In this document: piece by piece, positions 1 to 64,000 of the stretch | How positions within the stretch are numbered: position 1 is the stretch's first letter | Layout: the number at the start of each line of letters is the position of its first letter | Program-made: the position numbers and the translations under genes | Origin: Dimorphilus gyrociliatus | Lineage: Eukaryota; Animalia; Annelida | Reading direction: 5' to 3' | DNA: 64,000 nucleotides | Assembly (NCBI GenBank): GCA_904063045.1 | Contig: CAJFCJ010000007.1 | Location: 3,169,404 to 3,233,403 of the forward strand | The notes under the pieces: generated by a model | What the model saw: only the letters and a program-made list of their open reading frames with translations | Told to the model about the DNA's origin: nothing | The model's database searches: none

Positions 1-1407
1 AACATTTCTAGTAACAATTTTATACCAGTAGAAACAGTTTCCTCGGGTAAACTTTGCATAACTACACCCAAAGTTTGTGCAGCGCTCTCACGTACCGGAG
101 CCACAACTTCATCAGATATAAAATCACCGAATCTATCCAAGACTAATAAACCTATTAAACGAACTGCAATATTCTCCAGATAGCTTTGATTGGCCAATTC
201 CATCTGGAAATGTTATAAGTTTCTCAATAAACTTTAATTGTTAGGTATATTTTCTAATAAATACCGAATTTTTATATATTAAATTCGATTTTCCAGCACT
301 AGAGGCATGATGCTTTAAAATATGCCTAAGGGCGACTGCACTACCGTGTCGTTTCTCCCAAGCACTATTAATTAGGTCATTCAACAACGTTTCACAAAAT
401 TTCGATAACGGCCAATCTTCAGTCTAAGGTAGACATTGTTGTATAAGTTATTCTTATATAAATATGAAAGGATTTATAAACCTCAGTATCGAAACAAGCC
501 GGACTGTTTGATCTAGAGTCCACACTGATGCTACTAGATCTCGATCTCTTGCCAGCTTTCGAGTCGTCATCATTGATTACATTCCCACCATGTGAGGTTT
601 GCCTAGTGAAAGCTTTGACTTTTCTCTTCAACTTGTTCTTTTCTCTAACAGACAATGACTGATTACTCTTGAAGATAGAAGCTAGATTGTCTGATGACTA
701 TTGTAAATCATGGTGAAAATATTATTAAATAAATATTACGTAATCTATTAAGTTAATACTATTACATTTATAGATTGCGGAGTAGAAGGCTGCTTTACTA
801 AATCATCATCCTCTACTAAATCCGTGAGAAAATTTGAAACTGATGGTAGGCCTAACGACAAATTTTTATTCATCGCCTCTCTCTCTCTCTTAATAGCAGC
901 TTCTTTACTTTCTCCTACAAGTAAGAATAGATTTATGTGTCTATCATAGATATGAAAAAAAAAGTTTTTTTAACCAGTATCATTATCAGCATCGTATTCA
1001 CATCCTTCTGATCCAACTAGAGTTTTCTGTTTCAGAACTAATGATATATTGAAATCTTTGAAGCGCAAAAAATTCTCTTGTAATTTTTCAAAGACAGCAT
1101 TAGATTCTGGAGAGCCTTCCGGATTAAAGCTCGGCACTTGAGAGACAACAGCCTCAACAGCTAAACCTGCGGCTATCCTTGTTTCCCAATTAGGTTTACC
1201 CAATATTTCATGTAACTAATAATGATTATAAATATTATGCTTTATCAAAATTAACGGGAAGAATCGGAGATTAACCTTAAATAAAATTATTTGTAAGTCT
1301 TCTGGATGATTTTTTATGACAGTTCCTATTTGTTCGGCAGCTGTTTTTCGAACAACCATTGTCGAACCAGTGTCCAACAAACAGAACAATCGATCCAACC
1401 TACTCAT
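1..1407 (-). CDS. BTAF1: TATA-binding protein-associated factor 172 (BTAF1/Mot1), 5' part; gene runs off the window start
   Basis: Exon 1 (1407-1276) reads MSRLDRLFCLLDTGSTMVVRKTAAEQIG. A 60-nt intron is followed by LHEILGKPNWETRIAAGLAVEAVV. Near base 1 the frame reads LDRFGDFISDEVVAPVRESAAQTLG. All are hallmark BTAF1 N-terminal HEAT motifs. Confidence 0.95.
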
Positions 1408-2822
1408 TGTTACACGGTAAGTGACTTTGTTGAAAAAAACTAAACCATAAAAAATGTATTTAATGATATACCTTGTAGACATCTTCTATCTTTTTTAACA
1501 TATCTTAACTAATGATGATCTTCTATAATGCAGTTACAATCATTGTGTAACTGTCACCTTTCGTATTTACAGTGAAATAGCGCTTTAGAAATAATATGAA
1601 TTTGCTTCTTTATTTTCTATGGAAGAATGAATTTTCTAAATTTTTATCTGGTAGAAAGCTGTATACTCTAATGTATCAGTCCACAGTAGGTCGATTTTCG
1701 GTTTGAATTAAACGCATGTAAAATGAAAAAGCCCCCTCTCAAAAGCTTAATCGTTTCACATCCGCTCATTTCCACCGCTCAATTTATAATGACGCCATCT
1801 TCACGTGAGCGAGCTCAAAACCTGGAAGATTGGCGCTGATTGGTTGATAAAAATAGACAAATCGAATTTAATTTATCTATCAAGTCGTTGCAGAGAATAA
1901 ATATGGCGCTAGTATAACAACATCTATAGGACATTTTGAAAAGTAAACTTACGTAGAATCAATTGACGTCATTATTCTATAAATTATAATAATTTGGAAT
2001 TTACCTTTCGTTCTAGTTAAGAAAACTTTAGCGATAATAAAATGTATACTGAAAATTCAATATTATTCAAATATATATGTAGATATATATATGTATGTAC
2101 ATATTTTAGAGATCGTACGAAAATTATTAAACAACCATCCCTATTTATTTGAGCTGTGTACTAAGAATCTGAATAAACATAATTTCTTTACTCCTTCGTT
2201 AATTACGCGATTATAGTTACTGTGATGATATTATTTTTGTAACTGATTTAATTAAATGATATGCTTTACTAAATTGATGCATATGTCCCTTTTAATATCA
2301 GATACGAAACATAATATGGATTGTGTTGAGAAAGTATTGTGTAATTTTTTCAAATTATCTTGAAATAATTTCCAAATTTTGCAAAAGTAAATATAGTAAT
2401 ACAGAATAAACAAACAATATAGTTTATAATTTTGGAATTCAGAGAACAAATTTATTTATATAATATCCTATACTTCGATTAATTTACTGTATATACATCA
2501 ATACACTCTCATTTTCATGCTAGAGACAACGCCTTGTCCCAGTTCAAATCTATACGGATCAAGATAAAGAAAATCTTCTGCAAATTAGCTATTTAGTTAC
2601 TTATGTTTGTTTTTTTTAAAATAAAATCTTTTTATAATAAGACTTTTCATCATTTATTTATTTATAGATTATTAACTTTTGTATAAAATCATTCAAGTGA
2701 AAATAATACGAAAATACCAAAGCGGAAATAAACTGTCCGCCATTTCGATGTAACCGACAAGCTTCAGAGTTTTGCGGGAAATACACCTAGATAGACTTGA
2801 TTGTGATACTTTTACAGTAATA

Positions 2823-4684
2823 ATGAAAACAAATGATGATGAGGGATATGTGATTCGCGTCCGTGGTCTGCCATGGTCAGCTACAGAGGACGATGTTCGG
2901 AATTTCTTTGAAGGTACGGTATTCAAAAAAAATGCTTAATCAACTTTTACCTTGATGCCTTGACGATCGATACAGATGCCGCCTGCGATATCACAGAAAA
3001 TGGTATCCATTTCACATATGTCAGAGACGGCCGTCCATCGGGAGAGTGTTATATTGAATTCACTAATGAAGATAGCCTGAATAAAGCCTTAGCAAAGGAT
3101 AAGGAACACTTAGGAAAAAGATATGTCGAGATATTCAAATCTAAGAGGCAAGAAATGGAATGGGTTGTTAAAAGATCTGGACTTTCAGGACAACAAGGAG
3201 CAGACGCTGTAGTTAGATTACGTGGACTGCCGTTCGGTTGTTCTAAAGAAGAAATTGCTCACTTTTTTAGCGGTTCGTAACTTTCCAAGTCTTCCATGTG
3301 AACTTAACAAATAGCTTTAAATATGTTTAATGTGGGCTTTATTTTTCGGGCAATAAAGGGTTGGAAATCGTTCCAAATGGGATAACTCTTCTACACGATG
3401 GGCAGGGTCGATCAACAGGGGACGGATATGTACAGTTCGCATCAGCATCTCTCGCTGAACAAGCTCTCTCTAAACATACGGAAACAATCGGGCACAGGTG
3501 GGGGGTGAAAACCATCGGTCGTCATTATATTAGACAAAAACTTTTTTATCTTAAGTTTACAATTACTAGCCAATGTAAATAGCAAAATAATTCTTATTTA
3601 TAATTAATAAACCTAAAGATAAATGGCTGCTAGTAGTCTTGAACAGATAAAAAATATTTGTCAATATTGGAAGACCTCAGTAAATGTCTTGTTCAATCGG
3701 TTATTTCTATTCTGTTAATACGATGTGATGTATACTAGATTTTTTTACCATATATTTGTATACATCTGTATGTGTCTTTTGAAATTTTTATGTCTAATTT
3801 TCTGTTTTTATCAAGAGTGGGTGGGTATGGGTAAATTGGGTGAGGAGGTGACTTTCTAAAAGTCTTTTAAATTCTTTGCTTATTAATATTCAACTTGTTA
3901 AAATGCAGATATATCGAAATCTTCAAAAGCTCTTTAGTTGAACTTCGAAGCGTTTTGAACAGTCATAATCGAAGGACTCAACCAGGATTCCGCCCTGGTC
4001 CTTATGATCGTAATGAACGATATTCTGGTAGGTGTATCAAACTTAAAAAGTGGCGGAGATTCAATGACAAAATTGATTATCTAGGTTATGGGGGTGGAAG
4101 AGGCGGAGGGGGAGGAAGGCGAAATGTTAGAGGTTTCAATGAGGAATACGATGATTATTATGAATATGGTAGATCCAGACGACAACCCGGTGGTGGTTAC
4201 GGTGGAGGACGGAATAAAAATTGTAAGAGTTAAAAGTATGATAATTATAGAGATATTTAAAACCCTTGTCTTCTCCATAGATTATAATAATAGAGGTGGA
4301 TCAGGTGATTATACTAGTTCCACTGGACACAGTGTCCACATGCGAGGCCTGCCTTTCTCAGCAACCGAAGAGGATATTATGCATTTCTTTAGACCTTCAC
4401 AACCTATCAAAATCACAATCCACTACAATGCTGATGGAAGAGCTTCTGGAGAAGCAGATGTTGACTTTGCTTCTCATCATGAAGCAGAGGAATCTTTAAG
4501 AAAGGATCGTGCTGCAATGCAGCATCGGTATATAGAACTTTTCCTGAAGTCTACTCCTGGAGGAAGACCCCAACACAATCCTCCTTATTCTGGTGATCAT
4601 CATTCCGGGGTTGGTCCAATGCAAAACTTTGCAGCTTCTAATCAAGTTGGAACAATGGGTAACCCGAATTACACTCCTTTTTGA
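2823..4684 (+). CDS. HNRNPH1: hnRNP H/F family protein with 3 quasi-RRMs and a Gly/Tyr/Arg-rich linker
   Basis: Exons 2823-2913, 2976-3272, 3359-3497, 3909-4027, 4085-4222 and 4281-4684 are phase-compatible GT-AG. Motifs: [64 protein letters not shown]. Confidence 0.95.
3819..3840 (+). promoter_or_regulatory. Intronic G-quadruplex / G-tract cluster, a candidate hnRNP H/F binding element
   Basis: GGG-T-GGG-TAT-GGG-TAAATT-GGG fits the G3N1-7 x4 pattern. It lies in an otherwise very AT-rich 411-nt intron of the hnRNP H gene. Confidence 0.7.
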
Positions 4685-5453
4685 TAACTGCCCTCATAAT
4701 CATTTGTTGTTGTATCGTAACCATCTTATTATACATTGAAAACGTCAAAATGTTATTTGTAGAATGAGTTGAGATATTTAGCCTATGATAATGTATCATT
4801 TTTTTGAAACAATGCCTGGTGTTTCCGTTTCACAAAAGTAGCTTGTTACGCTATTGCTTTAAAAAAAATAGGCGATTTGATCATTGTGATAATGCTAAGC
4901 TTGGAAAATAGATTTTGACAGAAACTTTCCAGTGTTTATGAGAGAATGTTAGCACGTACGAGGTACAAAATGTAAAGAATGTCTTTTTTGTTAGCAGTTC
5001 ATCTTCCATTAAAGATTCCTCTTTTCTAAATACTCCACTGAGAGAAAGAAAATTCAATAAAAACAATCTTTTGCACAAACATTACTTTACTAAAGCAATC
5101 ATAGCTGTGATTACATCTGATGGAAATAAAACATGGAGGAATGATAAAAGCGCTGAAAATGACCGATACTTGTGAGAATACTCAGTGAAAACTTTTACTA
5201 CTATAATTTCTCTAATTTGAGCTTTCCCCTCCTTTTACTTTAAAAATCCTCCGTTTGCCCAAATAATTGGTAATTTGTCTTTTTTGAGATAAAAGCTTAA
5301 CCAATATTATCAATTTATAAAATCTAAGTAACTTCTTTTCAAATAAACTATACATTATTGTGAAGAATTAAAAGAAAGTACACTTGTTTGTTTCATATAA
5401 AGCCGATTCTCTAAAGTTATAACAAAGTGTATTTTTTATAAAATCGAACTGTA

Positions 5454-5711
5454 TTACATTTCTTTATACTTCTGCTGCAAACGAACACCAATAGCCTTTG
5501 TAGTATCCATAAATCTTTCTACACAATTTGAAATGCAACTCTCCGTTCTATAATCCAATTTGTCGCGTGGTTTGTCCATACATTTTTCCCAACAAACATC
5601 GGTAAGAGCATGAAGTTGTTGCTGGATTTGAGCCTTTTGTTGTTCAGCCATTAGAAATTGTTGCATTTCGTGATCCACATTGTTGGATTTCGTTGGCATA
5701 TCAAACGACAT
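5454..5711 (-). CDS. TIMM8: Mitochondrial intermembrane-space small Tim chaperone Tim8 (single exon)
   Basis: Twin CX3C motif (CWEKC...CISNC) with EQQKAQIQQQLHALTDVCWEKCMDKP and CVERFMDT. Confidence 0.93.
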   Translation of the reverse strand: MSFDMPTKSNNVDHEMQQFLMAEQQKAQIQQQLHALTDVCWEKCMDKPRDKLDYRTESCISNCVERFMDTTKAIGVRLQQKYKEM

Positions 5712-6084
5712 TTTCAAGCCGGCTTATTATTACAGTTGTATGTCTAAGAAAGTTAAGAGCTAGCAATGTGACTCTAAGGTCAAGGACGTTTAATATCCAC
5801 TTTCGAATATGGATTTTTATTTAGAATGTTTATTGAAAAGCTATATTGGTCGTTGCGAAATTTTTGTTCGATTTTAACTGTTACCTTTATTTCTAGTACG
5901 AAAAAACTTTATTAATTCTACTTCCTTAAATATAGCTGTCTGGTGTATAATTGGTTGATCGAATAGCTGATTCGATATTCGATACTCACTCGATACAGTA
6001 AACTTTCTTAGAAGATCACCCAAGCTCGATTTTATCATAAAACATCGATTTTGAAAGCTCGTTTCACGCCGTCTTCAAATAAGC

Positions 6085-9000
6085 ATGGGTAAAAAGGGAA
6101 AAATTGGAAAATCTCGTAAAGATAAATTCTATCATTTAGCTAAGGAAACAGGTAAGCTGAAGTTAATTTTTCTTAGTCAAATATTTCATGTGTATAACCT
6201 GTTCCCCCAATATTTTAGGTTATAGAGCTAGATCAGCATTCAAGTTGTTGCAATTGAATAGGAAATATGAATTTCTGGAGAAATCCAGAGTATGTATTGA
6301 CCTTTGTGCAGCTCCTGGGGGTTGGCTTCAGGTTGCTGCCGAGAAAATGCCGATATCGTCGGTTATTATTGGTAAGTTTACAAACTGTTAATTATTAAGC
6401 AATAGTACTTGACAAAACACTGTTTTATTTTAGGTGTCGATTTAGTTCCAATTAAACCAATTAGAAATGTAATAACTTTAACTGAAGATATAACAACTGA
6501 AAAATGCAGACAAGTATAAATTATGAATGTTTTTATGTATTATTATTTACAATTTTCATTTATTAAAAGGCTTTAAAGAAGGAAATACAAACATGGAAAG
6601 CTGATATTGTACTTCACGATGGTGCTCCGAATGTAGGAAAAAATTGGCTGCACGATGCTTTTTCTCAAGGTATAAATTTATTTCTTTTTAACTGATTAAC
6701 ATAAAACTATATAAATTTCTTTTTTCCTATAGCAACTTTAACTTTACAAGCTTTAAAGTTGGCTCTTGAATTTCTAAAGAAAGGAGGCTATTTTGTTACA
6801 AAAGTTTTCAGATCTAAGGATTATAATTGTTTGCTTTGGGTTTTCCAGCAACTGTTTAGAAAAGTAAAAACAAATTGTTCTTTTACACCTATATATATTT
6901 ATATATTCATTTTAATCTCAATTTGACAGGTATTTGCAACTAAACCTGCAGCTTCTCGTAATGAATCTGCCGAAATATTTGTTGTATGTCAGGGTTTTAA
7001 GGCTCCAGATAAAATTGACCCAAAATTTACTGATCCAAAATATGTCTTTCAAGAAGTAGCTCTTTTGGCTAAAGACTCTAAAAAAGCCTTACAACTAATG
7101 ACGAGCGAGAAAAGAAAGAGATCAAGAGAAGGATATGCCGATGGAGATTATACTCTTCACCATAGCCTAAGCGTTAACGAATTTTTTGAAAAGGAAAACT
7201 TTCTTGAACTCTTAGCTGGTTGTCACGTCGTAAGTTTCGGTTCCATAAATGAATTATTTACTTGTCATATATTTCAAATTAAGTACAATTCTTCACTTAA
7301 AAACCTTATTTAGTTGCTGCTGGATAATGAAAAAATTCGTGACCATCCCCTTACGACAAAAGAAATTAAACTTTGCTGTTCAGATATTCAAGTATTGGGT
7401 AGAAGAGATGTTAAAAATCTCCTAACTTGGAGAAAAAAGCTTTTAGAAGAATTTAAAACCGTTGATAAAAAAGAAGCGGAAGTTGAAGAAGTTAGTGATG
7501 CCGATAGTGAAGAGGACCTTGACGAAAAGATAGCCAGGCTCAAAAAGGAAGAAGAGCAATCAGTGAAAAGGTAAGTTAAATGAACAATACATCATTATAG
7601 ATTTTTAATGTCTCCTAAACATCGTTTTAAAGGAAAAGAAAGAAGGATATGAAGGAAAAGAGAAAGTTAAGGGACAAAATAGATATGAAAATGGTTATTC
7701 CAGGCGACAGAATGGACAACGCTGAGGATGAGCACATATTTGATATGAAAAAGATAACAACCAAAAATCAAGTTAAGAATATTACAGACAATGCAGAAGA
7801 ACCAGAAGTAGAAGATAATTGGGATGATGAAGAAGAACACTCAAAACGAAAAATGATGGCAACTTATGATAGATTTAAAGAAGATGCCGATGAAACGTTT
7901 CCTACCAGCGACGAAGAGGAAAACTCAGAGGGGGATGATGACGATGACGACGACGATGACGAGGAAGAGAATGGAAAAGATGATGATGAAGGTGAACAGA
8001 ATGGCAATCCTCTCATTGTTGATTTGCATGATGAACCTGAAAAAGACAGAAATATGGCCATGTGGTTTAATAGGGTAAGTTGTTTTATAATAGTAAACTA
8101 TTATTTAGACAAGACAATTATCATTTTGCAACGATCAATGTAGGATGCCTTCAAAGACCTCGAGAATGATGTAGAAAATGATAGTGAAGATGAGGAAGAT
8201 GGAATCGAGAATGGCATTGTAAAACAAGGTATTACTACGGCAAATGGTGGGGATAACAGTGATGATGATGAAAGTAGTGACGATTCGGATAGTGATGATG
8301 ACAGCGATGACTCAGATTCCGACTATGACGTTGGTAATTTGGGTACTCCAGCACAAAAAAAATTAAAAATAAGTAAAAAGGATGGTTTTGAAGTTGTTCC
8401 TACGTCAGAAATCGGTGAAAATACATTACCTGGGGTATCTAAAAAGGTTAAGAAATTAGATCCCTTAGGTTTAGCCATAGGGGAAGAACTGGTTAAGTCT
8501 AAAAAAAGAAGGCGGGAATTGATAGAAGAATCTTATCATAAATTTATGAATGATGATACAGATTTACCAGTTTGGTTTACTCAAGACGAAGCTAGAAATT
8601 ATCGCAAACCCGTATCAGTCTCTAAAGTAAGTTTCCATGTTTTTTATCTATAAGAGCCTGATTCGATTATGCAAATATTTATTTCCTTTATCTAGGAACA
8701 AGTTCAGGAATATAAAGAGAAGCTGAAAGCTATAGACGCAAGACCGGCCAAGCGAGTGATAGAAGCTAAAGCAAGAAAGAAGAAGCGCTCTGTTAGACGT
8801 CTAGAAAAAGCAAGAAAGAAGGCAGAAACTGTATCAGAATCAGTCGATGTTTCAGAGAAGGAGAAAATGAGACAAATCCGAGACATTTATAAAAGAGCAG
8901 GCCTATTGAAAAAACAAAAATCTGAAGTTAGCTACGTCGTCGCTAAAAAAGGTGCTGGGAAGAAGGTCTCAAGACCAGCTGGAGTTAAGGGACATTTTAA

Positions 9001-9121
9001 AGTTGTTGATCCTAGAATGAAAAAAGACAATCGAAAAATGAAAGATAATCTTAAAAAACAGAAGAAAGGTGGTAAATTCGGTAAGAAGAAACCAACAAAG
9101 GGAAAAGGAAAGGGTCGTTAA
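6085..9121 (+). CDS. FTSJ3: pre-rRNA 2'-O-methyltransferase FTSJ3/Spb1 (multi-exon)
   Basis: [23 protein letters not shown]|[45 protein letters not shown], an acidic linker, and C-terminal [19 protein letters not shown]. Confidence 0.96.
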
Positions 9122-10046
9122 ATTTTCTATATTATATAAAAATTTATAATTTCCTTATATTGAATTAATTATAAAAGCAATTTATGTTATTGTTCAAGCA
9201 GTAAAAAACACAAATGACAAAAAAAAGGAAACAAATTCAAATATAATGATATTTGCATTTAAGAGATTAATAAGCTGTTTAAATTAGTGGTTTAAATTGA
9301 TTAATGGATTGAATAATATCTTTAAAGAACAAACAGAAATACGATTAATCTTTTAAAAAACATAAATTAGATGTGAATTACTTTTTCATATACAGTCTAA
9401 CTAGTTGATATTTTCATTTCCCTACATTCTTTTGGTGAATTTAATCTTATCTTAGAAGCCAATTGCCGCCATAAGTTGGAAAGAAAACAACATATGGTAT
9501 AATAGATATTACATATGTAAAATTATTTCTTTTTATACACTTATAAGTGTAAATTATCCGCAAAATACTCTTCAAACCATAGCTTGATTTTTCTTTCACA
9601 AACACTTTAAACAAGTTAATATTATAAATTATTATATTGACATATATTTACTACTTCCTTAAGAGGTTGCTTATTAAATTGTATAAATATTATTAGGTTT
9701 ATTGCAATTATAGTAAGTAATACAACTTTATAGTACACGCTATCTACGACGTAATAACTTATTCAAAAAGTCTTGCATTCGTGACTGAAAGGGTCAAGGT
9801 CAGTTCTCTTAAATATTTTTTCCTACTAGCTCCTGAATGCTAGGGTTTAAAAAAAAACCATTTCTTTCAAAATAAGTTCTAAAAAATTTCTTTTTTTTTA
9901 TATAACACTTTTGAAATTAAAAAAAATTGTAATAAAAACAAAAGATGATAGGGGATATGGTTTTAACGAGTACCACAAGATTTATTGATCGACTAGCAGA
10001 CGACGTAATTTATTAGGAAATTTCAAAACTTAGTCCAAAAATAAAT

Positions 10047-11055
10047 ATGTGTTCAGGAGATCAAAACTCAGTGATACTGGCTACTGCCGGCTACGATCAT
10101 ACAATTAAACTATGGCAAGCTCATACCGGAAATTGTTATCGTACTATTCAGTATACCGATTCCCAAATAAACGCTCTAGAAATAACACCGGATAAGAAGC
10201 TAATCACTGCAGCAGGCTATCAGCATATACGTATGTTTGACTTGACTACAAGTAATAATAACCCATTAGTGACCTATGATGGTATACAAAAGAATATAAC
10301 AGCTTTGGGATTTAATGATGATGGATCATGGATGTATACAGTAGGCGAAGATGGATTTGCTAGAATTTGGGATGTTCGTTCAAAGTTACAAAAACCGCAA
10401 AAAATGTTTGAAATTAACGTACCAATTAACTGTGCCTCCCTTCATCCGAATACCTCAATATTATTTATTGGGGATCAATCTGGTACAATGCACACTTGGG
10501 ATTTAAGGATGAACGAGAATGATCAAATAGTTCCTGAACCAGAGTGTTCTATTCAAAGTATACATGTATGCCCGAATGGTAAATATGTAGCAGCAGTTTC
10601 GAATAGAGGTGCATTATATATATGGGAGTTATTAGGAGATCATATGTCACAATTAAAACCTTACTACAAGAAAATCATTCACGATAAATACGCCTTAAAA
10701 TGTCTGTATAGTTCAGATTGTCAGTACTTAGCAACCTCTTCCGCCGATAGTTCTATAAAAATATGGAATACTCGTGATATGTCTCTACTGAAAACGTTAA
10801 GGTCTGATAGTACCCAAAGATGGGTTTGGGATGTATCATTTAGTAGCGATTCCGAATATATTATAAGGTATATATTATTACTTTTAAATAGTTATATATA
10901 CTATAATAAATCTTTATTGTACACTATCTAGCGCCTCTTCTGATAATATGGCAAGATTATGGGAGATTGAAAGTGGTACTGTTAAACAAAAGTACGCAGG
11001 ACATCAGAAGCCGATAGTTTGTTTGGCATTTAGAGATCCGTTAATGAATCGTTAA
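10047..11055 (+). CDS. MLST8: TOR complex subunit LST8 (WD40); 2 exons (10047-10867, 10932-11055)
   Basis: VILATAGYDHTIKLWQAHTG, SQINALEITPDK, AAGYQHIRMFD, YLATSSAD, QRWVWD; last exon ASSDNMARLW...GHQKPIVCLAFRD. Confidence 0.95.
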
Positions 11056-13176
11056 ATAATGTAAAACTGGTATATTTTCTTTATTTCGCGTCTTAAAAAA
11101 TGTATTTTTTAAAACAATAAGTGTATTATTATTCATAGATCTCTCATTGACGCAATGACAAATATATATATATATATATATATATTTAAAAAATATATAT
11201 CATAATATAGATAAACACATTTCAAATATTTTATAAAATGGAGGATGATATTTCCTTCGATGGTTTTTGCCAAATAAAAAGGTATCAATATAATATTTAA
11301 ATTGGGTAGAGCTAAATACTAGGGAAAGAATTCTTCTGATGAAAAGAATAGAAATGATTCTATAAATAGATTATTATACACTATATGTGTTTGTTCGTTG
11401 TTTTATCGTTTATTTGCAATAATTTTAAGATTATTTTAGTTGGAAAATCCTTTTTTTTTGTTATGCTCTGTGAACATACTGTGAACACTTTTGACTATGT
11501 ATTTTCTTTAGACCTAATACGTGTTATTACAGCTGATATACATGGGAAAAAATTCTTTTTTTTTTTATTTCTTTGTTTCAATTCCTCCTTCATCCGTCCC
11601 GTTGATCTCTCTATCTCTATTTCTTACTTTAGTTTCTTTCCTATGAATTTATTTATGATCTTGATAAATATTCAACTCCTTCTTTAGTTCTTCTATTTCT
11701 CCATCCGGTTTAGTTTGGGTTTTATTCAATTTTGTCTGATATAACTATTTATTTATATTTATTTGCATTATGTGTATTATTTATTTGAATAGTCCAAGGA
11801 AAAAAACGTATTAAAAAGTTCAAATATATCATTTTTTATAATAGAGCTAACCTTCCTAATATCACTCACTTCTATAAAATTCGTTTTAGAACGTTCCCCA
11901 AACTTTAGGCTACGTGTTTAAAATGAAGCCAAGTCTTTATTTATTCTTCACATTTTTCTATTCTATAAAAAAATAACTTAAATAGAAACTATATACTTTT
12001 TTATTAGTAGCACTCTAAATCCGGATTTCGAGTTAACTTGTAAATCGTTGAATCTAATCCTAGATTACAAGCGAAGCCAACGGCTTCAACTACGGGCGTT
12101 ATCTATAGATTAAGATTATTACAAGAGATATTCTTTCGAAAGTTTACCTCTTAATTCTTAGCAAAAAAATTTGGCGCCAAACGAATATAGAAGTTTATTT
12201 TAGGTTCAGACAGTTTTCAGTCAAATGTTTCAAATATTTCTTTTTATAACTTTAACTTTAAAATTGTAAATAAAATATTAAATACTCATCTTTTTCCTCT
12301 CTTTATTTCCTTCCCTCTCTCTCTCTCTCTCTCTATCCTTTTCTTTTTAATTGATATAATCTACTTGAAAAACACTAACTATCTATGAACCATTTGCATA
12401 ATTCTATTGGTATAGTAAAGTTTGTCTAGTAACGTAGCTTTCTATTGAATTACGAAGAAGTCGGTTTATAATATACCTTGAGAAAAAAAGAATTTTTTTA
12501 AGGGTACCTTCGGAATACTAGAAAGTAATCATAGAAATTTTACGCCACCTAGCAGCAGATATACTCAGGCCTATTATATGTTTATTACTTCCATATCTTT
12601 TAAAAAGTGCTGAGTAAATCAATTAGTTTGTTACGTAAGAGATTCCACGAAATCACGAGTGAGAGGGGGGGAGAGAAGTTAATTATAGTACATTCGTTAA
12701 AATATTGAATAATCAACGAAAACAGAGTGAAAGTGATGAAGAGATAAATAAAGATTGTTAAGATGATTATATAAATATATATGCAGTATGTATATATAGT
12801 TTTTAAATGAAAGCCTATATACAAGTTTAAAATAGAATTTTATATCAGCGTTACTATGGAAACTATACTTATTCGAATCTAATTTTAAAGGTAAAACATT
12901 AACTATAAAAATATAAAGATAGTAAGTAATGAGTAATTGAATAGTAAATATCTTTTCAGTTGTTACAATTGTCTTGTTATTTTTAGGTTAAAATTTATAA
13001 GGTAAACTACCAAATAGTTTAACCGACATAGAACGCCGTCTGTTAAATGAAATGCTAACTTTTTCACTATTTGCTGTGCATAGTCAGACAGAAATAGATT
13101 TTTGCAGTTGCACATCTATTGCTGCATCAGTACTCTTTGGAAGCTCGCCTTCATATAAACTACAAAACCCAGAAAT

Positions 13177-14739
13177 ATGGTAAAAACTTTTATTATATTA
13201 AAACAAAGTAGCTAGTTTAATATTTTAATTATTTATTTAGATTAATTAATTACCTTTATATAACATTTTATATGTAAAAATAAACTTTCTTTTATTTTTA
13301 CTAGACCGAAGTGAAACTCTCAGAATCCCAGCAAAAAGGTATGTTAATCATTTCCTTCTTCGAATACTAACATCCTTTATTTAATTCTAAATATGTAATT
13401 TTTCCCTTTTTTTAACTTAAGATAGTATATTTTAAAGTTAGAATCTAAGTGAAAACCCTCTAAATATCTTAATCTCTTATGCTTAGAAGAGGGGAGGAGA
13501 TCAAATTTCCATCGGCTAACCAAAAAGTTTATGCTCCTTTCTAGCATACTTTTTTCATTTATTGACCTTATTCCAACTCTTTCCGCTATATAGGAAGGAG
13601 AGAAGAGAAGGGATATGCTGGTGGAAATTTTTAATCTTCTCTACTGATTTATATAAGGCAAATGGTAGATTATTACGACTAGTTTCGAGTGTTATGGTCC
13701 AATTTTTAAAACTTATACATGTATTTGTTTATAAAAGGGGAAAGATAAGTTATAAAATACATCGGTAAATGTAAGATATATTGAAGAAAATTTACTAATA
13801 TTTATATAACATTTCTAAAAACCATCAATCCATACAAAAAGAGTTTAAGAATGTTTTCCGTTAAATACTTTTAATTCGTTAAAGACAATAAGAAAACTAG
13901 TTTGTATAAATAATTTTCTTGCCGTCTGCTTAAGTGTTTTCTTAGACAAGTAAACTTGTAGTTTCTTTATTTAATTCTATATATTTGGCGCCATCTAGCG
14001 ATATGCCTTATTTTTCTTTAGCTTGTCAAGACGCTTTCAATGCTTATGATAAGAGGGATCAAGGAAAAATTAAGACTGGAGATATTAGCGGAGCTATGAA
14101 GGATATTGGTCACACTATTAAGCCTGATTGGTTGGAGAAATTCGAAGATGAAATCGATACAGAGGGAACCGGCTTTATTGAATTCGAAGAATTTTGCGAT
14201 ATTGTTAAGAGAAAGATGCAAGAGGATGAAGACGAAAGAGAGTTGAAAGAAATCTTTAGGGTCCTAGATAAGGAAAAGAAAGGAGAGGTGAATACTAAGA
14301 GAAAAACAATAATAGTAATAGTAATAACATTAATAAAAACCAAACTAAAAACAAAAAGGTTGACGTAAATGAACTTCGTTGGATTTTGAAATCACTCGGA
14401 GATGATTTGACGGAAGAAGATATCGATGATATGATCGCCGACGTCGATACAGATGGTTCTGGCTGGGTTGATTACGAAGGTAAATGATTAAATAGTGATT
14501 TTAATAATTAAAAAATATTTTTTTGGTAAGTAAGGATATTTTTATTGTTTACATCCGTTTTATTTGTTTACCTCGTATTTTCTTTCTTTAACAAAAAAAA
14601 AGACTCTATAAACTAACAAAAAAGCTTATTCTGTTATGTATTATTTTTCTACGAATGTATGCATACATCTCAGAATCATATACAACAATCTTCTTATACA
14701 TTCTTTGCAGAGTTCTGTAAACTGATGATGTCCGACTGA
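13177..14739 (+). CDS. TnC: Troponin C, lophotrochozoan (scallop-like) type, 4 EF-hands
   Basis: ATG-only first exon (13177-13179), then exons 13305-13339, ~14022-14287, 14359-14479 and 14711-14739. EDERELKEIFRVLDKEKKG..LRWILKSLGDDLTEE..DTDGSGWVDYEEFCKLMMS closely matches remembered molluscan TnC. Site IV is a canonical EF-hand. The exon 2/3 phase is unresolved (see findings). Confidence 0.85.
13988..14000 (+). promoter_or_regulatory. CTCF-like motif
   Basis: GCGCCATCTAGCG. Related copies occur at 12543, 22087, 22117, 40083, 42229 and 45844. Confidence 0.45.
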
Positions 14740-15506
14740 AGTGCTAACCTTGAGCATGCACCGTCGACCTTGACCTCGACCACACGCTCTAATTTGCTTA
14801 TAAACCATTTTAATTGACGTGTGTGTTTTATTTGTCTCTTACTATATATATATATATATATATACATATATTTATTTATTTATTTATCTCTCTCTCTCTC
14901 TTTTTTCATCTATTTTTTTTACATTCATCTCTTCATTCTCCCTCACTCCATTCAATATTCATCCTTATCAAAATTTATCTTTTATTTTTTCTTTCAATCT
15001 ATTAGGAGTTTTATGAAATTATGTACCACGTCCTTATATGCTTGTATCTAGCCCTAAAATTAATGTATTTTTCAAATTTTCATTAGGCCTATTAGTCTAT
15101 TTTACGTAACGAAAACAAAAAAAAAAAAGAATACTTGACTTTTTTTAGTGTTCGTCTTATGTTCCTTTGCTTTCTTTTTTTACAGAGTTTGCTAAGCTCA
15201 TGTTGGGCGATTGACAAACTGCAGAGTGCAGGTTCTTCTAATAGTGTCAAAAATGTTAGAATGTTAAATAATTTCCTAAAAAACAAAACTACTAAAAACA
15301 AAAAGAAACAAACAAAACAAACAACTAACGGCATGTAAACGTATGGATGTATGATTATAGTCTTTTTGGTCTTTTACTGGGTATTTTGAAAATAATAAAT
15401 TTATGACAAACTTTTAGTAAATGCTGTGCTTTTTATTTTTATTTATTTTATTTTATCGTTCTATATACAAACAAATAAACAATTTATATTTATAGGCCTA
15501 AATCTT

Positions 15507-17372
15507 TCATAAATCGTCAAAAAACTTTTGTTTTTTCGTCTTCCTATGGGCTTTAACCTCTTCCGGTCTTTCCGTATTTAAATCGTACAGATGAGAAATA
15601 TTCCAGAATTTAATCTGAATAATTAGAAAGCAATTAGTTTAACGATGAATTTCTAGAAAATATGAATAATAAATTACTTTTTGATCGTGGGAGCAAGACA
15701 CTAGTAGATCTTGACAATGCGTTAAAGATAAACTTTCGATAGGAAATTGATTATGTTTGCCAACAATTTCAACAATATTATTAGGCAATATATTTACGGC
15801 ACTGTAATACAAGTATATTAGTTATATTTATAAATAATAATAAAAATAATAATAATAAAGTCTATTTGCATATTTTCTTTAATTTTGTTTATAGACTAAA
15901 TAAAAGTTGGCTAGACTTTTGTATATTTAGATAAGTATATACAGTATATAAAACTTTTTTACTCACCGTATCTTTCCATCCATACATCCGGTTACTATAA
16001 GATTTCTATGTATCGTTACTAAGCAATCAATAGACATAGGATGACCGGGAAATCTATCAGAAATATTTGACCATTCTCCTTTATTAAATATATTAAGAAC
16101 ACCGTCACCATCTCCAACTACTACTTTATCTTTATCCTATAGAGTTATACAGAAAAAATTAATAAGAGACTGTTTTTATAGTGTATTACCTACCTCTAAT
16201 GCGGTTATAGATAAAAATTCCGATTCAAATAGCTCTGACTGAAGTCTCATTTTATGCTTTTTAACATCAAAAGTCGTTAAAGTTCCTTCACCGCTAAAAG
16301 AATAATGACTTAACTTATTCTCAACTTTTCATTTCAATATTTATGGAATGTTTATATATTACGTAAAAAGAAAGAATATACCTTGTAGCGAGTAGAATTT
16401 TTTTTGATTCGTCTATGACCATATCACTTATAAATTCTTCGCATTCCTTCATCTCCATTACACTTTTTTGCTTTCTTAGATCCCATAACTTTAAGATTAA
16501 TAATCGTATTAAAAATTATTATTAATTCCAATCTATCTATCTATCTATCTATATATATACAATATATATATATATATATGTATATGTATATATACTTTTA
16601 ATGTTCCATCGTCGTCGCCGCTTGCTATAATATTATCATCAATAATACAAAGGGAGTATATTGGACTTCTGTAATCAAATTTAAGGAAATAAAAATAAAT
16701 ATTCAATATTTTTTTCATTTATTTCTCTTACTTATGAGACTTTGAGTAAGTATGTACAACTTCGTAGGTGGATGTGTCAATTACACACATAGATTTATCC
16801 TTAGAACAAGTTACAAATTTCTCTCCATTGGGTAAGAATCTAGATCTTCTACATGATTTCTTGTGATGAGTTAAGGTATTTAATTCTTCATTTTCTCCCG
16901 TTGTAGAGTATTTGAATCTAAATATTTATATTAAAATATATAATTTTATATATTTACTTATTATATTACAACTCACATTTTAACGTTTCCATCAATATCT
17001 GCAGTTGTCAGTATTTCGTTGTCTGGATGGCAGTCAACGTCCATCACCAGACAATCAAATTTAATATCTTTAGGCGCATTTCTCTCCTATTTTGAATACA
17101 ATTAACATTAGCTACCAATTGACATTTTCAATTACTTTTAAAGGTTCAACAATGTTAAGAAAAACAACTTTATCCTCAATTTGAAACACGTGTGCCCATG
17201 GAATAAAAGCAATTACTTAGCTATTACGTCATTTCTCGTTAAATATAGATGCTTTTTATTATAGGATAAAGTATTTAATATTATACTATTATTGTTATTT
17301 GCATCTAAAGTTATGACTATGTCTTAGATCTTATAAATTTTACAAAACTACCTTTTCCTTATCTTTCCCCAT
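15507..17372 (-). CDS. WDR55: WD repeat-containing protein 55; absent from the ORF track because all exons are short
   Basis: Manual translation gives HKKSCRRSRF, IASGDDDGTLK-LWDLRK, EEFISDMVIDESKKILLATSGEGTL, SDRFPGHPMSIDC, TGCMDGKIR-AVNILPN, VSCSHDQK-IKFWNI...FFDDL*. The start exon (MGKDKEK at 17372) is less certain. Confidence 0.9.
16530..16593. repeat. Compound (TATC)n/(TA)n microsatellite in a WDR55 intron
   Basis: Read directly. A similar compound TA/TATT/CT tract lies at 14843-14900. Confidence 0.9.
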
Positions 17373-18046
17373 GGCTCTTATTTTTACCAGTTTTCTATGG
17401 GAACCTCTAAACTACGGAAGACGTTCTGCTATGAAACAATTTACAAATATTCTCTAAAATATATTAGTTTTTACATATTTCTAGGAGCAAAGTAAATGAA
17501 TTAAACTATTTTTGCACAAATGTCAAATTAAATTAAGCAAATTATCTTTTAGACTAAAAAATGTAATAGTTGACTTGTTTTAAAACATTAGAAATTGTTA
17601 TTCATTTTGATTAAAAAATAAAAGTTATAGTTTTTGCACAAAATAGCAGAATGGAAAATGTTTTAGAGATAAGAGAAAATGTGTGAATTCATAACAAAGA
17701 TTAATTATATGAAACAAACTCTCCTGTTTCAAAAATAGCTTACTTAATTTAAATAGCAAGATAAAATTGTTTCGCTGCTTGGAATCTTTATTTTCTGAAA
17801 TAAAAAGTTCATACAAAATGATTAACATAGTAATTAAAGTTATTAAAAGTTTATTTTTAATTGAATTATTAGAATAGCAGTGTTAAAAAGGCTAATGTGG
17901 GTTAGTGTTTCGGACGTCCTAGAAATGTATTTGCACCGGAAGTTTTAAGAGCATTTTGCCCCTCACTGAAGATAATGACAATATACTCGGTGATTCCGCT
18001 TCCTTAATACTCCTATAAAGTGTCTCAGTTAATAATCAAGCGAATT

Positions 18047-19195
18047 ATGGGCGAAAATTATGTTGTTCTAAAAAATCCTATACTTCGCATTCCTTTTAGC
18101 TTATTTGCACCAATAACTGTTTCATTACCTTCATTCGGTCTCATCTTCTGCTTCGTTACAGCTGTGATATTTCAATTTAATCAAGTGAACTACACCGTTT
18201 GTAACGTAAGTAATTGATTTAGTTAGGGTTTAGAAACAACTTAATTTTCTTTCAATGAGCTGAGTTTTTTATAACAGGTAGAAAATGGCATACCTTCAAT
18301 TAGTGCCATAACCGGTATTCAACCTCAAAGATACTTTTGGCGAGTATGTATAGCTTTGCATTCAACCCCAAGATTTCTGATAGGATTTATGTACGTTAAC
18401 TATTATATGAACAGGATAAAGGTATTTATGTATCATTTCTTTAGAAAGATGACCCCAACCTTTTCCTTTATTATAGAATATAGCTTCTAAACAACATGGT
18501 TTTTACAAAGGTTTAATATGGTTTAATTGTATTATATATACGATAGAGAATGCCTGCCTTGTGCTTGTTAGTTATATCGCTAATGTCGAAAATTACCGTA
18601 AGTAAGAAAATGCAAGAAGAATAAAAAATTAATTAACGAATTCAAACAATCAATTTTATAATTAGCTCTCCATGAAAAACTCTTCGTAGTTTTTATGTTT
18701 ACGTCATTAATCTATGAATTAACGACCTTAATCCTATTTAAATGGAGTAATACAAACACCATGACGGAAGATGTAAGTTTTTTTTTGTATTACAAACGTT
18801 TTCTACTAGTGTGAAAGCTATTGGCAAAAAGAAAACAAACGAAAAGATCAATACGTATATTTTATAGTATTTTTTGTTTCCCATATAGGTTGAATGGTCC
18901 TTTAAATGGAAGAAAAGGTTTTTCCTCTTGATTATGATATTCACAGCCGGACTATTCTTCTTTTTTATCCGTCATAGATTCTATTGTGTTACAAATGGTT
19001 TGTTTTATATATAATTTACTATTTAACAACTATTTTTAACTTTTTTTTCCCTTTTGAAACATTTCAGCTTTCAGCTTTTTTTCAGCTTTTGAGTACGGTA
19101 TTGCACTAACAAACATTGCTTTTCATTATACGGCTGCAACAGATTTCGCAGGGAACTACTGGTATGTTGGATTGCCAGAAATCAAGAGCTATTGA
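18047..19195 (+). CDS. PGAP2: PGAP2/Frag1-family GPI-remodelling membrane protein, paralog A (6 exons)
   Basis: [72 protein letters not shown]. Confidence 0.85.
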
Positions 19196-19786
19196 ATTAA
19201 GTTAAATAGGAAATGAACATTCCTTTAATAGTACAAATTATAGATTTTATTTTATTCAAAGCTTTACTCATGTATACTCTTGTTTTCTTGCTATAATAAT
19301 TGCTTGTCAAAGTTGTTTACAATATAAATGGAATAAAACTGTGATATTAAAGATGTAGACAAACATCTAAAATAAAAAAAATTAACAAATTCTATTCAAT
19401 TGTGATTTGAGAAGAGAATTAAAGTCTCTTTATAGATTAAGCGATTGTCAGCGGTATGTAAACTCTTAATTATTCTTTTTCTACTTAATTATCTGTTTTT
19501 CTTTTCTTTTTCATTTTTATATTAGATTTAATAGTTTTTCTCTTTATAAATCTTTTAAAAATATTGGAAGAAAAATGAATCAAAATTCGTTCAACAATAC
19601 ATTTGTTTATCGTGACAAAAAAATTCGTTATAATTCATAACAAAATTATTTTCAACTGCAGAGCAACAATACATGAAATTCAAGTTCTTATTCGCTCACT
19701 TTGGTGTATATAAATATACATTGCGGAGAGTAGTAATCGAGGAAAAAGCGGTGACGAGTCATTGTTTCGTATTATTCGTTAACGAC

Positions 19787-21568
19787 CTAAGTCATATTAT
19801 ACTTTTTCATCTTTTCCTCCAACATTGCAACCATTTCGTCAAAGATTGGAACCTCTTGTTCGAAATCTTCAAGAGTTCTTCCAACGGATCGTTTCATAAC
19901 AGTTTCATCTTCTTCGAAAGCGAACGGTTCTTCGTCGTCTATTGTTAGACCGTTGTCAATTGGTTCTTTCATACATTGAAGTTGAGCAGGATTCATGAAT
20001 TGACGATAAAAGGCCATTAGATCATTTTCGTCGTTAGAAGCGAAAGGGCACTTAAAAAAAAAAACTAAATTAACAATAATAAATAAGAAAAAACAGATGT
20101 TATATATATTTAATAGTTTGTAAAAATAGAAAGAAAATTAATTGACTATTTGAACTGTTATTACCTTTTCAACTACAACAAACTCACTACCACCATTCCG
20201 TTTAGAATGTAATTTTGATTTAGTATCAAACTCGCTTTGATCACTCGATGCTGAACTATCTGACGAAGATGGTGGTGTTAATTTTTGCTTTTCGGCAACA
20301 GCCGGCTATAATAATAGATAATAAATTATTAATAATAATTCAAAAATATTAATATCAAACCTGGTTAGATTTTTTCAGTTCTGAGGCAGATTTTATATTG
20401 GCTTCTAAACCGAGTTTAAGTAAATTTACGTATGGTAAATCTTCTACAGACGGAATATTTTGTTGATTGTTAATATTTTCACAAAAGGTTGCAGGCTGTT
20501 TGTCAACGTTTCTTTTTTGTAATCTAGAAAGATATTTTCCAAATTATTGTTTTTTATTCATTTGTTATTAAAATATAAAGTATTACATTGAGTGCCAATC
20601 TTCCTCTTCGTCATCATCTATAGATTGGCCATTTTCCTGAAATAGCCCATTAGGTTTCAAGCTACCATCATCACTTGTAGGACTCTTAATGACTGTTTCC
20701 TCTTTTTGGCTTTTTAAGAATGACGGTTGTCAATAAAAAATTGATTAGATTAATTATGTAATATACTCACTAAGAGCGTTTGGCGTGAGGTGACTGAACA
20801 ATTTTTATAGGCTCGTTCTGCCTTTTCAAGCAACTAGCTTCAACGTTAAAATGATCTACTTTTAAATCGTCTACCAAACGTCTTGAAGACGAAGGAGAAA
20901 ATTGCATTTTCTCCCTGTATGCTACCTTAAGGTGAACGGTGCCCAATGGTGTACTAACAGAGCCAATTTGTTCTGTTCGAAAACTACTTCCCAAGCCACT
21001 AAAATCCGGCTCATCCATATAGAGTTTATAACAACACACAAAAGAATCAGGTCCTTGCTGTCTGCTGAGTTTGTAGGAAGGCAAAGTTCTCGTTAAGCTT
21101 ATGAGATTTTTTAACAAAGTAGTCAAGTGTTCGAATAGATTGAATGTACTTATGTTGTTAATATCCGATTGGGTATTAGACATACTAACAGAAAAGGTTT
21201 CTAAAGACAAGTAATCTTCCTGTTCAACAGTGGTCAAAAGCATTTCAACACAAAATGATTTGGAAAACAAGCAATCAACTCCCAGAAACGATCTTTCGGT
21301 TTCTTCTTTTAGGTCTGGCATTTCTTGCATCACTAAATTAAACTGAAACAATAAAAATGCAGCTCAATATAAGATCTATGGTTTTGCATTGTTATGATCT
21401 TACCCAATTGACCACATTTGTTGTATTATGCTTTGCACGCGTAGATAGTTTGGACCCACATCGCGACTGAATCACAATTTGCGTGCACGAGAATATAAAA
21501 TATCTGATATGCTTCTCTACTGTTTTCTTCACATCATCACTTACTGACATCCTAGGAGGGGTTGACAT
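19787..21568 (-). CDS. ATG13: Autophagy-related protein 13 (HORMA domain plus disordered C-terminus)
   Basis: TQIVIQSRCG..NW|FNL, LISLTRTLPSYKLSRQQGPDSFVCCYKLY, GSVSTPLGTVHLKVAYR, and C-terminal AFYRQFMNPAQL. Confidence 0.9.
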
Positions 21569-22342
21569 GATCAGTGTTTATCCGCCGAAAATAGAAAATA
21601 CGCGATTGATTTTTCAAAAAAATCGCGTACTATAGCAAGCAAAAATTCTCTTCATTTCAGCAAACATTTAGTTGTCAACAATCTTGGTCAGTGGATAATG
21701 GATCCGTACAAACAATAAGGCCAGAATTTAGGCGAGCAAACCGGAAATACGTCGTGGTAAATAGAGAGAGGACTTAGCCTGGACACGTGCCTCCACTCAT
21801 CAATGGCGCTACGTTTCATTCGACTGAACTGGTACCAGCCGTATTTCCTGTGATTTCGGTGGGAAATGGCAAATCAATCATTCTTGAATAAATCCTCATT
21901 CGTTATTTAAACTACTGTTTAGTTTAATAGATAAAATCTATTTATTTATTTAGAAAATACCCTTTTCTGAATTTTACAAGCAAATCATCGGTTAAATATT
22001 ATAAATAATGCTAATGAACACTAAGTCATCAGCATTTAAAATCATATTCCTACTTTATGTAATTTCGAAGAAATCGTACAGTCGAACAGAGATGGCGCAA
22101 CCTTTGATACATGACACGCTAGATGGCCATTAATATTTGAATAACATAATCTCTTATCAGTGTCTTTGATATGCTGTTTACACCTGTACATTATTTCTAC
22201 CTGATGTATGATAAGTGAAAAAAAGGTAGATTGATCTTTTAAAGAATTTTTTAAGGATTAAAAGGTTGACTTTTAAAAATATTCATTAAATTCTCTATTA
22301 ACAACTTATTGAATAGTAGTGGAACAGCAAGAAAAAGTAAAA

Positions 22343-23447
22343 ATGAACACTCCTGGGGGACATAACACTCCCGGTGGGAAAATCTACCCTATTCGCAAGT
22401 TCCCCTCAATGGCATCTGTGCAAACGTCGCATACGGTACAGACAATGGCCTCCTTAGGATTCCTGGCTCCGGGCCATGGTTTTGTACCAAAAAAGAACAA
22501 ACTGGAAAAGCCCTTTGGGCCATCTTTCAAGTAGTACTTTTAAAGTTTTTAACTTAAAAACAGTAGATAAATTTCTATTAAATGAAATTCTTTTTTCGGC
22601 TTCTTAAGAACCATAATGAATAGAACTGAAAGAGGCCCAGGAAAGCAATTTTTGACCTACGCCTACGTGTGTTTTGCTCTCTCCGTTCTTTGCTTTATTG
22701 GGGTTGCTTTGTATTTTGGTCATAGAAATGTACACCGAATGATGGTCTATAGAACTGAAGTGTTTGGTGCTCTTATGGTTATAGGTGGCATTCTTTTCTT
22801 TGGTGCCGGTATTAATTTTCTATATAAAGCTCGAGTGGAAAGCAATAGATGGAGAAGCTTTATAACAGTAAGTTTCCCTATTATGGTTATTCCTAAGGTA
22901 AAGTCTCTTTCTTCCTCTAGTTTAAACCGGAAGGAATGTTCACTGCTGCTGCTTCTAATCCAGCTTATGTTGCGGAAGAATCGTTAGTAATGTTTCTTAC
23001 TTCGAAATCAACAAAAAAAACTTATTATATATCATTTTAAATGTTAGCATGGAACTACAAACGGGGACGTTTGGCGAAAGAGCTATAACTCAAATTCCCA
23101 AGTCAAGAACACCTTACTCCAAGAACTCTAGATGGGGATCTCAGCCAAATTTACGAGCAGCAAGATCGATCGAAAGAGGTTTGGATGATCCAAAAGTGAA
23201 TACTGGAAGGCGTGCACCGCCTTACGATCATCTTCGAAATCTGGGCAGAAGTAGTCCCGCTTTACATCATATCCCAGAGGAAACTATTAGAGAACCTGCC
23301 ATAGAAGGGCAAGCAATACGAGGAAGGAGATATCAACCCCCACCTCATATGCAAAAGCATACGTATCAACCATCTCGGCCAGCTCCCCTGCCACCACCAC
23401 CACCTCCACCAGGAGCTTATGAGGAAGCACCAGAAAGCGAATTATAA
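22343..23447 (+). CDS. Uncharacterised two-TM protein with Pro-rich tail ending ESEL (4 exons)
   Basis: Four phase-compatible GT-AG exons. Two hydrophobic helices: FLTYAYVCFALSVLCFIGVALYF and VFGALMVIGGILFFGAGINFLY. No family recognised. Confidence 0.75.
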
Positions 23448-24419
23448 CTATTCAATTAGTGTCTTTTACCTTTTTTAAGCAAACTTTATAAAATACTAAG
23501 AAAATAAAACTACATAGAAAGTTTTTAATAGTTTGATTAGCTTTTGTATTAGCCAGTGCTTAGATCTAATTAATAACGATCTACACACATTTTCGATCCT
23601 ATAGACAACATACAGGAATGTTTTCATGTTTTCATTAAATACAACAAGATTCACTGAAACTATAGCAGCAAGAATTTTCTAAGGTGGAATACTGCAACGC
23701 TTGGAGTACTCCTCCAAAGATTATTATTATTATTTCCTTTTAAGTATTATCAGAGATCTACAATGCTAAATTTCTTTCCTCTGCACAAACACAAACCAAT
23801 AAATTAATCTTACTTTCTGTTTAGTTTTTTTTTTTAAATTTGTTAATTTTTTTATAATATAGGCTATATATTACTCCATATTGCATTATTAATGGATTAA
23901 TATCTGTTTTCTTTTTCATTTTACGCAAACAATAAAGAAAAAAAATTAATAATAATAAGAAAGACAAAACAAACAAACAAAAAATACTTTAAAGAGCTTT
24001 CTTCTTTTTGACTAGAAATGATTTTTGTTCTTTACTCCATAATGAAATATTTAATGGATTAATTTTCTATGATTTTTCTTTTAAAAGTAACTTTTGTTTC
24101 TTTTATACGTTAAAATAAGCAAGATAATATCAAGAATTGGGGAGGGGAGAAAGGGAGAGCGAAAGAGATAAAATAGAGGGAGATTCCTCAATTGTAAAAA
24201 TAACGACTTTTTTGTTTTTGACTCTGCTTAAGAGATTGTGCACCGAACAAAGGCGACGTCCTATAAATCGGTAGGTGAACAAAAGGTAAAACAAAACAAT
24301 AAACATAAACTTTTGGGGTCGAATTAGAACAAAGTAACCCAAAAAATTCAACCACTACCATTTACGACTTAGTAGAACGACGCATAAATTTAAGATTTAT
24401 ACAAATTAGGGGCTATTGC

Positions 24420-25446
24420 TTAATATGCTGGCGCTTGGAAATCTCCGGTAACAGGCTGTTAAGGAGGAGAAGAGGAAAAAAAACATGAATTAATGGTCAA
24501 TTATTAAAGTAGATCTTGTTACTTACTTTCTGATCTTGATTAAACGTTGGCTGTTGATAAGGATCAGGGCCGGTATCACCTACCGGAGCTGGATATCCAG
24601 AATATGGTGATGCCGCACTATCTCCTGCCGGTCCTCCTTGTTGACTCTGATCGTATTGCGAAGCAAATGTTTCACTTATTCCTTGACGATAGCGTTGAAA
24701 CGCAAAGAACGTAATTCCAGCCTATGAATATGATTAGCTTGTCATAAGTTTCCTTTCTATTTCGTTTTACTTACAAAGCTGGCGATGGAAAAGAAGGAAA
24801 ACGCAATTGCCGCCTGAACACCCGATACACCATAGACTACTTCTTTCGTAGTTTTCCTCCAAGCGTCCGTTAAATAGCAAAAGCATACGAACCAAAAGAA
24901 AGTCCAAACGCCTATATTGTGTATAATTAATTTTTGAATATTCTCCCCAATAACTTTAAATAGGAATAGAGTTAAAAAATTATAACGAACCAGAAAATCC
25001 CATATCTGCCATAACAATGTATTTTCTATGCTGAACCGAACTTATAAAGTTCTCGAATAAAGCATCGAAAATTAAGAATGCGGTTAGGCCTAAGAATGCT
25101 ATTACACCGATAGCTGTACCGAATCCACAAGCATTTTTATCGTTGTTGTATTTGCAAACTTCCTCCTCCCAACCTTGTGAGGAAATGCAACCAAAAACGA
25201 TGATGGCGAAAAACTGAGAGAAAATAGAGAGAAAAAGCGATTGAAAGATAAAAATTAAGAAAAACAATCGATAATTGCCCGCTATACATTACACGTCTTC
25301 TTAGCTTAATTATAGCTTGTTTAGGCGCGAAAACTCACCCAACTAACTATTCGAAGGATCACTTGCGGTTTCTTAACGAAGGCCAACACATTAAATGCTC
25401 CACCCGCCATTCCAGCTCCGTAAGCTCCAGATGCTTTAGACTCCAT
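24420..25446 (-). CDS. SYNGR: Synaptogyrin (MARVEL tetraspan vesicle protein)
   Basis: GAYGAGMAGGAF..FVKKPQVILR, FAIIVFGCIS, CKYNNDKNACGFGTAIGV, FWFVCFCYLTDAW, QAAIAFSFFSI, and a Tyr/Gln-rich tail ending QAPAY*. Confidence 0.93.
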
Positions 25447-25870
25447 TTTGGATTTGTTGAAGTTATTATTATATCCTTACCAGTTTTCCCCGGGCCCTCT
25501 AAATACGGCCATATTCAACTGAGGAATATTTCGCGATACTTTAAAATTGTATGCTGATATTAGGAAATAATTCTTAACTACAGCTTTATAAAATCTTATT
25601 TATTGATAATTGTACTAGAAACTAGGTAAAATAATTTCATACCTTTTATAGATTGCTTTGAGATTATTACAAAAACTTGATTTAGCTTTAATACTTGACT
25701 TAATTTAATTCTCCCTATCAAGAAAACTTTAGATATTCATTCATTCAAAACAAAAATGAGCAAAAATTATAATATTATAATAATTCATTAAAATACAATT
25801 AACTGCTTAATATAATACAAAAAAGAGTATTTTAATTTTACAATCATTTAAATGAACAGATAAACTATAG

Positions 25871-27020
25871 ATGAAAGATATTGGATCAAAAACGTATTTT
25901 TCGTGCAGCATACGACTATATATGATTTATTGTTTATTCTGGCCAAGTTTTGGTATAATAGCATGCGTTATATTATCTCTATTATTTAATTTCAAAGGAA
26001 CGACAGAAACACATTGCCATGTAAGACTATTAAATAAGAATTCTAATAAATCATAGGAGAACAATCATTCTCAATTTCATACATTTTCGCTATATACTTT
26101 TACCTTTAGGTTGATAATTATCTACCGTCGATAAGTTCTGCAATTGGTAACTATACTCCACAAAAATATATCTGGAGAGTTTGTATATCTTTGCAATGCG
26201 CACCAAGACTAGCTCTTGCAGTATGGCATTATAGCTATTACAAGTAAAATTATCAACTAATTTACTTAAACCCATACGCCATATCCTATACACTTTTTTA
26301 CAGATCTCTTCCTATCGTTACAGCCGGTAAATTATATAGTATACTAATAGTATTTCCAACGTTTCTTCATATAATTGAAAATCTAAGCCTATTAATGTTA
26401 ACATATGTGTCATCTAGCGAAAATTATAGTAAGATTTAATAATAAAGCTATATATAGTTTGTTTATATTTCAATTATTATAATAGGTATACACGAGAAAA
26501 GTTTTCTTACATTTCTGGTATCGGCTTTCCTATTTATGGCCACTTCTATTTTTTTATTTAAATATACTCGTAATTCTCTTAATTGGACAGCAGCGGTGAG
26601 TTTTTAGCTTGTCTTTTTGTACACTGTATTTATAATAATCACTTAATATTTGTTTTTTTAAAAAAAAAAAAGGATAAAAGTTTCTTCACTTTGCTTGTCA
26701 TCATATTATCTGCAAGTATTTTAGCATCATTAGGTTGTCTTTATTTCTTTATAAGACATAGTACATACTGCGAACCTGGAGGTAAATAAAAAGAAATTAA
26801 CTTATTAATGAATAATCCATTTATAATTAATTGTCTTTTTTTTTATTACATTTTCATAATAACAGTATATAGCAAGTTTGCAATGTGCGAGTATCTGATT
26901 GTCTTCTTAAATATTGCCTTCCATTATAAAATTTCAAATTTCTATTTTTCTGGTTATAGACTGATTTTGACTCATTTATTTAGTCCTAAATTTAAACCAG
27001 AACTTGGTAGTATTTGTTAA
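25871..27020 (+). CDS. PGAP2: PGAP2/Frag1-family protein, paralog B
   Basis: TTETHCHV|DNYLPSISSAIG..PQKYIWRVCI..APRL, IIENLSLLMLTYVSSSENY|SIHEKSF, YFFIRHSTYCEPG|VYSKFAMCEY..NIAFH. Confidence 0.88.
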
Positions 27021-27150
27021 TACAAAAATACACTTTTATATATTTATAATATATATCTGTTACTTAAATATCTAATTAAAGCTGAAAAAGGTTATGAATA
27101 CCGAAAGCGTTTACAAATATTAGATCAAACTCTTAGTTTAAATATTAGAA

Positions 27151-28502
27151 ATGGAGAGGATTGTACTTTTAAATATAATTTTGATTGGAGGTTTGTTTTA
27201 TAACATTGACATTATTCAATCGCTATCCTGCTCGGGAGTGGCTCGTTGCGAGTTGACACCTTGGAACGCTTGGGAACCTTGTTCAGAGAAATGCGGAGCC
27301 GAAGGCAACTCGGGCAGAAGTAGAGGTGTATGCTGTACTTCTACACAGTCAATAAAGCAATGTGCAAAACAATGTCTAATTAAATATTCAGACTTAAGTG
27401 AAACAAGAGTATGTGGTACTGTTTGTAACGAAGGTCGTTGGCTTCATTCAAACAAGAGTTGCCTTTGTAACATAGGATTTACGGGAATGTGTTGCGATAA
27501 ATGTAAATAATAATTTTGATTAAAGTCTATTCATAGGATGGAAAGTTGATATTTGATAATTATTTTGCAGATTGCCCAAGCGGCAGCTACGGATTAAACT
27601 GCACATTTAAATGCAATACAGAATGTATTAACAAATTGTGTAATCATATCAATGGATCATGTACGATTGGCTGCGTTCAAGGATATTGGGGTGAAAAGTG
27701 TAATAAGAAATGCGCTAATTGCGACAATATTAAGTGCGATCGCGAAACTGGAACCTGCCCGCATGGATGTCAGGCGGGTTATTTCGGAAGGCTCTGCAAT
27801 AGACGATGTTCAACTTGTAAAAAGGGATTATGCCATGCGAGAAGTGGTAAATGTACTAAAGGTTGTATTAGTGGATATTTTGGACAGCGTTGCCGTAAAA
27901 CATGTGATTTATTACATTGTGTTAAAAATAATATTTGTACTAATGAGCTGCCTGGATGTTTCAAATTGAAGAATGGCTCGATAAAGTTCGATAAATCTAA
28001 AATAACATCAACTAAGACAATATTCCCATTCTCAACGACAACTCAAATTCATACGTCAGCAACTCCAGATAGTGGAAGCAATAGAGCCAAACCTCCTCCT
28101 CCTTCTCAAAGCAATAATTCTATGATACCATCTCAAGTTGTGCTCTATGTATTTGCTGGTCTATTTGTTCTTTTTTTACCGCTTGTTTTAATTTTAATAG
28201 TTGTGATTGTTGGAATTCGTAGAAAGACTAAGAAAACTTCTCGGGAATTAACTCAAATGAGGCAGATCGTTCAGCCTGTTAATCCAAATACCTATTCGTC
28301 ATTCCCAAGTTTACCATCTAATCCTCCGTTGTATAGTGAAACTTTTCAAGCATGTGCTCCCGAACCTACTAAAGAACCTATAAGCAACACTAACGAATAC
28401 GAAGCTGTATGTGATGATTCGGATAATAGGTCTAACCAAAAGAGAAAGCTATCAGCGGAATATTTGGAATGTTTACCAAGTGATGAGGAAGAAGCGGTTT
28501 AA
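27151..28502 (+). CDS. Single-pass receptor with signal peptide, TSP1-like and EGF/laminin-EGF repeats, Thr/Ser stalk, TM helix and Tyr-motif tail (MEGF/CED-1/SCARF-like)
   Basis: Two exons (intron 27503-27570). Contains WNAWEPCSEKC, repeated CxxGxYG/WGxxC units, a hydrophobic segment VVLYVFAGLFVLFLPLVLILIVVIVGI, and a cytoplasmic tail with YEAV and YLECL. Confidence 0.8.
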
Positions 28503-28960
28503 AGTTGGAAAGCTAGAACAACATTTTCCAATTTTAATTGTTAACTTAAATAATTCTATAAATGTAAATTAATCTATAGATATATATATGTTATGTCCCA
28601 GAAATAAAGCGCTGATAACGTATCCAAAGAGACGAAATATTTAATTGCAATCGAATTACACTAGTGTGTAACTATTTTTTTTATAAGAGATAGATTTCAA
28701 AATATAAGCTACTACGCTCTAATTGAATCCTTATCTTATCATATTAAAATTCAAATTTCAAGGTATCTTTTATAATTATTAATTAATAATTTAATTCGAA
28801 TAAAATTTATTCTTAAAGTTATTATTGAATAGTAATGAGTATTGTAGCTTAAACTTACTCGACTCTGATTGGTCAATAAGGACAGCCGACCAGTTTATAC
28901 AGGTTTAAATTAATAGGAATATTTTACCGAATACCGCTTTTGGTTGACAACGGGAAAGAG

Positions 28961-31200
28961 ATGTCTACTTCTCGAGCCAGAAAAAACGATGTAAGATGTT
29001 ATTTTACCTTGAAATTAAACAACAATATAGATGATTTCCTTTAATGTCTCTTTTGGTATATAGCCAATGCATAAGAAGATTCAACCGAATCCTAAATATA
29101 AGCATGTCAGAGCTACTGTGGACACAGGTTCGATCATGCTGATTTTAATTTTAAGATATCAATTTTCTTCTCTCCCAATAGGAGCAAGTCTTACGAAATA
29201 TATGGAAAAGATTGAAGATATTAGAAAAAGTAATTAATTTTCTTTTCCTCATGTAGGCCTATAGTCGTTAGGAGCAACAGCGTTATTCGCCGTATAATTC
29301 CTTTTATGAGCTATTAAGCAAATAGTGGCAAATAAGAGAAATTATGAAAAATACCGCATGAATAAACATTTCTTTCACAAACTCAGATTATAAGTATCGC
29401 CCAAATGAAAACTTCAAAAGAATGAAAATAACAACACTAGTTCAATTGGTAAATGACTATTTGCAAAACCATTAATTAATTCATGTGGAAAATTTTTTCT
29501 TAAAGATCATTCAAGTGCATCGTATCCAAGCCCATGAACTAACCGCAGATATACCGCCAACCCCAACTTCTAGAGGTGATGGTAGAGATACAGCTATAGC
29601 TGATGAAGAAATCAAAGAAATGCATTATAATAACAAGGATGATGGAACTTTAATAACTTCTCCTTCGCCTTCTTTAGCTTTAACTGATGGAGATTATGGA
29701 CACTCAAATCCTCCAGAGTCTTCCAGATCAACCTTACTCAGGTAAAAGGAAATAATTTAAACAGTACACACTATAGATAATCGATATGTCATTTATAGTG
29801 TTGCAAGAGGTATTGGAGAACTGGACTTGAATCACCCTCCTCCTGCCCCGGAGAATAAGTTTAATGCGTACGATTTATCGCCCTTTCTAATCTTGGACTG
29901 TCGAGGAGACGACGCTTATCAACAATGTCATATTTTACCCGGTTTGTTTGTTATTCTAAATTATTCATTCTGCTATTCATTATTCAAATTAGTAGGTTTC
30001 TATCTTATTGAAAAAAATTTCGGTTTTTAGCTTTCAGCTTTCCAAAAGCCATGCTCTCAAGATCAGTTAATTGGGCTTCAAAGGAATTACTATCCTTCGT
30101 GAGTAACAGATTTTATCGATTATTGGTTTAGATTTGCATAATTTGCAATTCAGTATTTTGTTCTATTTTAGCGTAATGCTACAGGTAAAATTATTGTCGT
30201 CTACGATGATGACGAAAGAGTAGCTCCAGACGTTGTTTGTACTCTTATGGATAGGGGCTACGAAAATGTTTTTATGCTATCTGGAGGTAAATTAAATCTT
30301 TTATCTAATGACAAACTCTATTAATAGTATGTTTATGTTATATCAATGTGTAAAGGATTAAAAGTTGCCGCCACAAAATTCCCGGAATACTTGATAACTG
30401 GAACAATTCCAAATGGTTTAATGGAAAATGAAAAGCCAAAAAAGGTTTATTAGATATAATTGAAGATTAAACACTTCTTGAACGCAGTAAAACAATCTTT
30501 TCCGTTATAGAACATTAATAAAGAAATTCGACCAGTCGTTTCAAGAAAATCTTTTACTGATGATGAAATTGATAGTGTTGAAATATACTTGGATAGAGCT
30601 TTAGAAGATCACAGTACAGGAAGTAAGCTTAAGCAAATATTTATCTCTTGAATAATAATCAACCTTTCTTCTATTATTTATATATACAGTATATGTTTTA
30701 TTTACTTAAAAGCAAAAAACAGGCGTCTCTATAATTTTTATTTTCTTCCCTTTTTTCTTTTTTTATTTGCAGCGAGTAAGTTACTTTTTTCTCTCCCTTC
30801 TTTAATTTCTTTGTTATTCACGCTTTATATTTTTACATACAAAATCTATTCAGCAAAAAATAGTTTATTCGCACATAATGTAAAAACAATCAAATAGAAA
30901 ACAGCACAGCTTTGTTAGATAAAGTATTAGCGTTTTCTTTCTTCTTTGTTATTTAATTTCAACAATTACTAGCTGATTAGATTGATATAGAAAAGAAGGT
31001 ATTTCTATATCATGCAATAATTATTGCTGTAGTTAAAACTGCAAATATACAGTATATATATATATATATATATATTATAATTTTATAAAGGTCGACTAAG
31101 TAAAGTGTCTACTGCCAGTAGTAGATCGACTAAAATGAGCAGTAGAGCCTCAGTTTCCTCTAAAGCTTCCGACGGACGTCCAGCATTTAGACCCCCATAA
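28961..31200 (+). CDS. CEP41: Centrosomal protein 41 (rhodanese-like domain, ciliary)
   Basis: [78 protein letters not shown]|LKV. Confidence 0.93.
30773..30775 (+). other. Candidate 3-nt microexon (CGA) in the last CEP41 intron
   Basis: ~30-nt polypyrimidine tract, then TTTGCAG|CGA|GTAAGT. Inclusion preserves the reading frame. Confidence 0.6.
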
Positions 31201-32381
31201 AAAATATAGAATTTTAAAGGTAAAATATTCAAATAATTAACTTTAATTCCCTTATTATTAATTTCTTTATTGTTTTTTTTTTTAAATATAGATTTCAAGT
31301 GAAACAATTAAAATATCCATGATTTTGAAGAATGTGAATTCCTTCTATTTGTTTTTATTTACTAGTACCTTTAGCCATGTAACAAGCTTCAAGTGATGCT
31401 ACTTTTAATATAATTATTTTTTATTATCATACAATGATTATTATCAGATATTATTATATAATTTTCCTGAATCACTTTCATATCAATGCAATTGTTTCAT
31501 TTATTTTTAATTATTTAGAAAATTAAAGAAAATCGCTGGTAAAAATTCAAATTATAAAGCAACCAACTAAATGATACTAGATACCAAATTCTTACAATCA
31601 TCATATATATTCAAATAACAATATTAAGATAAGCTTTGCATACATTTACTAAAGAAACTAATGACAGATAACAAAATACTCTGGATTTCTAACAATTTTC
31701 TTAGAATTAATTATACAATTATATATCAAAGGGAATTGGACAAGTTTCTGATATATTTAATTCCAAACATTCACTTCTCTTTTAATATCCTCCTTTGTAT
31801 ATTGTTCGTTTTTCAGTAGCCAAATTATGACAATTGCAATGACTTTCGAACATTGAGCGATAACATATGAATAATATAAAAGTTTCATCACAAGGAAAGA
31901 GATTTCTATGAGATTATCTATCTATTAAGAATCTATTGTTTGGTCATTACTTGATAATTAAAGTCTAAATTTTTTACTTACTCAAGGTAAAAGACTATGT
32001 GTGATTTATCTACAACATTTTACAGTTTTGTAATTTTTTTTGAAAAAGTTTTACAAGTGTTTTTATTAGAAAATATCTTCTAAACTAAGAATAATCTAAA
32101 GATTCGTGTAACTAAACAAAAATTTCCTTGATTTCGTTGTATTTCGTCAATTATTTAAATAAGTATTTGAAAATGATAACTGTTAAACAGAAAAATCTCG
32201 TAACGTTGTTCGGTTCATCGTTACGTTTTTTTCATGTATGGTTCGTAGCGCTGCATGATTTTTTGTGTCTTCATTAGAGGTATGATTGGGTAACCTGACT
32301 TTCTTCCAGAAGAAATGTTTTTTATACCGGCTCAGGGAATAGTTGAGTTTTTTGGAAAAGCGTCTACTTGTTAACATAAAA

Positions 32382-33317
32382 ATGAAGAGAAATGTTCTAG
32401 ACTTTAGTGAATATGATACTAGCAACTTTTCTATTCCGGATAATCTTTTTGCAAGAGTTGAATATTTTTTCTTAGGCGAAAAAGATTACACGGTAAAGAA
32501 AACAGAACATTTTCAAAAACTTTAGATGGAGAAGGCTTACTGAGAGATATTTTAAATGTTTTCAGTATTTAGAAGATCTTCTATTGAGAGGAGGAGCAAA
32601 ACGAGCTAACATAAAATCCGATTCCATCACCCATTTCATTTGTGATGACATCGATGATCTCGAATTCGATGAGGCTAATGCTTTATACCCAGGTTATTCT
32701 CAAATCCATTAATTTTATTCCATATCTATTTAATTCAAATTTCTGAAAAAGGTATTATAGTTCAATCTGGTTGGGTGATTGCTTGTACTGTAAGAAAACG
32801 AATAGTTCCAGAAACAGGATTCGAAACGAAGCTAAAATACATACTTGACGGCGTTTGTTTGGGCATATTTTCTAATAACTTGAAAAAGAGAGATCGGATT
32901 ATTTTTATTGGAAACGTTCTTGGAGCTCAAATTAGCAGTTCGGATTACTCCAAAGTAACCCATTTGGTAACGAGTGAACCAGATATTAAAAAACTACCTA
33001 AAAAATTAAAGCAACTTTTGACAAATAATAAACTGGAAGTAGTTAACGAGGATTGGTTAAAAATTTGCCTTCAGACTGGAACGAAGGTGTCAACTAAAGA
33101 GTTTCTGTATACTGCAGAGTGTAAGGAAGAAAATCCTATCAATCCTTCTCAACACTCTCAAATCGAGGGAATCCATCACAGTTCGCCAAGTCCTACAAAT
33201 AAACCTACTAACATAAGGTAATCTATTTAATACAACAGATATTAGTGATTTTAACCATAAACATTCTATTTAAGATATTATGGACGCTGTGAAGACCAAT
33301 TACTCAGTATGTAGGGT

Positions 33318-33364
<47 letters not shown>

Positions 33365-35138
33365 CAGTGTTTAATTTCTATTCAACTTTAGGTGTACCAT
33401 CTCAAGTTTGTCTGCTAGGTATAAAATTTTATATTAGCCCTGGTTTGACAAAAAATCCAGAACTGAAAAAAGCTTGGAATTTAGTAAGTTGATGTAAAGG
33501 AAATACTATACTTAAGATATATGACAGCTACTTTATATTAGTGTATCGAAAACTACGGCGGTGAAATTTCAAATGTTTTAAATGCTTCAGTAAATCACTT
33601 GATTATAAGAAGCTTATACGAAAAGGAGTACTTATTTGCGTATGAGAGAGGCATACGTTGTACAACTCTCAATTGGGTGAACGATATCATGGAAATTGGA
33701 AAAGTTGAGCCTCCATTTTACATAACTCATATACCAGACTGTATTGATCCCGATCAATTGCCTTTGAAAAGCTTAAAAGTTTGTCAAAGCGGTTTTAAGG
33801 ATATAGCAATCAAATTACAAGTAACTAAATAATATAAAAGGAAATTTTTTAAGTCCCATTACCTCAGAAGGGATAATTTCTCGCAGGTAAAAGATATGTT
33901 GGAACTAGCCGGTGGCCAGTGGTCCGATAAACTTGATAAAGATTGCAACTTTCTCGTAGCTAGTAATGTCAATACTACAAAATATAAAATGGCCAGAAAA
34001 TGGAATATACAGATTCGGAATTTTAAATGGATAAAAGACATTTATATGGGAAAGTTGAGGCATGGTGATATTTATAGCAATCTCTCAACCTATTCAATTA
34101 TAAATGGAGACGTGGATTTTGATATTTCGTTGATCAGGATTTTTCTTAGTACGTATATAAATAATTATATGCCGAATAGCAAATTATATACTAAATTTAT
34201 TTTAACAATAGAGCCTTGGGAAACTCCAATAACTATTGAACAAAATCTTTTACAGGTAGAACGTTACTTAAAATATAATAATAATTCATTTTAATATATA
34301 GAAAGTGTCCTTCTACATGAAAAATCATGTTGAAAAACGATGTCTCGAAGACATTTGGAGAGATGAAAATTCCCCAAGACCAGTTCCATTAGAACATTAT
34401 AAAAGTCTTCCATTGATTTTTTATGCAAATATTATCAGTCGAGTTCAATTGCGAATGAAACTTAATGAAAATGTTAATTACGGACGGAGTCGTTTCTCTA
34501 CACCGAATATTTTACTATCGTCTTATGGTGAAAAAGAGAAAGATTTGTTATCAAAGATGATACGTAATTTAGGAGGAAAATTAAGTACTGAGAAAGACAT
34601 AATTAAAGTTTCTCATATTGTCTATGAAGGTCGTACAGTAACTTCAGATTTTTTAATGGCTTTACCTTATACAACTTTCGTGGTCGATTGTTCTTGGATT
34701 TTACTCTCATATTATAATAATAAATTTTTGGATGAGAATAACTTTGGGCTCTGCAACAGCCTAATTGAAAGAGAAATTGGATTTAATGTTCAAGATTTCT
34801 TGTGGGATAAAAAGAATTTAAAGACTAGGCTGAAAAAATTTTCCATATACGTGTGTCGGAGTGTTATTCTAAAAAGTCCTTGGTTGCTTGACTTAATAAA
34901 AATCATGGGAGGAGAAACTTTATTAAATCCTTTCGCACGAGTTAAGGGAAGGAAGATGGCTATTATCGGTGAATTAGAAGATGAAGAATGTCAGCAGTTT
35001 CTCAACCGTAAAATGCCTATTTTTAATCAGGATGCTATATTATTAACAATGTTAAAGAATATTCGTTTTCTCACTGCCACATGTCGCATCAATATGAATC
35101 AGAGCGGGAGTAATTTGAAACAATTGTCTTCAAGATGA
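32382..35138 (+). CDS. PAXIP1: PAX-interacting protein 1 (PTIP)-like six-BRCT protein, divergent and compact
   Basis: IPDNLFARVEYF, THFICDD..SGWVIAC, VTHLV..VVNEDWL, VPSQVCLLG, RGIRCTTLNWVNDI, LAGGQWS..KYKMARKWNI, and a C-terminal BRCT pair. Domain order follows PTIP. Confidence 0.75.
33320..33363. repeat. (TA)n microsatellite in a PAXIP1 intron
   Basis: About 20 TA units read directly from the sequence. Confidence 0.95.
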
Positions 35139-35622
35139 TTGCTACCGATCAGAAAAAACAAGGACAAAACAAAACACTTTACATTTTTCACTGTTAATTG
35201 CATGGTAAAATTTCGTATTCCATATTTATTCATAATAAAAAAAAGTAATATAATGACCGACAATTTCATAGTATTATCCAATAGACTAAACATTTCGTAC
35301 AAAGTCTATTGGAATACAAACAAGATATTGTGATATGATATATCTTTGATTTCGCATTTACAGAAAATATATAGAAAGATATAAGTACAAATTTTTAAAT
35401 AATCATTTGAACTTTAAGCGACCCTTTTTAAAATATCTCACCTGCAAAGAGCGATAGTTAGTACAAGAAAACGGCCTAACAAGAGTAAAACTTCAATGAG
35501 TGATAGTAATAGAGTGACTTTTCCAATTCAAGCAACATCACTTATTTTTTATCGCCCAATTTTTCGAAAGTAATCGAAATTGAGCAGTCATCATTAAGCT
35601 TCTGAAAAGCGTTCGATTAACA

Positions 35623-36210
35623 ATGGAGAGTTTCCAGCTTAATGTGACTATTTAGAATACTATATGAAAATTGCCCGAGTTTCTTCAATAAATCATTTTT
35701 ATTTTTCAGAATAGAGCTATGTACGATGGCGAAGTTGCTCTGAAGCTGTTGTTAAAGAAATTGATGGAAGTAAATGATTGTGTCGAGACTGAAAAAGAAG
35801 TAAGTGGTTGCACAGTTTCCCATGTTATGTAATTATATTCCTAAAAATTCCAGGAGCTAGAAACCTATGTGAAATTGATCAAAGCGTATATGGATTGCGT
35901 TTCGAAAGAGATTGAAGACAAATATTTTTGGAAGAGATTATATGATAAGCAAGTGGCGAGTAATGCTTGTCTAATGGCTAGTATTGATAGCTTAATGAGA
36001 GCCAACTCAAAGTTAATAGCCACCGGTATACATCAGCAAGCAAAAATATTAGCACTTACTGGTGTTGGGAATACAACCATTGCTCTCAAGGATAACATTA
36101 TTGCTAAGTTAGTGGCAACTAATTCCCAATTAGCGACAGCTAACTTAGCAAAAGAAGCAAGAATATCCGAACTTGAAGAGGTAATGAAGGACCAAAACAT
36201 TTTGGAATAA
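35623..36210 (+). CDS. Orphan ~150-aa helical/coiled-coil protein (3 exons)
   Basis: Phase-0 GT-AG chain MESFQLN|NRAMYDGEVALKLLLKKLME|ELETYVKLIKAY...QNILE*. The last exon is a 113-codon open frame with heptad-like repeats. Confidence 0.6.
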
Positions 36211-36329
36211 ACCGGTTTATTGTTGAAATGTTTTGTTATTTAATTTTTTCTAAATTGTTGAATTACATTTTTTAACTTTTAAGATCAAAATATCTCTGAT
36301 CCATGTCGAGATGTTTTGTTAAAAAAATG

Positions 36330-37249
36330 TTATACATATCTCTTTATTTCAAAATAACGTTTTATATAAAGAATATGAAGTATTGTTGTGATAAGTAAAA
36401 TGAAATATTCGAAAATTGACCATACAAGAACTCGAAATTTTGTATTTTCATTAACTGGAAAGTAATTAGTGTAAAGATTTTATACGAAAAAGAAATAAAT
36501 TGTTCTTACTTGACTGATGAACTCTTTGTCTAACTTCCATATATTCTTGTTCTCTCCAAACTTCCGTGAGTTGTCTATTCGAAAGTTTCAATGACAATTA
36601 TTCTTTATAGAATCACAATGATTTATATATTTACCTTTCACATTCTAATATCAATTTAGGTAATTTTTCACCAAAATTAATCTCAGTCATCTTCTCGTCC
36701 AATGATTTATAATGATTTATATGAAATTGAATGATTTTAGGTATATTAGAAACTTCTTTGTTTGAAAAGCAATACTTTAATTTTCCATCTATTTGATATT
36801 TTTTATTATCAAATAAAATATAAATATGTGTTTAAACTACTAACCATATAATGCATTGAATGAATATAGACCGTTTGTTTGACCTTTTTTATTCCATAAT
36901 TCACTTCCGTCTGCAAGAAATATAGCTATGTCGACGTCAAAGAATCCACCTTCTATAACCTATAAAAAATTACATACTTTAAAAAAAATGTTCTAAAGTT
37001 CTTAAGAAAGAACATTCGAATTTCAAAGATATTTTTATTGTTATCGCACATACTTCAAATTTTAAGGTTAATTTATCTTCCTTAGTCACTGTTTCAAAAA
37101 AACATACACTATCATTTATATCTAAAATGATTCTGTACATTTGACTGATATCTATAATATAAATAAGATAAAAAATGGCTGTAATCAACATTTTATTATC
37201 AAATCTTTTACCTAACGTTACGTCATATTTGCTTAAAGCGTCAGATAGG
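36330..37249 (-). CDS. Divergent p24-beta / TMED2-like GOLD-domain cargo receptor; 5' end unresolved
   Basis: CFFETV..LKFEV|IEGGFFDVD, KYCFSN, EQEYMEVRQRVH..NENTKFRVLVWSIFE, and tail KRYFEIKRYV*. No clean start or signal-peptide exon was found. Confidence 0.75.
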
Positions 37250-37614
37250 CTTAAAGATAATAGAGAACAGTTTTATAAATTGGATGAAGTATAACTGATT
37301 AGTTAGTAATCTTTAAACAAGATAGAATATATTGCATGTATGTTCCAGGGTATTTGTTTATTAGTAATTGCCTGATGAACTATAAAGATAGAGGTGATGT
37401 AATTCTCAACAATATCCCGGATTTTAAATGTAACAGAAACTTTATTTATTTTTCTCTTTTACTTGGTCAACATAGTATAAATAAGAAATACTTTTTAAAA
37501 GTGTAATTCGAATAACAATATTAAGGAAACCATAAATCTTCGTGATCACTTTTTATTAAATCGACACATCAAACGAACGAAAAAAAAAAAATAAATAAGA
37601 CAGTGGGAAAAAAA

Positions 37615-40025
37615 TTAACCTGTGGTTTCAGTTGTACTCTTTTGAGAATCTTCGGGTTTCATTGCGGGAAAGAATAACACTTCCTATTAAAAAAACAATT
37701 AATTAATTTAATTAATTATTACTAAAAACAACAGATTTAGTTTTAAAAATATTTTCTTTACCTTAATGTTGTAATGATTTGTTAAAAACATGGTCAATCT
37801 ATCGATTCCCATACCCCATCCTCCAGTTGGAGGCAGACCATAGTCCAATGCTGTACAAAAATTCTCATCAATAAACATGGCTTCTTCATCACCAGCTGCC
37901 TTATCGTTTGCTTGTGAAGCAAATCTCTCTCTTTGAATTACAGGATCGTTCAATTCTGTATATGCATTGCATATTTCTTTCTTGCAGACAAATAATTCAA
38001 ATCTCTCCGTTAAACCCTTTACGTTCCTATGCCATTTGGCTAATGGACTCATAACTTGAGGATGATTCATTATAAAACATGGATTTATGCACGTCTCCTC
38101 AAGATATTCTCCTACCAACTAAGTTTTTAAAAAAAATATCTCATTAGTTATAGAATAGTTATGTAAGTTTAAAAAAGTATTACTTTATCTAATAAACGAG
38201 CTGTTGTCCTCGGAGGTGAGCATTCTACTCCCTTTTCTACGCATAACTTATCGAGAACTTTGGTTGCATCTGAAAAAATTTCATAGTTTTATTTTATTAA
38301 GATAAAAGTAATTAAATGCTATTCACTTGATATTCCTGGAACGTTTAATTCTTCTGGTGAAGGCAACTTGACACCAAGAATTTTTTCCAAATCTTTGATC
38401 ATATCAATTCGCCTAAATGGTGGAGTAAAGTCGATATCCCATTCTGGTCCTTCAGGGCCTTCAGGATGGAATTTAACTTTATAACCGCCTGTTATATATT
38501 TAACTAGACCCGAGACCATTTTTTCTGTTATATCCAACAAATCATTATAGTCAGCATAAGCCATATAGAATTCACATGTGGTGAATTCTGGATTATGAGT
38601 CATGTCTATGCTTTCATTTCTAAACTGCCTTCCAATTTCATAAACGCGATCCATACCACCGACAACCAACATTTTGTGATATAATTCTGGAGCTATTCTC
38701 ATATATAGGTCCATATTTAGATCATTATGATGAGTAACAAATGGCTTGGCGGTGGCACCTCCTGGAATCATATTCATTAGAGGTGTTTCTACTTCAAGAA
38801 AGCCTTGATCATCCAAAAATTTTCTAATGTATGATACAATTTTTGATCGATTGATGAATGTTTGTCTAACATCATTATTCATCATCAAATCAAGGTATCT
38901 CTGTCGAAAACGAGTTTCCTTATCTCTTAAACCAAAATGTAGCTTTGGAAGTTGATAAAAGCAGGGTGACAATAACTTTATTTCTTTTGGAATGATACTT
39001 AGTTCTCCAGTCTTTGTTTTACCAGGATACCCAACTACTCCAACAATATCTCCTCTCTTTATTACCATATTGTCATCGTCAAATTTATCAGGAATTCCGT
39101 ATTTTTTAGCGTTTGCCATAATTTGAATTTTAACACCCTCGCCCCTCAAATCGTAGAATAGCAAGTGCTGTCCCGATTTTCTTTTCTCTTGAATTCTTCC
39201 TGCAACGGAAACTTCCTCTCCTTCCATTTGAGTGCCTTTTTCAATTTCATTATACTTTTCAATAAAAGCGTCCAATGATAAAGTTACATTGAATTTGTGT
39301 GGATAAGGATTTCCTCCTGATTCCTTTATTTGCTTGATTTGAGTATGTCTGAACCTATAGTATTCCTGTGGTAAAAACATTTAAAAAAGTCATTGTGAGT
39401 CATAAACGCTTTTCTGATGCAATGTAGTGAAAAAGAAAGTAGGCGGATAAAAATTTGTTTACTCGAAAGTTCGAGTTAGGTCATTTATTTTATCAATCAA
39501 TAGCTTACATTTGCATCCAATTCCTCTAAAGCCGCATCACTGTGTTTATTACTAGTTTTATTTTCAGAAGATCCAGCAACGGCAGCAGCGGCAGCTAATT
39601 TAGCTTCTTTCTTTTTCTGCTTTTCAGCTTCCTTTTGTCTTCTTTTAAGTTCACTGAAGTTTTGAATAAAGTATATTAATAATTCTATTGAATACAATTT
39701 GTTTAAGACCTGATGCTAAATCGGCAAACCGAAAGATTGTCTATGATTAAGGAACTACTCCTATAGGAATTTAAAAACCTAGGGGTTCGTCGAAATACTG
39801 AAGATATCATAATCTGAAAAATAATTGACGACTGTTTAAAACGCCTATAAAATATGGAACACGTGGCCATTCTGGCTCGTTTATCCCTATTACAATACAC
39901 AAGATTATTTCCTAAATTTTACTAACTACAACTAAAAATGTCTAGATAAATAGAAACAACTCATATTTGTTGACAAATAGTTACTTTTTACTCAATTTTT
40001 CACCGGTTCCACTGCTATCTGCCAT
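37615..40025 (-). CDS. KARS1: Lysyl-tRNA synthetase with cytosolic exon 1 (40025-39985) and mitochondrial-presequence exon (39870-39710)
   Basis: LSKN|[83 protein letters not shown]. Confidence 0.97.
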
Positions 40026-40269
40026 TTTCAATGATGAAACGCCAAGACCGTAATGTTTCGTCTTTCAGCAATTTTTAGGAAACGCCACCTGGTGTGGGAA
40101 TTCCAATTTTTCTAGTCAGGTTTACAATTTGAACTTCCTTCCTCTGACCTTGACATTTTCAATAAAAAAGAAAGACTCGAATTTGTATAGGAATCTTTGG
40201 TATGCTGTTAATTTTGAAAGCATCGTAGCATCAGGTCAATAAGAAATTGCATAACATTCAAAATCTAAG

Positions 40270-41823
40270 ATGGAAATTGACAAAGAGCCTGAGAACAACT
40301 TTAAAAGTTGTACAACGAAGACAAGTGGTACCGTAAATGTAGCGCATAGTAGTCACGTAATACCAAATGAACAGTTTAAGTTATGCAACAATACTCCCGG
40401 TACGTTAAAATTAACTACTTTTACAAATATTAATGTAATTTATATGCATGTTATTTACAAATTCGCTATTTTTTTGGGCGAAAATTTAAAATTAAATAAT
40501 AGGATGGCATCCTATATTTGGCTAATGTTTTCATACTTTTACTTTAAATATCTTCAGATAAAATAAATGACATCGTTAACTCATTTACAAATGCCACCTC
40601 ATCTATTCAATTGGAAGATAAGCAAGTTCGTTTCAATCTTTTAAATGAGCGTCAGCATAGAGAGCAACCAGGAGCAGTTACGACAAAAGTTCATATAGAC
40701 GATATTCAGGTTACAGAATAGGATAACATTTTATAATTAATTCATTTATAAGTATTTATTTATAATTTTATTCATTTATGAAAAACAGGAAAGCAAAGGA
40801 CATTCCCCAAAAATTTGTCAGCCAGAAGATCAGAATCTCATGGATTTCGATAAAAATGTTCCACATGTAGATGCAGAATCTGCAAATAGTTTATATAAGC
40901 CATTATATATCTCATTAAGCAGTTCAAGTGCAGAAAATCAGAAGCAGAATATGACAGAAAAGAGTTTAATAGCATCAGAAAGTAAAGGACGTGGACGTGG
41001 TAGAGGTAGAGGTAGAGGTAGGGGAAGAGGAAGAGGAAAAAGCAAATATTCCAACGTCAATAGTCCTAAAAGTGAAGAAATAGATGCAATAAATGAAGAA
41101 AAATTAAATGATTCAACAGTCTGTGTTAAACCACAAATAGCTAGAAGAGGAAAGCCATTTGTTTCTGGAAATTACTCAATTAGCGGTCGTCGTTATAAAA
41201 GGCGTCGATTTTCCGATAGTGCCGACGAAGAAAATTTTCAAGAGGAAAAGATATGTCGTAAGGATAATGATATCTGTCTAAATTGTACTTGTCCAATCCA
41301 TATAAACAAATTTCGAAGAGCAATGACAACTTTAGAGAATCTTCGACGAAGTGTTCGAGATTTTATATTTACCATGATTCGAGTTGACGAAGATACTCTA
41401 TATTGTACTGAGGTCATCGATGAATTTACAAAGCAGATAAATGACATTACTCAAGACAGAAAATCAACTGTTATAGCTTTAAATCTTGATACTGATATTA
41501 AATTAGAAGATTTACGATGTTCTGTAAATATTTGTTCATCTCCGAAAAAGTGTATTAATCAGCTAAAAGCGGACATTAAACAACTTCTGAAATTTACTTT
41601 AGAAGAAGATATCTCCCATAGGATAATATCATCAACTCTTTTAGATTTTTATGCTAATCATTTGAAAAATACTACAAACGAAATTGATAAATTAGACGAA
41701 TCGAGTGAAACTACTCAAAATGAATTAACCAATGAAACGCTACCATCTCTAAGCGAGAGGGTCATACACGAAATGGCTTCGAATGGAATGTTAGACAAGA
41801 AATTTTGTAAAATCTACAAATGA
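40270..41823 (+). CDS. Orphan ~420-aa protein with (GR)8 tract and basic NLS-like segment (3 exons)
   Basis: Phase-compatible exons 40270-40399, 40558-~40709 and ~40789-41823. The last exon is a ~340-codon open frame. No family recognised. Confidence 0.7.
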
Positions 41824-42101
41824 TAGAAAATTATTAAATAATTAGTTTTTCATGTTTTTAGCTATAAAAAAATTTACAGTTTTATTTTGTTTATAAAAGT
41901 TTTTGATATCTATTTTCGTACAAAAGACAATGTTTTGTTTTCTTTTTGCACTTAAATATCATTTTATTCTTTTTTATTATGAAATTATTTAAAGTTTATA
42001 TATTTTAACAATTATTTTTGATAGTTTTTGGTCTCTTTCTAATAAAGGTTTGTGTTCAAAAAATTCTTAGAAACTTGTTACAACATCTTCCAAATAATTG
42101 C

Positions 42102-42104
<3 letters not shown>

Positions 42105-42138
<34 letters not shown>
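42105..42138. repeat. (TA)n microsatellite
   Basis: Read directly. Similar TA tracts occur at 11162-11185 and 31052-31075. Confidence 0.95.
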
Positions 42139-42144
<6 letters not shown>

Positions 42145-42315
42145 GAATATTAAATTAAAGGGCTCAAACTTCCATTCAATTGTGGTGCTTCATATCAAAT
42201 TCTACACTCAAATAATTTTGTTTGAATAGCGACATCTAGTGTATCCAAAATTGGTTGCAAAAATATTTGGCACTTACTTGTTGGTGGCTGGCTGATTGTT
42301 AGATCTGCATTGAAA

Positions 42316-44637
<2,322 letters not shown>

Positions 44638-44716
44638 GAAAAGTATCATTTGAAGGCAATATTAGCAATTTTACCCATCTCTCTTGCACGCTGTATCATT
44701 CTTTCATTCACTCTTT

Positions 44717-44718
<2 letters not shown>

Positions 44719-44753
<35 letters not shown>
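44719..44753. repeat. (CT)n microsatellite downstream of KMO
   Basis: Read directly. A shorter (CT)n tract lies at ~12315-12334. Confidence 0.95.
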
Positions 44754-44756
<3 letters not shown>

Positions 44757-46059
44757 TTTGCTGAACACAACAGAAGCATTAGCTATTTTTACAAAATAAT
44801 CTGTAGAAGAGTTTTACTTTTAGTACTAAATTTTTAATGAAGCAATAAAGCAATAATAAATATTATGGGGTAATCTTGAATATTTCATAATTTACTTACA
44901 AGTACTTTCTACTGGTGATATGTTCATAATTTTTTATTCTATTATATTTTGATATTTCACATTTTCGCCTCTGCTCTTCAATATATATTATTAATAAGAT
45001 TCCTTTTGCATATTTAGACATTATTTTTAATATCATTTCAAAACCCTTATCGAATGTTTTCCAGTCCTCTTCAAAGAATGTTTTAGGATGTTTATTTCGG
45101 GAAAGATTATTAAACATCAAAATACCGATTACAATGTAATGACGTAATTTTTTGCTAACGTTTCACTCTCCTGAACTTACTTTAAATTTCTTATTTATAA
45201 ATTAACCTTTATAAATGACCTTTTTATGGTCTTAATACGTTAAAAGCCAGTTATTATCTCATTTAAATAATGGTAGAGATACTATATACAAAATATAGAA
45301 TATCTTAATTCAATATTTTTAAGAATACGAAGAAGAAACTGTTTTAACATGTAACATGTAAATTTGTTTAGCCACCTCATCAATGAAAATTACGTCATCT
45401 AATGAATAAATAATGAATTAGAATTCTTCTCGAAAAGGCGATAATTCAATTATTTCGTTGTTATGTTCCAAGAAAATGAATACAATCGAAATAGTCAATT
45501 TTTATAAATGTTAATAATTGAGTTCAGTGCTATTACAGAAAAATATCATATATTTTTGATTTGACATTTTACTTATAATATTAGTGTTTTATCATTGTTT
45601 ATTTAATTATTCCTGTAAATTACGAATGTTATTATTACAGTTAATTAGTTTTTTCCATTTTAACATATAGTATTAATTTATATTTTTATACGATTCTTTT
45701 TGTTTGAAGCTCTTTTTCTGTTTTATCTTGAAACATCTTGCATTGAATAGAAAATGAAATAGATCATGTTACGAATCGTGTCAATTTTCATGAAATTTTA
45801 AATTAGTATGTACCTAGAATACTGAAAACGAATTCTATTTAACTTGAGGTGGCGTTGTGGAATTTACCAGTTTATTTTTAGGCTATGTTTTACGAAGGAG
45901 TAGGCAAAACACTCGTTACCCGTCAAGAAAATTTGCGTATATTCGACGAATACTGACCGGTTGTTTTTGGAATATATCGTCGCAGTTGCGTTTAATTATT
46001 CAATCGAGAGCTAAGATTTCGATCTTAGATTTTAATATTTTGTTTTAATTTGATAATAA

Positions 46060-48748
46060 ATGCCTGGACGAAGTAGGAGCCCCTCGGAGGGAAGGGATCG
46101 AGGAGATACTCAAGATGAACGTCGACGTAAGCGATCTAGAAGTAAGGAAAGGCGACGAAGAAGTCGTTCAAAAGAGCGAAGAAGAAGTCGCTCAAATTCA
46201 AAAGAACGAAGAAACCGCAGAGGCTCCAGGGACCGGTCACGAGAGAGAAAACGAAGACGTTCTCGATCCCGGTCACCTACTCGACGCCGGCGAAGTCGAT
46301 CAAGAAGTAATGAACGACGTAAACGACGTAGAAGTAGATCATTAAGCGATGACCGTAAGGCTACAGAAAACGGTGCTGAGAAAGACTCAAAAAATAAAGA
46401 AGAACATAAAGAAGAAAAGGAAGTTAAGGAGGAAAAAGAAAAAAGAGTTCCACTATCTTTAGAAGAAATATTAGAAAAGAAAAAAGCTGAGGAAGCAGCT
46501 CTTAGTAAAGTAATTACAAGTATTATAAAATAAGTCTAGGTAATTAACTATAATATTGCTTTTTTACAGCCAAAGTTTCTTTCGAAAGAGGAAAGAACCA
46601 AACTAGCCTTACAGAAAAGACAATTAGAAGTAGAGACTCAAAGAGCAGCGCAAGAAGAGGCACGTAAAAAGCATCATGCTTTTTTACAAGAAGCCAAATA
46701 CGGCGCAGGTAAATTACCAAATTTTTTTACGATTTCTATGATCTTGATATAATCGGTTAAAAATTTACAGAGGATAACTTTGAAAGAGAAAGACGTGAAA
46801 GAAGGGAAAGACGGGATAGGGAACGCGAACGCGAACGGGAACGTGAACGGGACCGAGATCGGGATAGGGATCGGGATCGCGACAGAGATAGAAACCGTAC
46901 GAAAGTCCCTCATGCTGATATCGTTGAAGGAGGAAATGTCAAAGATCAAGAAAAAGCCTTTGATGCTATAAAAGTATGTGATATTTTATTCCTTTTTAAA
47001 TGATGAGATGGTTAATTAAAGATGTTTGTTTTTCCTAGGAAAGATATCTTGGTCAAATAAGAAAAAAGAAAAAAGTTCGTCGTTTGAATGACAGAAAATT
47101 TTTATTTGATTGGGATCAGGGAGAAGATACATCAACTGATTATAATCCTATATATAAGGCCAAACATCAAGTTCAGTTTTTTGGTAGAGGAAGTTTAGCA
47201 GGAATAGATTTAAAGTCTCAAAAAAAAGAGCAAGGAAAATTTTATGGTGAACTTTTAGAGAAACGCCGAACAATTGAAGAGAAAGATCAGGAAAGTATAA
47301 GACTAAATAATATTGCCAAGAAAGAAGCTAAATTGAAATGGGATGAACGCCATTGGTCTGAAAAGCCTTTGGATGAGATGACTGATAGAGATTGGAGAAT
47401 ATTTAAAGAAGATTTTGCAATATCTTGTAAAGGAGGCAGTATTCCTAAACCGATAAGAAATTGGAAAGAGGCTGACATTAGGGATGCTTTGATTACTGTT
47501 ATAAATAAAATAGGATATAAGGAGCCAACACCTATTCAGAGACAAGCCATTGCTATTGGTTTACAAAATAGAGATATTATAGGTGTGGCAGAAACAGGTT
47601 CAGGAAAAACCGCTGCGTTTCTCATACCCTTGCTGCAATGGATCGAATCTTTACCAAAAATCGAAAGAATGGAAGACGCTGATCAGGGTCCCTATGCAAT
47701 TATTCTTGCTCCAACTCGTGAATTAGCCCAGCAGATAGAAGAGGAAACTTTGAAGTTTGGTGGTCCTTTGGGAATTCGTACTGTAGCCATTATCGGTGGT
47801 ATATCCAGAGAAGAACAGGGATTTAAATTACGACAAGGCTGTGAGATCGTTATTGCTACACCCGGGCGTCTGATCGATGTTCTCGAAAACCGATATCTTG
47901 TTTTAAGTCGATGTACCTACGTCGTTATGGACGAAGCTGACAGAATGATTGATATGGGTTTTGAACCTGAAGTTCAAAAGATCTTGGAATATTTACCCGT
48001 TACTAATCAAAAACCAGATACAGACGATGCGGAAGATGTCCAAAAGTTGATGGAGAATTTTTACACCAAATCTAAATATAGACAAACCGTTATGTTCACA
48101 GCTACTATGCCTCCGGCAGTAGAACGTCTTGCTCGCACTTACCTAAGGCGACCAGCCATTGTTTATATAGGTTCAGCAGGTAAACCTACTGAACGAGTCA
48201 AACAAATAGTGCACTTAATATCTGAGCAAGAAAAACGTAAAAAGTTATTGGCAATTCTTGATGAAGGTATCGAACCACCTATTATTATTTTTGTCAATCA
48301 AAAGAAGGGTGCTGACGTTCTTGCTAAGTCTCTAGAGAAGATGGGATATTTAGCTTGCACGTTGCACGGAGGAAAAGGTCAAGAACAAAGAGAATACGCT
48401 TTAGCCTCACTTAAGGGTGGACACAAACATATTTTAGTGGCTACAGACGTTGCCGGAAGAGGTATTGACATTAAGGACGTTTCACTTGTCATCAATTACG
48501 ATATGGCTAAGTCGATCGAAGATTATACACATAGAATAGGAAGAACAGGCAGAGCTGGTAAAGAGGGAACTGCAGTGACCTTTTTAACAAAAGATGACTC
48601 TACAGTTTTCTACGAATTGAAACAGTGTATTTTGGAGTCTCCAGTATCGAATTGTCCGCCAGAATTAGCTAACCACCCAGACGCACAGCACAAGCCTGGA
48701 ATTGTCGTGACAAAGAAAAGACGTGAAGAAACAGTTTATATATGTTGA
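46060..48748 (+). CDS. DDX23: U5 snRNP DEAD-box helicase DDX23/Prp28 with N-terminal RS and RE/RD repeats
   Basis: [55 protein letters not shown]. Confidence 0.97.
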
Positions 48749-49469
48749 CATTTAGTGTTGACACACTGTTCGATTATAAGGAAGGAATCTAATTAAGAAT
48801 ACACCTAATTTTCCAACTAGATCGACTTTTCGGGTTTAACTAAACAAATCGACTGGAGTAGCAAATTACAAGGGAAATTAGCTTCGATTCTTAGTTGGTT
48901 ATCCATCAGATGAAAAATCTTTATACCTTTTAACTCTGTCCAATTATAGCCCAAAAATAAACGACCTCTGGTGAACAAACTAATTCCCAAGAATTTCCGC
49001 CACTTAACCAATATGGTTAATTCCTTCCACATTATAAACTTCTCGATATAGGCTTTTAGGGAAATGTACAAAAAAAAATAGGAATATTATTTTATTAAAT
49101 TATTTAGCGCGAAAATATGCAATAAAATGTTTTTCCCTGCTTTATGCCAGCGTTACTAAATATGGAAAGTTCAAGTTGCATTCTAACAATAGATGCTGAT
49201 ACAAACCAGCTGATCTAGTAAATAAAATCAATATGTTGAAAACAGGAAAAGGTATCGATAATGATGATAAAATTGAAAGAAAAAAAAGGGGAAAATTTTT
49301 CACTATCTCTAGTCAAGTTGACTCGATAATTTAGGAGGCTTCCTATCAAACTCTAAGGTTTACTCATCAGCGAGTACGACTTCGTCTTTGCTGATTTATA
49401 TTGACAGACCTTCTCACTCTCAAATTTGCACGACGACGTTTAACTTCCCCTTCTTTCCTTTCAAACAAT

Positions 49470-52400
49470 ATGGGCGTTACAATGAAAAGTGAATCTGCTT
49501 GCTTAATATATTCTGTTCTTGTATTGGCTATTCAAAGGGTAAGCGACTCGTTGTTTTACTGTCCACTTTCATATCCATTAGCTGTCGTATCGACCTAATG
49601 TATAGGCCTTTTCTGTTATTTTTTTATATTTTTTATCCTCTATTTATCAACATCTGACAAATATATATTCCCCAAACGAAAAACAAACTAATTCCACGTA
49701 ATGTGCTGGACGATTTTCTTTCTTCCAGAACCTTTTTTTTGACCTTTTTTGGATCATTTTACAGCAATAAGCAATTCAATTAGGATTAAACATCATGAAA
49801 ACTCTTAAGAGGAAGAATTTTATATTTTTATTCATCTATCCTTCTCTCTATCTGTTCATCTATCTATCTATCTATAGATTCATCCATCAATCTATATCTA
49901 ACTCTTCTTTAAAAATGCTAATTACTCCTATAAAATAAAGATGTTATATTTTTTTCAATGAGTGGAACAACAGATAATTTATAATTGGATATTTATACAC
50001 CAGTATAGCATTTTAGTCAATTCGTGCTGTCTTTATAATACTAATTAAAGATAAATACAACATATAATATATGTATGGAAGTGTAATGCATAGCTATCAC
50101 TGTAAGCCTATATACTGTGCTATGACCGCGCTTCATTTTTTCAATATACAAGTATGTACAGATGTTTAGGAATTATTATACGAAGAGTCGCCTTTCAGCT
50201 GATTGAGAAGAGTTGAATATCAACTAAGAATATACAAATAAATTTTATTGAATATTCATAAAATATAGAAATAAGAATCTCTGTTTCTAAAGAGAAAAAT
50301 ATCTAACAAGAGGCAAACTGGGAGACAGAGAGAGAGGGAGAAAAGATAGAGAATTGGCAATTTATGGGATGGAGAGAAGACTTCACTCGATTACGAAGTA
50401 CGTATTAAGTTATTGCCCTCCTTTACGTAGGTTATAATTCGTGCAGAAGAAACTACTGTTTATTCGGATATCGCTAAGAAAATGGGAAACATCTGTGGTA
50501 ATCGGGCTACAAGTGTCGTGAAAATATTTTGAAAACTATATAGTCTATTTATAGAATTTTGTTTTTTAAACCAGATGTTTAGACCTGTAGGTAAATAGGG
50601 GTTGAACAGAGAGAGGTACAAAAAGTTTTGGAAAACTGGCCGATTGAAGGCCTACGTATGAATATGGGGTAAAGAGCAGGTGAATGGTGTGGAAAGGAAA
50701 TCCCCCCGACCCCCTACATAAAAATTTGAATGGCGCTAGAAGTTTTTTTTTGAATTGATTGTTTGCTTTCCAGTTTCAGCATCCGAAAATATCACGTATT
50801 TATTGTTGACGCTCTTTTTCTATATACGAAAATCGGGGTAAATGCATAGCCCAAGGCCTATATGGCCAGTCAGGCTGTCGCCAACTTTGTTACAGTATTC
50901 GATCTACCTCTCCCCACATCCCTCTCCGCACCAACTAACCCGCTTGCATCGTTTTATTCCAACTCTTTATTATCGCCCCCCTCGTCAGAGAATAAATATG
51001 TTTCATTACATAAGTTTTACATTATCAACTAATTTAAAAAAAAAACAGCAACAGTAAATCGATTATTTTTCTAGTAGTAAAATACTTTTATAAACTTGAA
51101 AGTACTTGACACTATCCAACGTTTAACGGCATCATAAAAAATAGATATTTTTGATCCGTTCTCATGATATCTGACCTGCCATTTAGAAGTTTTTTGCAAC
51201 TAACTTAATAAACGTAATTATTTTGTGAGCCTTTAATTCGAGGATAGAGATTTTTTTTTGCATTTAACGGCTGCGGAAAATGTTTGGTTTCCCGATCAGT
51301 CGTTGGTCGGCGCTGGGCTCGGTCGTAGTCACTTTTAAAAAAAACAGAGACAGAGAGAGAACGAGACAGGGAGAGAGAAACGTATACATATAGAGTTTGA
51401 AGATCTGAAGTAGAGTGTTGTAGAGGCAGAGAGGGATAATAGTACAATAGAAGATTGAAGAAACGTTTATCATGTTTGATATACTGTCATTGGAAGGGAA
51501 GTAAGACAGCAAATAACCGCGTATCTATTTGATGAGAAAGAACTATCTCTCCATAGTACGCTTGAAGAAAATTCATCCGGTTAAAACGATTAAGATATAT
51601 ATGTTTGTGCAAGCTTTGACAGATGTTTTCCGCATGTACTGATTTTTTTCTTTGTTTTTTGGAAACATAAAAACAGGCGACGACAAATAAGTTTGCTGTT
51701 CTAAGCGTCGGAATGATACCGAATGACATCAAAAAGTCACTGGAGAAAGAGTGCAATAGAACGATTCTTGCTCAACCTCCTCCCAACAATACCAATGGTA
51801 AATTTATTACATTTTACGTTTATTAGGTTTTATTTAAATTTAGTTAATTTCTATAAAGTTAAGAAATTCTCAGACACGATTTTCTATCTAGAATCAATTA
51901 ACGATCGATGTTTTCGAGCGTAAGTCCAAATTACGTGTTAACTTTAAGTAACGTGTCGGGAAAGTGTACAAAGCACGTACTGCAAAATTACTGCGTGACT
52001 TACCTCCACTCTCTTAGAGGCAAGAAATTTCGTGCTATTAGTGAATTATACATGTCATGTCTCATGAATATTAATTCATATATATTTATGTATACATTTA
52101 TATGTATGCACAGGTAAAGTTTACTGCCCAGCGGTATTCGACGGATTGTCTTGCTTCAATTATACTCTAGCTTCTGAAAAGGCCTACGTTCAATGTCCAA
52201 GCTTCGTGGAAGGGTTTGATTCGACTCGTAAGTTTTATTTATTTTCTTTTCTCTCTCTCTTTTTTTTTAGACATATAAATAGAGCAGTAAAATTAAATAA
52301 CAATGGAAAAGAATATTTTTATTTCATTAAAAATTCTGTGTATTTTCCATCAAAAAAACAAAAAAGAAAAAAAAACTTACGTGAATTTTGTCAAATTTCC

Positions 52401-53666
52401 AATTAGTAAAAGGATTCAAACAATGCATGGAGGACGGCAAATGGTACATTTCTCCGTATAATAATAGTTGGACCAATTATACCGGCTGTATTTCATTCGT
52501 CGATCTGCAGCATGATAGAGCAAGAATAAGGATTTTCACCGTTGGATACGCACTATCTGTTGCTTGTCTTGTAATCGCTTTGATAATATTTTTCTATTTC
52601 AAGTTAGTGTTAAAATATGATATTTCTTTCTTTTCATGATTTATAATTAATCCTTTGTTAATCTACTTAATATTGTTAATTAGACAGTTGCAATGCGACC
52701 GAGTTACCGTTCATAAGAACCTATTCACTTCCTATATCCTGACTGGATTGGCTTGGATTGCTTATTACAATGCAGTCTCCATCTGCCCTGAAGTACTTTC
52801 GCAAAATCCTGTTTGGTGTCGACTATTACATATTCTTACGCAGTATTTTACTGCCAGTAACTACTTTTGGATGCTTTGCGAAGGACTGTTCTTACATACT
52901 CTTATTGTATTCGCCTTCGTCTCTGTCAAGAAACTCTTAGCGGCCTGTTGTATTCTTGGTTGGCTAGTTCCACTGGCCCTGACAATAATATACGGTCTGT
53001 CCAGACAAATATCCACCAGCCACGACAGTAAGAAAAAGTAAGACTTCCCTTCAATAAACCTTTCATTGTTCAGGTTTCAATAGTATAAATGTTTCGCTTA
53101 GTTGCTGGGTGCACGACCACGCGATTCAATGGATTATCTCGGGACCTGCCCTCTTTTCTATCATCTTAAACTTGATATTCCTGTGCAACATTGTTCGGGT
53201 ACTTGTCACTAAGATTCGCGCTCTCAACGACACCAATGCTGAACAGTACAAAAAAGCTGCAAGAGCTACTTTAATACTAATTCCTTTGCTTGGTTTACAT
53301 TATTTTATCATACCATTTAAACCAAAAAATGATTCACCCCTACTGCACGTTTACTTGTTCACCGGAGCTATTATAACTAGTACACAAGGCTTTTTTGTAA
53401 CACTAATCTATTGTTTTTTGAACGGCGAAGTTATTGCCTGTCTAAAGAGAAAATATTACCAACGTCAAGTTATGAAGGGTCGCTTTAATCATACTCAGGT
53501 TAACGTTAGTGTAAGATAAATATTTAAATACATCTTATCTTATTGACACCCTCGACAGATAACGGAAGCAGCGTCAGCGGTAACGACGCCTAACGTTGAA
53601 CTTATTCAAAGTCCAGGACGAAAAGATGTCGATGAAGTTAAAGTGTGCATGCTACGCGACGAATAA
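49470..53666 (+). CDS. Class B (secretin-family) GPCR, calcitonin/CGRP/DH31-receptor-like; 5' exons tentative
   Basis: Extracellular domain YCPAVFDG..C..CP..C..GKW..WTNYTGC. TM motifs GYALS, LQCDRVTVHKNLF, NYFWMLCEG, GWLVP, KAARATLILIPLLG, QGFFV..YCFLNGEV. A signal-like exon lies at 49470-49538. Confidence 0.9.
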
Positions 53667-53742
53667 TACGCTTAGTATTTCGTGAAAAAAATATATAAAA
53701 AAAGAGTAACTGAATGTTGTGTTGTACTACATAATTCTGTAC

Positions 53743-55110
53743 TTACGTCGTATTCGTTACACTACTACTATCATTGTCTAATGTCTTTAAGAGACGAAAC
53801 AGTGATGCCGCTTCTCGAATACGTGAAAATTCTATACAGAACGCTTGCACCTCGATGAAAATGTCTTTAACGTTGACGATCTTGTTTCGAATAAGAGATT
53901 GTAGAAAAACACAAACGAGTCGAACTAAACGGTTCTGCATCAATTTATCCTTAATATTTTCGCACGTTGAAATGCAATTCGTTATGTACAGCTGTATAAA
54001 TTCAGCTGGTAAATCGACAGCAGTCGTTAGCCTATTAACTACCTCCATAGAATGCAATGACATATCCATATTAACCAAAACATTAAGATAATCTGCTATT
54101 TGACTTGATGACATTAACTTAATTAATATTTCTATTGATACTAATGGGTTATTCTCTACCAAATTTGGTAATTTTGTTGGCGTTAAACCCAATTGGAAAA
54201 CAATATTATCATCTTCTAATATAATCGCAACCAAAAGGTGTTGTTGAGGTAGAACTAAGGATCTTGTATAGGCTATAGAAAGTAGTCGTCTGGCCTCAGT
54301 CAGGAATTCTGTCGCTTCACATACTCCACCATGCCAGCAAAACTTTAAACTAGATGCTTCTCTTGGAATTATCATACTTAATTCGTCTATCCCTTTACTC
54401 ATAGGACAAACAGGTCGAATAAAGTGAGGTCCTACGCATTTATCCGCGTACAATAGTGATGGCGCCACTTCGGTATAAGAACTTTCTATGGTAGTTCCTG
54501 CCTCATCTGTTTCTGGTATTGAAACGATTAAAGGCATTGAGCTCTTGCTGATTGCATGCATTGCCGATTGTCGTTCCACAAGTGACAGTTGAAGACCACT
54601 CATATCTCCCATTTCTTCACTCTTTGAAGACTGTGAAATTATTTGTTCGGGCGTTTTCTTTCCTAGCTCCTTGGTTCCATTCGATATGAGTTTGGCAATA
54701 AAGTATTTTTCATGATCTGACACATCGGGAATAGCCCAATGAAAAACGGTGTTTGTGCCATCGTGACGCTCTGTAGGTGGACTATGCATATGAACAAACA
54801 CAGAGGCAAATGGATTCATTGCGACTGCTTCATTTTTATACATATCATATAACAAGTAGATCGCTGCCAATCGTTGACCAATTGATTTCAGAATATCTTT
54901 ATTTCGTAAAAGTAAGACTAAAGAGGTTCCAATTCGATAGGAATCTTGCTTATTGAAATGTTGATATAAAGATGAGGCGATCGTTTCAAATGTCTGACAC
55001 CGAACTGGATCCAAAGACAACACAGATAACAATGAGTTCAACTCTTTTATGGCCTTTGAATTCAAAGTGTGTTCACTCTGTCGTGAATCCTTCGTCACAA
55101 CGTCGGCCAT
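53743..55110 (-). CDS. CNOT11: CCR4-NOT subunit 11 (intronless)
   Basis: QRLAAIYLLYDMY..NPFASVF, HFIRP, GLTPTKLPNLVENNP, MSLHSMEVVNRL, QNRLVRLVCVFLQSLIRN, EFSRIREAASLFRLLK. Confidence 0.95.
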   Translation of the reverse strand: MADVVTKDSRQSEHTLNSKAIKELNSLLSVLSLDPVRCQTFETIASSLYQHFNKQDSYRIGTSLVLLLRNKDILKSIGQRLAAIYLLYDMYKNEAVAMNPFASVFVHMHSPPTERHDGTNTVFHWAIPDVSDHEKYFIAKLISNGTKELGKKTPEQIISQSSKSEEMGDMSGLQLSLVERQSAMHAISKSSMPLIVSIPETDEAGTTIESSYTEVAPSLLYADKCVGPHFIRPVCPMSKGIDELSMIIPREASSLKFCWHGGVCEATEFLTEARRLLSIAYTRSLVLPQQHLLVAIILEDDNIVFQLGLTPTKLPNLVENNPLVSIEILIKLMSSSQIADYLNVLVNMDMSLHSMEVVNRLTTAVDLPAEFIQLYITNCISTCENIKDKLMQNRLVRLVCVFLQSLIRNKIVNVKDIFIEVQAFCIEFSRIREAASLFRLLKTLDNDSSSVTNTT

Positions 55111-55489
55111 GCTTTAATATGCACAGAAAACCGTACGAATATCAATTTTACTGAGCAAGGCTGATTTTCTGTGTCGAAAACGGAAATGAATATTACCGAG
55201 ATTTTCGTACGAAGTATTTTAAAACGAAAAATTTCGAAAGTTAGGTTATTTTTATGCTGTGTCCTTATTTTTACTCTTAAAAGTATCATTGCTATTATAT
55301 GTGATGTGATGATGAGTACTCAAAAAATGCTTGTCTCTGGTCCTTTTATGACTCACTAATATAAGTACGGAATGCTATCCATACTACACTCCAAATAACC
55401 AATCAGCTTACCAGTTTATATATATATACACCACAAATTTTTTCAGACCCACTTTTTGGCACTTTTAAACTAAATGAATAGTTCACAAA

Positions 55490-56347
55490 ATGTCTAGCAA
55501 AGTTGCCATTGTTTTAGGTGCTTCAAGGGGAATTGGTCGTCAAATTGCGTTGACATTGGGAAGTCAACATCATGTAGTAGTAGCTGCTAAAACTGTTGAA
55601 GATAGTAACAATTTACCGGGTAATATACATAGTGTATGTTCAGAAATAAAAGCTGGAGGTGGTAGTGCCCTAGCCGTTAAATGCGACGTCACAAAAGAGT
55701 CCGACATATCAAATTTAATTCAAACAACAATTGCCCATTATGGAAAATTGGATGCCTTAGTATATAATGCTGGCGCTATTCTATGGAAAACAGTTGAAGA
55801 TACACCTTTAAAAAGGTATGACTTGATGAACGCTGTTAATGGCCGAGGAGCATATATTGCTGTCCAAGAATGCATGCCATACTTTCGTCAGCAAAATTCT
55901 GGGAAAATTATTTTGGTTTCACAACCAATTTATTCTCGATTTTTTCGCGGAAAAACGCCATATGCTATGACAAAAACAGCAATGACAGTTTTAACTATGG
56001 GACTTGGAATTGAGCTGGAGGGTTCGAACATTTCTATAACTTCACTCTGGCCAGCTACTGTTGTTGAAAGTTTTGTTACAGCTAAGATGGGCGTTCCTAA
56101 TGAAATGATGAGAAAATCGACTGTATTTGCTGACGCTACTAAACTTCTTGTGGATGAGCCGACTCAGAAATACAATGGTAAAGTTCTTCTGGATGAAGAT
56201 ATCTTACGCGATAATGGCGTTACAGATTTCACAAAATACAGATGCGACCCTAATCAAGAGCCAGCTAGAATGATGCCAAAAAATTTCCCTGATTTATCGG
56301 TAGCTAAGCAAGAAGAACAAATGACCGGATTTAAATCCAATTTATAA
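55490..56347 (+). CDS. Short-chain dehydrogenase/reductase, HSDL2-like without SCP2 domain (intronless)
   Basis: GASRGIG NAD(P) motif, AAKT..LPG, NAGA, catalytic YAMTK, LWPAT, DEDIL; C-terminus SNL. Confidence 0.88.
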   Translation: MSSKVAIVLGASRGIGRQIALTLGSQHHVVVAAKTVEDSNNLPGNIHSVCSEIKAGGGSALAVKCDVTKESDISNLIQTTIAHYGKLDALVYNAGAILWKTVEDTPLKRYDLMNAVNGRGAYIAVQECMPYFRQQNSGKIILVSQPIYSRFFRGKTPYAMTKTAMTVLTMGLGIELEGSNISITSLWPATVVESFVTAKMGVPNEMMRKSTVFADATKLLVDEPTQKYNGKVLLDEDILRDNGVTDFTKYRCDPNQEPARMMPKNFPDLSVAKQEEQMTGFKSNL

Positions 56348-57392
56348 ATCGAACAATATACATTATGACGTCATAGAATATATTTATTCAATTGACACGA
56401 GATTCAATTTTCTTTCAATGTAAACGTTTCGACAATTGTTCGATGATAAAAAAAGCTTACTTTTATATTTCTTTTCTTTCTTCTAAACTAACTTAAACTC
56501 CCAAATTACATGTAAAGTAATAAGATTATCTTAATTGATATATCTACTCAAGTACTTTTAATTAATTTACATTAGTTAAATATCTTCCATTTGTTAAATA
56601 TTTTATAAATCTAGAGTCCTGTACTCTATAAAAGACGACAAAATAATAATTTATTACATTCATCTTTTTCCCCTTTTGCGTCTATGAATATAAGTAATCA
56701 GACTTTTCAATATTTTTTTCATATATCACAAAAGAAGATAATTCTGTTCTTAGGATAATACATTGAATAGGATTACTAATCAGCCGACTGCAATGCGCGC
56801 AAGTCTCAATACACAATATTTCATATAGATGAAATAAAAAACAAATAACTCTAAGGATATGTTTAGATGGACGACCTAGTCGAATTTCACACGCGTCTAT
56901 TTATATATATGTTTGTCAAGAACATTAGGAAAATAACTTTTGATGAATCATCTAAAGAATGATAAGTAATGGAAAGCCATACAAAGTTTGTAGGTTAAGT
57001 AGACCCTTGAATCGTGTTCTTTCTATTATTTTACTAATTTTATTTCTAGCTGTCATCGAACATTGAAAACGTTTTTATTCTTTAATAAAAGATTGTTTAA
57101 GGCAAACGCGAAAAGGTATTAACAAGAATATTTTGTATTTCAAATGATAGAATTACATCTTTAAAACTCTCTTTTTTTGTTTTGATATATAAAATTTAAA
57201 TTTGCTCATCTTTACTTGTTCCTTTTACTCTATTTACTTCCCTTTCCCAACAGTGCTGTCCAGATTTCTTTTATGTCACCTTACCCGCATTTTTTTCAAA
57301 CCCTCCCCAAAGAAAGTAGTAATGCTTCGTATGAGATTGGAAAGTTTTGAGACTAGGATGATCAAAATATGTTGTTAATGAGACTTAACACC

Positions 57393-59154
57393 TTAGGTTA
57401 TAACATCGTCATAAGAATTCGGTCTTCTCCTATAGGGATCCATATCATCTGGTAAGTCTAAACTCCAATTTCGATGTGGTTTGTCGGCATCTTCGTCAAA
57501 TTCGTCTATTGTTGGATGGTTACTTCGCCCTTTGCTTGAATACGAATTCTCATAATCGTATTGACGGGGAGTATCATAGTCATCTTGTCCTATTTTGTTA
57601 TTTTTTAGTCTAAAGCGTCCTTTTTTCTTCTTTTTCTTACTGCGAGCCGAATCTGCACCGTCACTTTCATCTATATGAAGTGGCTCTAATTGACGTGGTG
57701 GTACTATACTTCGAGATTTAGTTAATGGTAAACCGGAAGAGTGATTTAAAGGAGGAGGAGTGGATGATCTTCTCCTTAACATTTCATCACTTCCGAAAGG
57801 CCTATTTCTAGGAGAGTAGTTCTAAAAAGAGGGAAGCAAATAATTACGTATTTAAACCCTATGGAGCAAGTATTGATTTTGTTCCATTATATAAGAGTTG
57901 AAATTAATGTACCTCTTTGTGTTGAGAGCGTCGCTTAAAAGAATCCTTCCTACGTGAATAATCGGGTGAATCAAGACGTGTATCTTCGTCGTCATCATCT
58001 CTAAAGCCATTAGTTTCTCTCTCTCTAGCCTCTCTGCAAAATTATCAGTAATTAGAATCTTTCGCGGATTCACTAATATAATTTAAGACTACACCTTTCC
58101 TCTTTATTTAATCGAGCACGAGCTTTTTTCTCTTCAAATTTCCTAGCTTCCTCGGCCTTATGTTCTTCATTTTGTCTTTTAACTCGTGAATCAAGATCCT
58201 CCCATCTTTGATGAATTATTGCAATCATCCAACAAAGTCCCTGTTTTTATTTTAAAAGACTTTACTTTAAATTATTAAACAGTATTCTAAAAGCTTCACT
58301 TTGTAGATTGCAGGATCGACTTTTTTTCCAGTTCCATACGATATTGCACTACATAGTTCAATTCTACTTGGACATTTCACTTTGAAAACAGTATCCTCCA
58401 CATGTAATGCAGTGCAAATGTCCATTTCATCCATTGCTCCTGCTTTATCTTGTTTATTGGCTAAACTGTATGAAAGTAGAGGAGATTGTTTTTTATTTGG
58501 GTGGAAACCTAATACATTATAGTACACATACAATAAGATCGGTTTTTCGCGTACTCTCTGATCTCTCAGTAATTCATTTAATACCTCTCGGCATTCTGTT
58601 ACTCTTTCTGAGTCACTGGCATCAATCACAAATATTATACCATAAATTTCAGAAAGGTAATTTTTCCAAATACTTCTAACTCTCTTTCCTCCTCCTAAGT
58701 CCATTAATCTATGTAACAATTGAATAACATAATTAATAGTTTTCTTTTAAGTGTAATAATTATTGACAAGAAAAAATTATGAATTATATATTTACTTTAT
58801 CTGTTGTTTACCAATCTTAAAGTCGTTGTTGCTAAAACCAACAGTAGGCGCAGGATTATGGTCTTTTTCCCCTGATAAGCCAGTTGACATGACTGTTTTC
58901 CCTGCATTGTCAAGACCCAACACGGCAATAGGAAGTGCCCTATAAATGATCAATAAAAATAAATATTTTTAAATAACCTTATAAATTCTTTATTGATAAG
59001 TAGTCTCTATCTATCTGGACGGTTGTTTGTTTACTAGCATGCATTGAAAGAGAACGTAACGACAAGAAAAAACATAAGAGTACATGTTATCTTACTTAGT
59101 AACAGCTTCTCTGTTCCCTTCTCGGCGACAGCAAGTATAACAGAGGCTAAACAT
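57393..59154 (-). CDS. ARL13B: ADP-ribosylation factor-like 13B (ciliary GTPase)
   Basis: MFSLCYTCC (palmitoylation site), LGLDNAGKT, APTVGF, DLGGGKRVRSIWKNY, LANKQDK, then a coiled coil and Pro-rich tail. Confidence 0.93.
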
Positions 59155-59442
59155 GACCACTTTGAGTCAAAAAACGTTACTCTTTCTCGAAAAATTAATA
59201 CGTATCAAAGTAGGTGAAAAGATACTTCTAAAACGTGATGGAATGTTACGAAAAATCTTGAAGTATCGCTCAAAGGAGTAATAAAATTAAGAAGGAAACA
59301 AATATGTGCTCAAATACGAACTGTCGATTAGCCTTGTGCGATAATTCGGATTTACAGTTTCCCATTATTTCATCCTCGGTTCTAACACTCCTAAAACCGT
59401 TCGAGTGGCTTTCTGTTTATGTCGAGGTGTTACAGCGCCATA

Positions 59443-59456
59443 TTTGTTATGGCAAC
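59443..59456 (+). promoter_or_regulatory. Degenerate RFX X-box in the ARL13B/TARS1 shared promoter
   Basis: TTTGTTATGGCAAC has a perfect ATGGCAAC half-site, ~290 nt upstream of the ARL13B ATG. Confidence 0.35.
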
Positions 59457-59514
59457 GAGTAAACGGTTTCAAACGGTCACATATCCTGAAACCGCTCGTA
59501 CATGCGTATAAAAT

Positions 59515-62500
59515 ATGGCTGCCAACGTGGAGAAACCGCTGAAAAGCATGAGTTTGGATGACGCGAAAAAGGCACGAGTCTTTTAATTGTTGAATTTCTA
59601 AGGAGTTAAAGATTCGATATTTATGCTTTTTCGCTCATTATCGCGTTATTTTCATCGGATAGGATCCTTTAGTTTTCGGGCAATGAGTTCGGTTCGTTCG
59701 ATTTCCTACGTTTTCATCAAATATCAAAATCGATCAAACCCTATATTTTACTCCTAGACTTAAATCCTTTCATTAATTCGAAATATTAGTGGAATTTGAT
59801 TAATATCATTGTTTTATTATGCTTTGCCCGTCTCACATTTTTCCCCAATTACTTCGTTCGTTTTCTACTCTATACTATAGGATTTGGTTTTATTTCTTTG
59901 TTTTTTAAAGATATCATTAATTATCAAGGTCGGAATAATGCCTGAAAATACTTTGTACACTTAGAAAGCTTTTAGTATATTTGATAATCTTTAATTACTC
60001 TTGACTACTGATTGCATCATATATTGCGTCAGAATGACTGTTATATAAGATGAATTTTACCTATTTACTTTATTCATTTGTGCATAGAGTTTTGGCTTTA
60101 ATAGCTGTTAATTACATACAAGATGAGTTTAGAACATTGCTTTGCGCAAATAGAGGTATTTAACAAAATTAGCGTTTCTAACAGGGGAAAAAGCTAAAGT
60201 GCAGACTTATACTTTTAATATAAATCCATGTTTACCATTTTCACTTTATTGAATTGAATAGGTAAAAATTTTTTTTGTACAGGGTGGAGAGGTTAAGCAG
60301 TCTTTCCCGACTGAAGTAAGTAAACTCTATGAATATTTTATGTATACTTTATTAACATAAGTCTTAAATCCATAGATGAACCCCCCACCGGAGTATCTTA
60401 GCGAAAGGCTGCAATTGTGGGACAGGTTGAAAAAAGAGCACGATGAATGGATCTTAAAACAAGATCAAAAAGATATAACTGTTACTTTACCAGACGGCAA
60501 GCAAATTCCTGGTAAATCATGGAAAACTACGCCTTACGAAGTTGCAGCTTCTATAAGGTAATTTATATTTACGAATAGTAAAATAATAGCTAATCTTAAA
60601 ATAGGTAATCTTATAGAAATATAACTTGAAAAAGCTATTATTTTCTGTTATTAAATAGCATTATTATTATACTAGTATTATGCAATCATCCTATCTCTCC
60701 TTTTATATTAAAGATTTCTGGTTAAACAATTTTTATTTTGTAATAAAATTTATGTGCTAAAGTCAAGAGATTATATATTAATAATTAACACAGCAAAGGC
60801 CTAGCCGATAATACAGTTGTAGCGAAAGTAAACGATCAACTATGGGATTTAGATAGACCTTTTGAAGGCGATAGCTCTTTAAAACTTTTAAAGTTTGATG
60901 ACAAAGAGGGAGAATACGTATTTTGGCACTCGAGTGCTCATATGTTAGGGGAAGCTATGGAAAGACATTACGGTGGATGCTTATGTTACGGCCCTCCGAT
61001 TGAAGAAGGTTTGTTTCTTCTGTTGCGTAGCTATTCGACTACAAATACATTGTAGTTCCATATTTGTTTGCATGACATACTATAATCTATTGCCAAACAA
61101 TGATGTACATTAGAATTTACTATCAATTAGAATTATTAAACAATAGTAATATTTATGTTATTTATTCCAATTAGGTTTCTACTACGATATGTTTATTGAT
61201 AGTAGACAAGTTTCGCCTAACGACTTCAAGCACTTAGATACAATCATTAAGGGAATTCAAAAGGAGAAGCAACCATTTGAAAGGCTAGAAATGAAGAAGG
61301 AAGACTTGTTAGAAATGTTTAAATACAACCAATTTAAACATAGAATTATAAAGGAGAAAATAAATACTCCTACTACTACTGTCTACCGATGTGGTCCCTT
61401 GATTGATTTATGCAGGGGTCCCCATGTTAGACATACTGGTAAAGTTAAGGCTCTTGCTATTCATAAGGTACTTAGATAATGACTTGTTAAATCATTGATG
61501 TTGTATTCATTTCCTTATTTTTTAAAAATTGAATATTGATAGAATTCGTCTACTTATTGGCAAGGAGACTCGAACGCTGAAACTCTACAGAGAATCTATG
61601 GCATTAGTTTTCCCGACAGTAAACAATTAAAGGAATGGGTTAAGTTTCAGGAAGAAGCCAAGAAAAGAGATCACAGGAGACTTGGCAAAGTAATCTATAA
61701 TATTTATATATAATTTTTGTTGTTGATTGAACTTTTTTTCCAATCAGGAACAAGAGTTGTTTTTCTTCCACGAATTGAGCCCTGGTAGTTGTTTCTTCTT
61801 GCCTAAAGGAACTTTTATTTACAATACTTTGATGGAATTTATAAAGGTTCTTAAATTATTATAATAGATTTTATAATAATGCTTTTATCATTTGACTATA
61901 TATAGGAAGAATACTGGAAAAGAGGTTTTCAGGAGGTGGTCTCACCAAATATGTATAATGTTAAACTGTGGGAACAATCAGGTCACTGGCAACATTATGC
62001 TGTAAGTTATCATTAAAATATTATGTATAAATAGAATATAGATCTTTCGAATAATGGATAATTGATATACTATATAATATGCTGATTACTAATTACTGAT
62101 ATATTCTTTGTTCCATATAAAAGGACAATATGTTCCACGTAGACGTTGAAAAAGAAAAGTTTGCTTTAAAACCAATGAATTGCCCAGGTCACTGGTAAGA
62201 ATAATATATTCTCATATAGATTTATACGAAATAAGTGTCGCGTAAGATTTTATAAATCCATTTCCTATTCTAGTTTGATGTTTGATGTTCGTCCAAGATC
62301 TTGGAAGGAACTTCCATTAAGATTAGCTGATTTTGGAGTCCTGCATAGAAACGAACTGTCTGGTGCTCTATCTGGTCTCACTAGAGTTAGACGATTTCAA
62401 CAGGATGATGCTCATATCTTCTGTCGACCAGATCAAATCAAGGAGGAGATAAACGGTTGCCTTGATTTTTTGAAAAGCATTTACGATGTTTTTGGATTTA

Positions 62501-63323
62501 CATTCCACTTGAACTTATCTACCAGACCCGAAAAGTTTCTAGGAGAAATTAGTATGTGGGATGAAGCCGAAAAGCAGTTGGAGGAGAGCTTAAATAGCTT
62601 TGGTGCAAAGTGGGACTTTAATCCTGGAGATGGTGCGTTTTACGGACCAAAAATCGATATTACGATCAAAGATGCTTTGAAGAGATCGCATCAATGCGCA
62701 ACTATTCAGTTAGACTTCCAGCTTCCGATTAGGTTTAATTTATCATATGCCAGGTTGGTTATTATTACAGTCTGACGTACTTTTTAGATTTAAATATCTT
62801 GATATTTCTTAGTGGTGAAGGTCAAAACGAAACCAAACCAGTTATGATTCACAGAGCAATTTTGGGTTCTGTTGAAAGAATGATTGCTATTTTATGTGAA
62901 AACTATGCTGGAAAATGGCCATTCTGGCTATCACCAAGACAATGCCTTATTGTTCCAATTGGACCTGTTTTTGATGAATATGCAAAGTTCGTTGGTAAGA
63001 GTATTCGCGATGCTGGATTTCAATGCGAAGTTGATTTAGACGACGGTACTACAATGAATAAGAAAATAAGAAATGGACAATTATCTCAATTCAACTTCAT
63101 TCTTGGTATGGAAGAACACATATTACATGTAGATGAGTCTTCATTATCTATCTAAAAATTATTTCTATTTTCAGTTGTCGGTCAAAAGGAGAAGGACAAC
63201 AATACTGTTAACGTTAGAACCAGAGATAACAAAGTTCATGGAGAGAGGTCAATTGAAGAAGTTATCGAGAGATTTAAGGAATTTAAGAAGACTAGGATTC
63301 TTGATGCAGAAGAAAAATTCTAA
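59515..63323 (+). CDS. TARS1: Threonyl-tRNA synthetase with alternative cytosolic (59515-59571) and mitochondrial (59623-59691) first exons
   Basis: TGS domain [87 protein letters not shown]. Confidence 0.97.
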
Positions 63324-64000
63324 AGAAAAAACACCATGTCAGCCTAATTATTAAACTTTTATCATTAATAACTATTCTAAGAAAGTGAAAAAAATAACAA
63401 CAAAGTATTTCCTATATGAATTGAGATTCCAACTAACCAATTTTCTATTTCTCTTCTTACCAACCATTGCTTAGGTTGCGATTTAAATGAACAACAGAAA
63501 CATTACGATCATTTAATTAAATTTTCCTGGAAATACTTTCTGTTTTCTTTTCCTTTTCTTTTGGGAATTAATAAAAGTATGCACATGGAATAAAAGTTTA
63601 ACGTGGAGTGGTTATAAATCTAAATTATTTTTTTAAACTCGTATAAATAATATATCTATAAATAGCTCCATAAGAATATTATAATTAGGATAGAGGGTAC
63701 TAAAAAAATTAAATTACTCTAACTCTAGTTGGTTAATTTTTAAGTCACCTGAGTATGGAGATAGTTATCGCAGCCTATCTTAAACGAAATTGCCGACCTT
63801 GACACTACAAAAACTGGTTGAACATTTTAGTTCGATGCTAAGTAGAACTTCATAATCGCAAACATTAATATAGTCTGCAACTAAATTTGGTGTTTAAGAC
63901 TTTCGATTGTGATATTATTTGGAGAATTTAGGTTTTTTGTTTTTAGGAAAGAGTCAGAGTGCTATGCTTTAAGCATTATTGTCATTCGCTCACGTGGAAG

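What the first reader, a model, noticed from the sequence alone, without database searches (positions are those of the whole stretch)
3790..3850. Intronic G-quadruplex overlapping a cryptic poison exon in the hnRNP H gene
Seen in sequence: the intron 3498-3908 is 411 nt, about 6 times the local norm. It contains a textbook 3' splice site: CTAAT branch-like element at 3794, a pyrimidine tract, and AG at 3814-3815. This is followed immediately by four GGG runs (3819-3840). Using this acceptor gives R-V-G-G-Y-G-stop (TAA 3832-3834). Three donors follow: GTAAAT at 3831 gives a 15-nt in-frame microexon that inserts 5 residues into the qRRM2 HRYIE motif; GTGAGG at 3840 gives a 24-nt stop-containing exon; GTGACT lies at 3848. 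Inference: this is a second, G4-gated autoregulatory exon read by the gene's own product, likely unannotated.
Basis: partly seen in the sequence, partly recalled or inferred. Interest (0 to 1): 0.8.

Follow-up and report, generated by a model that had tools for sequence, protein, structure and literature searches.

The report
Conserved G-run cluster in hnRNP H intron
A long intron of the G-run-binding splicing factor hnRNP H gene in a tiny marine worm holds a conserved G-run cluster, probably a docking site for the gene's own protein; the proposed hidden "poison exon" and G-quadruplex gate are not supported by the data I could reach.

Summary
The window is Dimorphilus gyrociliatus (annelid) and the gene is DgyrCDS6410, an hnRNP H/F homologue. 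Intron 3498-3908 is 411 nt; the gene's other introns are 57-86 nt and the species median is 66. GGG runs at 3819, 3823, 3829 and 3838 form the only canonical G4 motif on either strand of the 64 kb window (0.01 expected).

A sister lineage (about 89% exon identity) keeps the core AGAGTGGG[T/A]GGGTATGG. It sits at the same distance from the 3' splice site, inside otherwise unalignable intron (0 of 200 shuffles score as well).

That lineage has lost the third GGG, so the canonical G4 is not conserved. Assembled RNA contigs of two runs of a related lineage show only junction 3497->3909. None of 193 homologues has an insertion at HR^YIE. The splice-site scores are ordinary.

Orthologous introns in Capitella, Lingula, Batillaria and a mite are also long and G-run-rich on the sense strand.

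Best reading: a self-binding G-tract element belonging to the hnRNP H exon-skipping/NMD feedback loop, which this scan already reported on this same window (s1-080758). A poison exon remains possible (about 0.2).

The same intron also holds a conserved 160-nt hairpin.

The parts
2823..4684 (+). Coding region of the hnRNP H/F homologue DgyrCDS6410. It has six exons: 2823-2913, 2976-3272, 3359-3497, 3909-4027, 4085-4222 and 4281-4684.
   Evidence: RNA contig joints. tblastn of P0084 (CAD5117657.1) gives 100% identity to exons 1, 2 and 6. RRM_1 hits on the exons.
3359..3497 (+). Exon 3, 139 nt, not a multiple of 3. It is ultraconserved and corresponds to human HNRNPH1 exon 4, whose skipping leads to NMD.
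   Evidence: 99% nucleotide identity to the relative L002, against 86-91% for the other exons. 1 difference in 140 nt in the X2/X5 RNA contigs. Human exon coordinates span 139 nt (PMC13001508).
3498..3908 (+). Intron 3, 411 nt, phase 2, splitting H-R|Y-I-E of qRRM2.
   Evidence: Joint 'skips 411 GT..AG' in X2 and X5. The orthologous intron is 437 nt in L002 and 765-1410 nt in four other invertebrates.
3498..3520 (+). Donor GTGGGGGG with its conserved flank, at the end of a 100% conserved block that starts at about 3322.
   Evidence: Alignment A1 and sliding identity. A GTGGG donor is also present in Lingula and Batillaria.
3517..3676 (+). Conserved long intronic RNA hairpin: 38 base pairs with a variable apical loop.
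   Evidence: Folding z-scores are -4.06 (window) and -3.18 (L002). All 38 consensus pairs are kept, 2 of them by one-sided G.U/A-U changes, and none is broken. 13 of 15 differences fall on unpaired columns, hypergeometric P = 5e-7.
3677..3696 (+). Perfectly conserved single-stranded stretch just after the hairpin, containing a 5'-splice-site-like TCA|GTAAAT at 3680.
   Evidence: 100% identity in A1. Donor matrix score 4.2 bits, against 4.8-7.0 for the gene's real donors.
3709..3726 (+). Conserved 18-mer TTCTGTTAATACGATGTG (branch-point-like TTAAT), followed by a conserved TAG at 3736-3738.
   Evidence: 17 of 18 positions identical to L002; the best 18-mer in 100 shuffles matched at most 16.
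3794..3815 (+).
   Evidence: Sequence. TTTTCTGT and the AG are conserved in L002 (AAG against TAG) but CTAAT is not. The acceptor score is unexceptional.
3814..3830 (+). Conserved G-tract core AGAGTGGG[T/A]GGGTATGG.
   Evidence: 16 of 17 positions identical to L002. It is the best conserved segment of the 3' variable part of the intron: 31.0 bits against 14.9 +/- 1.8 in shuffles, 0 of 200 as good. It is unique in the window. It lies 90 nt (window) and 91 nt (L002) from the 3' splice site.
3819..3840 (+). Canonical G-quadruplex motif G3-T-G3-TAT-G3-TAAATT-G3, specific to this lineage.
   Evidence: Only such motif in 64 kb, with 0.01 expected. ViennaRNA with the G-quadruplex option places a 3-tetrad G4 in the minimum-energy fold (-19.5 against -13.3 kcal/mol locally) but predicts none for L002.
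3816..3839 (+). Hypothetical 24-nt stop-containing cryptic exon (TAA 3832-3834). Alternative ends are 3824 (9 nt), 3830 (15 nt) and 3847 (32 nt). Use is unverified.
   Evidence: In-silico translation. In L002 the AG, the GTATGG site and the GT aligned with 3840 are kept, and an in-frame TGA falls at the same codon. No RNA contig supports the exon.
3909..4027 (+). Exon 4, beginning with the Y-I-E-I-F strand of qRRM2.
   Evidence: Joints; translation.

Best explanation
The four GGG runs at 3819-3840 are a conserved, multivalent G-tract element on the sense strand of the pre-mRNA. I read it as an intronic splicing-regulatory site that binds the gene's own product, an hnRNP H/F protein whose three quasi-RRMs each recognise a G-tract.

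The element lies in the long intron directly downstream of the ultraconserved 139-nt exon. Skipping that exon shifts the frame, and in human HNRNPH1 this is the basis of an NMD-coupled negative feedback loop driven by poly-G binding.

Most likely the cluster acts together with the G-runs upstream of exon 3 (3334, 3348) and at its donor (GTGGGGGG, 3498-3505). When hnRNP H is abundant, cooperative binding across these sites changes how exon 3 and intron 3 are defined. My preferred version is looping-out and skipping of exon 3; I am unsure of the direction of the effect.

In the reference lineage the runs also happen to satisfy the canonical RNA G4 motif. That could modulate access to the site, but it is not the conserved feature.

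Shown: the motif, its rarity, its conservation in sequence and position in a sister lineage, and the G-run richness of the orthologous introns. Inferred: binding by hnRNP H and the effect on splicing.
For: 1. The gene encodes an hnRNP H/F homologue, with the GHRYIE motif intact.
2. The cluster is the only canonical G4 motif and the tightest group of four G-runs in 64 kb, with 0.01 expected.
3. The core AGAGTGGGNGGGTATGG is 16/17 identical in a lineage whose neutral introns are only 44-73% identical. It is the best conserved segment of the 3' variable part of the intron (31 bits against 14.9 +/- 1.8; 0 of 200 shuffles). It keeps its distance from the 3' splice site: 90-71 nt in the window and 91-69 nt in the relative.
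4. Intron 3 has 5 G-runs and 0 C-runs in both Dimorphilus lineages. The orthologous intron is long and richer in G-runs than C-runs in four other species: Capitella 765 nt (14 G / 6 C), Lingula 1410 nt (18/10), Batillaria 891 nt (9/3) and Galendromus 898 nt (16/9). In Lingula it is both the longest and the most G-run-dense intron of the gene.
5. Human HNRNPH1 binds poly-G motifs flanking the orthologous 139-nt exon and limits its own level by exon skipping and NMD (10.1101/686956; PMC13001508). Clustered G-runs and RNA G4s are reported to mediate cooperative HNRNPH binding (PMC13001508 abstract).
6. Exon 3 and its flanks are 99-100% conserved at the nucleotide level, as expected for a regulated switch exon.
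Against: - There are no binding data (CLIP or in vitro) for this species.
- No exon-3-skipped or other alternative isoform was seen in the contigs I laid. Contigs drop rare forms, and no raw reads were available.
- Only one relative's intron could be compared.
- In Lingula, Batillaria and the mite, the G-runs concentrate in the first 100-330 nt after the donor. In Dimorphilus the cluster is 320 nt downstream, near the 3' end. Only Capitella has a comparable distal cluster.
- The conserved AG, the TTTTCTGT tract and the GTATGG inside the island fit an exon as well as a binding site.
- A DNA-level role for a GGGTGGG (GT-box-like) motif is not excluded.
Confidence: 0.5

Rival explanations
1. One reading: the island is a cryptic poison exon or microexon. 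The acceptor is at 3815|3816 and the donor at 3825, 3831, 3840 or 3848. With donor 3840 the 24-nt exon brings TAA 3832-3834 into frame and sends the mRNA to NMD. The G-runs, folded as an RNA G4 or coated by hnRNP H, mask or expose its splice sites, as in mammalian RBM3 exon 3a.
For: - The AG is conserved (AAG in the window, TAG in the relative), and so is the upstream TTTTCTGT.
- GTATGG at 3825 is perfectly conserved. The GT aligned with 3840 is kept (GTGAGG against GTATGG).
- An in-frame stop falls at codon 7 in both lineages (TAA and TGA).
- The cryptic donors lie 61-84 nt from the 3' splice site in the window. In L002 the first GTATGG lies 85 nt from it and the second about 67 nt (my count on alignment A1). 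These are typical intron lengths for a species that splices short introns best (PMC7854359).
- GTAAAT at 3831 scores 6.5 bits, in the top 4.5% of all GTs.
- There is a precedent: RNA G4s at the splice sites of the RBM3 poison exon mask them, and HNRNPH1 represses that exon (PMC12446472; PMC10350819).
Against: - Only junction 3497->3909 is seen, in X2 and X5. Nothing maps inside the intron.
- Donors 3831 and 3848 are lost in the relative, and so is the canonical G4.
- The acceptor score is matched by 21-29% of all AGs. Donors 3825, 3840 and 3848 are matched by 43-46% of all GTs.
- GT dinucleotides arise automatically from GGGU repeats, and stop codons are frequent in AT-rich sequence.
- No homologue has an insertion at HR^YIE (0 of 193), which argues against the in-frame 9-nt and 15-nt readings.
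- An exon of 9-32 nt is very small.
- If hnRNP H silences the exon, as it does in RBM3, the feedback would be positive rather than homeostatic.
Confidence: 0.2
2. The G4 structure itself is the functional unit, acting as a potassium- or temperature-sensitive RNA switch or a DNA G4 that affects transcription. hnRNP H binding would be secondary.
For: - The canonical motif has short loops of 1, 3 and 6 nt.
- ViennaRNA places a G4 in the minimum-energy fold, favoured by 6 kcal/mol locally.
- It is the only such motif in 64 kb.
- Extended 4xGGG clusters (loops up to 12 nt) occur in the orthologous intron of Capitella (two) and Batillaria (one).
Against: - The sister lineage has only three GGG runs, and no G4 is predicted for it.
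- In the context of the whole intron the G4 fold is favoured by only 0.8 kcal/mol over a duplex fold.
- Lingula and Galendromus have many G-runs in this intron but no intronic 4xGGG cluster with loops up to 12 nt.
Confidence: 0.1
3. The island is a DNA-level element, for example a GT-box/CACCC-type transcription-factor site inside an intronic enhancer. That would also explain why the intron is long.
For: [quoted passage not shown]
- GGGTGGG resembles KLF/Sp-type sites (my own knowledge, not tested here).
- The same 11-mer, GAGTGGGTGGG, occurs in the Capitella orthologous intron.
Against: - There is a strong strand asymmetry: 5 G-runs against 0 C-runs in both Dimorphilus introns, and G exceeds C in all four outgroups. 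This points to an RNA-level signal.
- The rest of the intron's conservation is explained by an RNA hairpin whose substitutions avoid paired positions.
- The gene's own product is a G-tract RNA binder.
Confidence: 0.08
4. It is a chance cluster with no function. The apparent conservation would reflect shared ancestry and alignment luck.
For: Only one relative is available. The third G-run has already decayed there, and the flanks are fast-evolving.
Against: - 0.01 such motifs are expected per window.
- 0 of 200 shuffles reach the conservation score.
- The neutral introns of the same gene are 44-73% identical.
- The position relative to the 3' splice site is kept, although the sequence in between is about 49% identical.
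Confidence: 0.1

Closest known systems
Human HNRNPH1 exon 4 autoregulatory switch (poly-G motifs flanking a 139-nt exon; skipping leads to frameshift and NMD)
   Same: The gene family and the exon size (139 nt) are the same. G-runs lie at and around the exon's splice sites. A long downstream intron carries further G-runs, and the protein binds G-tracts.
   Different: The human sites described lie within or immediately next to exon 4. Here the cluster lies 320 nt downstream, 70-90 nt before the next exon. Neither binding nor feedback has been shown in the annelid.
RBM3 exon 3a: a poison exon whose splice sites are masked by RNA G-quadruplexes and which HNRNPH1 represses
   Same: Four G-runs lie directly next to a candidate 3' splice site and overlap candidate 5' splice sites of a stop-containing exon inside an intron. 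hnRNP H is the likely reader (PMC12446472; PMC10350819).
   Different: RBM3 exon 3a is an experimentally verified, NMD-sensitive exon with G-runs conserved across mammals.
Intronic G-triplet / G-run splicing enhancers bound by hnRNP F/H
   Same: Sense-strand GGG repeats lie near the ends of an intron. In the looping model, sites at both ends of a long intron help its removal. Here there is a G6 run at the donor and a cluster near the 3' end.
   Different: That literature concerns vertebrate genes in general. Here the element is in the hnRNP H gene itself, in a genome whose spliceosome is tuned to about 66-nt introns.
Ultraconserved poison exons of SR-protein and hnRNP genes
   Same: The logic is homeostatic control of a splicing factor through unproductive splicing (PMC11791180 abstract).
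   Different: Those exons and their flanks are conserved over hundreds of nucleotides. Here only a 17-nt core is conserved, and the proposed exon body is essentially the binding motif itself.

Membership tests
hnRNP H/F (quasi-RRM) protein family - the host gene | Three RRM-type domains of the qRRM subtype with the conserved GHRY[IV]E[IV]F strand, and closest relatives named hnRNP H/F/H3/GRSF1. | tested here: met
   RRM_1 hits on exons 1, 2, 3 and 6. Homologues carry PF00076, PF28441 (RRM_11) and PF28442 and are named hnRNP H/F/H3. P0084 contains ...TETIGHRYIEIFK.
HNRNPH1-type exon-skipping/NMD feedback switch | A 139-nt frame-shifting exon encoding the end of qRRM2, flanked by G-runs. | tested here: met
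   Exon 3359-3497 is 139 nt. G-runs lie at 3334, 3348 and 3500. The human exon spans 139 nt by the coordinates quoted in PMC13001508.
HNRNPH1-type exon-skipping/NMD feedback switch | The skipped isoform exists, is NMD-sensitive, and responds to the protein's level. | not testable with these tools
   Only assembled contigs could be laid, and no skipped form was seen.
Canonical RNA G-quadruplex motif | Four runs of at least 3 G separated by loops of 1-7 nt on the transcribed strand. | tested here: met
   GGGTGGGTATGGGTAAATTGGG at 3819-3840 on the + (sense) strand. ViennaRNA with the G-quadruplex option puts a G4 in the minimum-energy fold.
Canonical RNA G-quadruplex motif | The four G-runs are conserved in the orthologous intron.
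   The relative L001/L002 reads GGGAGGGTATGGATGAAAATTAGGG, with three GGG runs. No G4 is predicted for it.
Canonical RNA G-quadruplex motif | Folding that depends on K+ in vitro or in vivo. | not testable with these tools
   Needs circular dichroism, RT-stop or rG4-seq.
Poison (NMD-targeting) cassette exon | Both splice sites are used in vivo, shown by junction reads. | tested here: inconclusive
   Contigs from 4 runs show only 3497->3909, and only in X2 and X5, which belong to a related lineage. Contigs cannot show rare forms.
Poison (NMD-targeting) cassette exon | An in-frame premature stop (or frameshift) upstream of at least one further exon junction. | tested here: met
   TAA at 3832-3834 is in frame from acceptor 3816, and three exon junctions follow. 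This is an in-silico result only.
Poison (NMD-targeting) cassette exon | Splice sites and exon are conserved in relatives. | tested here: inconclusive
   The AG, the GTATGG at 3825 and the GT at 3840 are kept. GTAAAT at 3831 and GTGACT at 3848 are lost. The CTAAT branch site is not kept.
In-frame coding microexon (9 or 15 nt) in qRRM2 | Homologues or isoforms carry an insertion between GHR and YIE. | tested here: not met
   0 insertions among 303 retrieved homologues, 193 of which have the canonical motif. The 15-nt donor is lost in the relative.
Known RNA families (Rfam), e.g. an intron-hosted snoRNA | A covariance-model match in the intron. | tested here: not met
   Only one chance-level hit (E = 2.3), on the opposite strand at 3903-3991.

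The most novel reading that the evidence does not exclude
The conserved island could be a real, G-tract-embedded micro or poison exon of the annelid hnRNP H gene. Its inclusion would be set by hnRNP H occupancy and, in the reference lineage, by RNA G4 folding. That would be a second unproductive-splicing device in the same intron as the ancient exon-skipping switch. It might work together with the conserved 160-nt hairpin and the nested intron-like unit 3680-3738.
Probability: 0.17. Interest if true: 0.65.

Novelty: new member of a known kind. Interest (0 to 1): 0.4.

Why it matters
hnRNP H/F proteins control many G-run-dependent splicing events, and in humans they limit their own level through a poly-G-flanked, NMD-coupled exon.

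Dimorphilus has introns of about 66 nt, yet it keeps a 411-nt intron here. That intron contains a conserved distal G-tract cluster and a structurally constrained hairpin. This suggests the autoregulatory module is larger than the exon-flanking G-runs, and it is compact enough in this worm to dissect by mutagenesis.

If the cryptic exon were real, it would be a case of a splicing factor gating a poison exon in its own gene through its own binding motif or an RNA G4. As the evidence stands, the finding mainly extends a known circuit to a new clade and marks specific elements to test.

Tried and rejected
1. Junction evidence. The single read-laying run covered X1, X2, X3 and X5, all stored as assembled contigs. 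It gave only the canonical joints. The reference lineage itself (X1, X3) has no contig across intron 3. This is absence of evidence, not a refutation.
2. More relatives' DNA. A metagenome scan with a 26-mer from the ultraconserved exon 3 found nothing. P0002 and P0003 turned out to be spliced transcripts. Dreissena, Limulus and Paramuricea proteins were not on record.
3. Truncated isoforms. A word search with residues 1-177 of P0084 found no Dimorphilus protein. Truncated '...IGHRWG...' products from other animals read through the GTGGG donor, which concerns the neighbouring finding rather than this exon.
4. Intron-hosted ncRNA. Rfam found nothing credible.
5. Opposite-strand gene. Only short ORFs of chance length overlap the intron.
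6. Repeat or transposon origin. The island is unique in the window and the local repeats are trivial.
7. Splice-site matrix. The ORF-bridging training set (68 introns) is noisy and discriminates poorly. I use it only to show that the candidate sites are not exceptional.
8. In-frame 15-nt or 9-nt microexon as a coding isoform. Rejected as unlikely.
9. Hypothetical isoform proteins (exons 1-3 joined to the cryptic-exon tail).

Full report
IDENTITY AND GENE MODEL

The window is AT-rich (about 32% GC). A protein of Dimorphilus gyrociliatus, DgyrCDS6410 / CAD5117657.1 (P0084, 395 aa), matches window exons 1, 2 and 6 at 100% and exon 3 at 98%. The window is therefore from this miniature annelid.

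The exons give RRM_1 hits. The homologues are named hnRNP H, F, H3 or GRSF1 and carry PF00076, PF28441 and PF28442.

RNA contig joints fix the model:
- Exons: 2823-2913, 2976-3272, 3359-3497, 3909-4027, 4085-4222, 4281-4684.
- Introns: 62, 86, 411, 57 and 58 nt.

The published median intron length for the species is 66 bp, and its splicing is most efficient on short introns (PMC7854359). It splits H-R|Y-I-E of the second quasi-RRM.

THE OBSERVATION

A further GTATGG lies at 3825.

The motif G3-N1-G3-N3-G3-N6-G3 is the only canonical G4 motif on either strand of the 64 kb window. First-order Markov simulations give 0.01 per window. No other group of four G-runs is as tight. ViennaRNA with G-quadruplex energies places a three-tetrad G4 in the minimum-energy fold: -19.5 against -13.3 kcal/mol for 3790-3870, but only -81.9 against -81.1 for the whole intron.

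RNA EVIDENCE

The look-up of sequencing runs returned only runs kept as contigs. I laid four of them.
- X1 and X3 are 95-100% identical to the window (X1 at 99% or more). They cover other junctions but not intron 3.
- X2 and X5 belong to a relative with about 94% exon identity. They show the joint 3497->3909 and nothing inside the intron.

Contigs drop rare variants, so this does not exclude a low-level NMD isoform, but it gives the exon no support. The protein collection holds no truncated or insertion isoform of this protein.

COMPARATIVE EVIDENCE, CLOSE RANGE

Three Logan DNA contigs (L001-L003) carry the orthologous gene of a more divergent lineage. Its exons are 86-91% identical, and it shares only 15 of 38 X2/X5 variants, so it is a third lineage. 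Its neutral introns 1, 4 and 5 are 73%, 44% and 59% identical. Its intron 3 is 437 nt.

The alignment shows:
(a) A block of about 200 nt (3322-3520) that is essentially 100% conserved and includes exon 3 and the GTGGGGGG donor. This is the subject of the earlier finding s1-080758 on this same window.
(b) A 91% conserved block at 3628-3696 with a perfect 40-nt core.
(c) A 17/18 conserved 18-mer at 3709-3726.
(d) The G island AGAGTGGG[T/A]GGGTATGG at 3814-3830, 16/17 identical, set in sequence that is only 30-50% identical.

With composition-weighted scoring, the island is the best conserved segment of the 3' variable part of the intron: 31.0 bits against 14.9 +/- 1.8 in shuffles, with a maximum of 21 in 200 shuffles. 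Its distance to the 3' splice site is kept, at 90-71 nt against 91-69 nt.

However, the relative reads GGGAGGGTATGGATGAAAATTAGGG. The third run is GGA, so the canonical G4 is lost, and no G4 is predicted for it.

Of the candidate splice signals:
- Kept: the AG (AAG against TAG), the TTTTCTGT tract, GTATGG at 3825, and the GT aligned with 3840 (GTGAGG against GTATGG).
- Lost: CTAAT, GTAAAT at 3831 and GTGACT at 3848.

An in-frame stop falls at codon 7 in both lineages (TAA and TGA). Stops are common in AT-rich sequence, so this carries little weight.

COMPARATIVE EVIDENCE, LONG RANGE

The orthologous, same-phase intron is also long and G-run-rich on the sense strand in four other species:

| Species | Intron length | G-runs / C-runs |
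|---|---|---|
| Capitella teleta | 765 nt | 14 / 6 |
| Lingula anatina | 1410 nt | 18 / 10 |
| Batillaria attramentaria | 891 nt | 9 / 3 |
| Galendromus occidentalis (mite) | 898 nt | 16 / 9 |

In Lingula it is the longest intron of the gene and the densest in G-runs.

Most of these runs lie in the first 100-330 nt after the donor. Only Capitella has a second cluster near the 3' end. With loops of up to 12 nt, Capitella has two 4xGGG clusters and Batillaria one.

A long, G-run-rich intron after the 139-nt exon is therefore an old feature. A distal cluster at a fixed 70-90 nt from the acceptor is, so far, specific to Dimorphilus.

SPLICE-SITE STRENGTH

A matrix trained on 68 ORF-bridging short introns of the window is noisy. 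Under it:
- Acceptors 3815 and 3817 score 3.8 and 4.4 bits. The gene's real acceptors score 0.2-5.5, and 21-29% of all AGs score as well.
- Donor 3831 scores 6.5 bits, in the top 4.5% of all GTs.
- Donors 3825, 3840 and 3848 score about 3 bits, matched by 43-46% of all GTs.

GGGU repeats necessarily create GT dinucleotides. The sites are usable but not distinctive.

No homologue carries an insertion between GHR and YIE (0 of 193 with the motif). The in-frame 9-nt and 15-nt microexon readings are therefore unlikely to be coding isoforms.

INTERPRETATION

Human HNRNPH1 binds poly-G motifs around the orthologous 139-nt exon 4. Skipping of that exon gives an NMD substrate, and intronic poly-G mutations relieve this negative feedback (10.1101/686956; PMC13001508). 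G-run clusters and RNA G4s are reported to mediate cooperative HNRNPH binding (PMC13001508 abstract).

The most economical reading is that 3814-3840 is a multivalent G-tract site for the gene's own protein and belongs to that circuit (confidence about 0.5). I favour cooperative binding with the runs at 3334, 3348 and 3500, which would loop out exon 3. Helping removal of an over-long intron is equally compatible with the data. The direction of the effect is inferred, not shown.

The conserved AG and GT sites keep it alive, as do the 61-84-nt spacing of the window's cryptic donors from the 3' splice site and the similar spacing (about 67 and 85 nt) in the relative. It has no RNA support, though, and half of its parts are not conserved (about 0.2). 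The remaining alternatives are less likely: the G4 as the primary functional unit (0.1), a DNA-level enhancer (0.08) and chance (0.1).

OTHER CONTENT OF THE INTRON

Positions 3517-3676 fold into a long hairpin in both lineages.
- Folding z-scores are -4.06 and -3.18.
- All 38 consensus pairs are kept. Two change one-sidedly between G.U and A-U, and none is broken.
- 13 of 15 differences in the stem span fall on unpaired columns (hypergeometric P = 5e-7).
- The apical loop is only 47% identical and carries a 14-nt indel.

One caveat applies: the structure was predicted from these same two sequences.

The hairpin buries a candidate acceptor (AG 3645-3646) and a 33-nt stretch that would read R-stop. 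It is followed by a perfectly conserved, unpaired TCA|GTAAAT at 3680. Together with the conserved TTAAT-containing 18-mer and the TAG at 3736-3738, this outlines a nested intron-like unit of 59 nt (62 nt in the relative, by my count on alignment A1). These elements account for much of the intron's extra length. They may matter more than the G4, but none of them is verified at the RNA level.

STEPS LEFT OUT AND LIMITS

The full-length protein was used only by reference (P0084).
- The exact look-up of hypothetical isoform proteins (exons 1-3 plus the cryptic-exon tail) was left out under the operators' rule.
- Only one relative's intron was available.
- All read evidence comes from assembled contigs.

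VERDICT

There is a real, conserved, probably self-binding G-tract element, but the G4 is not conserved and the poison exon is unproven.
- Novelty: a new member of a known kind, namely hnRNP H poly-G autoregulation.
- Interest: 0.4.

Noticed in passing
window 3517-3676 (L002 2025-2177): A conserved intronic RNA hairpin of about 160 nt. All 38 pairs are kept in two lineages. 13 of 15 differences fall on unpaired columns (P = 5e-7). The apical loop is variable and carries a 14-nt indel. Folding z-scores are -4.06 and -3.18. There is no Rfam match.
   Followed up: partly
window 3645-3738: A candidate 33-nt stop-containing exon (acceptor AG 3645-3646, exon 3647-3679 reading R-stop) lies inside the 3' arm of the hairpin. 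It is followed by a perfectly conserved GTAAAT at 3680, a conserved TTAAT-containing 18-mer (3709-3726) and a conserved TAG (3736-3738). Together these form a nested intron-like unit of 59 nt (62 nt in the relative). It could also serve as an alternative downstream donor for exon 3. No RNA evidence.
   Followed up: partly
window 3322-3520: About 200 nt are essentially 100% identical between lineages whose other exons differ by 9-14%. The block covers the last 37 nt of intron 2, all of exon 3 and the first 23 nt of intron 3. This matches the earlier finding s1-080758.
   Followed up: partly
window 3245-3387 (run X2, record 4): A 144-nt contig (depth 10.8 against about 41 for the spliced form) runs unspliced through intron 2 with a single mismatch. 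It may be intron-2-retaining RNA, or DNA carried into the library; the run's RNA status is only a guess.
   Followed up: no
proteins P0085, P0093, P0096, P0172, P0177 (other animals): Truncated hnRNP H products end in ...IGHRWG..., meaning they read through the conserved AG|GTGGG donor. One is an NCBI-annotated Biomphalaria isoform of 184 aa. This suggests that retention or downstream-donor use in this intron is widespread.
   Followed up: no
L006 1951-1961 (Capitella orthologous intron): The 11-mer GAGTGGGTGGG is identical to window 3815-3825, inside a Capitella G-run cluster 88-118 nt after the donor. This may be motif convergence rather than homology.
   Followed up: no
window 4085-4120: Exon 5 (Gly/Arg/Tyr-rich coding region) has the highest G4Hunter score in the window, 2.16 at 4090. 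Four of the regions scoring above 1.2 lie in this one 2-kb gene.
   Followed up: no
window 46800-46880: The second-tightest group of G-runs lies in an Arg/Asp/Glu-rich (RD/RE-type) coding repeat. It is unrelated to this finding.
   Followed up: no

Follow-up and report, generated by a model that had tools for sequence, protein, structure and literature searches.

Three bases, CGA, within the last intron of a gene of Dimorphilus gyrociliatus stand between a splice acceptor and a perfect donor, and the question is whether they are an exon of their own, one codon long, in the orthologue of CEP41. CEP41 is a Joubert-syndrome gene and is needed for tubulin glutamylation at cilia. If the exon is real, the published CEP41 model of Dimorphilus gyrociliatus probably misses a residue or an isoform, and a conserved tail motif of a ciliary protein, S-R-L-S, would be tuned by one inserted threonine. 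The gene lies in the 64-kb stretch of DNA that was analysed as a whole, here called the window, which is AT-rich animal DNA of 27-38% G+C. Statements on the genome refer to the assembly of 77.9 Mb in 349 contigs.

The identity of the gene was approached exon by exon in similarity searches. Exon 6 alone matched CEP41-like proteins in a HMMER search, among them proteins from sturgeon, and a profile that included exon 5 retrieved named CEP41 from hundreds of vertebrates (the Homo sapiens entry P0140, one of the vertebrate matches, was not used). Vertebrate CEP41 filled the 120 matches listed in the two-row CEP41 profile search, and no annelid protein was among them; the exon 6 HMMER search returned exon-sized fragments of open reading frames and not a full-length Dimorphilus CEP41, and a word search with the sister-species open reading frame P0001 found P0001 itself as the sole match. 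A word search with exon 5 (78 aa), over a length range below that of full-length proteins, gave no match. Single exons gave weak, sub-threshold Pfam Rhodanese matches, as is to be expected of a domain divided among several exons. At the C-terminus, exons 10 and 11 can be aligned with vertebrate CEP41, including the F-T-x-[DE]-[DE]...Y-L helix and the S-R-L-S tail. A phase-1 intron within the Ser codon of S-R-L-S (A/GT CGN) is common to the window, to the sister-species contig L012, to the invertebrate contigs L014, L015 and L026 and to Danio aesculapii (L019). By protein similarity and this common intron position the gene at 28961-31200 is identified as the CEP41 orthologue, and the name CEP41, which an earlier note on this DNA had given it, holds with exons that align through the S-R-L-S tail.

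Table 1. Features of the CEP41 locus in the window, exon 10-exon 11 junction words, and units found in the last introns compared (a slash marks a splice border)
Feature	Position	Strand	Size	Detail
CEP41 orthologue	28961..31200	+	11 exons; 358 codons, 359 with the microexon	consistent phases, GT..AG borders
Exon 10	30511..30622	+		ends ...ACA GGA A (Thr-Gly and base 1 of a Ser codon); donor GAA/GTAAGC
Upstream sub-intron, if the microexon is used	30623..30772	+	150 nt	ends in pyrimidine tract and TTGCAG
Pyrimidine tract and acceptor TTGCAG	30735..30772	+	38 nt	UGC at -5 to -3
Candidate microexon CGA	30773..30775	+	3 nt	would insert Thr (A/CG) and restore Ser (A/GT)
Downstream sub-intron, if the microexon is used	30776..31090	+	315 nt	donor GTAAGTTA at 30776-30783
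Exon 11	31091..31200	+		(S), 35 residues and stop codon; acceptor border ...ttataaAG/GTCGACTAAG at 31090/31091
Exon 10-exon 11 junction words				skipping ACAGGAAGTCGACTA; inclusion ACAGGAACGAGTCGACTA
Unit in the window and L012			3 nt	CAG/CGA/GTAAGT; inclusion G-[T]-S
Unit in L015			6 nt	CAG/CGATGA/GTAAGTAT; inclusion G-[TM]-S
Unit in L014			12 nt	TAG/CCCTTTCATCAA/GTAAGTAT; inclusion G-[TLSS]-S

Introns 1 to 10 of the exon model measure 73, 54, 157, 57, 57, 89, 73, 69, 66 and 468 nt, the last one thus being set apart from the other nine (54-157 nt). It begins at the border ...ACAGGAA/GTAAGC (30622/30623). Positions 30735-30764 within it are pyrimidines at 29 of 30 places, the highest 30-nt window in the gene, and the zone free of AG before the CGA acceptor extends over 48 nt. 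CGA stands in the context tttttattttcttcccttttttctttttttatttgCAG/CGA/GTAAGTTAC, of which the acceptor and donor core is TTGCAG/CGA/GTAAGT, and this GTAAGT is the sole perfect donor hexamer in the CEP41 gene. A second pyrimidine-rich tract (30786-30815, 27 of 30 pyrimidines) lies downstream of the microexon donor, and the downstream sub-intron carries a (TA)n repeat near its 3' end and the weak acceptor ataaAG. The intron being of phase 1, inclusion of CGA would give GGA ACG AGT CGA, that is G-T-S-R in place of G-S-R. In its sequence CGA has properties expected of a microexon: consensus splice sites, a frame that is kept, a length of at most 30 nt and no stop codon. The earlier note had pointed to the unusual length of the last intron, to its pyrimidine tract as the strongest of the gene, to a perfect donor that follows an acceptor by just 3 nt and to the gain of one Thr in a Ser/Thr-rich basic tail, and all four observations are confirmed in the exon model.

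Taken alone, in one genome, the motif could have arisen by chance. The window has CAGNNNGTAAGT twice where 0.4 are expected, a count matched in 8 of 100 shuffles, while the looser YAGNNNGTRAG is seen 5 times versus 4.0 expected. Across the genome polyY-YAG-N(1-15)-GTAAGT has 620 matches and is rarer than the reversed control (1010 matches); there is no excess at spacing 3, which accounts for ~7 among the 100 matches listed first. The motif rises above chance because it is conserved in the orthologous intron of another species, as set out below.

The last intron gave no Rfam match and is single-copy save for the (TA)n tract, which recurs elsewhere in the genome. A repeat or transposable element as origin of the intron unit was considered and rejected, only this (TA)n tract being recurrent. 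Processed retrocopies with either exon 10-exon 11 junction were sought in the genome, and none was found. Units of like build are seen in the SOWAH region of the genome, for example YAG/NNN/GTAAGTAT.

The sister species is represented by the Logan contig L012 (SRR23372231, 2774 bp), which holds CEP41 exons 4-11 and was found via P0001, the best match of exon 6 (96% identical). Its CEP41 protein is 89.5% identical to that of the window (256 of 286 aa), and 56 of 108 four-fold degenerate sites differ (52%), which corresponds to ~0.9 substitutions per neutral site. The five other introns, which are short, are 49-62% identical in optimised alignment, near random for their base composition; the longest core words that they have in common with their counterparts are 5-7 nt, and the constitutive donor and acceptor hexamers differ too. 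The orthologous last intron of L012 is 696 nt long (1339-2034) and shows no global alignment with the window intron. It holds ...aattttctttCAG/CGA/GTAAGTTAtttc at 1568-1581, with CGA at 1571-1573. Its acceptor is TTTCAG, and CAG/CGA/GTAAGTTA is identical in the two species. The 14-nt CAGCGAGTAAGTTA is the longest exact word common to both last introns, and inclusion yields G-T-S-R in both.

When the L012 intron was shuffled, AG-NNN-GTAAGT appeared anywhere in it with P 0.006, the exact 12-mer with a probability of 1e-5 and any common 14-mer with 5 or more G/C in 4 of 20000 shuffles (P ~2e-4), and for 14 unchanged bases at 52% four-fold divergence the neutral expectation is ~3e-5 per site. This comparison, in which the exact conservation of the block is that of one informative sister species, indicates that selection constrains the microexon block more strongly than it does the constitutive splice sites of CEP41. 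A 3-nt exon, too short to contain exonic enhancers, would call for conservation as tight as this. A conserved AG-NNN-GT in the orthologous intron, whose absence the earlier note had named as counting against its candidate 3-nt microexon, is present, CAG/CGA/GTAAGTTA being exact in L012 amid diverged surroundings, and the candidate is well supported by the comparison. We consider it probable that CEP41 has a genuine 3-nt exon in CGA at 30773-30775 and that the 468-nt intron is in fact two introns of 150 and 315 nt.

A block that is conserved as splice signals in the window and in L012 might also be a conserved intronic pseudo-exon, a decoy that binds U2AF and U1 without being ligated and that modulates removal or retention of the long last intron. 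Several properties of the locus agree with such a role: the two sites are 3 nt apart, so that their joint occupancy is impossible, pyrimidine-rich tracts lie on both sides of the unit in both species, and Dimorphilus gyrociliatus removes short introns best (PMC7854359). If the intron were retained, the reading frame would run on for 10 codons beyond exon 10 to a stop, and the tail would be truncated. Conservation, however, extends to the three exon bases as well as to both sites, the unit keeps the frame in every taxon that has a candidate, and both sub-introns are of an ordinary, spliceable size; on this evidence a decoy is improbable.

Use of just one site of the pair, which would create an alternative terminal exon or a poison exon, was considered in two forms. 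In the first the CAG acceptor would be used with read-through into the intron, but the read-through frames are not conserved (41 codons in the window versus 12 in L012). In the second an upstream conserved TATACAG acceptor would be combined with the GTAAGT donor into an exon of 86 nt in the window and 109 nt in L012, and both versions shift the frame and stop early. The second form draws on TATACAGTATAT, common to both species 90-110 nt upstream of the unit, and on the 105-nt zone free of AG between the upstream AG and the microexon acceptor in L012. The sharing of TATACAGTATAT is weak evidence because TATACAGTATATA(TA)n is a low-complexity word common in the genome, where it occurs at dozens of loci. 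Use of a single site is very unlikely.

A splice-like word without function that survived in both species by chance is just as hard to credit: motifs of this class show no genome-wide enrichment, one such match per 64 kb is unremarkable and there is one informative species pair, but the neutral expectation of ~3e-5 and shuffling values of 2e-4 to 1e-5 stand against it, and conserved words in the other introns of the gene do not exceed 7 nt. A recursive splice site was rejected, AG and GT being separated by three bases and the exon not of zero length; the junction formed after joining to exon 10 would read GGAA/CGAGTAAGT, with no GT at the junction.

If CGA is the microexon that we propose, U2AF and U2 would recognise the long pyrimidine tract and CAG, and U1 would pair with the perfect GTAAGT three bases downstream. 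The introns of 150 and 315 nt would probably be removed one after the other, because with AG and GT 3 nt apart U2AF and U1 could not be bound together. Inclusion would put Thr between Gly322 and Ser323, directly before S-R-L-S, in a protein of 359 aa, and skipping would give the ancestral-looking form G-S-R-L-S. From annelid to fish the Ser/Thr-rich tail keeps its S-R-L-S motif, and it may be speculated that the extra Thr adds a phospho-acceptor or shifts spacing. The median intron of Dimorphilus gyrociliatus is 66 bp, and short introns are spliced best (PMC7854359); sub-introns of 150 and 315 nt would fit a species that favours short introns and intron-definition splicing.

Would the exon be included by default or be switched? 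The microexon enhancer known from bilaterians is the eMIC domain (PMC8797185). The genome encodes PF15230 SRRM_C (eMIC) at G000:C13:1373574-1373720 with 29 bits versus a cut-off of 27, and the exon following this match gives 20.5 bits, the two reading ...RRRPHSPSHLDRRRIT and ...SARKRPVPYYRP. An eMIC-type enhancer would thus be available in the species, since the domain is above the Pfam cut-off. The window unit has eMIC-like features in its long pyrimidine tract, the UGC at -5 to -3 and the 48-nt zone free of AG. The L012 unit has a 105-nt zone free of AG, a weaker tract and no UGC within 40 nt upstream (TTC for TGC). In the fly, the 3' and 5' splice sites of eMIC exons are very weak (PMC8797185), whereas in CEP41 both microexon splice sites are the strongest of the gene, the exon 11 acceptor (ataaAG in the window, taaaAG in L012) being weaker than that of the microexon. 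From these sequences we rate default or high inclusion as about as likely as regulated, eMIC-dependent inclusion in neural or ciliated cells; default inclusion weighs as much because the UGC is not kept, the splice sites are the strongest and the sub-introns are short. Of the earlier note's reading, the 3-nt exon is supported, and the tissue-specific switch may apply.

Beyond the dinophilids the same intron position was followed in contigs L014 (ERZ24900295:ctg6692l) and L015 (ERZ26052287:ctg53001), which are distant invertebrate-type contigs from ENA metagenome assemblies, each ~59% identical in exon 6, with phase-1 CEP41 introns of 4192 and 3548 nt, respectively. A scan for units of 3-33 nt that keep the frame and have YAG, GTRAG and no fewer than 13 of 20 pyrimidines yielded exactly one unit in each of four introns, those of the window, L012, L014 and L015, and in all four units the first base is C (Thr) and the last is A (Ser restored). 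The L015 unit is also accompanied by two CTAAT branch-point-like motifs, a UGC and a zone free of AG of ~80 nt. By shuffling of the L014 and L015 introns, any in-frame candidate has P ~0.18-0.19 per intron, and a unit with GTAAGT, Thr first and no stop has P 0.004-0.007 per intron, these stricter criteria having been drawn from the dinophilid exon and partly fixed after seeing the data. Because of the way in which the stricter criteria were set, we take the units in L014 and L015 as suggestive counterparts of the microexon.

No comparable unit was found in the 432-nt intron of L026, a compact invertebrate contig, or in the 1463-nt intron of Danio aesculapii at the same position and phase, and in six metatranscriptome-like contigs with full-length CEP41 open reading frames from other taxa the junction is uninterrupted, that is skipped, in all six. 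These comparisons lend no support to an exon of great age. Because L026, Danio and the six cDNA-like contigs are without the unit, the skipped form G-S-R-L-S is read as the ancestral configuration of the protein. Contig L037 was rejected as independent support; it is a second copy of L015, 95-98% identical, and its conserved block is uninformative. Contigs L017, L018 and L020-L023 are too short for comparison of the last intron, the metagenome contigs L027 and L028 look mammalian, possibly human, and both groups were left out.

We put forward as a possibility, and a rather doubtful one, that CEP41 has an old microexon whose length varies, being 3 nt in dinophilids and 6 and 12 nt in two distant invertebrate lineages, always with Thr first and with the Ser of S-R-L-S restored, and that it belongs to an invertebrate microexon programme of cilium genes, a parallel to the photoreceptor and cilia microexons that depend on Srrm3 in vertebrates. 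If it holds, such a series of 3, 6 and 12 nt at one intron position would lend itself well to the study of how microexon length evolves. More generally, one-codon exons are detectable from DNA alone, as perfectly conserved islands within saturated introns.

One-codon microexons are already known, and what appears to be new, by the literature searched, is CEP41 as host. In this literature no CEP41 microexon was found; the supplementary microexon tables of PMC8797185 and PMC12626424 do not list CEP41, and the one paper with both CEP41 and microexons has skipping of human exon 10 as its subject.

Among known systems, the CEP41 unit can be compared with one that leaves no exon, with an invertebrate one-codon exon, with the eMIC programmes and with two RNA-proven single-codon exons. 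Recursive splice sites, or ratchet points, consist of AG/GTAAGT in long introns, form a zero-length exon and regenerate the 5' splice site. The CEP41 unit resembles them in that an acceptor and a perfect donor are juxtaposed in an intron that is long for its genome, and differs in that three bases would stay in the mRNA and in that the intron is 468 nt long rather than tens of kb.

In Drosophila, troponin T has a 3-nt microexon, and short microexons are missed by aligners and by annotation (PMC8042270, PMC7821500, PMC8831610). The candidate in CEP41 would likewise be an invertebrate one-codon exon that routine mapping and gene prediction pass over, though gene and phylum are not the same.

With the neural and photoreceptor programmes of eMIC (SRRM3/4, Srrm234) the CEP41 unit has in common the long tract, the UGC (in the window species), the extended zone free of AG and short flanking introns, together with an eMIC-type domain in the genome and a ciliary host gene; retinal microexons are enriched in cilium genes (PMC9303857). 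Unlike the eMIC exons of the fly with their very weak sites (PMC8797185), the CEP41 unit has the strongest sites in its gene, and the UGC is absent in L012.

In form the CEP41 unit is also like the 3-nt microexon of CLTC, which is vertebrate and retina-specific (VastDB HsaEX0015816; PMC9303857), and that of cytohesin-1, which switches between diglycine and triglycine (PMC6314551). These two are RNA-proven and their tissue regulation is known, whereas the CEP41 exon is read from DNA conservation alone, and the candidate CEP41 microexon, unlike them, sits in a disordered Ser/Thr tail. Like them, it would be a single in-frame codon that lies between a full acceptor and a strong donor, shares the conservation of these splice signals and alters the protein by one residue.

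The last intron of CEP41 is a phase-1 intron that splits the Ser codon of the motif S-R-L-S (A/GT CGN; slash, intron), and its position is identical in the annelid, in three invertebrate contigs and in a zebrafish relative, Danio aesculapii. Judged from these sequences, the intron position within the Ser codon is fixed and old in CEP41.

Coordinates of the CEP41 intron borders, the upstream neighbour of CEP41 and the eMIC locus
Feature	Sequence	Position	Strand
Phase-1 CEP41 intron, both borders	window	30622/30623 and 31090/31091	
Same intron, exon-intron border	L012 (sister species)	1338/1339	
Same intron, exon-intron border	L014 (distant invertebrate)	15035/15036	
Same intron, exon-intron border	L015 (distant invertebrate)	11708/11709	
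Same intron, exon-intron border	L026 (invertebrate)	3430/3431	
Same intron, exon-intron border	L019 (zebrafish relative)	9118/9119	
Cysteine-rich protein with EGF-like repeats, transmembrane stretch and cytoplasmic tail	window	27151-28502	+
SRRM_C/eMIC domain, encoded by two exons	D. gyrociliatus assembly G000 (region L001)	G000:C13:1373186-1373720	-

Complete eukaryotic CEP41 open reading frames of 328-375 amino acids were found on the JGI metatranscriptome-like contigs L025, L030, L032, L033, L034 and L035, in all six of which the junction x-S-R-(L/M/A/I)-S is uninterrupted. A mammal-like CEP41 exon on the metagenome contigs L027 and L028 is probably host DNA, which may be of human origin; both contigs were left out of the CEP41 comparisons. 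At its end (3170-3263), contig L029 repeats a 40-nt unit in tandem at least 2.5 times; the unit covers the last part of exon 10 together with the donor, and the repetition is probably an assembly artefact of the contig end. The last CEP41 intron of L015 harbors, immediately 3' of its 6-nt candidate exon, an open reading frame of 181 amino acids (13879-14424) that may be a transposon remnant.

About 460 nt separate the end of the cysteine-rich EGF-like neighbour, which lies 5' of CEP41, from the start codon of CEP41; searched as a single open reading frame, this neighbour gave no significant Pfam match. Together with the (TA)n that comes after it, the word ATATACAGTATATA is a microsatellite-associated motif; it occurs at window positions 31043-31089 and, with 90-100% identity, at dozens of loci in the D. 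gyrociliatus genome, and a shorter copy lies at 30683-30694.

In the D. gyrociliatus genome the two SRRM_C/eMIC exons are adjoined by an RS-rich exon, and the locus is a candidate for the Srrm234 microexon enhancer of this species.

Genome-wide, the pattern polyY-YAG-N(1-15)-GTAAGT occurs 620 times, less often than its reversed control (1010 times); this deficit may be an effect of composition, or it may stem from selection against closely spaced, spurious pairs of splice sites. Several units of the form YAG/NNN/GTAAGTAT or YAG/NNN/GTGAGTAT are found on the minus strand of the SOWAH region (L016, G000:C7:4027400-4029000); in build they are like the YAG/NNN unit of CEP41.

Follow-up and report, generated by a model that had tools for sequence, protein, structure and literature searches.

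The first exon of the ThrRS gene of the annelid Dimorphilus gyrociliatus likely carries two alternative 5′ splice sites, 120 bases apart, that choose between a cytosolic and a mitochondrial form of the enzyme. In the mechanism we propose, cutting at an upstream, intrinsically weak GC donor (59571/59572; coordinates refer to the window, the whole 64,000-nucleotide stretch of DNA that was analysed) would join a 19-codon cytosolic N-terminus to exon 2. Where the GC donor is skipped, the frame of this exon (1a) would stop four codons later and become a short uORF; the next AUG, at 59623, would open a 23-residue amphipathic, Arg-rich presequence, which the donor at 59691/59692 would link in frame to exon 2 to give the mitochondrial enzyme. 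The strength of the GC donor would probably be kept intermediate, allowing production of both forms, and the uORF would further damp translation of the mitochondrial form. We infer that the GC donor and the uORF set the isoform ratio, a putative role that, for the GC donor, is backed by deep conservation of its sequence.

Gene structure and the GC donor of exon 1a

The exons in the window correspond to the public model DgyrCDS6428 (696 aa; P0153) and are identical to it from exon 2 onward. P0153 is a TARS1-type class II ThrRS, with PF02824, PF07973, PF00587 and PF03129 in the expected order of TGS, tRNA_SAD (editing), tRNA-synt_2b core and HGTP_anticodon (Pfam), and ThrRS exon 10 has 83% identity to a vertebrate-like TARS1 sequence. 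Exons 3–12 (60376–63323, forward strand), encoding the TGS, tRNA_SAD, class II core and anticodon-binding domains, were placed by contig joints, which confirm ten GT-AG introns of 58–236 nt in the gene. Exon 2 (60283–60315, forward strand; 33 nt, phase 0) is the common acceptor of three donors, those of 1a, 1b and 1c, with contig joints from 1a and 1c; the acceptor at 60282/60283 reads ttttttttgtacag/ and then GGT (context gtacag/GGT), and the homologue of exon 2 in the mRNA of a dinophilid relative is L001:151-183. Exon 3 (60376) opens with an in-frame ATG; this and the bounds of exon 2 amend the original prediction. The ThrRS product is 704 aa long with 1a, 708 with 1b and 696 with 1c.

Exons were aligned as four exons plus a scaffold, the Tupanvirus ThrRS (alignment A2); an alignment of every exon against a full-length scaffold (A1) was discarded, with short exons scattered in it. 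A search of a representative library returned vertebrate, viral and protist representatives only and gave no information on N-termini, because clustering at 50% collapses all animal TARS1. Head to head with ThrRS lies a divergent Arl-like GTPase gene, the 5′ exon of which (59321–59445, reverse strand) is placed by contig joints: 59321→58938 on the minus strand in X1, X2 and X3. X3 also has an alternative joint, 59095→58938, and its contig 11 covers 59321–59572. An Rfam search of 58800–60500 gave a sole match, by chance (E 0.8), and no known RNA in the long first intron.

Exon 1a has a coding part of 19 codons (59515–59571, forward strand, phase 0) that provides the cytosolic N-terminus. Its start context is aaaatATGg and, since an in-frame TAA lies just upstream of ATG 59515 (59509–59511), it is not extendable. 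As originally predicted, the exon ends AAG/GCACGA at 59571/59572, and this non-canonical 5′ splice site (59569–59577, forward strand) proved to be used: transcript contigs of X3, the one D. gyrociliatus transcriptome covering the region, splice exon 1a to exon 2 at 60283 and remove a GC-AG intron of 711 nt (59572–60282). The joint was placed at 59569→60281 with three ambiguous bases and reads as 59571/60283, GC..AG. Every other ThrRS intron in the transcript contigs is GT-AG. The GT at 59578 (CGA/GTCTTT) is, as had been stated, the only one nearby, and no joint in the transcript contigs uses it.

With GC at +1/+2 and AG at the 3′ end (AAG/GCACGA ... gtacag/GGT), this is a U2-type GC-AG intron; a U12-type intron was rejected, the donor being GCACGAGT where /RTATCCTT is required. 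GC donors usually have a compensating consensus elsewhere in the donor. The ThrRS donor is uncompensated: it departs from the compensating consensus AG/GCAAGT at +4 and +6, and pairing with U1 is possible only at −2, −1, +1, +3 and +5 (standard scheme). Seven of seven protostome sequences have C or T at +4 together with A at +6.

The presequence exon and its donor

Downstream of the GC donor, ATG 59623 opens the 23 codons of exon 1b (59623–59691, forward strand, phase 0), a predicted mitochondrial presequence by homology and from the relative's mRNA. That this frame contains four Arg and no acidic residue and ends TCG/GTTCGT at 59691/59692 had been read correctly, as had the common phase 0 of 1a, 1b and 1c, which fits the acceptor at 60282/60283. 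The peptide, without Asp or Glu, also has six Ser, reaches 0.75 in helical hydrophobic moment and closes with a conserved R-A-M-S. GTTCGT (59692–59697, forward strand), the putative GT donor for the mitochondrial form, is identical to the hexamer after the Capitella 1b ORF and resembles constitutive donors in the same gene (GTTTGT, GTTCTT and GTTGGT).

The presequence exon is real: in an mRNA of the relative, 1b follows the read-through 1a tail with its stop and is joined to exon 2. This Logan transcript, L001, encodes P0155 (708 aa), whose N-terminus is the 1b peptide with 21 of 23 residues identical. L001 matches the window from 59542 onward, across GC site, TAA and spacer and as far as the ATG of 1b, with exon 2 joined after codon 23; the mRNA reads through an unused GC donor and the 1a-frame stop. 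If the GC donor is passed over, the 1a frame ends with the stop at 59584–59586, which would give the uORF that had been predicted, here of 23 codons; its tail, ARVF-stop, is followed by 36 nt without ATG before 59623. The stretch between donor and presequence (59572–59622, forward strand; L001:31-81) is the intron of the cytosolic form and the 5′ leader of the mitochondrial form. Ahead of the presequence AUG, L001 contains the 1a tail with an in-frame AUG, homologous to 59548, and the stop; the homologue of AUG 59515 lies beyond the contig end.

Between the relative and D. gyrociliatus, 38.7% of third codon positions in exons 3–12 differ. Over 59542–59691, 8 of 150 bases do, an apparent 5′ conservation that a chimeric contig could inflate, unlike the 1b–exon 2 junction. 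Two of the 51 leader bases differ (P = 8e-9 against the third-position rate), and so does one of the 23 third positions of 1b (P = 2e-4). Conservation of 1b above that of synonymous sites requires selection in both dinophilid lineages.

One rival explanation has 1b as a chance open frame in AT-rich intron sequence, its likeness to a presequence accidental. AT-rich non-coding DNA does tend to yield acid-poor peptides, and about 8% of the 23-codon ATG frames here lack Asp/Glu and have at least four Arg+Lys. Nevertheless, we regard this explanation as refuted: of the 2108 ATGs that the window contains, counting both strands, 606 have 23 open codons, of which six combine the lack of Asp/Glu with at least four Arg and only 1b also reaches a hydrophobic moment of 0.75, so that its combination of properties is unique among the 2108 frames. 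Moreover, a full-length ThrRS mRNA of the relative has 1b as its N-terminal part, and the peptide aligns with presequence exons annotated in other phyla.

The L001 contig begins inside exon 1a, at the homologue of 59542 and 30 nt short of the GC site, and so shows nothing upstream. It could therefore reflect an alternative promoter, by which the mitochondrial mRNA would start inside exon 1a, downstream of AUG 59515, and would not carry the full 23-codon uORF; the choice between the forms would then fall at transcription. The Arl-like gene lies head to head with ThrRS at a tight promoter here, which speaks for the same reading. We consider it fairly unlikely. Thirty nucleotides are one assembly word, so the graph probably branches at the GC site too, and the contig start fits such a branch at shared upstream sequence; even the 30 nt present contain AUG 59548, which alone gives a 12-codon uORF. 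In addition, the 1a and presequence AUGs are only 100–125 nt apart in six of six species, and the GC donor is conserved, which a separate start site would not require.

For D. gyrociliatus, the junctions 59571→60283 and 60155→60283 named in the original prediction were found in X3 contigs, while the donors at 59577 and 59691 had no assembled joint; for 59691/60283 this holds for the one transcriptome covering the region, and contigs cannot show absence. Contig 12 passes 59691 unbroken to 60155, and depth over 59670–60131 is exactly that of contig 12 alone; the read-through RNA seen in D. gyrociliatus therefore uses the 60155 donor. A word search with P0155:1-150 returned no dinophilid N-terminal fragment (best match 68% identity) and therefore no direct 1b junction for this species. 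X3 having assembled only these two joints, and the public model using 1c, the 59691 donor might have fallen out of use in D. gyrociliatus, with read-through RNA cut at 60155 and mitochondrial ThrRS supplied via 1c, the exon-3 AUG or weak, ambiguous targeting. This strikes us as very improbable: 1b retains an intact ATG, ORF and donor, which differ far less between the two dinophilids than synonymous sites do, the donor matches that of Capitella, the features of 1c given below speak against it, and rare variants are dropped by contigs. Returning to two competing splice sites, we infer that the 59691 donor is used in D. gyrociliatus itself, and the 1b form would presumably be imported into mitochondria. 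The gene would then have two products that are alike except for the N-terminus, where one of them bears a presequence: the 1a junction is seen in D. gyrociliatus and the 1b junction in the relative, all signals for the latter are intact in D. gyrociliatus, and homologous isoform pairs occur in other phyla.

A third phase-0 mini-exon, 1c, had also been proposed (60123–60155, forward strand). Its donor, GAG/GTATTT at 60155/60156, is indeed used (joint 60155/60283 in X3), but 1c does not appear as a separate mini-exon in the contig, which is unbroken over 59543–60153. DgyrCDS6428 starts here, and P0153 begins with the 1c peptide, which is acidic and has no homologue among 120 orthologues; several upstream AUGs precede its ATG. 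The public Dimorphilus model thus starts at an unconserved, cryptic ATG and is without either conserved N-terminus. Among other public models, that of Patella is without exon 1a and that of Capitella starts at an internal Met. Public annotation of the ThrRS N-termini of Dimorphilus, Patella and Capitella needs correcting.

Conservation of the layout and a local RNA hairpin

The same layout of exon 1a, AAG/GCA(C/T)GA, early stop, presequence ORF, GT donor and phase-0 AG acceptor is found in Capitella, Patella, Crassostrea, Bombus and Dermacentor, in a locus comparison that left out Lingula (P0194), Octopus (P0167), Nematostella (P0213) and Glossina (P0179) and so includes no brachiopod, cephalopod, cnidarian or dipteran locus. 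Across the layout species, exon 1a has 19–22 codons, the stop lies 1–7 codons past the GC donor, and the presequence ATG follows 34–57 nt past the donor with no ATG between (ATG-free stretch of 23–51 nt); the presequence ORF has 23–24 codons and then the GT donor, all in phase 0. A strong 1a start context and the lack of an ATG from the stop to the presequence ATG are common to six of six species, and AAG/GCA(C/T)GA occupies the homologous position in seven protostome sequences.

A first exon of the form MA(D/A)NV...MS..K, homologous to exon 1a, opens ThrRS in annelid, mollusc, brachiopod, tick, bee and fish sequences. Exon 1b can be aligned with exons reading ML.R.NL.RL.KRIG..Y.RAMS in Capitella, Patella, Haliotis, Littorina and Crassostrea and is homologous to the N-terminal exon of RefSeq mitochondrial-type isoforms in molluscs and arthropods. 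RefSeq lists presequence forms as isoforms for Crassostrea (P0170), Bombus (P0183) and Dermacentor (P0210); Patella has one as a deposited model (P0166, hypothetical protein). The GC donor is used in an oyster mRNA (L004), where exon 1a ends at the homologous AAG, and in the Capitella model P0180. Polypterus TARS1, from the one vertebrate species (a fish) compared, has AAG/GTAAAT at the homologous site and no presequence ORF there. Judged from these sequences, the layout is conserved across three phyla and appears to be inherited from at least the protostome ancestor. Its retention, GC included, in worms, molluscs, a bee and a tick probably reflects an old switch that has been tuned.

In D. 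gyrociliatus, folding predicts a local RNA hairpin of 87 nt (59556–59642, forward strand) that pairs the end of exon 1a (59563–59571) with 59626–59634 and sets the donor C+2 and A+3 against the UG within the presequence start codon, AUG. It has −26.6 kcal/mol (z −4.1), with none of 200 shuffles as good; the relative's hairpin has −22.4 kcal/mol (z −2.0), and no compensatory change was seen. The hairpin is absent in Capitella, Patella, Crassostrea and Bombus, and a wider structure over 59500–59720 was not significant (z −0.5). GCAUG/GCACG is presumably an Rbfox-type motif. GCAYGA could then be a regulated donor and not just a weak one, a candidate protein-binding site lying on the splice site and, in dinophilids, clamped by the hairpin to the presequence AUG; the cytosol-to-mitochondrion ratio of ThrRS would be set tissue by tissue, raised for example in muscle and neurons. 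The element would have been retained from the protostome ancestor onward, and vertebrates would have given it up when TARS2 arose. We put this forward as an unlikely extension of the proposed switch.

Relation to known dual-localized synthetases

A separate mitochondrial ThrRS is absent in bilaterians except vertebrates, which have one (PMC4558845), and on this literature the D. gyrociliatus gene is presumably single. The experimental case is Caenorhabditis elegans tars-1, one gene that supplies cytosol and mitochondria; its presequence, Met1-Lys41, imports GFP, and it yields far less of the mitochondrial than of the cytosolic form (PMC10196762). The arrangement proposed for Dimorphilus resembles it in having one ThrRS gene for both compartments, a mitochondrial form that would differ only by an N-terminal presequence, and a putative short uORF at the first AUG. 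It differs in that the nematode makes a single mRNA with both AUGs in one frame, between which the ribosome chooses, alternative splicing having been explicitly excluded (PMC10196762); in Dimorphilus two 5′ splice sites would choose and the cytosolic ORF would become a uORF. Dual localization of Drosophila ThrRS, earlier taken as established, is indeed listed (C+M), but on the basis of a Mitoprot prediction only (PMC4826098). Drosophila ThrRS (CG5353) and the RefSeq "isoform X1/X2" pairs of mollusc and arthropod TARS1, all of them database models, are alike in having one gene with two N-termini, an acidic MADNV-type and a presequence-like one, on exons homologous to those of 1a and 1b.

A single nuclear gene whose product gains or lacks a presequence at its N-terminus, through alternative splicing or alternative initiation, is also known from human KARS1 and GARS1 and C. 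elegans hars-1 (cited in PMC10196762) and from zebrafish hars (PMC5608375). These genes have other exon arrangements, and the accessible parts of these sources report no conserved non-canonical donor. GC donors are enriched in alternatively spliced genes (PMC2490688), and, as far as the accessible text of three reports goes, the ThrRS intron resembles GC-AG introns that regulate alternative splicing, with a GC donor weaker than GT at an alternative 5′ splice site (PMC2490688, PMC7242645, PMC3167603). Unlike usual GC donors, that of ThrRS is uncompensated, and its +4/+6 mismatches are themselves conserved (GCAYGA) across phyla. One-gene dual ThrRS is already known; for the tandem layout, the GC donor and its conservation in ThrRS, and hence for the GC-donor switch, no description was found in the searchable literature.

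Mitochondrial ThrRS supply in non-vertebrate bilaterians has been worked out only in C. elegans, which takes another route. A rare, uncompensated GC 5′ splice site has been preserved to the base in annelids, molluscs, one insect and one tick, in contrast to a fish with its own TARS2, which has a canonical GT at the same place. If the proposed switch is true, a one-base change from GC to GT should abolish the mitochondrial form, and the layout looks like the ancestral protostome solution for mitochondrial ThrRS.

The 5′ end of the ThrRS gene and its transcripts

The ThrRS gene in the window can open with any of three frames, each in phase 0 relative to a common acceptor at 60282/60283. Exon 1a, which carries the cytosolic N-terminus, begins at ATG 59515, directly 3′ of an in-frame TAA (59509–59511), and runs for 19 codons to a GC donor at 59571/59572 (AAG/GCACGA); read through this site, its frame stops at 59584–59586. 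Exon 1b, the predicted mitochondrial presequence, extends for 23 codons from ATG 59623 to a GT donor at 59691/59692 (TCG/GTTCGT), and 1c for 11 codons from ATG 60123 to a donor at 60155/60156 (GAG/GTATTT). Exon 2 (60283–60315, plus strand) is followed by 10 further class II ThrRS exons, the first of which, exon 3 (60376), begins with an in-frame ATG, and the products are 704 (1a), 708 (1b), and 696 (1c) residues long. The original prediction, which had proposed from the sequence that the GC donor competes with the presequence exon, described these frames, donors, and phases accurately.

A profile search with alignment A2, in which four exons were entered as separate rows alongside a full-length scaffold, matched the public Dimorphilus gyrociliatus model DgyrCDS6428 (P0153, 696 aa). 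From exon 2 onward it agrees exactly with the exons in the window, and its N-terminus is the 1c start, so that both conserved N-termini (1a and 1b) are missing from the model.

RNA data were assembled contigs from three runs (X1, X2, X3) covering the ThrRS stretch; X3, given its spliced contigs, is evidently RNA. The X3 joint at 59569 to 60281 has three ambiguous bases and, given an AG acceptor, reads as 59571 to 60283, which makes a 711-nt GC-AG intron; the remaining ThrRS introns are all GT-AG (58–236 nt). A second X3 joint (60155 to 60283) sits on a contig that is unbroken over 59543–60153 and crosses the GC donor as well as the 59691 site. Depth bins from 59670 to 60131 show the depth of that read-through contig alone, so there is no second X3 contig there. 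Of the predicted junctions to 60283, those from 59571 and 60155 are thus present in X3, while that from 59691 was not among its assembled contigs, which drop rare variants, making this absence of evidence only. The 60155 joint shows use of the 1c donor; as to the mini-exon predicted for it, the sequence just 5′ of this donor belongs to the unbroken contig. The 1c peptide is acidic, several AUGs precede its start, and no homologue occurs among the N-termini of 120 orthologues. We take the 60155 donor to be a minor or cryptic site and a chance pick of the annotation pipeline.

An Arl-like small GTPase gene (58267–59445, minus strand) lies head to head with the ThrRS gene. Its 5′ exon (59321 to ~59445) is joined to 58938 in X1, X2, and X3 alike, and X3 also shows an alternative donor at 59095. 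A single X3 contig covers 59321–59572, and the 5′ ends of the two genes are therefore ~70 nt apart or overlapping. Over 59321–63500, X1 and X2 comprise transcripts of a coral metatranscriptome that match the window at 99% identity or more and a marine metatranscriptome form ~3% different, so Dimorphilus-like worms occur in reef and marine community samples. The last intron reads 63104 to 63174 in X1 and 63103 to 63174 in X2, where a single additional C stands at the joint; this most likely reflects a base change at the end of the exon in the lineage of X2.

The presequence exon and nucleotide constraint in a dinophilid relative

The next-best match of the profile search was P0155, a 708-residue protein predicted from a Logan transcript contig of 2485 nt (SRR31837527; L001) of a dinophilid relative, with a 1b-like N-terminus followed by homologues of exons 2 and 3. 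The alignment of L001 to the window starts at 59542, 30 nt before exon 1a ends. The GC site is retained, identical and unused (AAAAAGGCACGAGTC), and is followed by the TAA, a 36-nt spacer, the 1b ATG, and exon 2 directly after codon 23. The predicted junction of 1b with exon 2, and ahead of it the tail of the 1a frame with its stop, as in the predicted uORF arrangement, are both found in this mRNA. Its 5′ end lies one assembly word (30 nt) 5′ of the GC site, as if the graph branches there, which suggests that the relative's GC donor is probably used as well.

Third codon positions of exons 3–12 are 38.7% divergent between the two dinophilids (protein identity 92%). Against this rate, differences are few in 59542–59691 (8/150, P = 2e-21), in 59572–59622 (2/51, P = 8e-9), which serves as intron or as leader depending on the form, and at the third positions of 1b (1/23, P = 2e-4), and the first of these segments is also below the overall coding difference rate (P = 3e-5); a chimeric L001 could inflate the conservation in these figures but could not create the 1b–exon 2 junction. 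The low divergence of 59542–59691 and 59572–59622 indicates that nucleotide-level constraint extends over the entire switch region and exceeds what coding requires.

In a hairpin at 59556–59642 (−26.6 kcal/mol, z = −4.1, 0/200 shuffles as good), the nine 3′-terminal bases of exon 1a pair with 59626–59634, and the +2 and +3 bases of the donor with the UG of the presequence start codon. The relative's two spacer substitutions fall at unpaired positions, its hairpin has lost the outer five pairs (z = −2.0), and no compensatory change separates it from the window. Checked species by species, the pairing is absent in Capitella, Patella, Crassostrea, and Bombus, which points to a lineage-specific addition.

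Conservation of the tandem layout across phyla

The N-termini of the 120 orthologues are of two types that recur, an acidic one (MADNV...MS..K), with which exon 1a aligns (A5), and a presequence (ML.R.NL.RL.KRIG..Y.RAMS in molluscs), with which exon 1b aligns (A4). Genomic first exons were compared in six species. Exon 1a has 19 codons in D. gyrociliatus (AAAAAG/GCACGA, 51 nt from donor to presequence ATG), Capitella teleta (AACAAG/GCACGA, 47 nt), Patella caerulea (AAGAAG/GCACGA, 43 nt), and Dermacentor variabilis (GAAAAG/GCACGA, 50 nt), 20 in Crassostrea angulata (AAAAAG/GCATGA, 34 nt), and 22 in Bombus terrestris (GACAAG/GCATGA, 57 nt). In all six, the 1a frame stops 1–7 codons past the donor, the next ATG is that of the presequence, the presequence ORF has 23–24 codons with a GT donor at its end, both donors are in phase 0, and a normal AG precedes exon 2. 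The motif AAG/GCA(C/T)GA is present in 7/7 protostome sequences (A6). RefSeq lists the presequence form as an isoform in Crassostrea, Bombus, and Dermacentor; for Patella it exists as a deposited model with no name beyond “hypothetical protein.” For the other form, exon 1a ends exactly at AAG in an oyster mRNA (L004), and in the Capitella model ...SKANK is followed directly by exon 2, with the splice made at the GC site. The fish Polypterus has AAG/GTAAAT at the end of its homologous exon, and no presequence ORF follows the donor. Taken together, the sequence comparison indicates that the tandem 1a/1b layout is ancient.

Some public models depart from these exons. Those of Patella caerulea lack the conserved exon 1a (L002:3001–3057) and use MDEFTE at L002:5660 in its place; that of Capitella begins at an internal Met of 1a (L005:1977–2033), and the Capitella presequence exon (L005:2081–2152) is absent from the models examined. 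Exon 2 opens with GGT (Gly) in the C. angulata genome (L003:3310) and with AGT (Ser) in Magallana gigas mRNA (L004:61), so the first exon base past the acceptor differs between the two oysters. Over exon 10, the Tupanvirus ThrRS (P0021, P0151), used as an alignment scaffold, shares 65% identity with the D. gyrociliatus enzyme; it clearly belongs to the eukaryotic TARS1 type.

A proposed role of the GC donor between two compartments

A presequence form is expected, because a mitochondrial ThrRS is absent in bilaterians except vertebrates (Pett and Lavrov, PMC4558845), which regained a separate one by duplication, and because the single tars-1 of C. elegans serves both compartments (Guo et al., PMC10196762). 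The original prediction regarded one-gene dual ThrRS as established in Drosophila; this holds by experiment for C. elegans, whereas the fly enzyme is listed as cytosolic and mitochondrial on a Mitoprot prediction (review PMC4826098). One-gene dual ThrRS is already known, as are the two N-termini, which the annotations of many invertebrate genomes list as isoforms. A regulatory role of GC donors in alternative splicing is also a known theme (PMC2490688, PMC7242645, PMC3167603). The literature search found no paper combining “threonyl-tRNA synthetase” with “GC-AG,” and no mention of GC-AG in the dual-targeting literature searched. The tars-1 mechanism is different, with one mRNA carrying two AUGs and alternative splicing excluded by the authors (PMC10196762).

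The arrangement described here is one first exon with two 5′ splice sites and a common acceptor, the upstream site being GC. Under the standard U1 pairing scheme this donor would be weak, with pairing possible only at −2, −1, +1, +3, and +5, and the mismatched bases at +4 and +6 are conserved. At +2, replacing C with T would yield a good GT site, and any other substitution would inactivate the donor. The +2 C is kept where both forms are needed, and GT is found in a lineage where they are not, a pattern that fits selection for a donor of intermediate strength. On the mitochondrial mRNA, the ORF of 1a would serve as a uORF; given its strong start context in 6/6 species (purine at −3, G at +4), the mitochondrial form should be translated at a low level.
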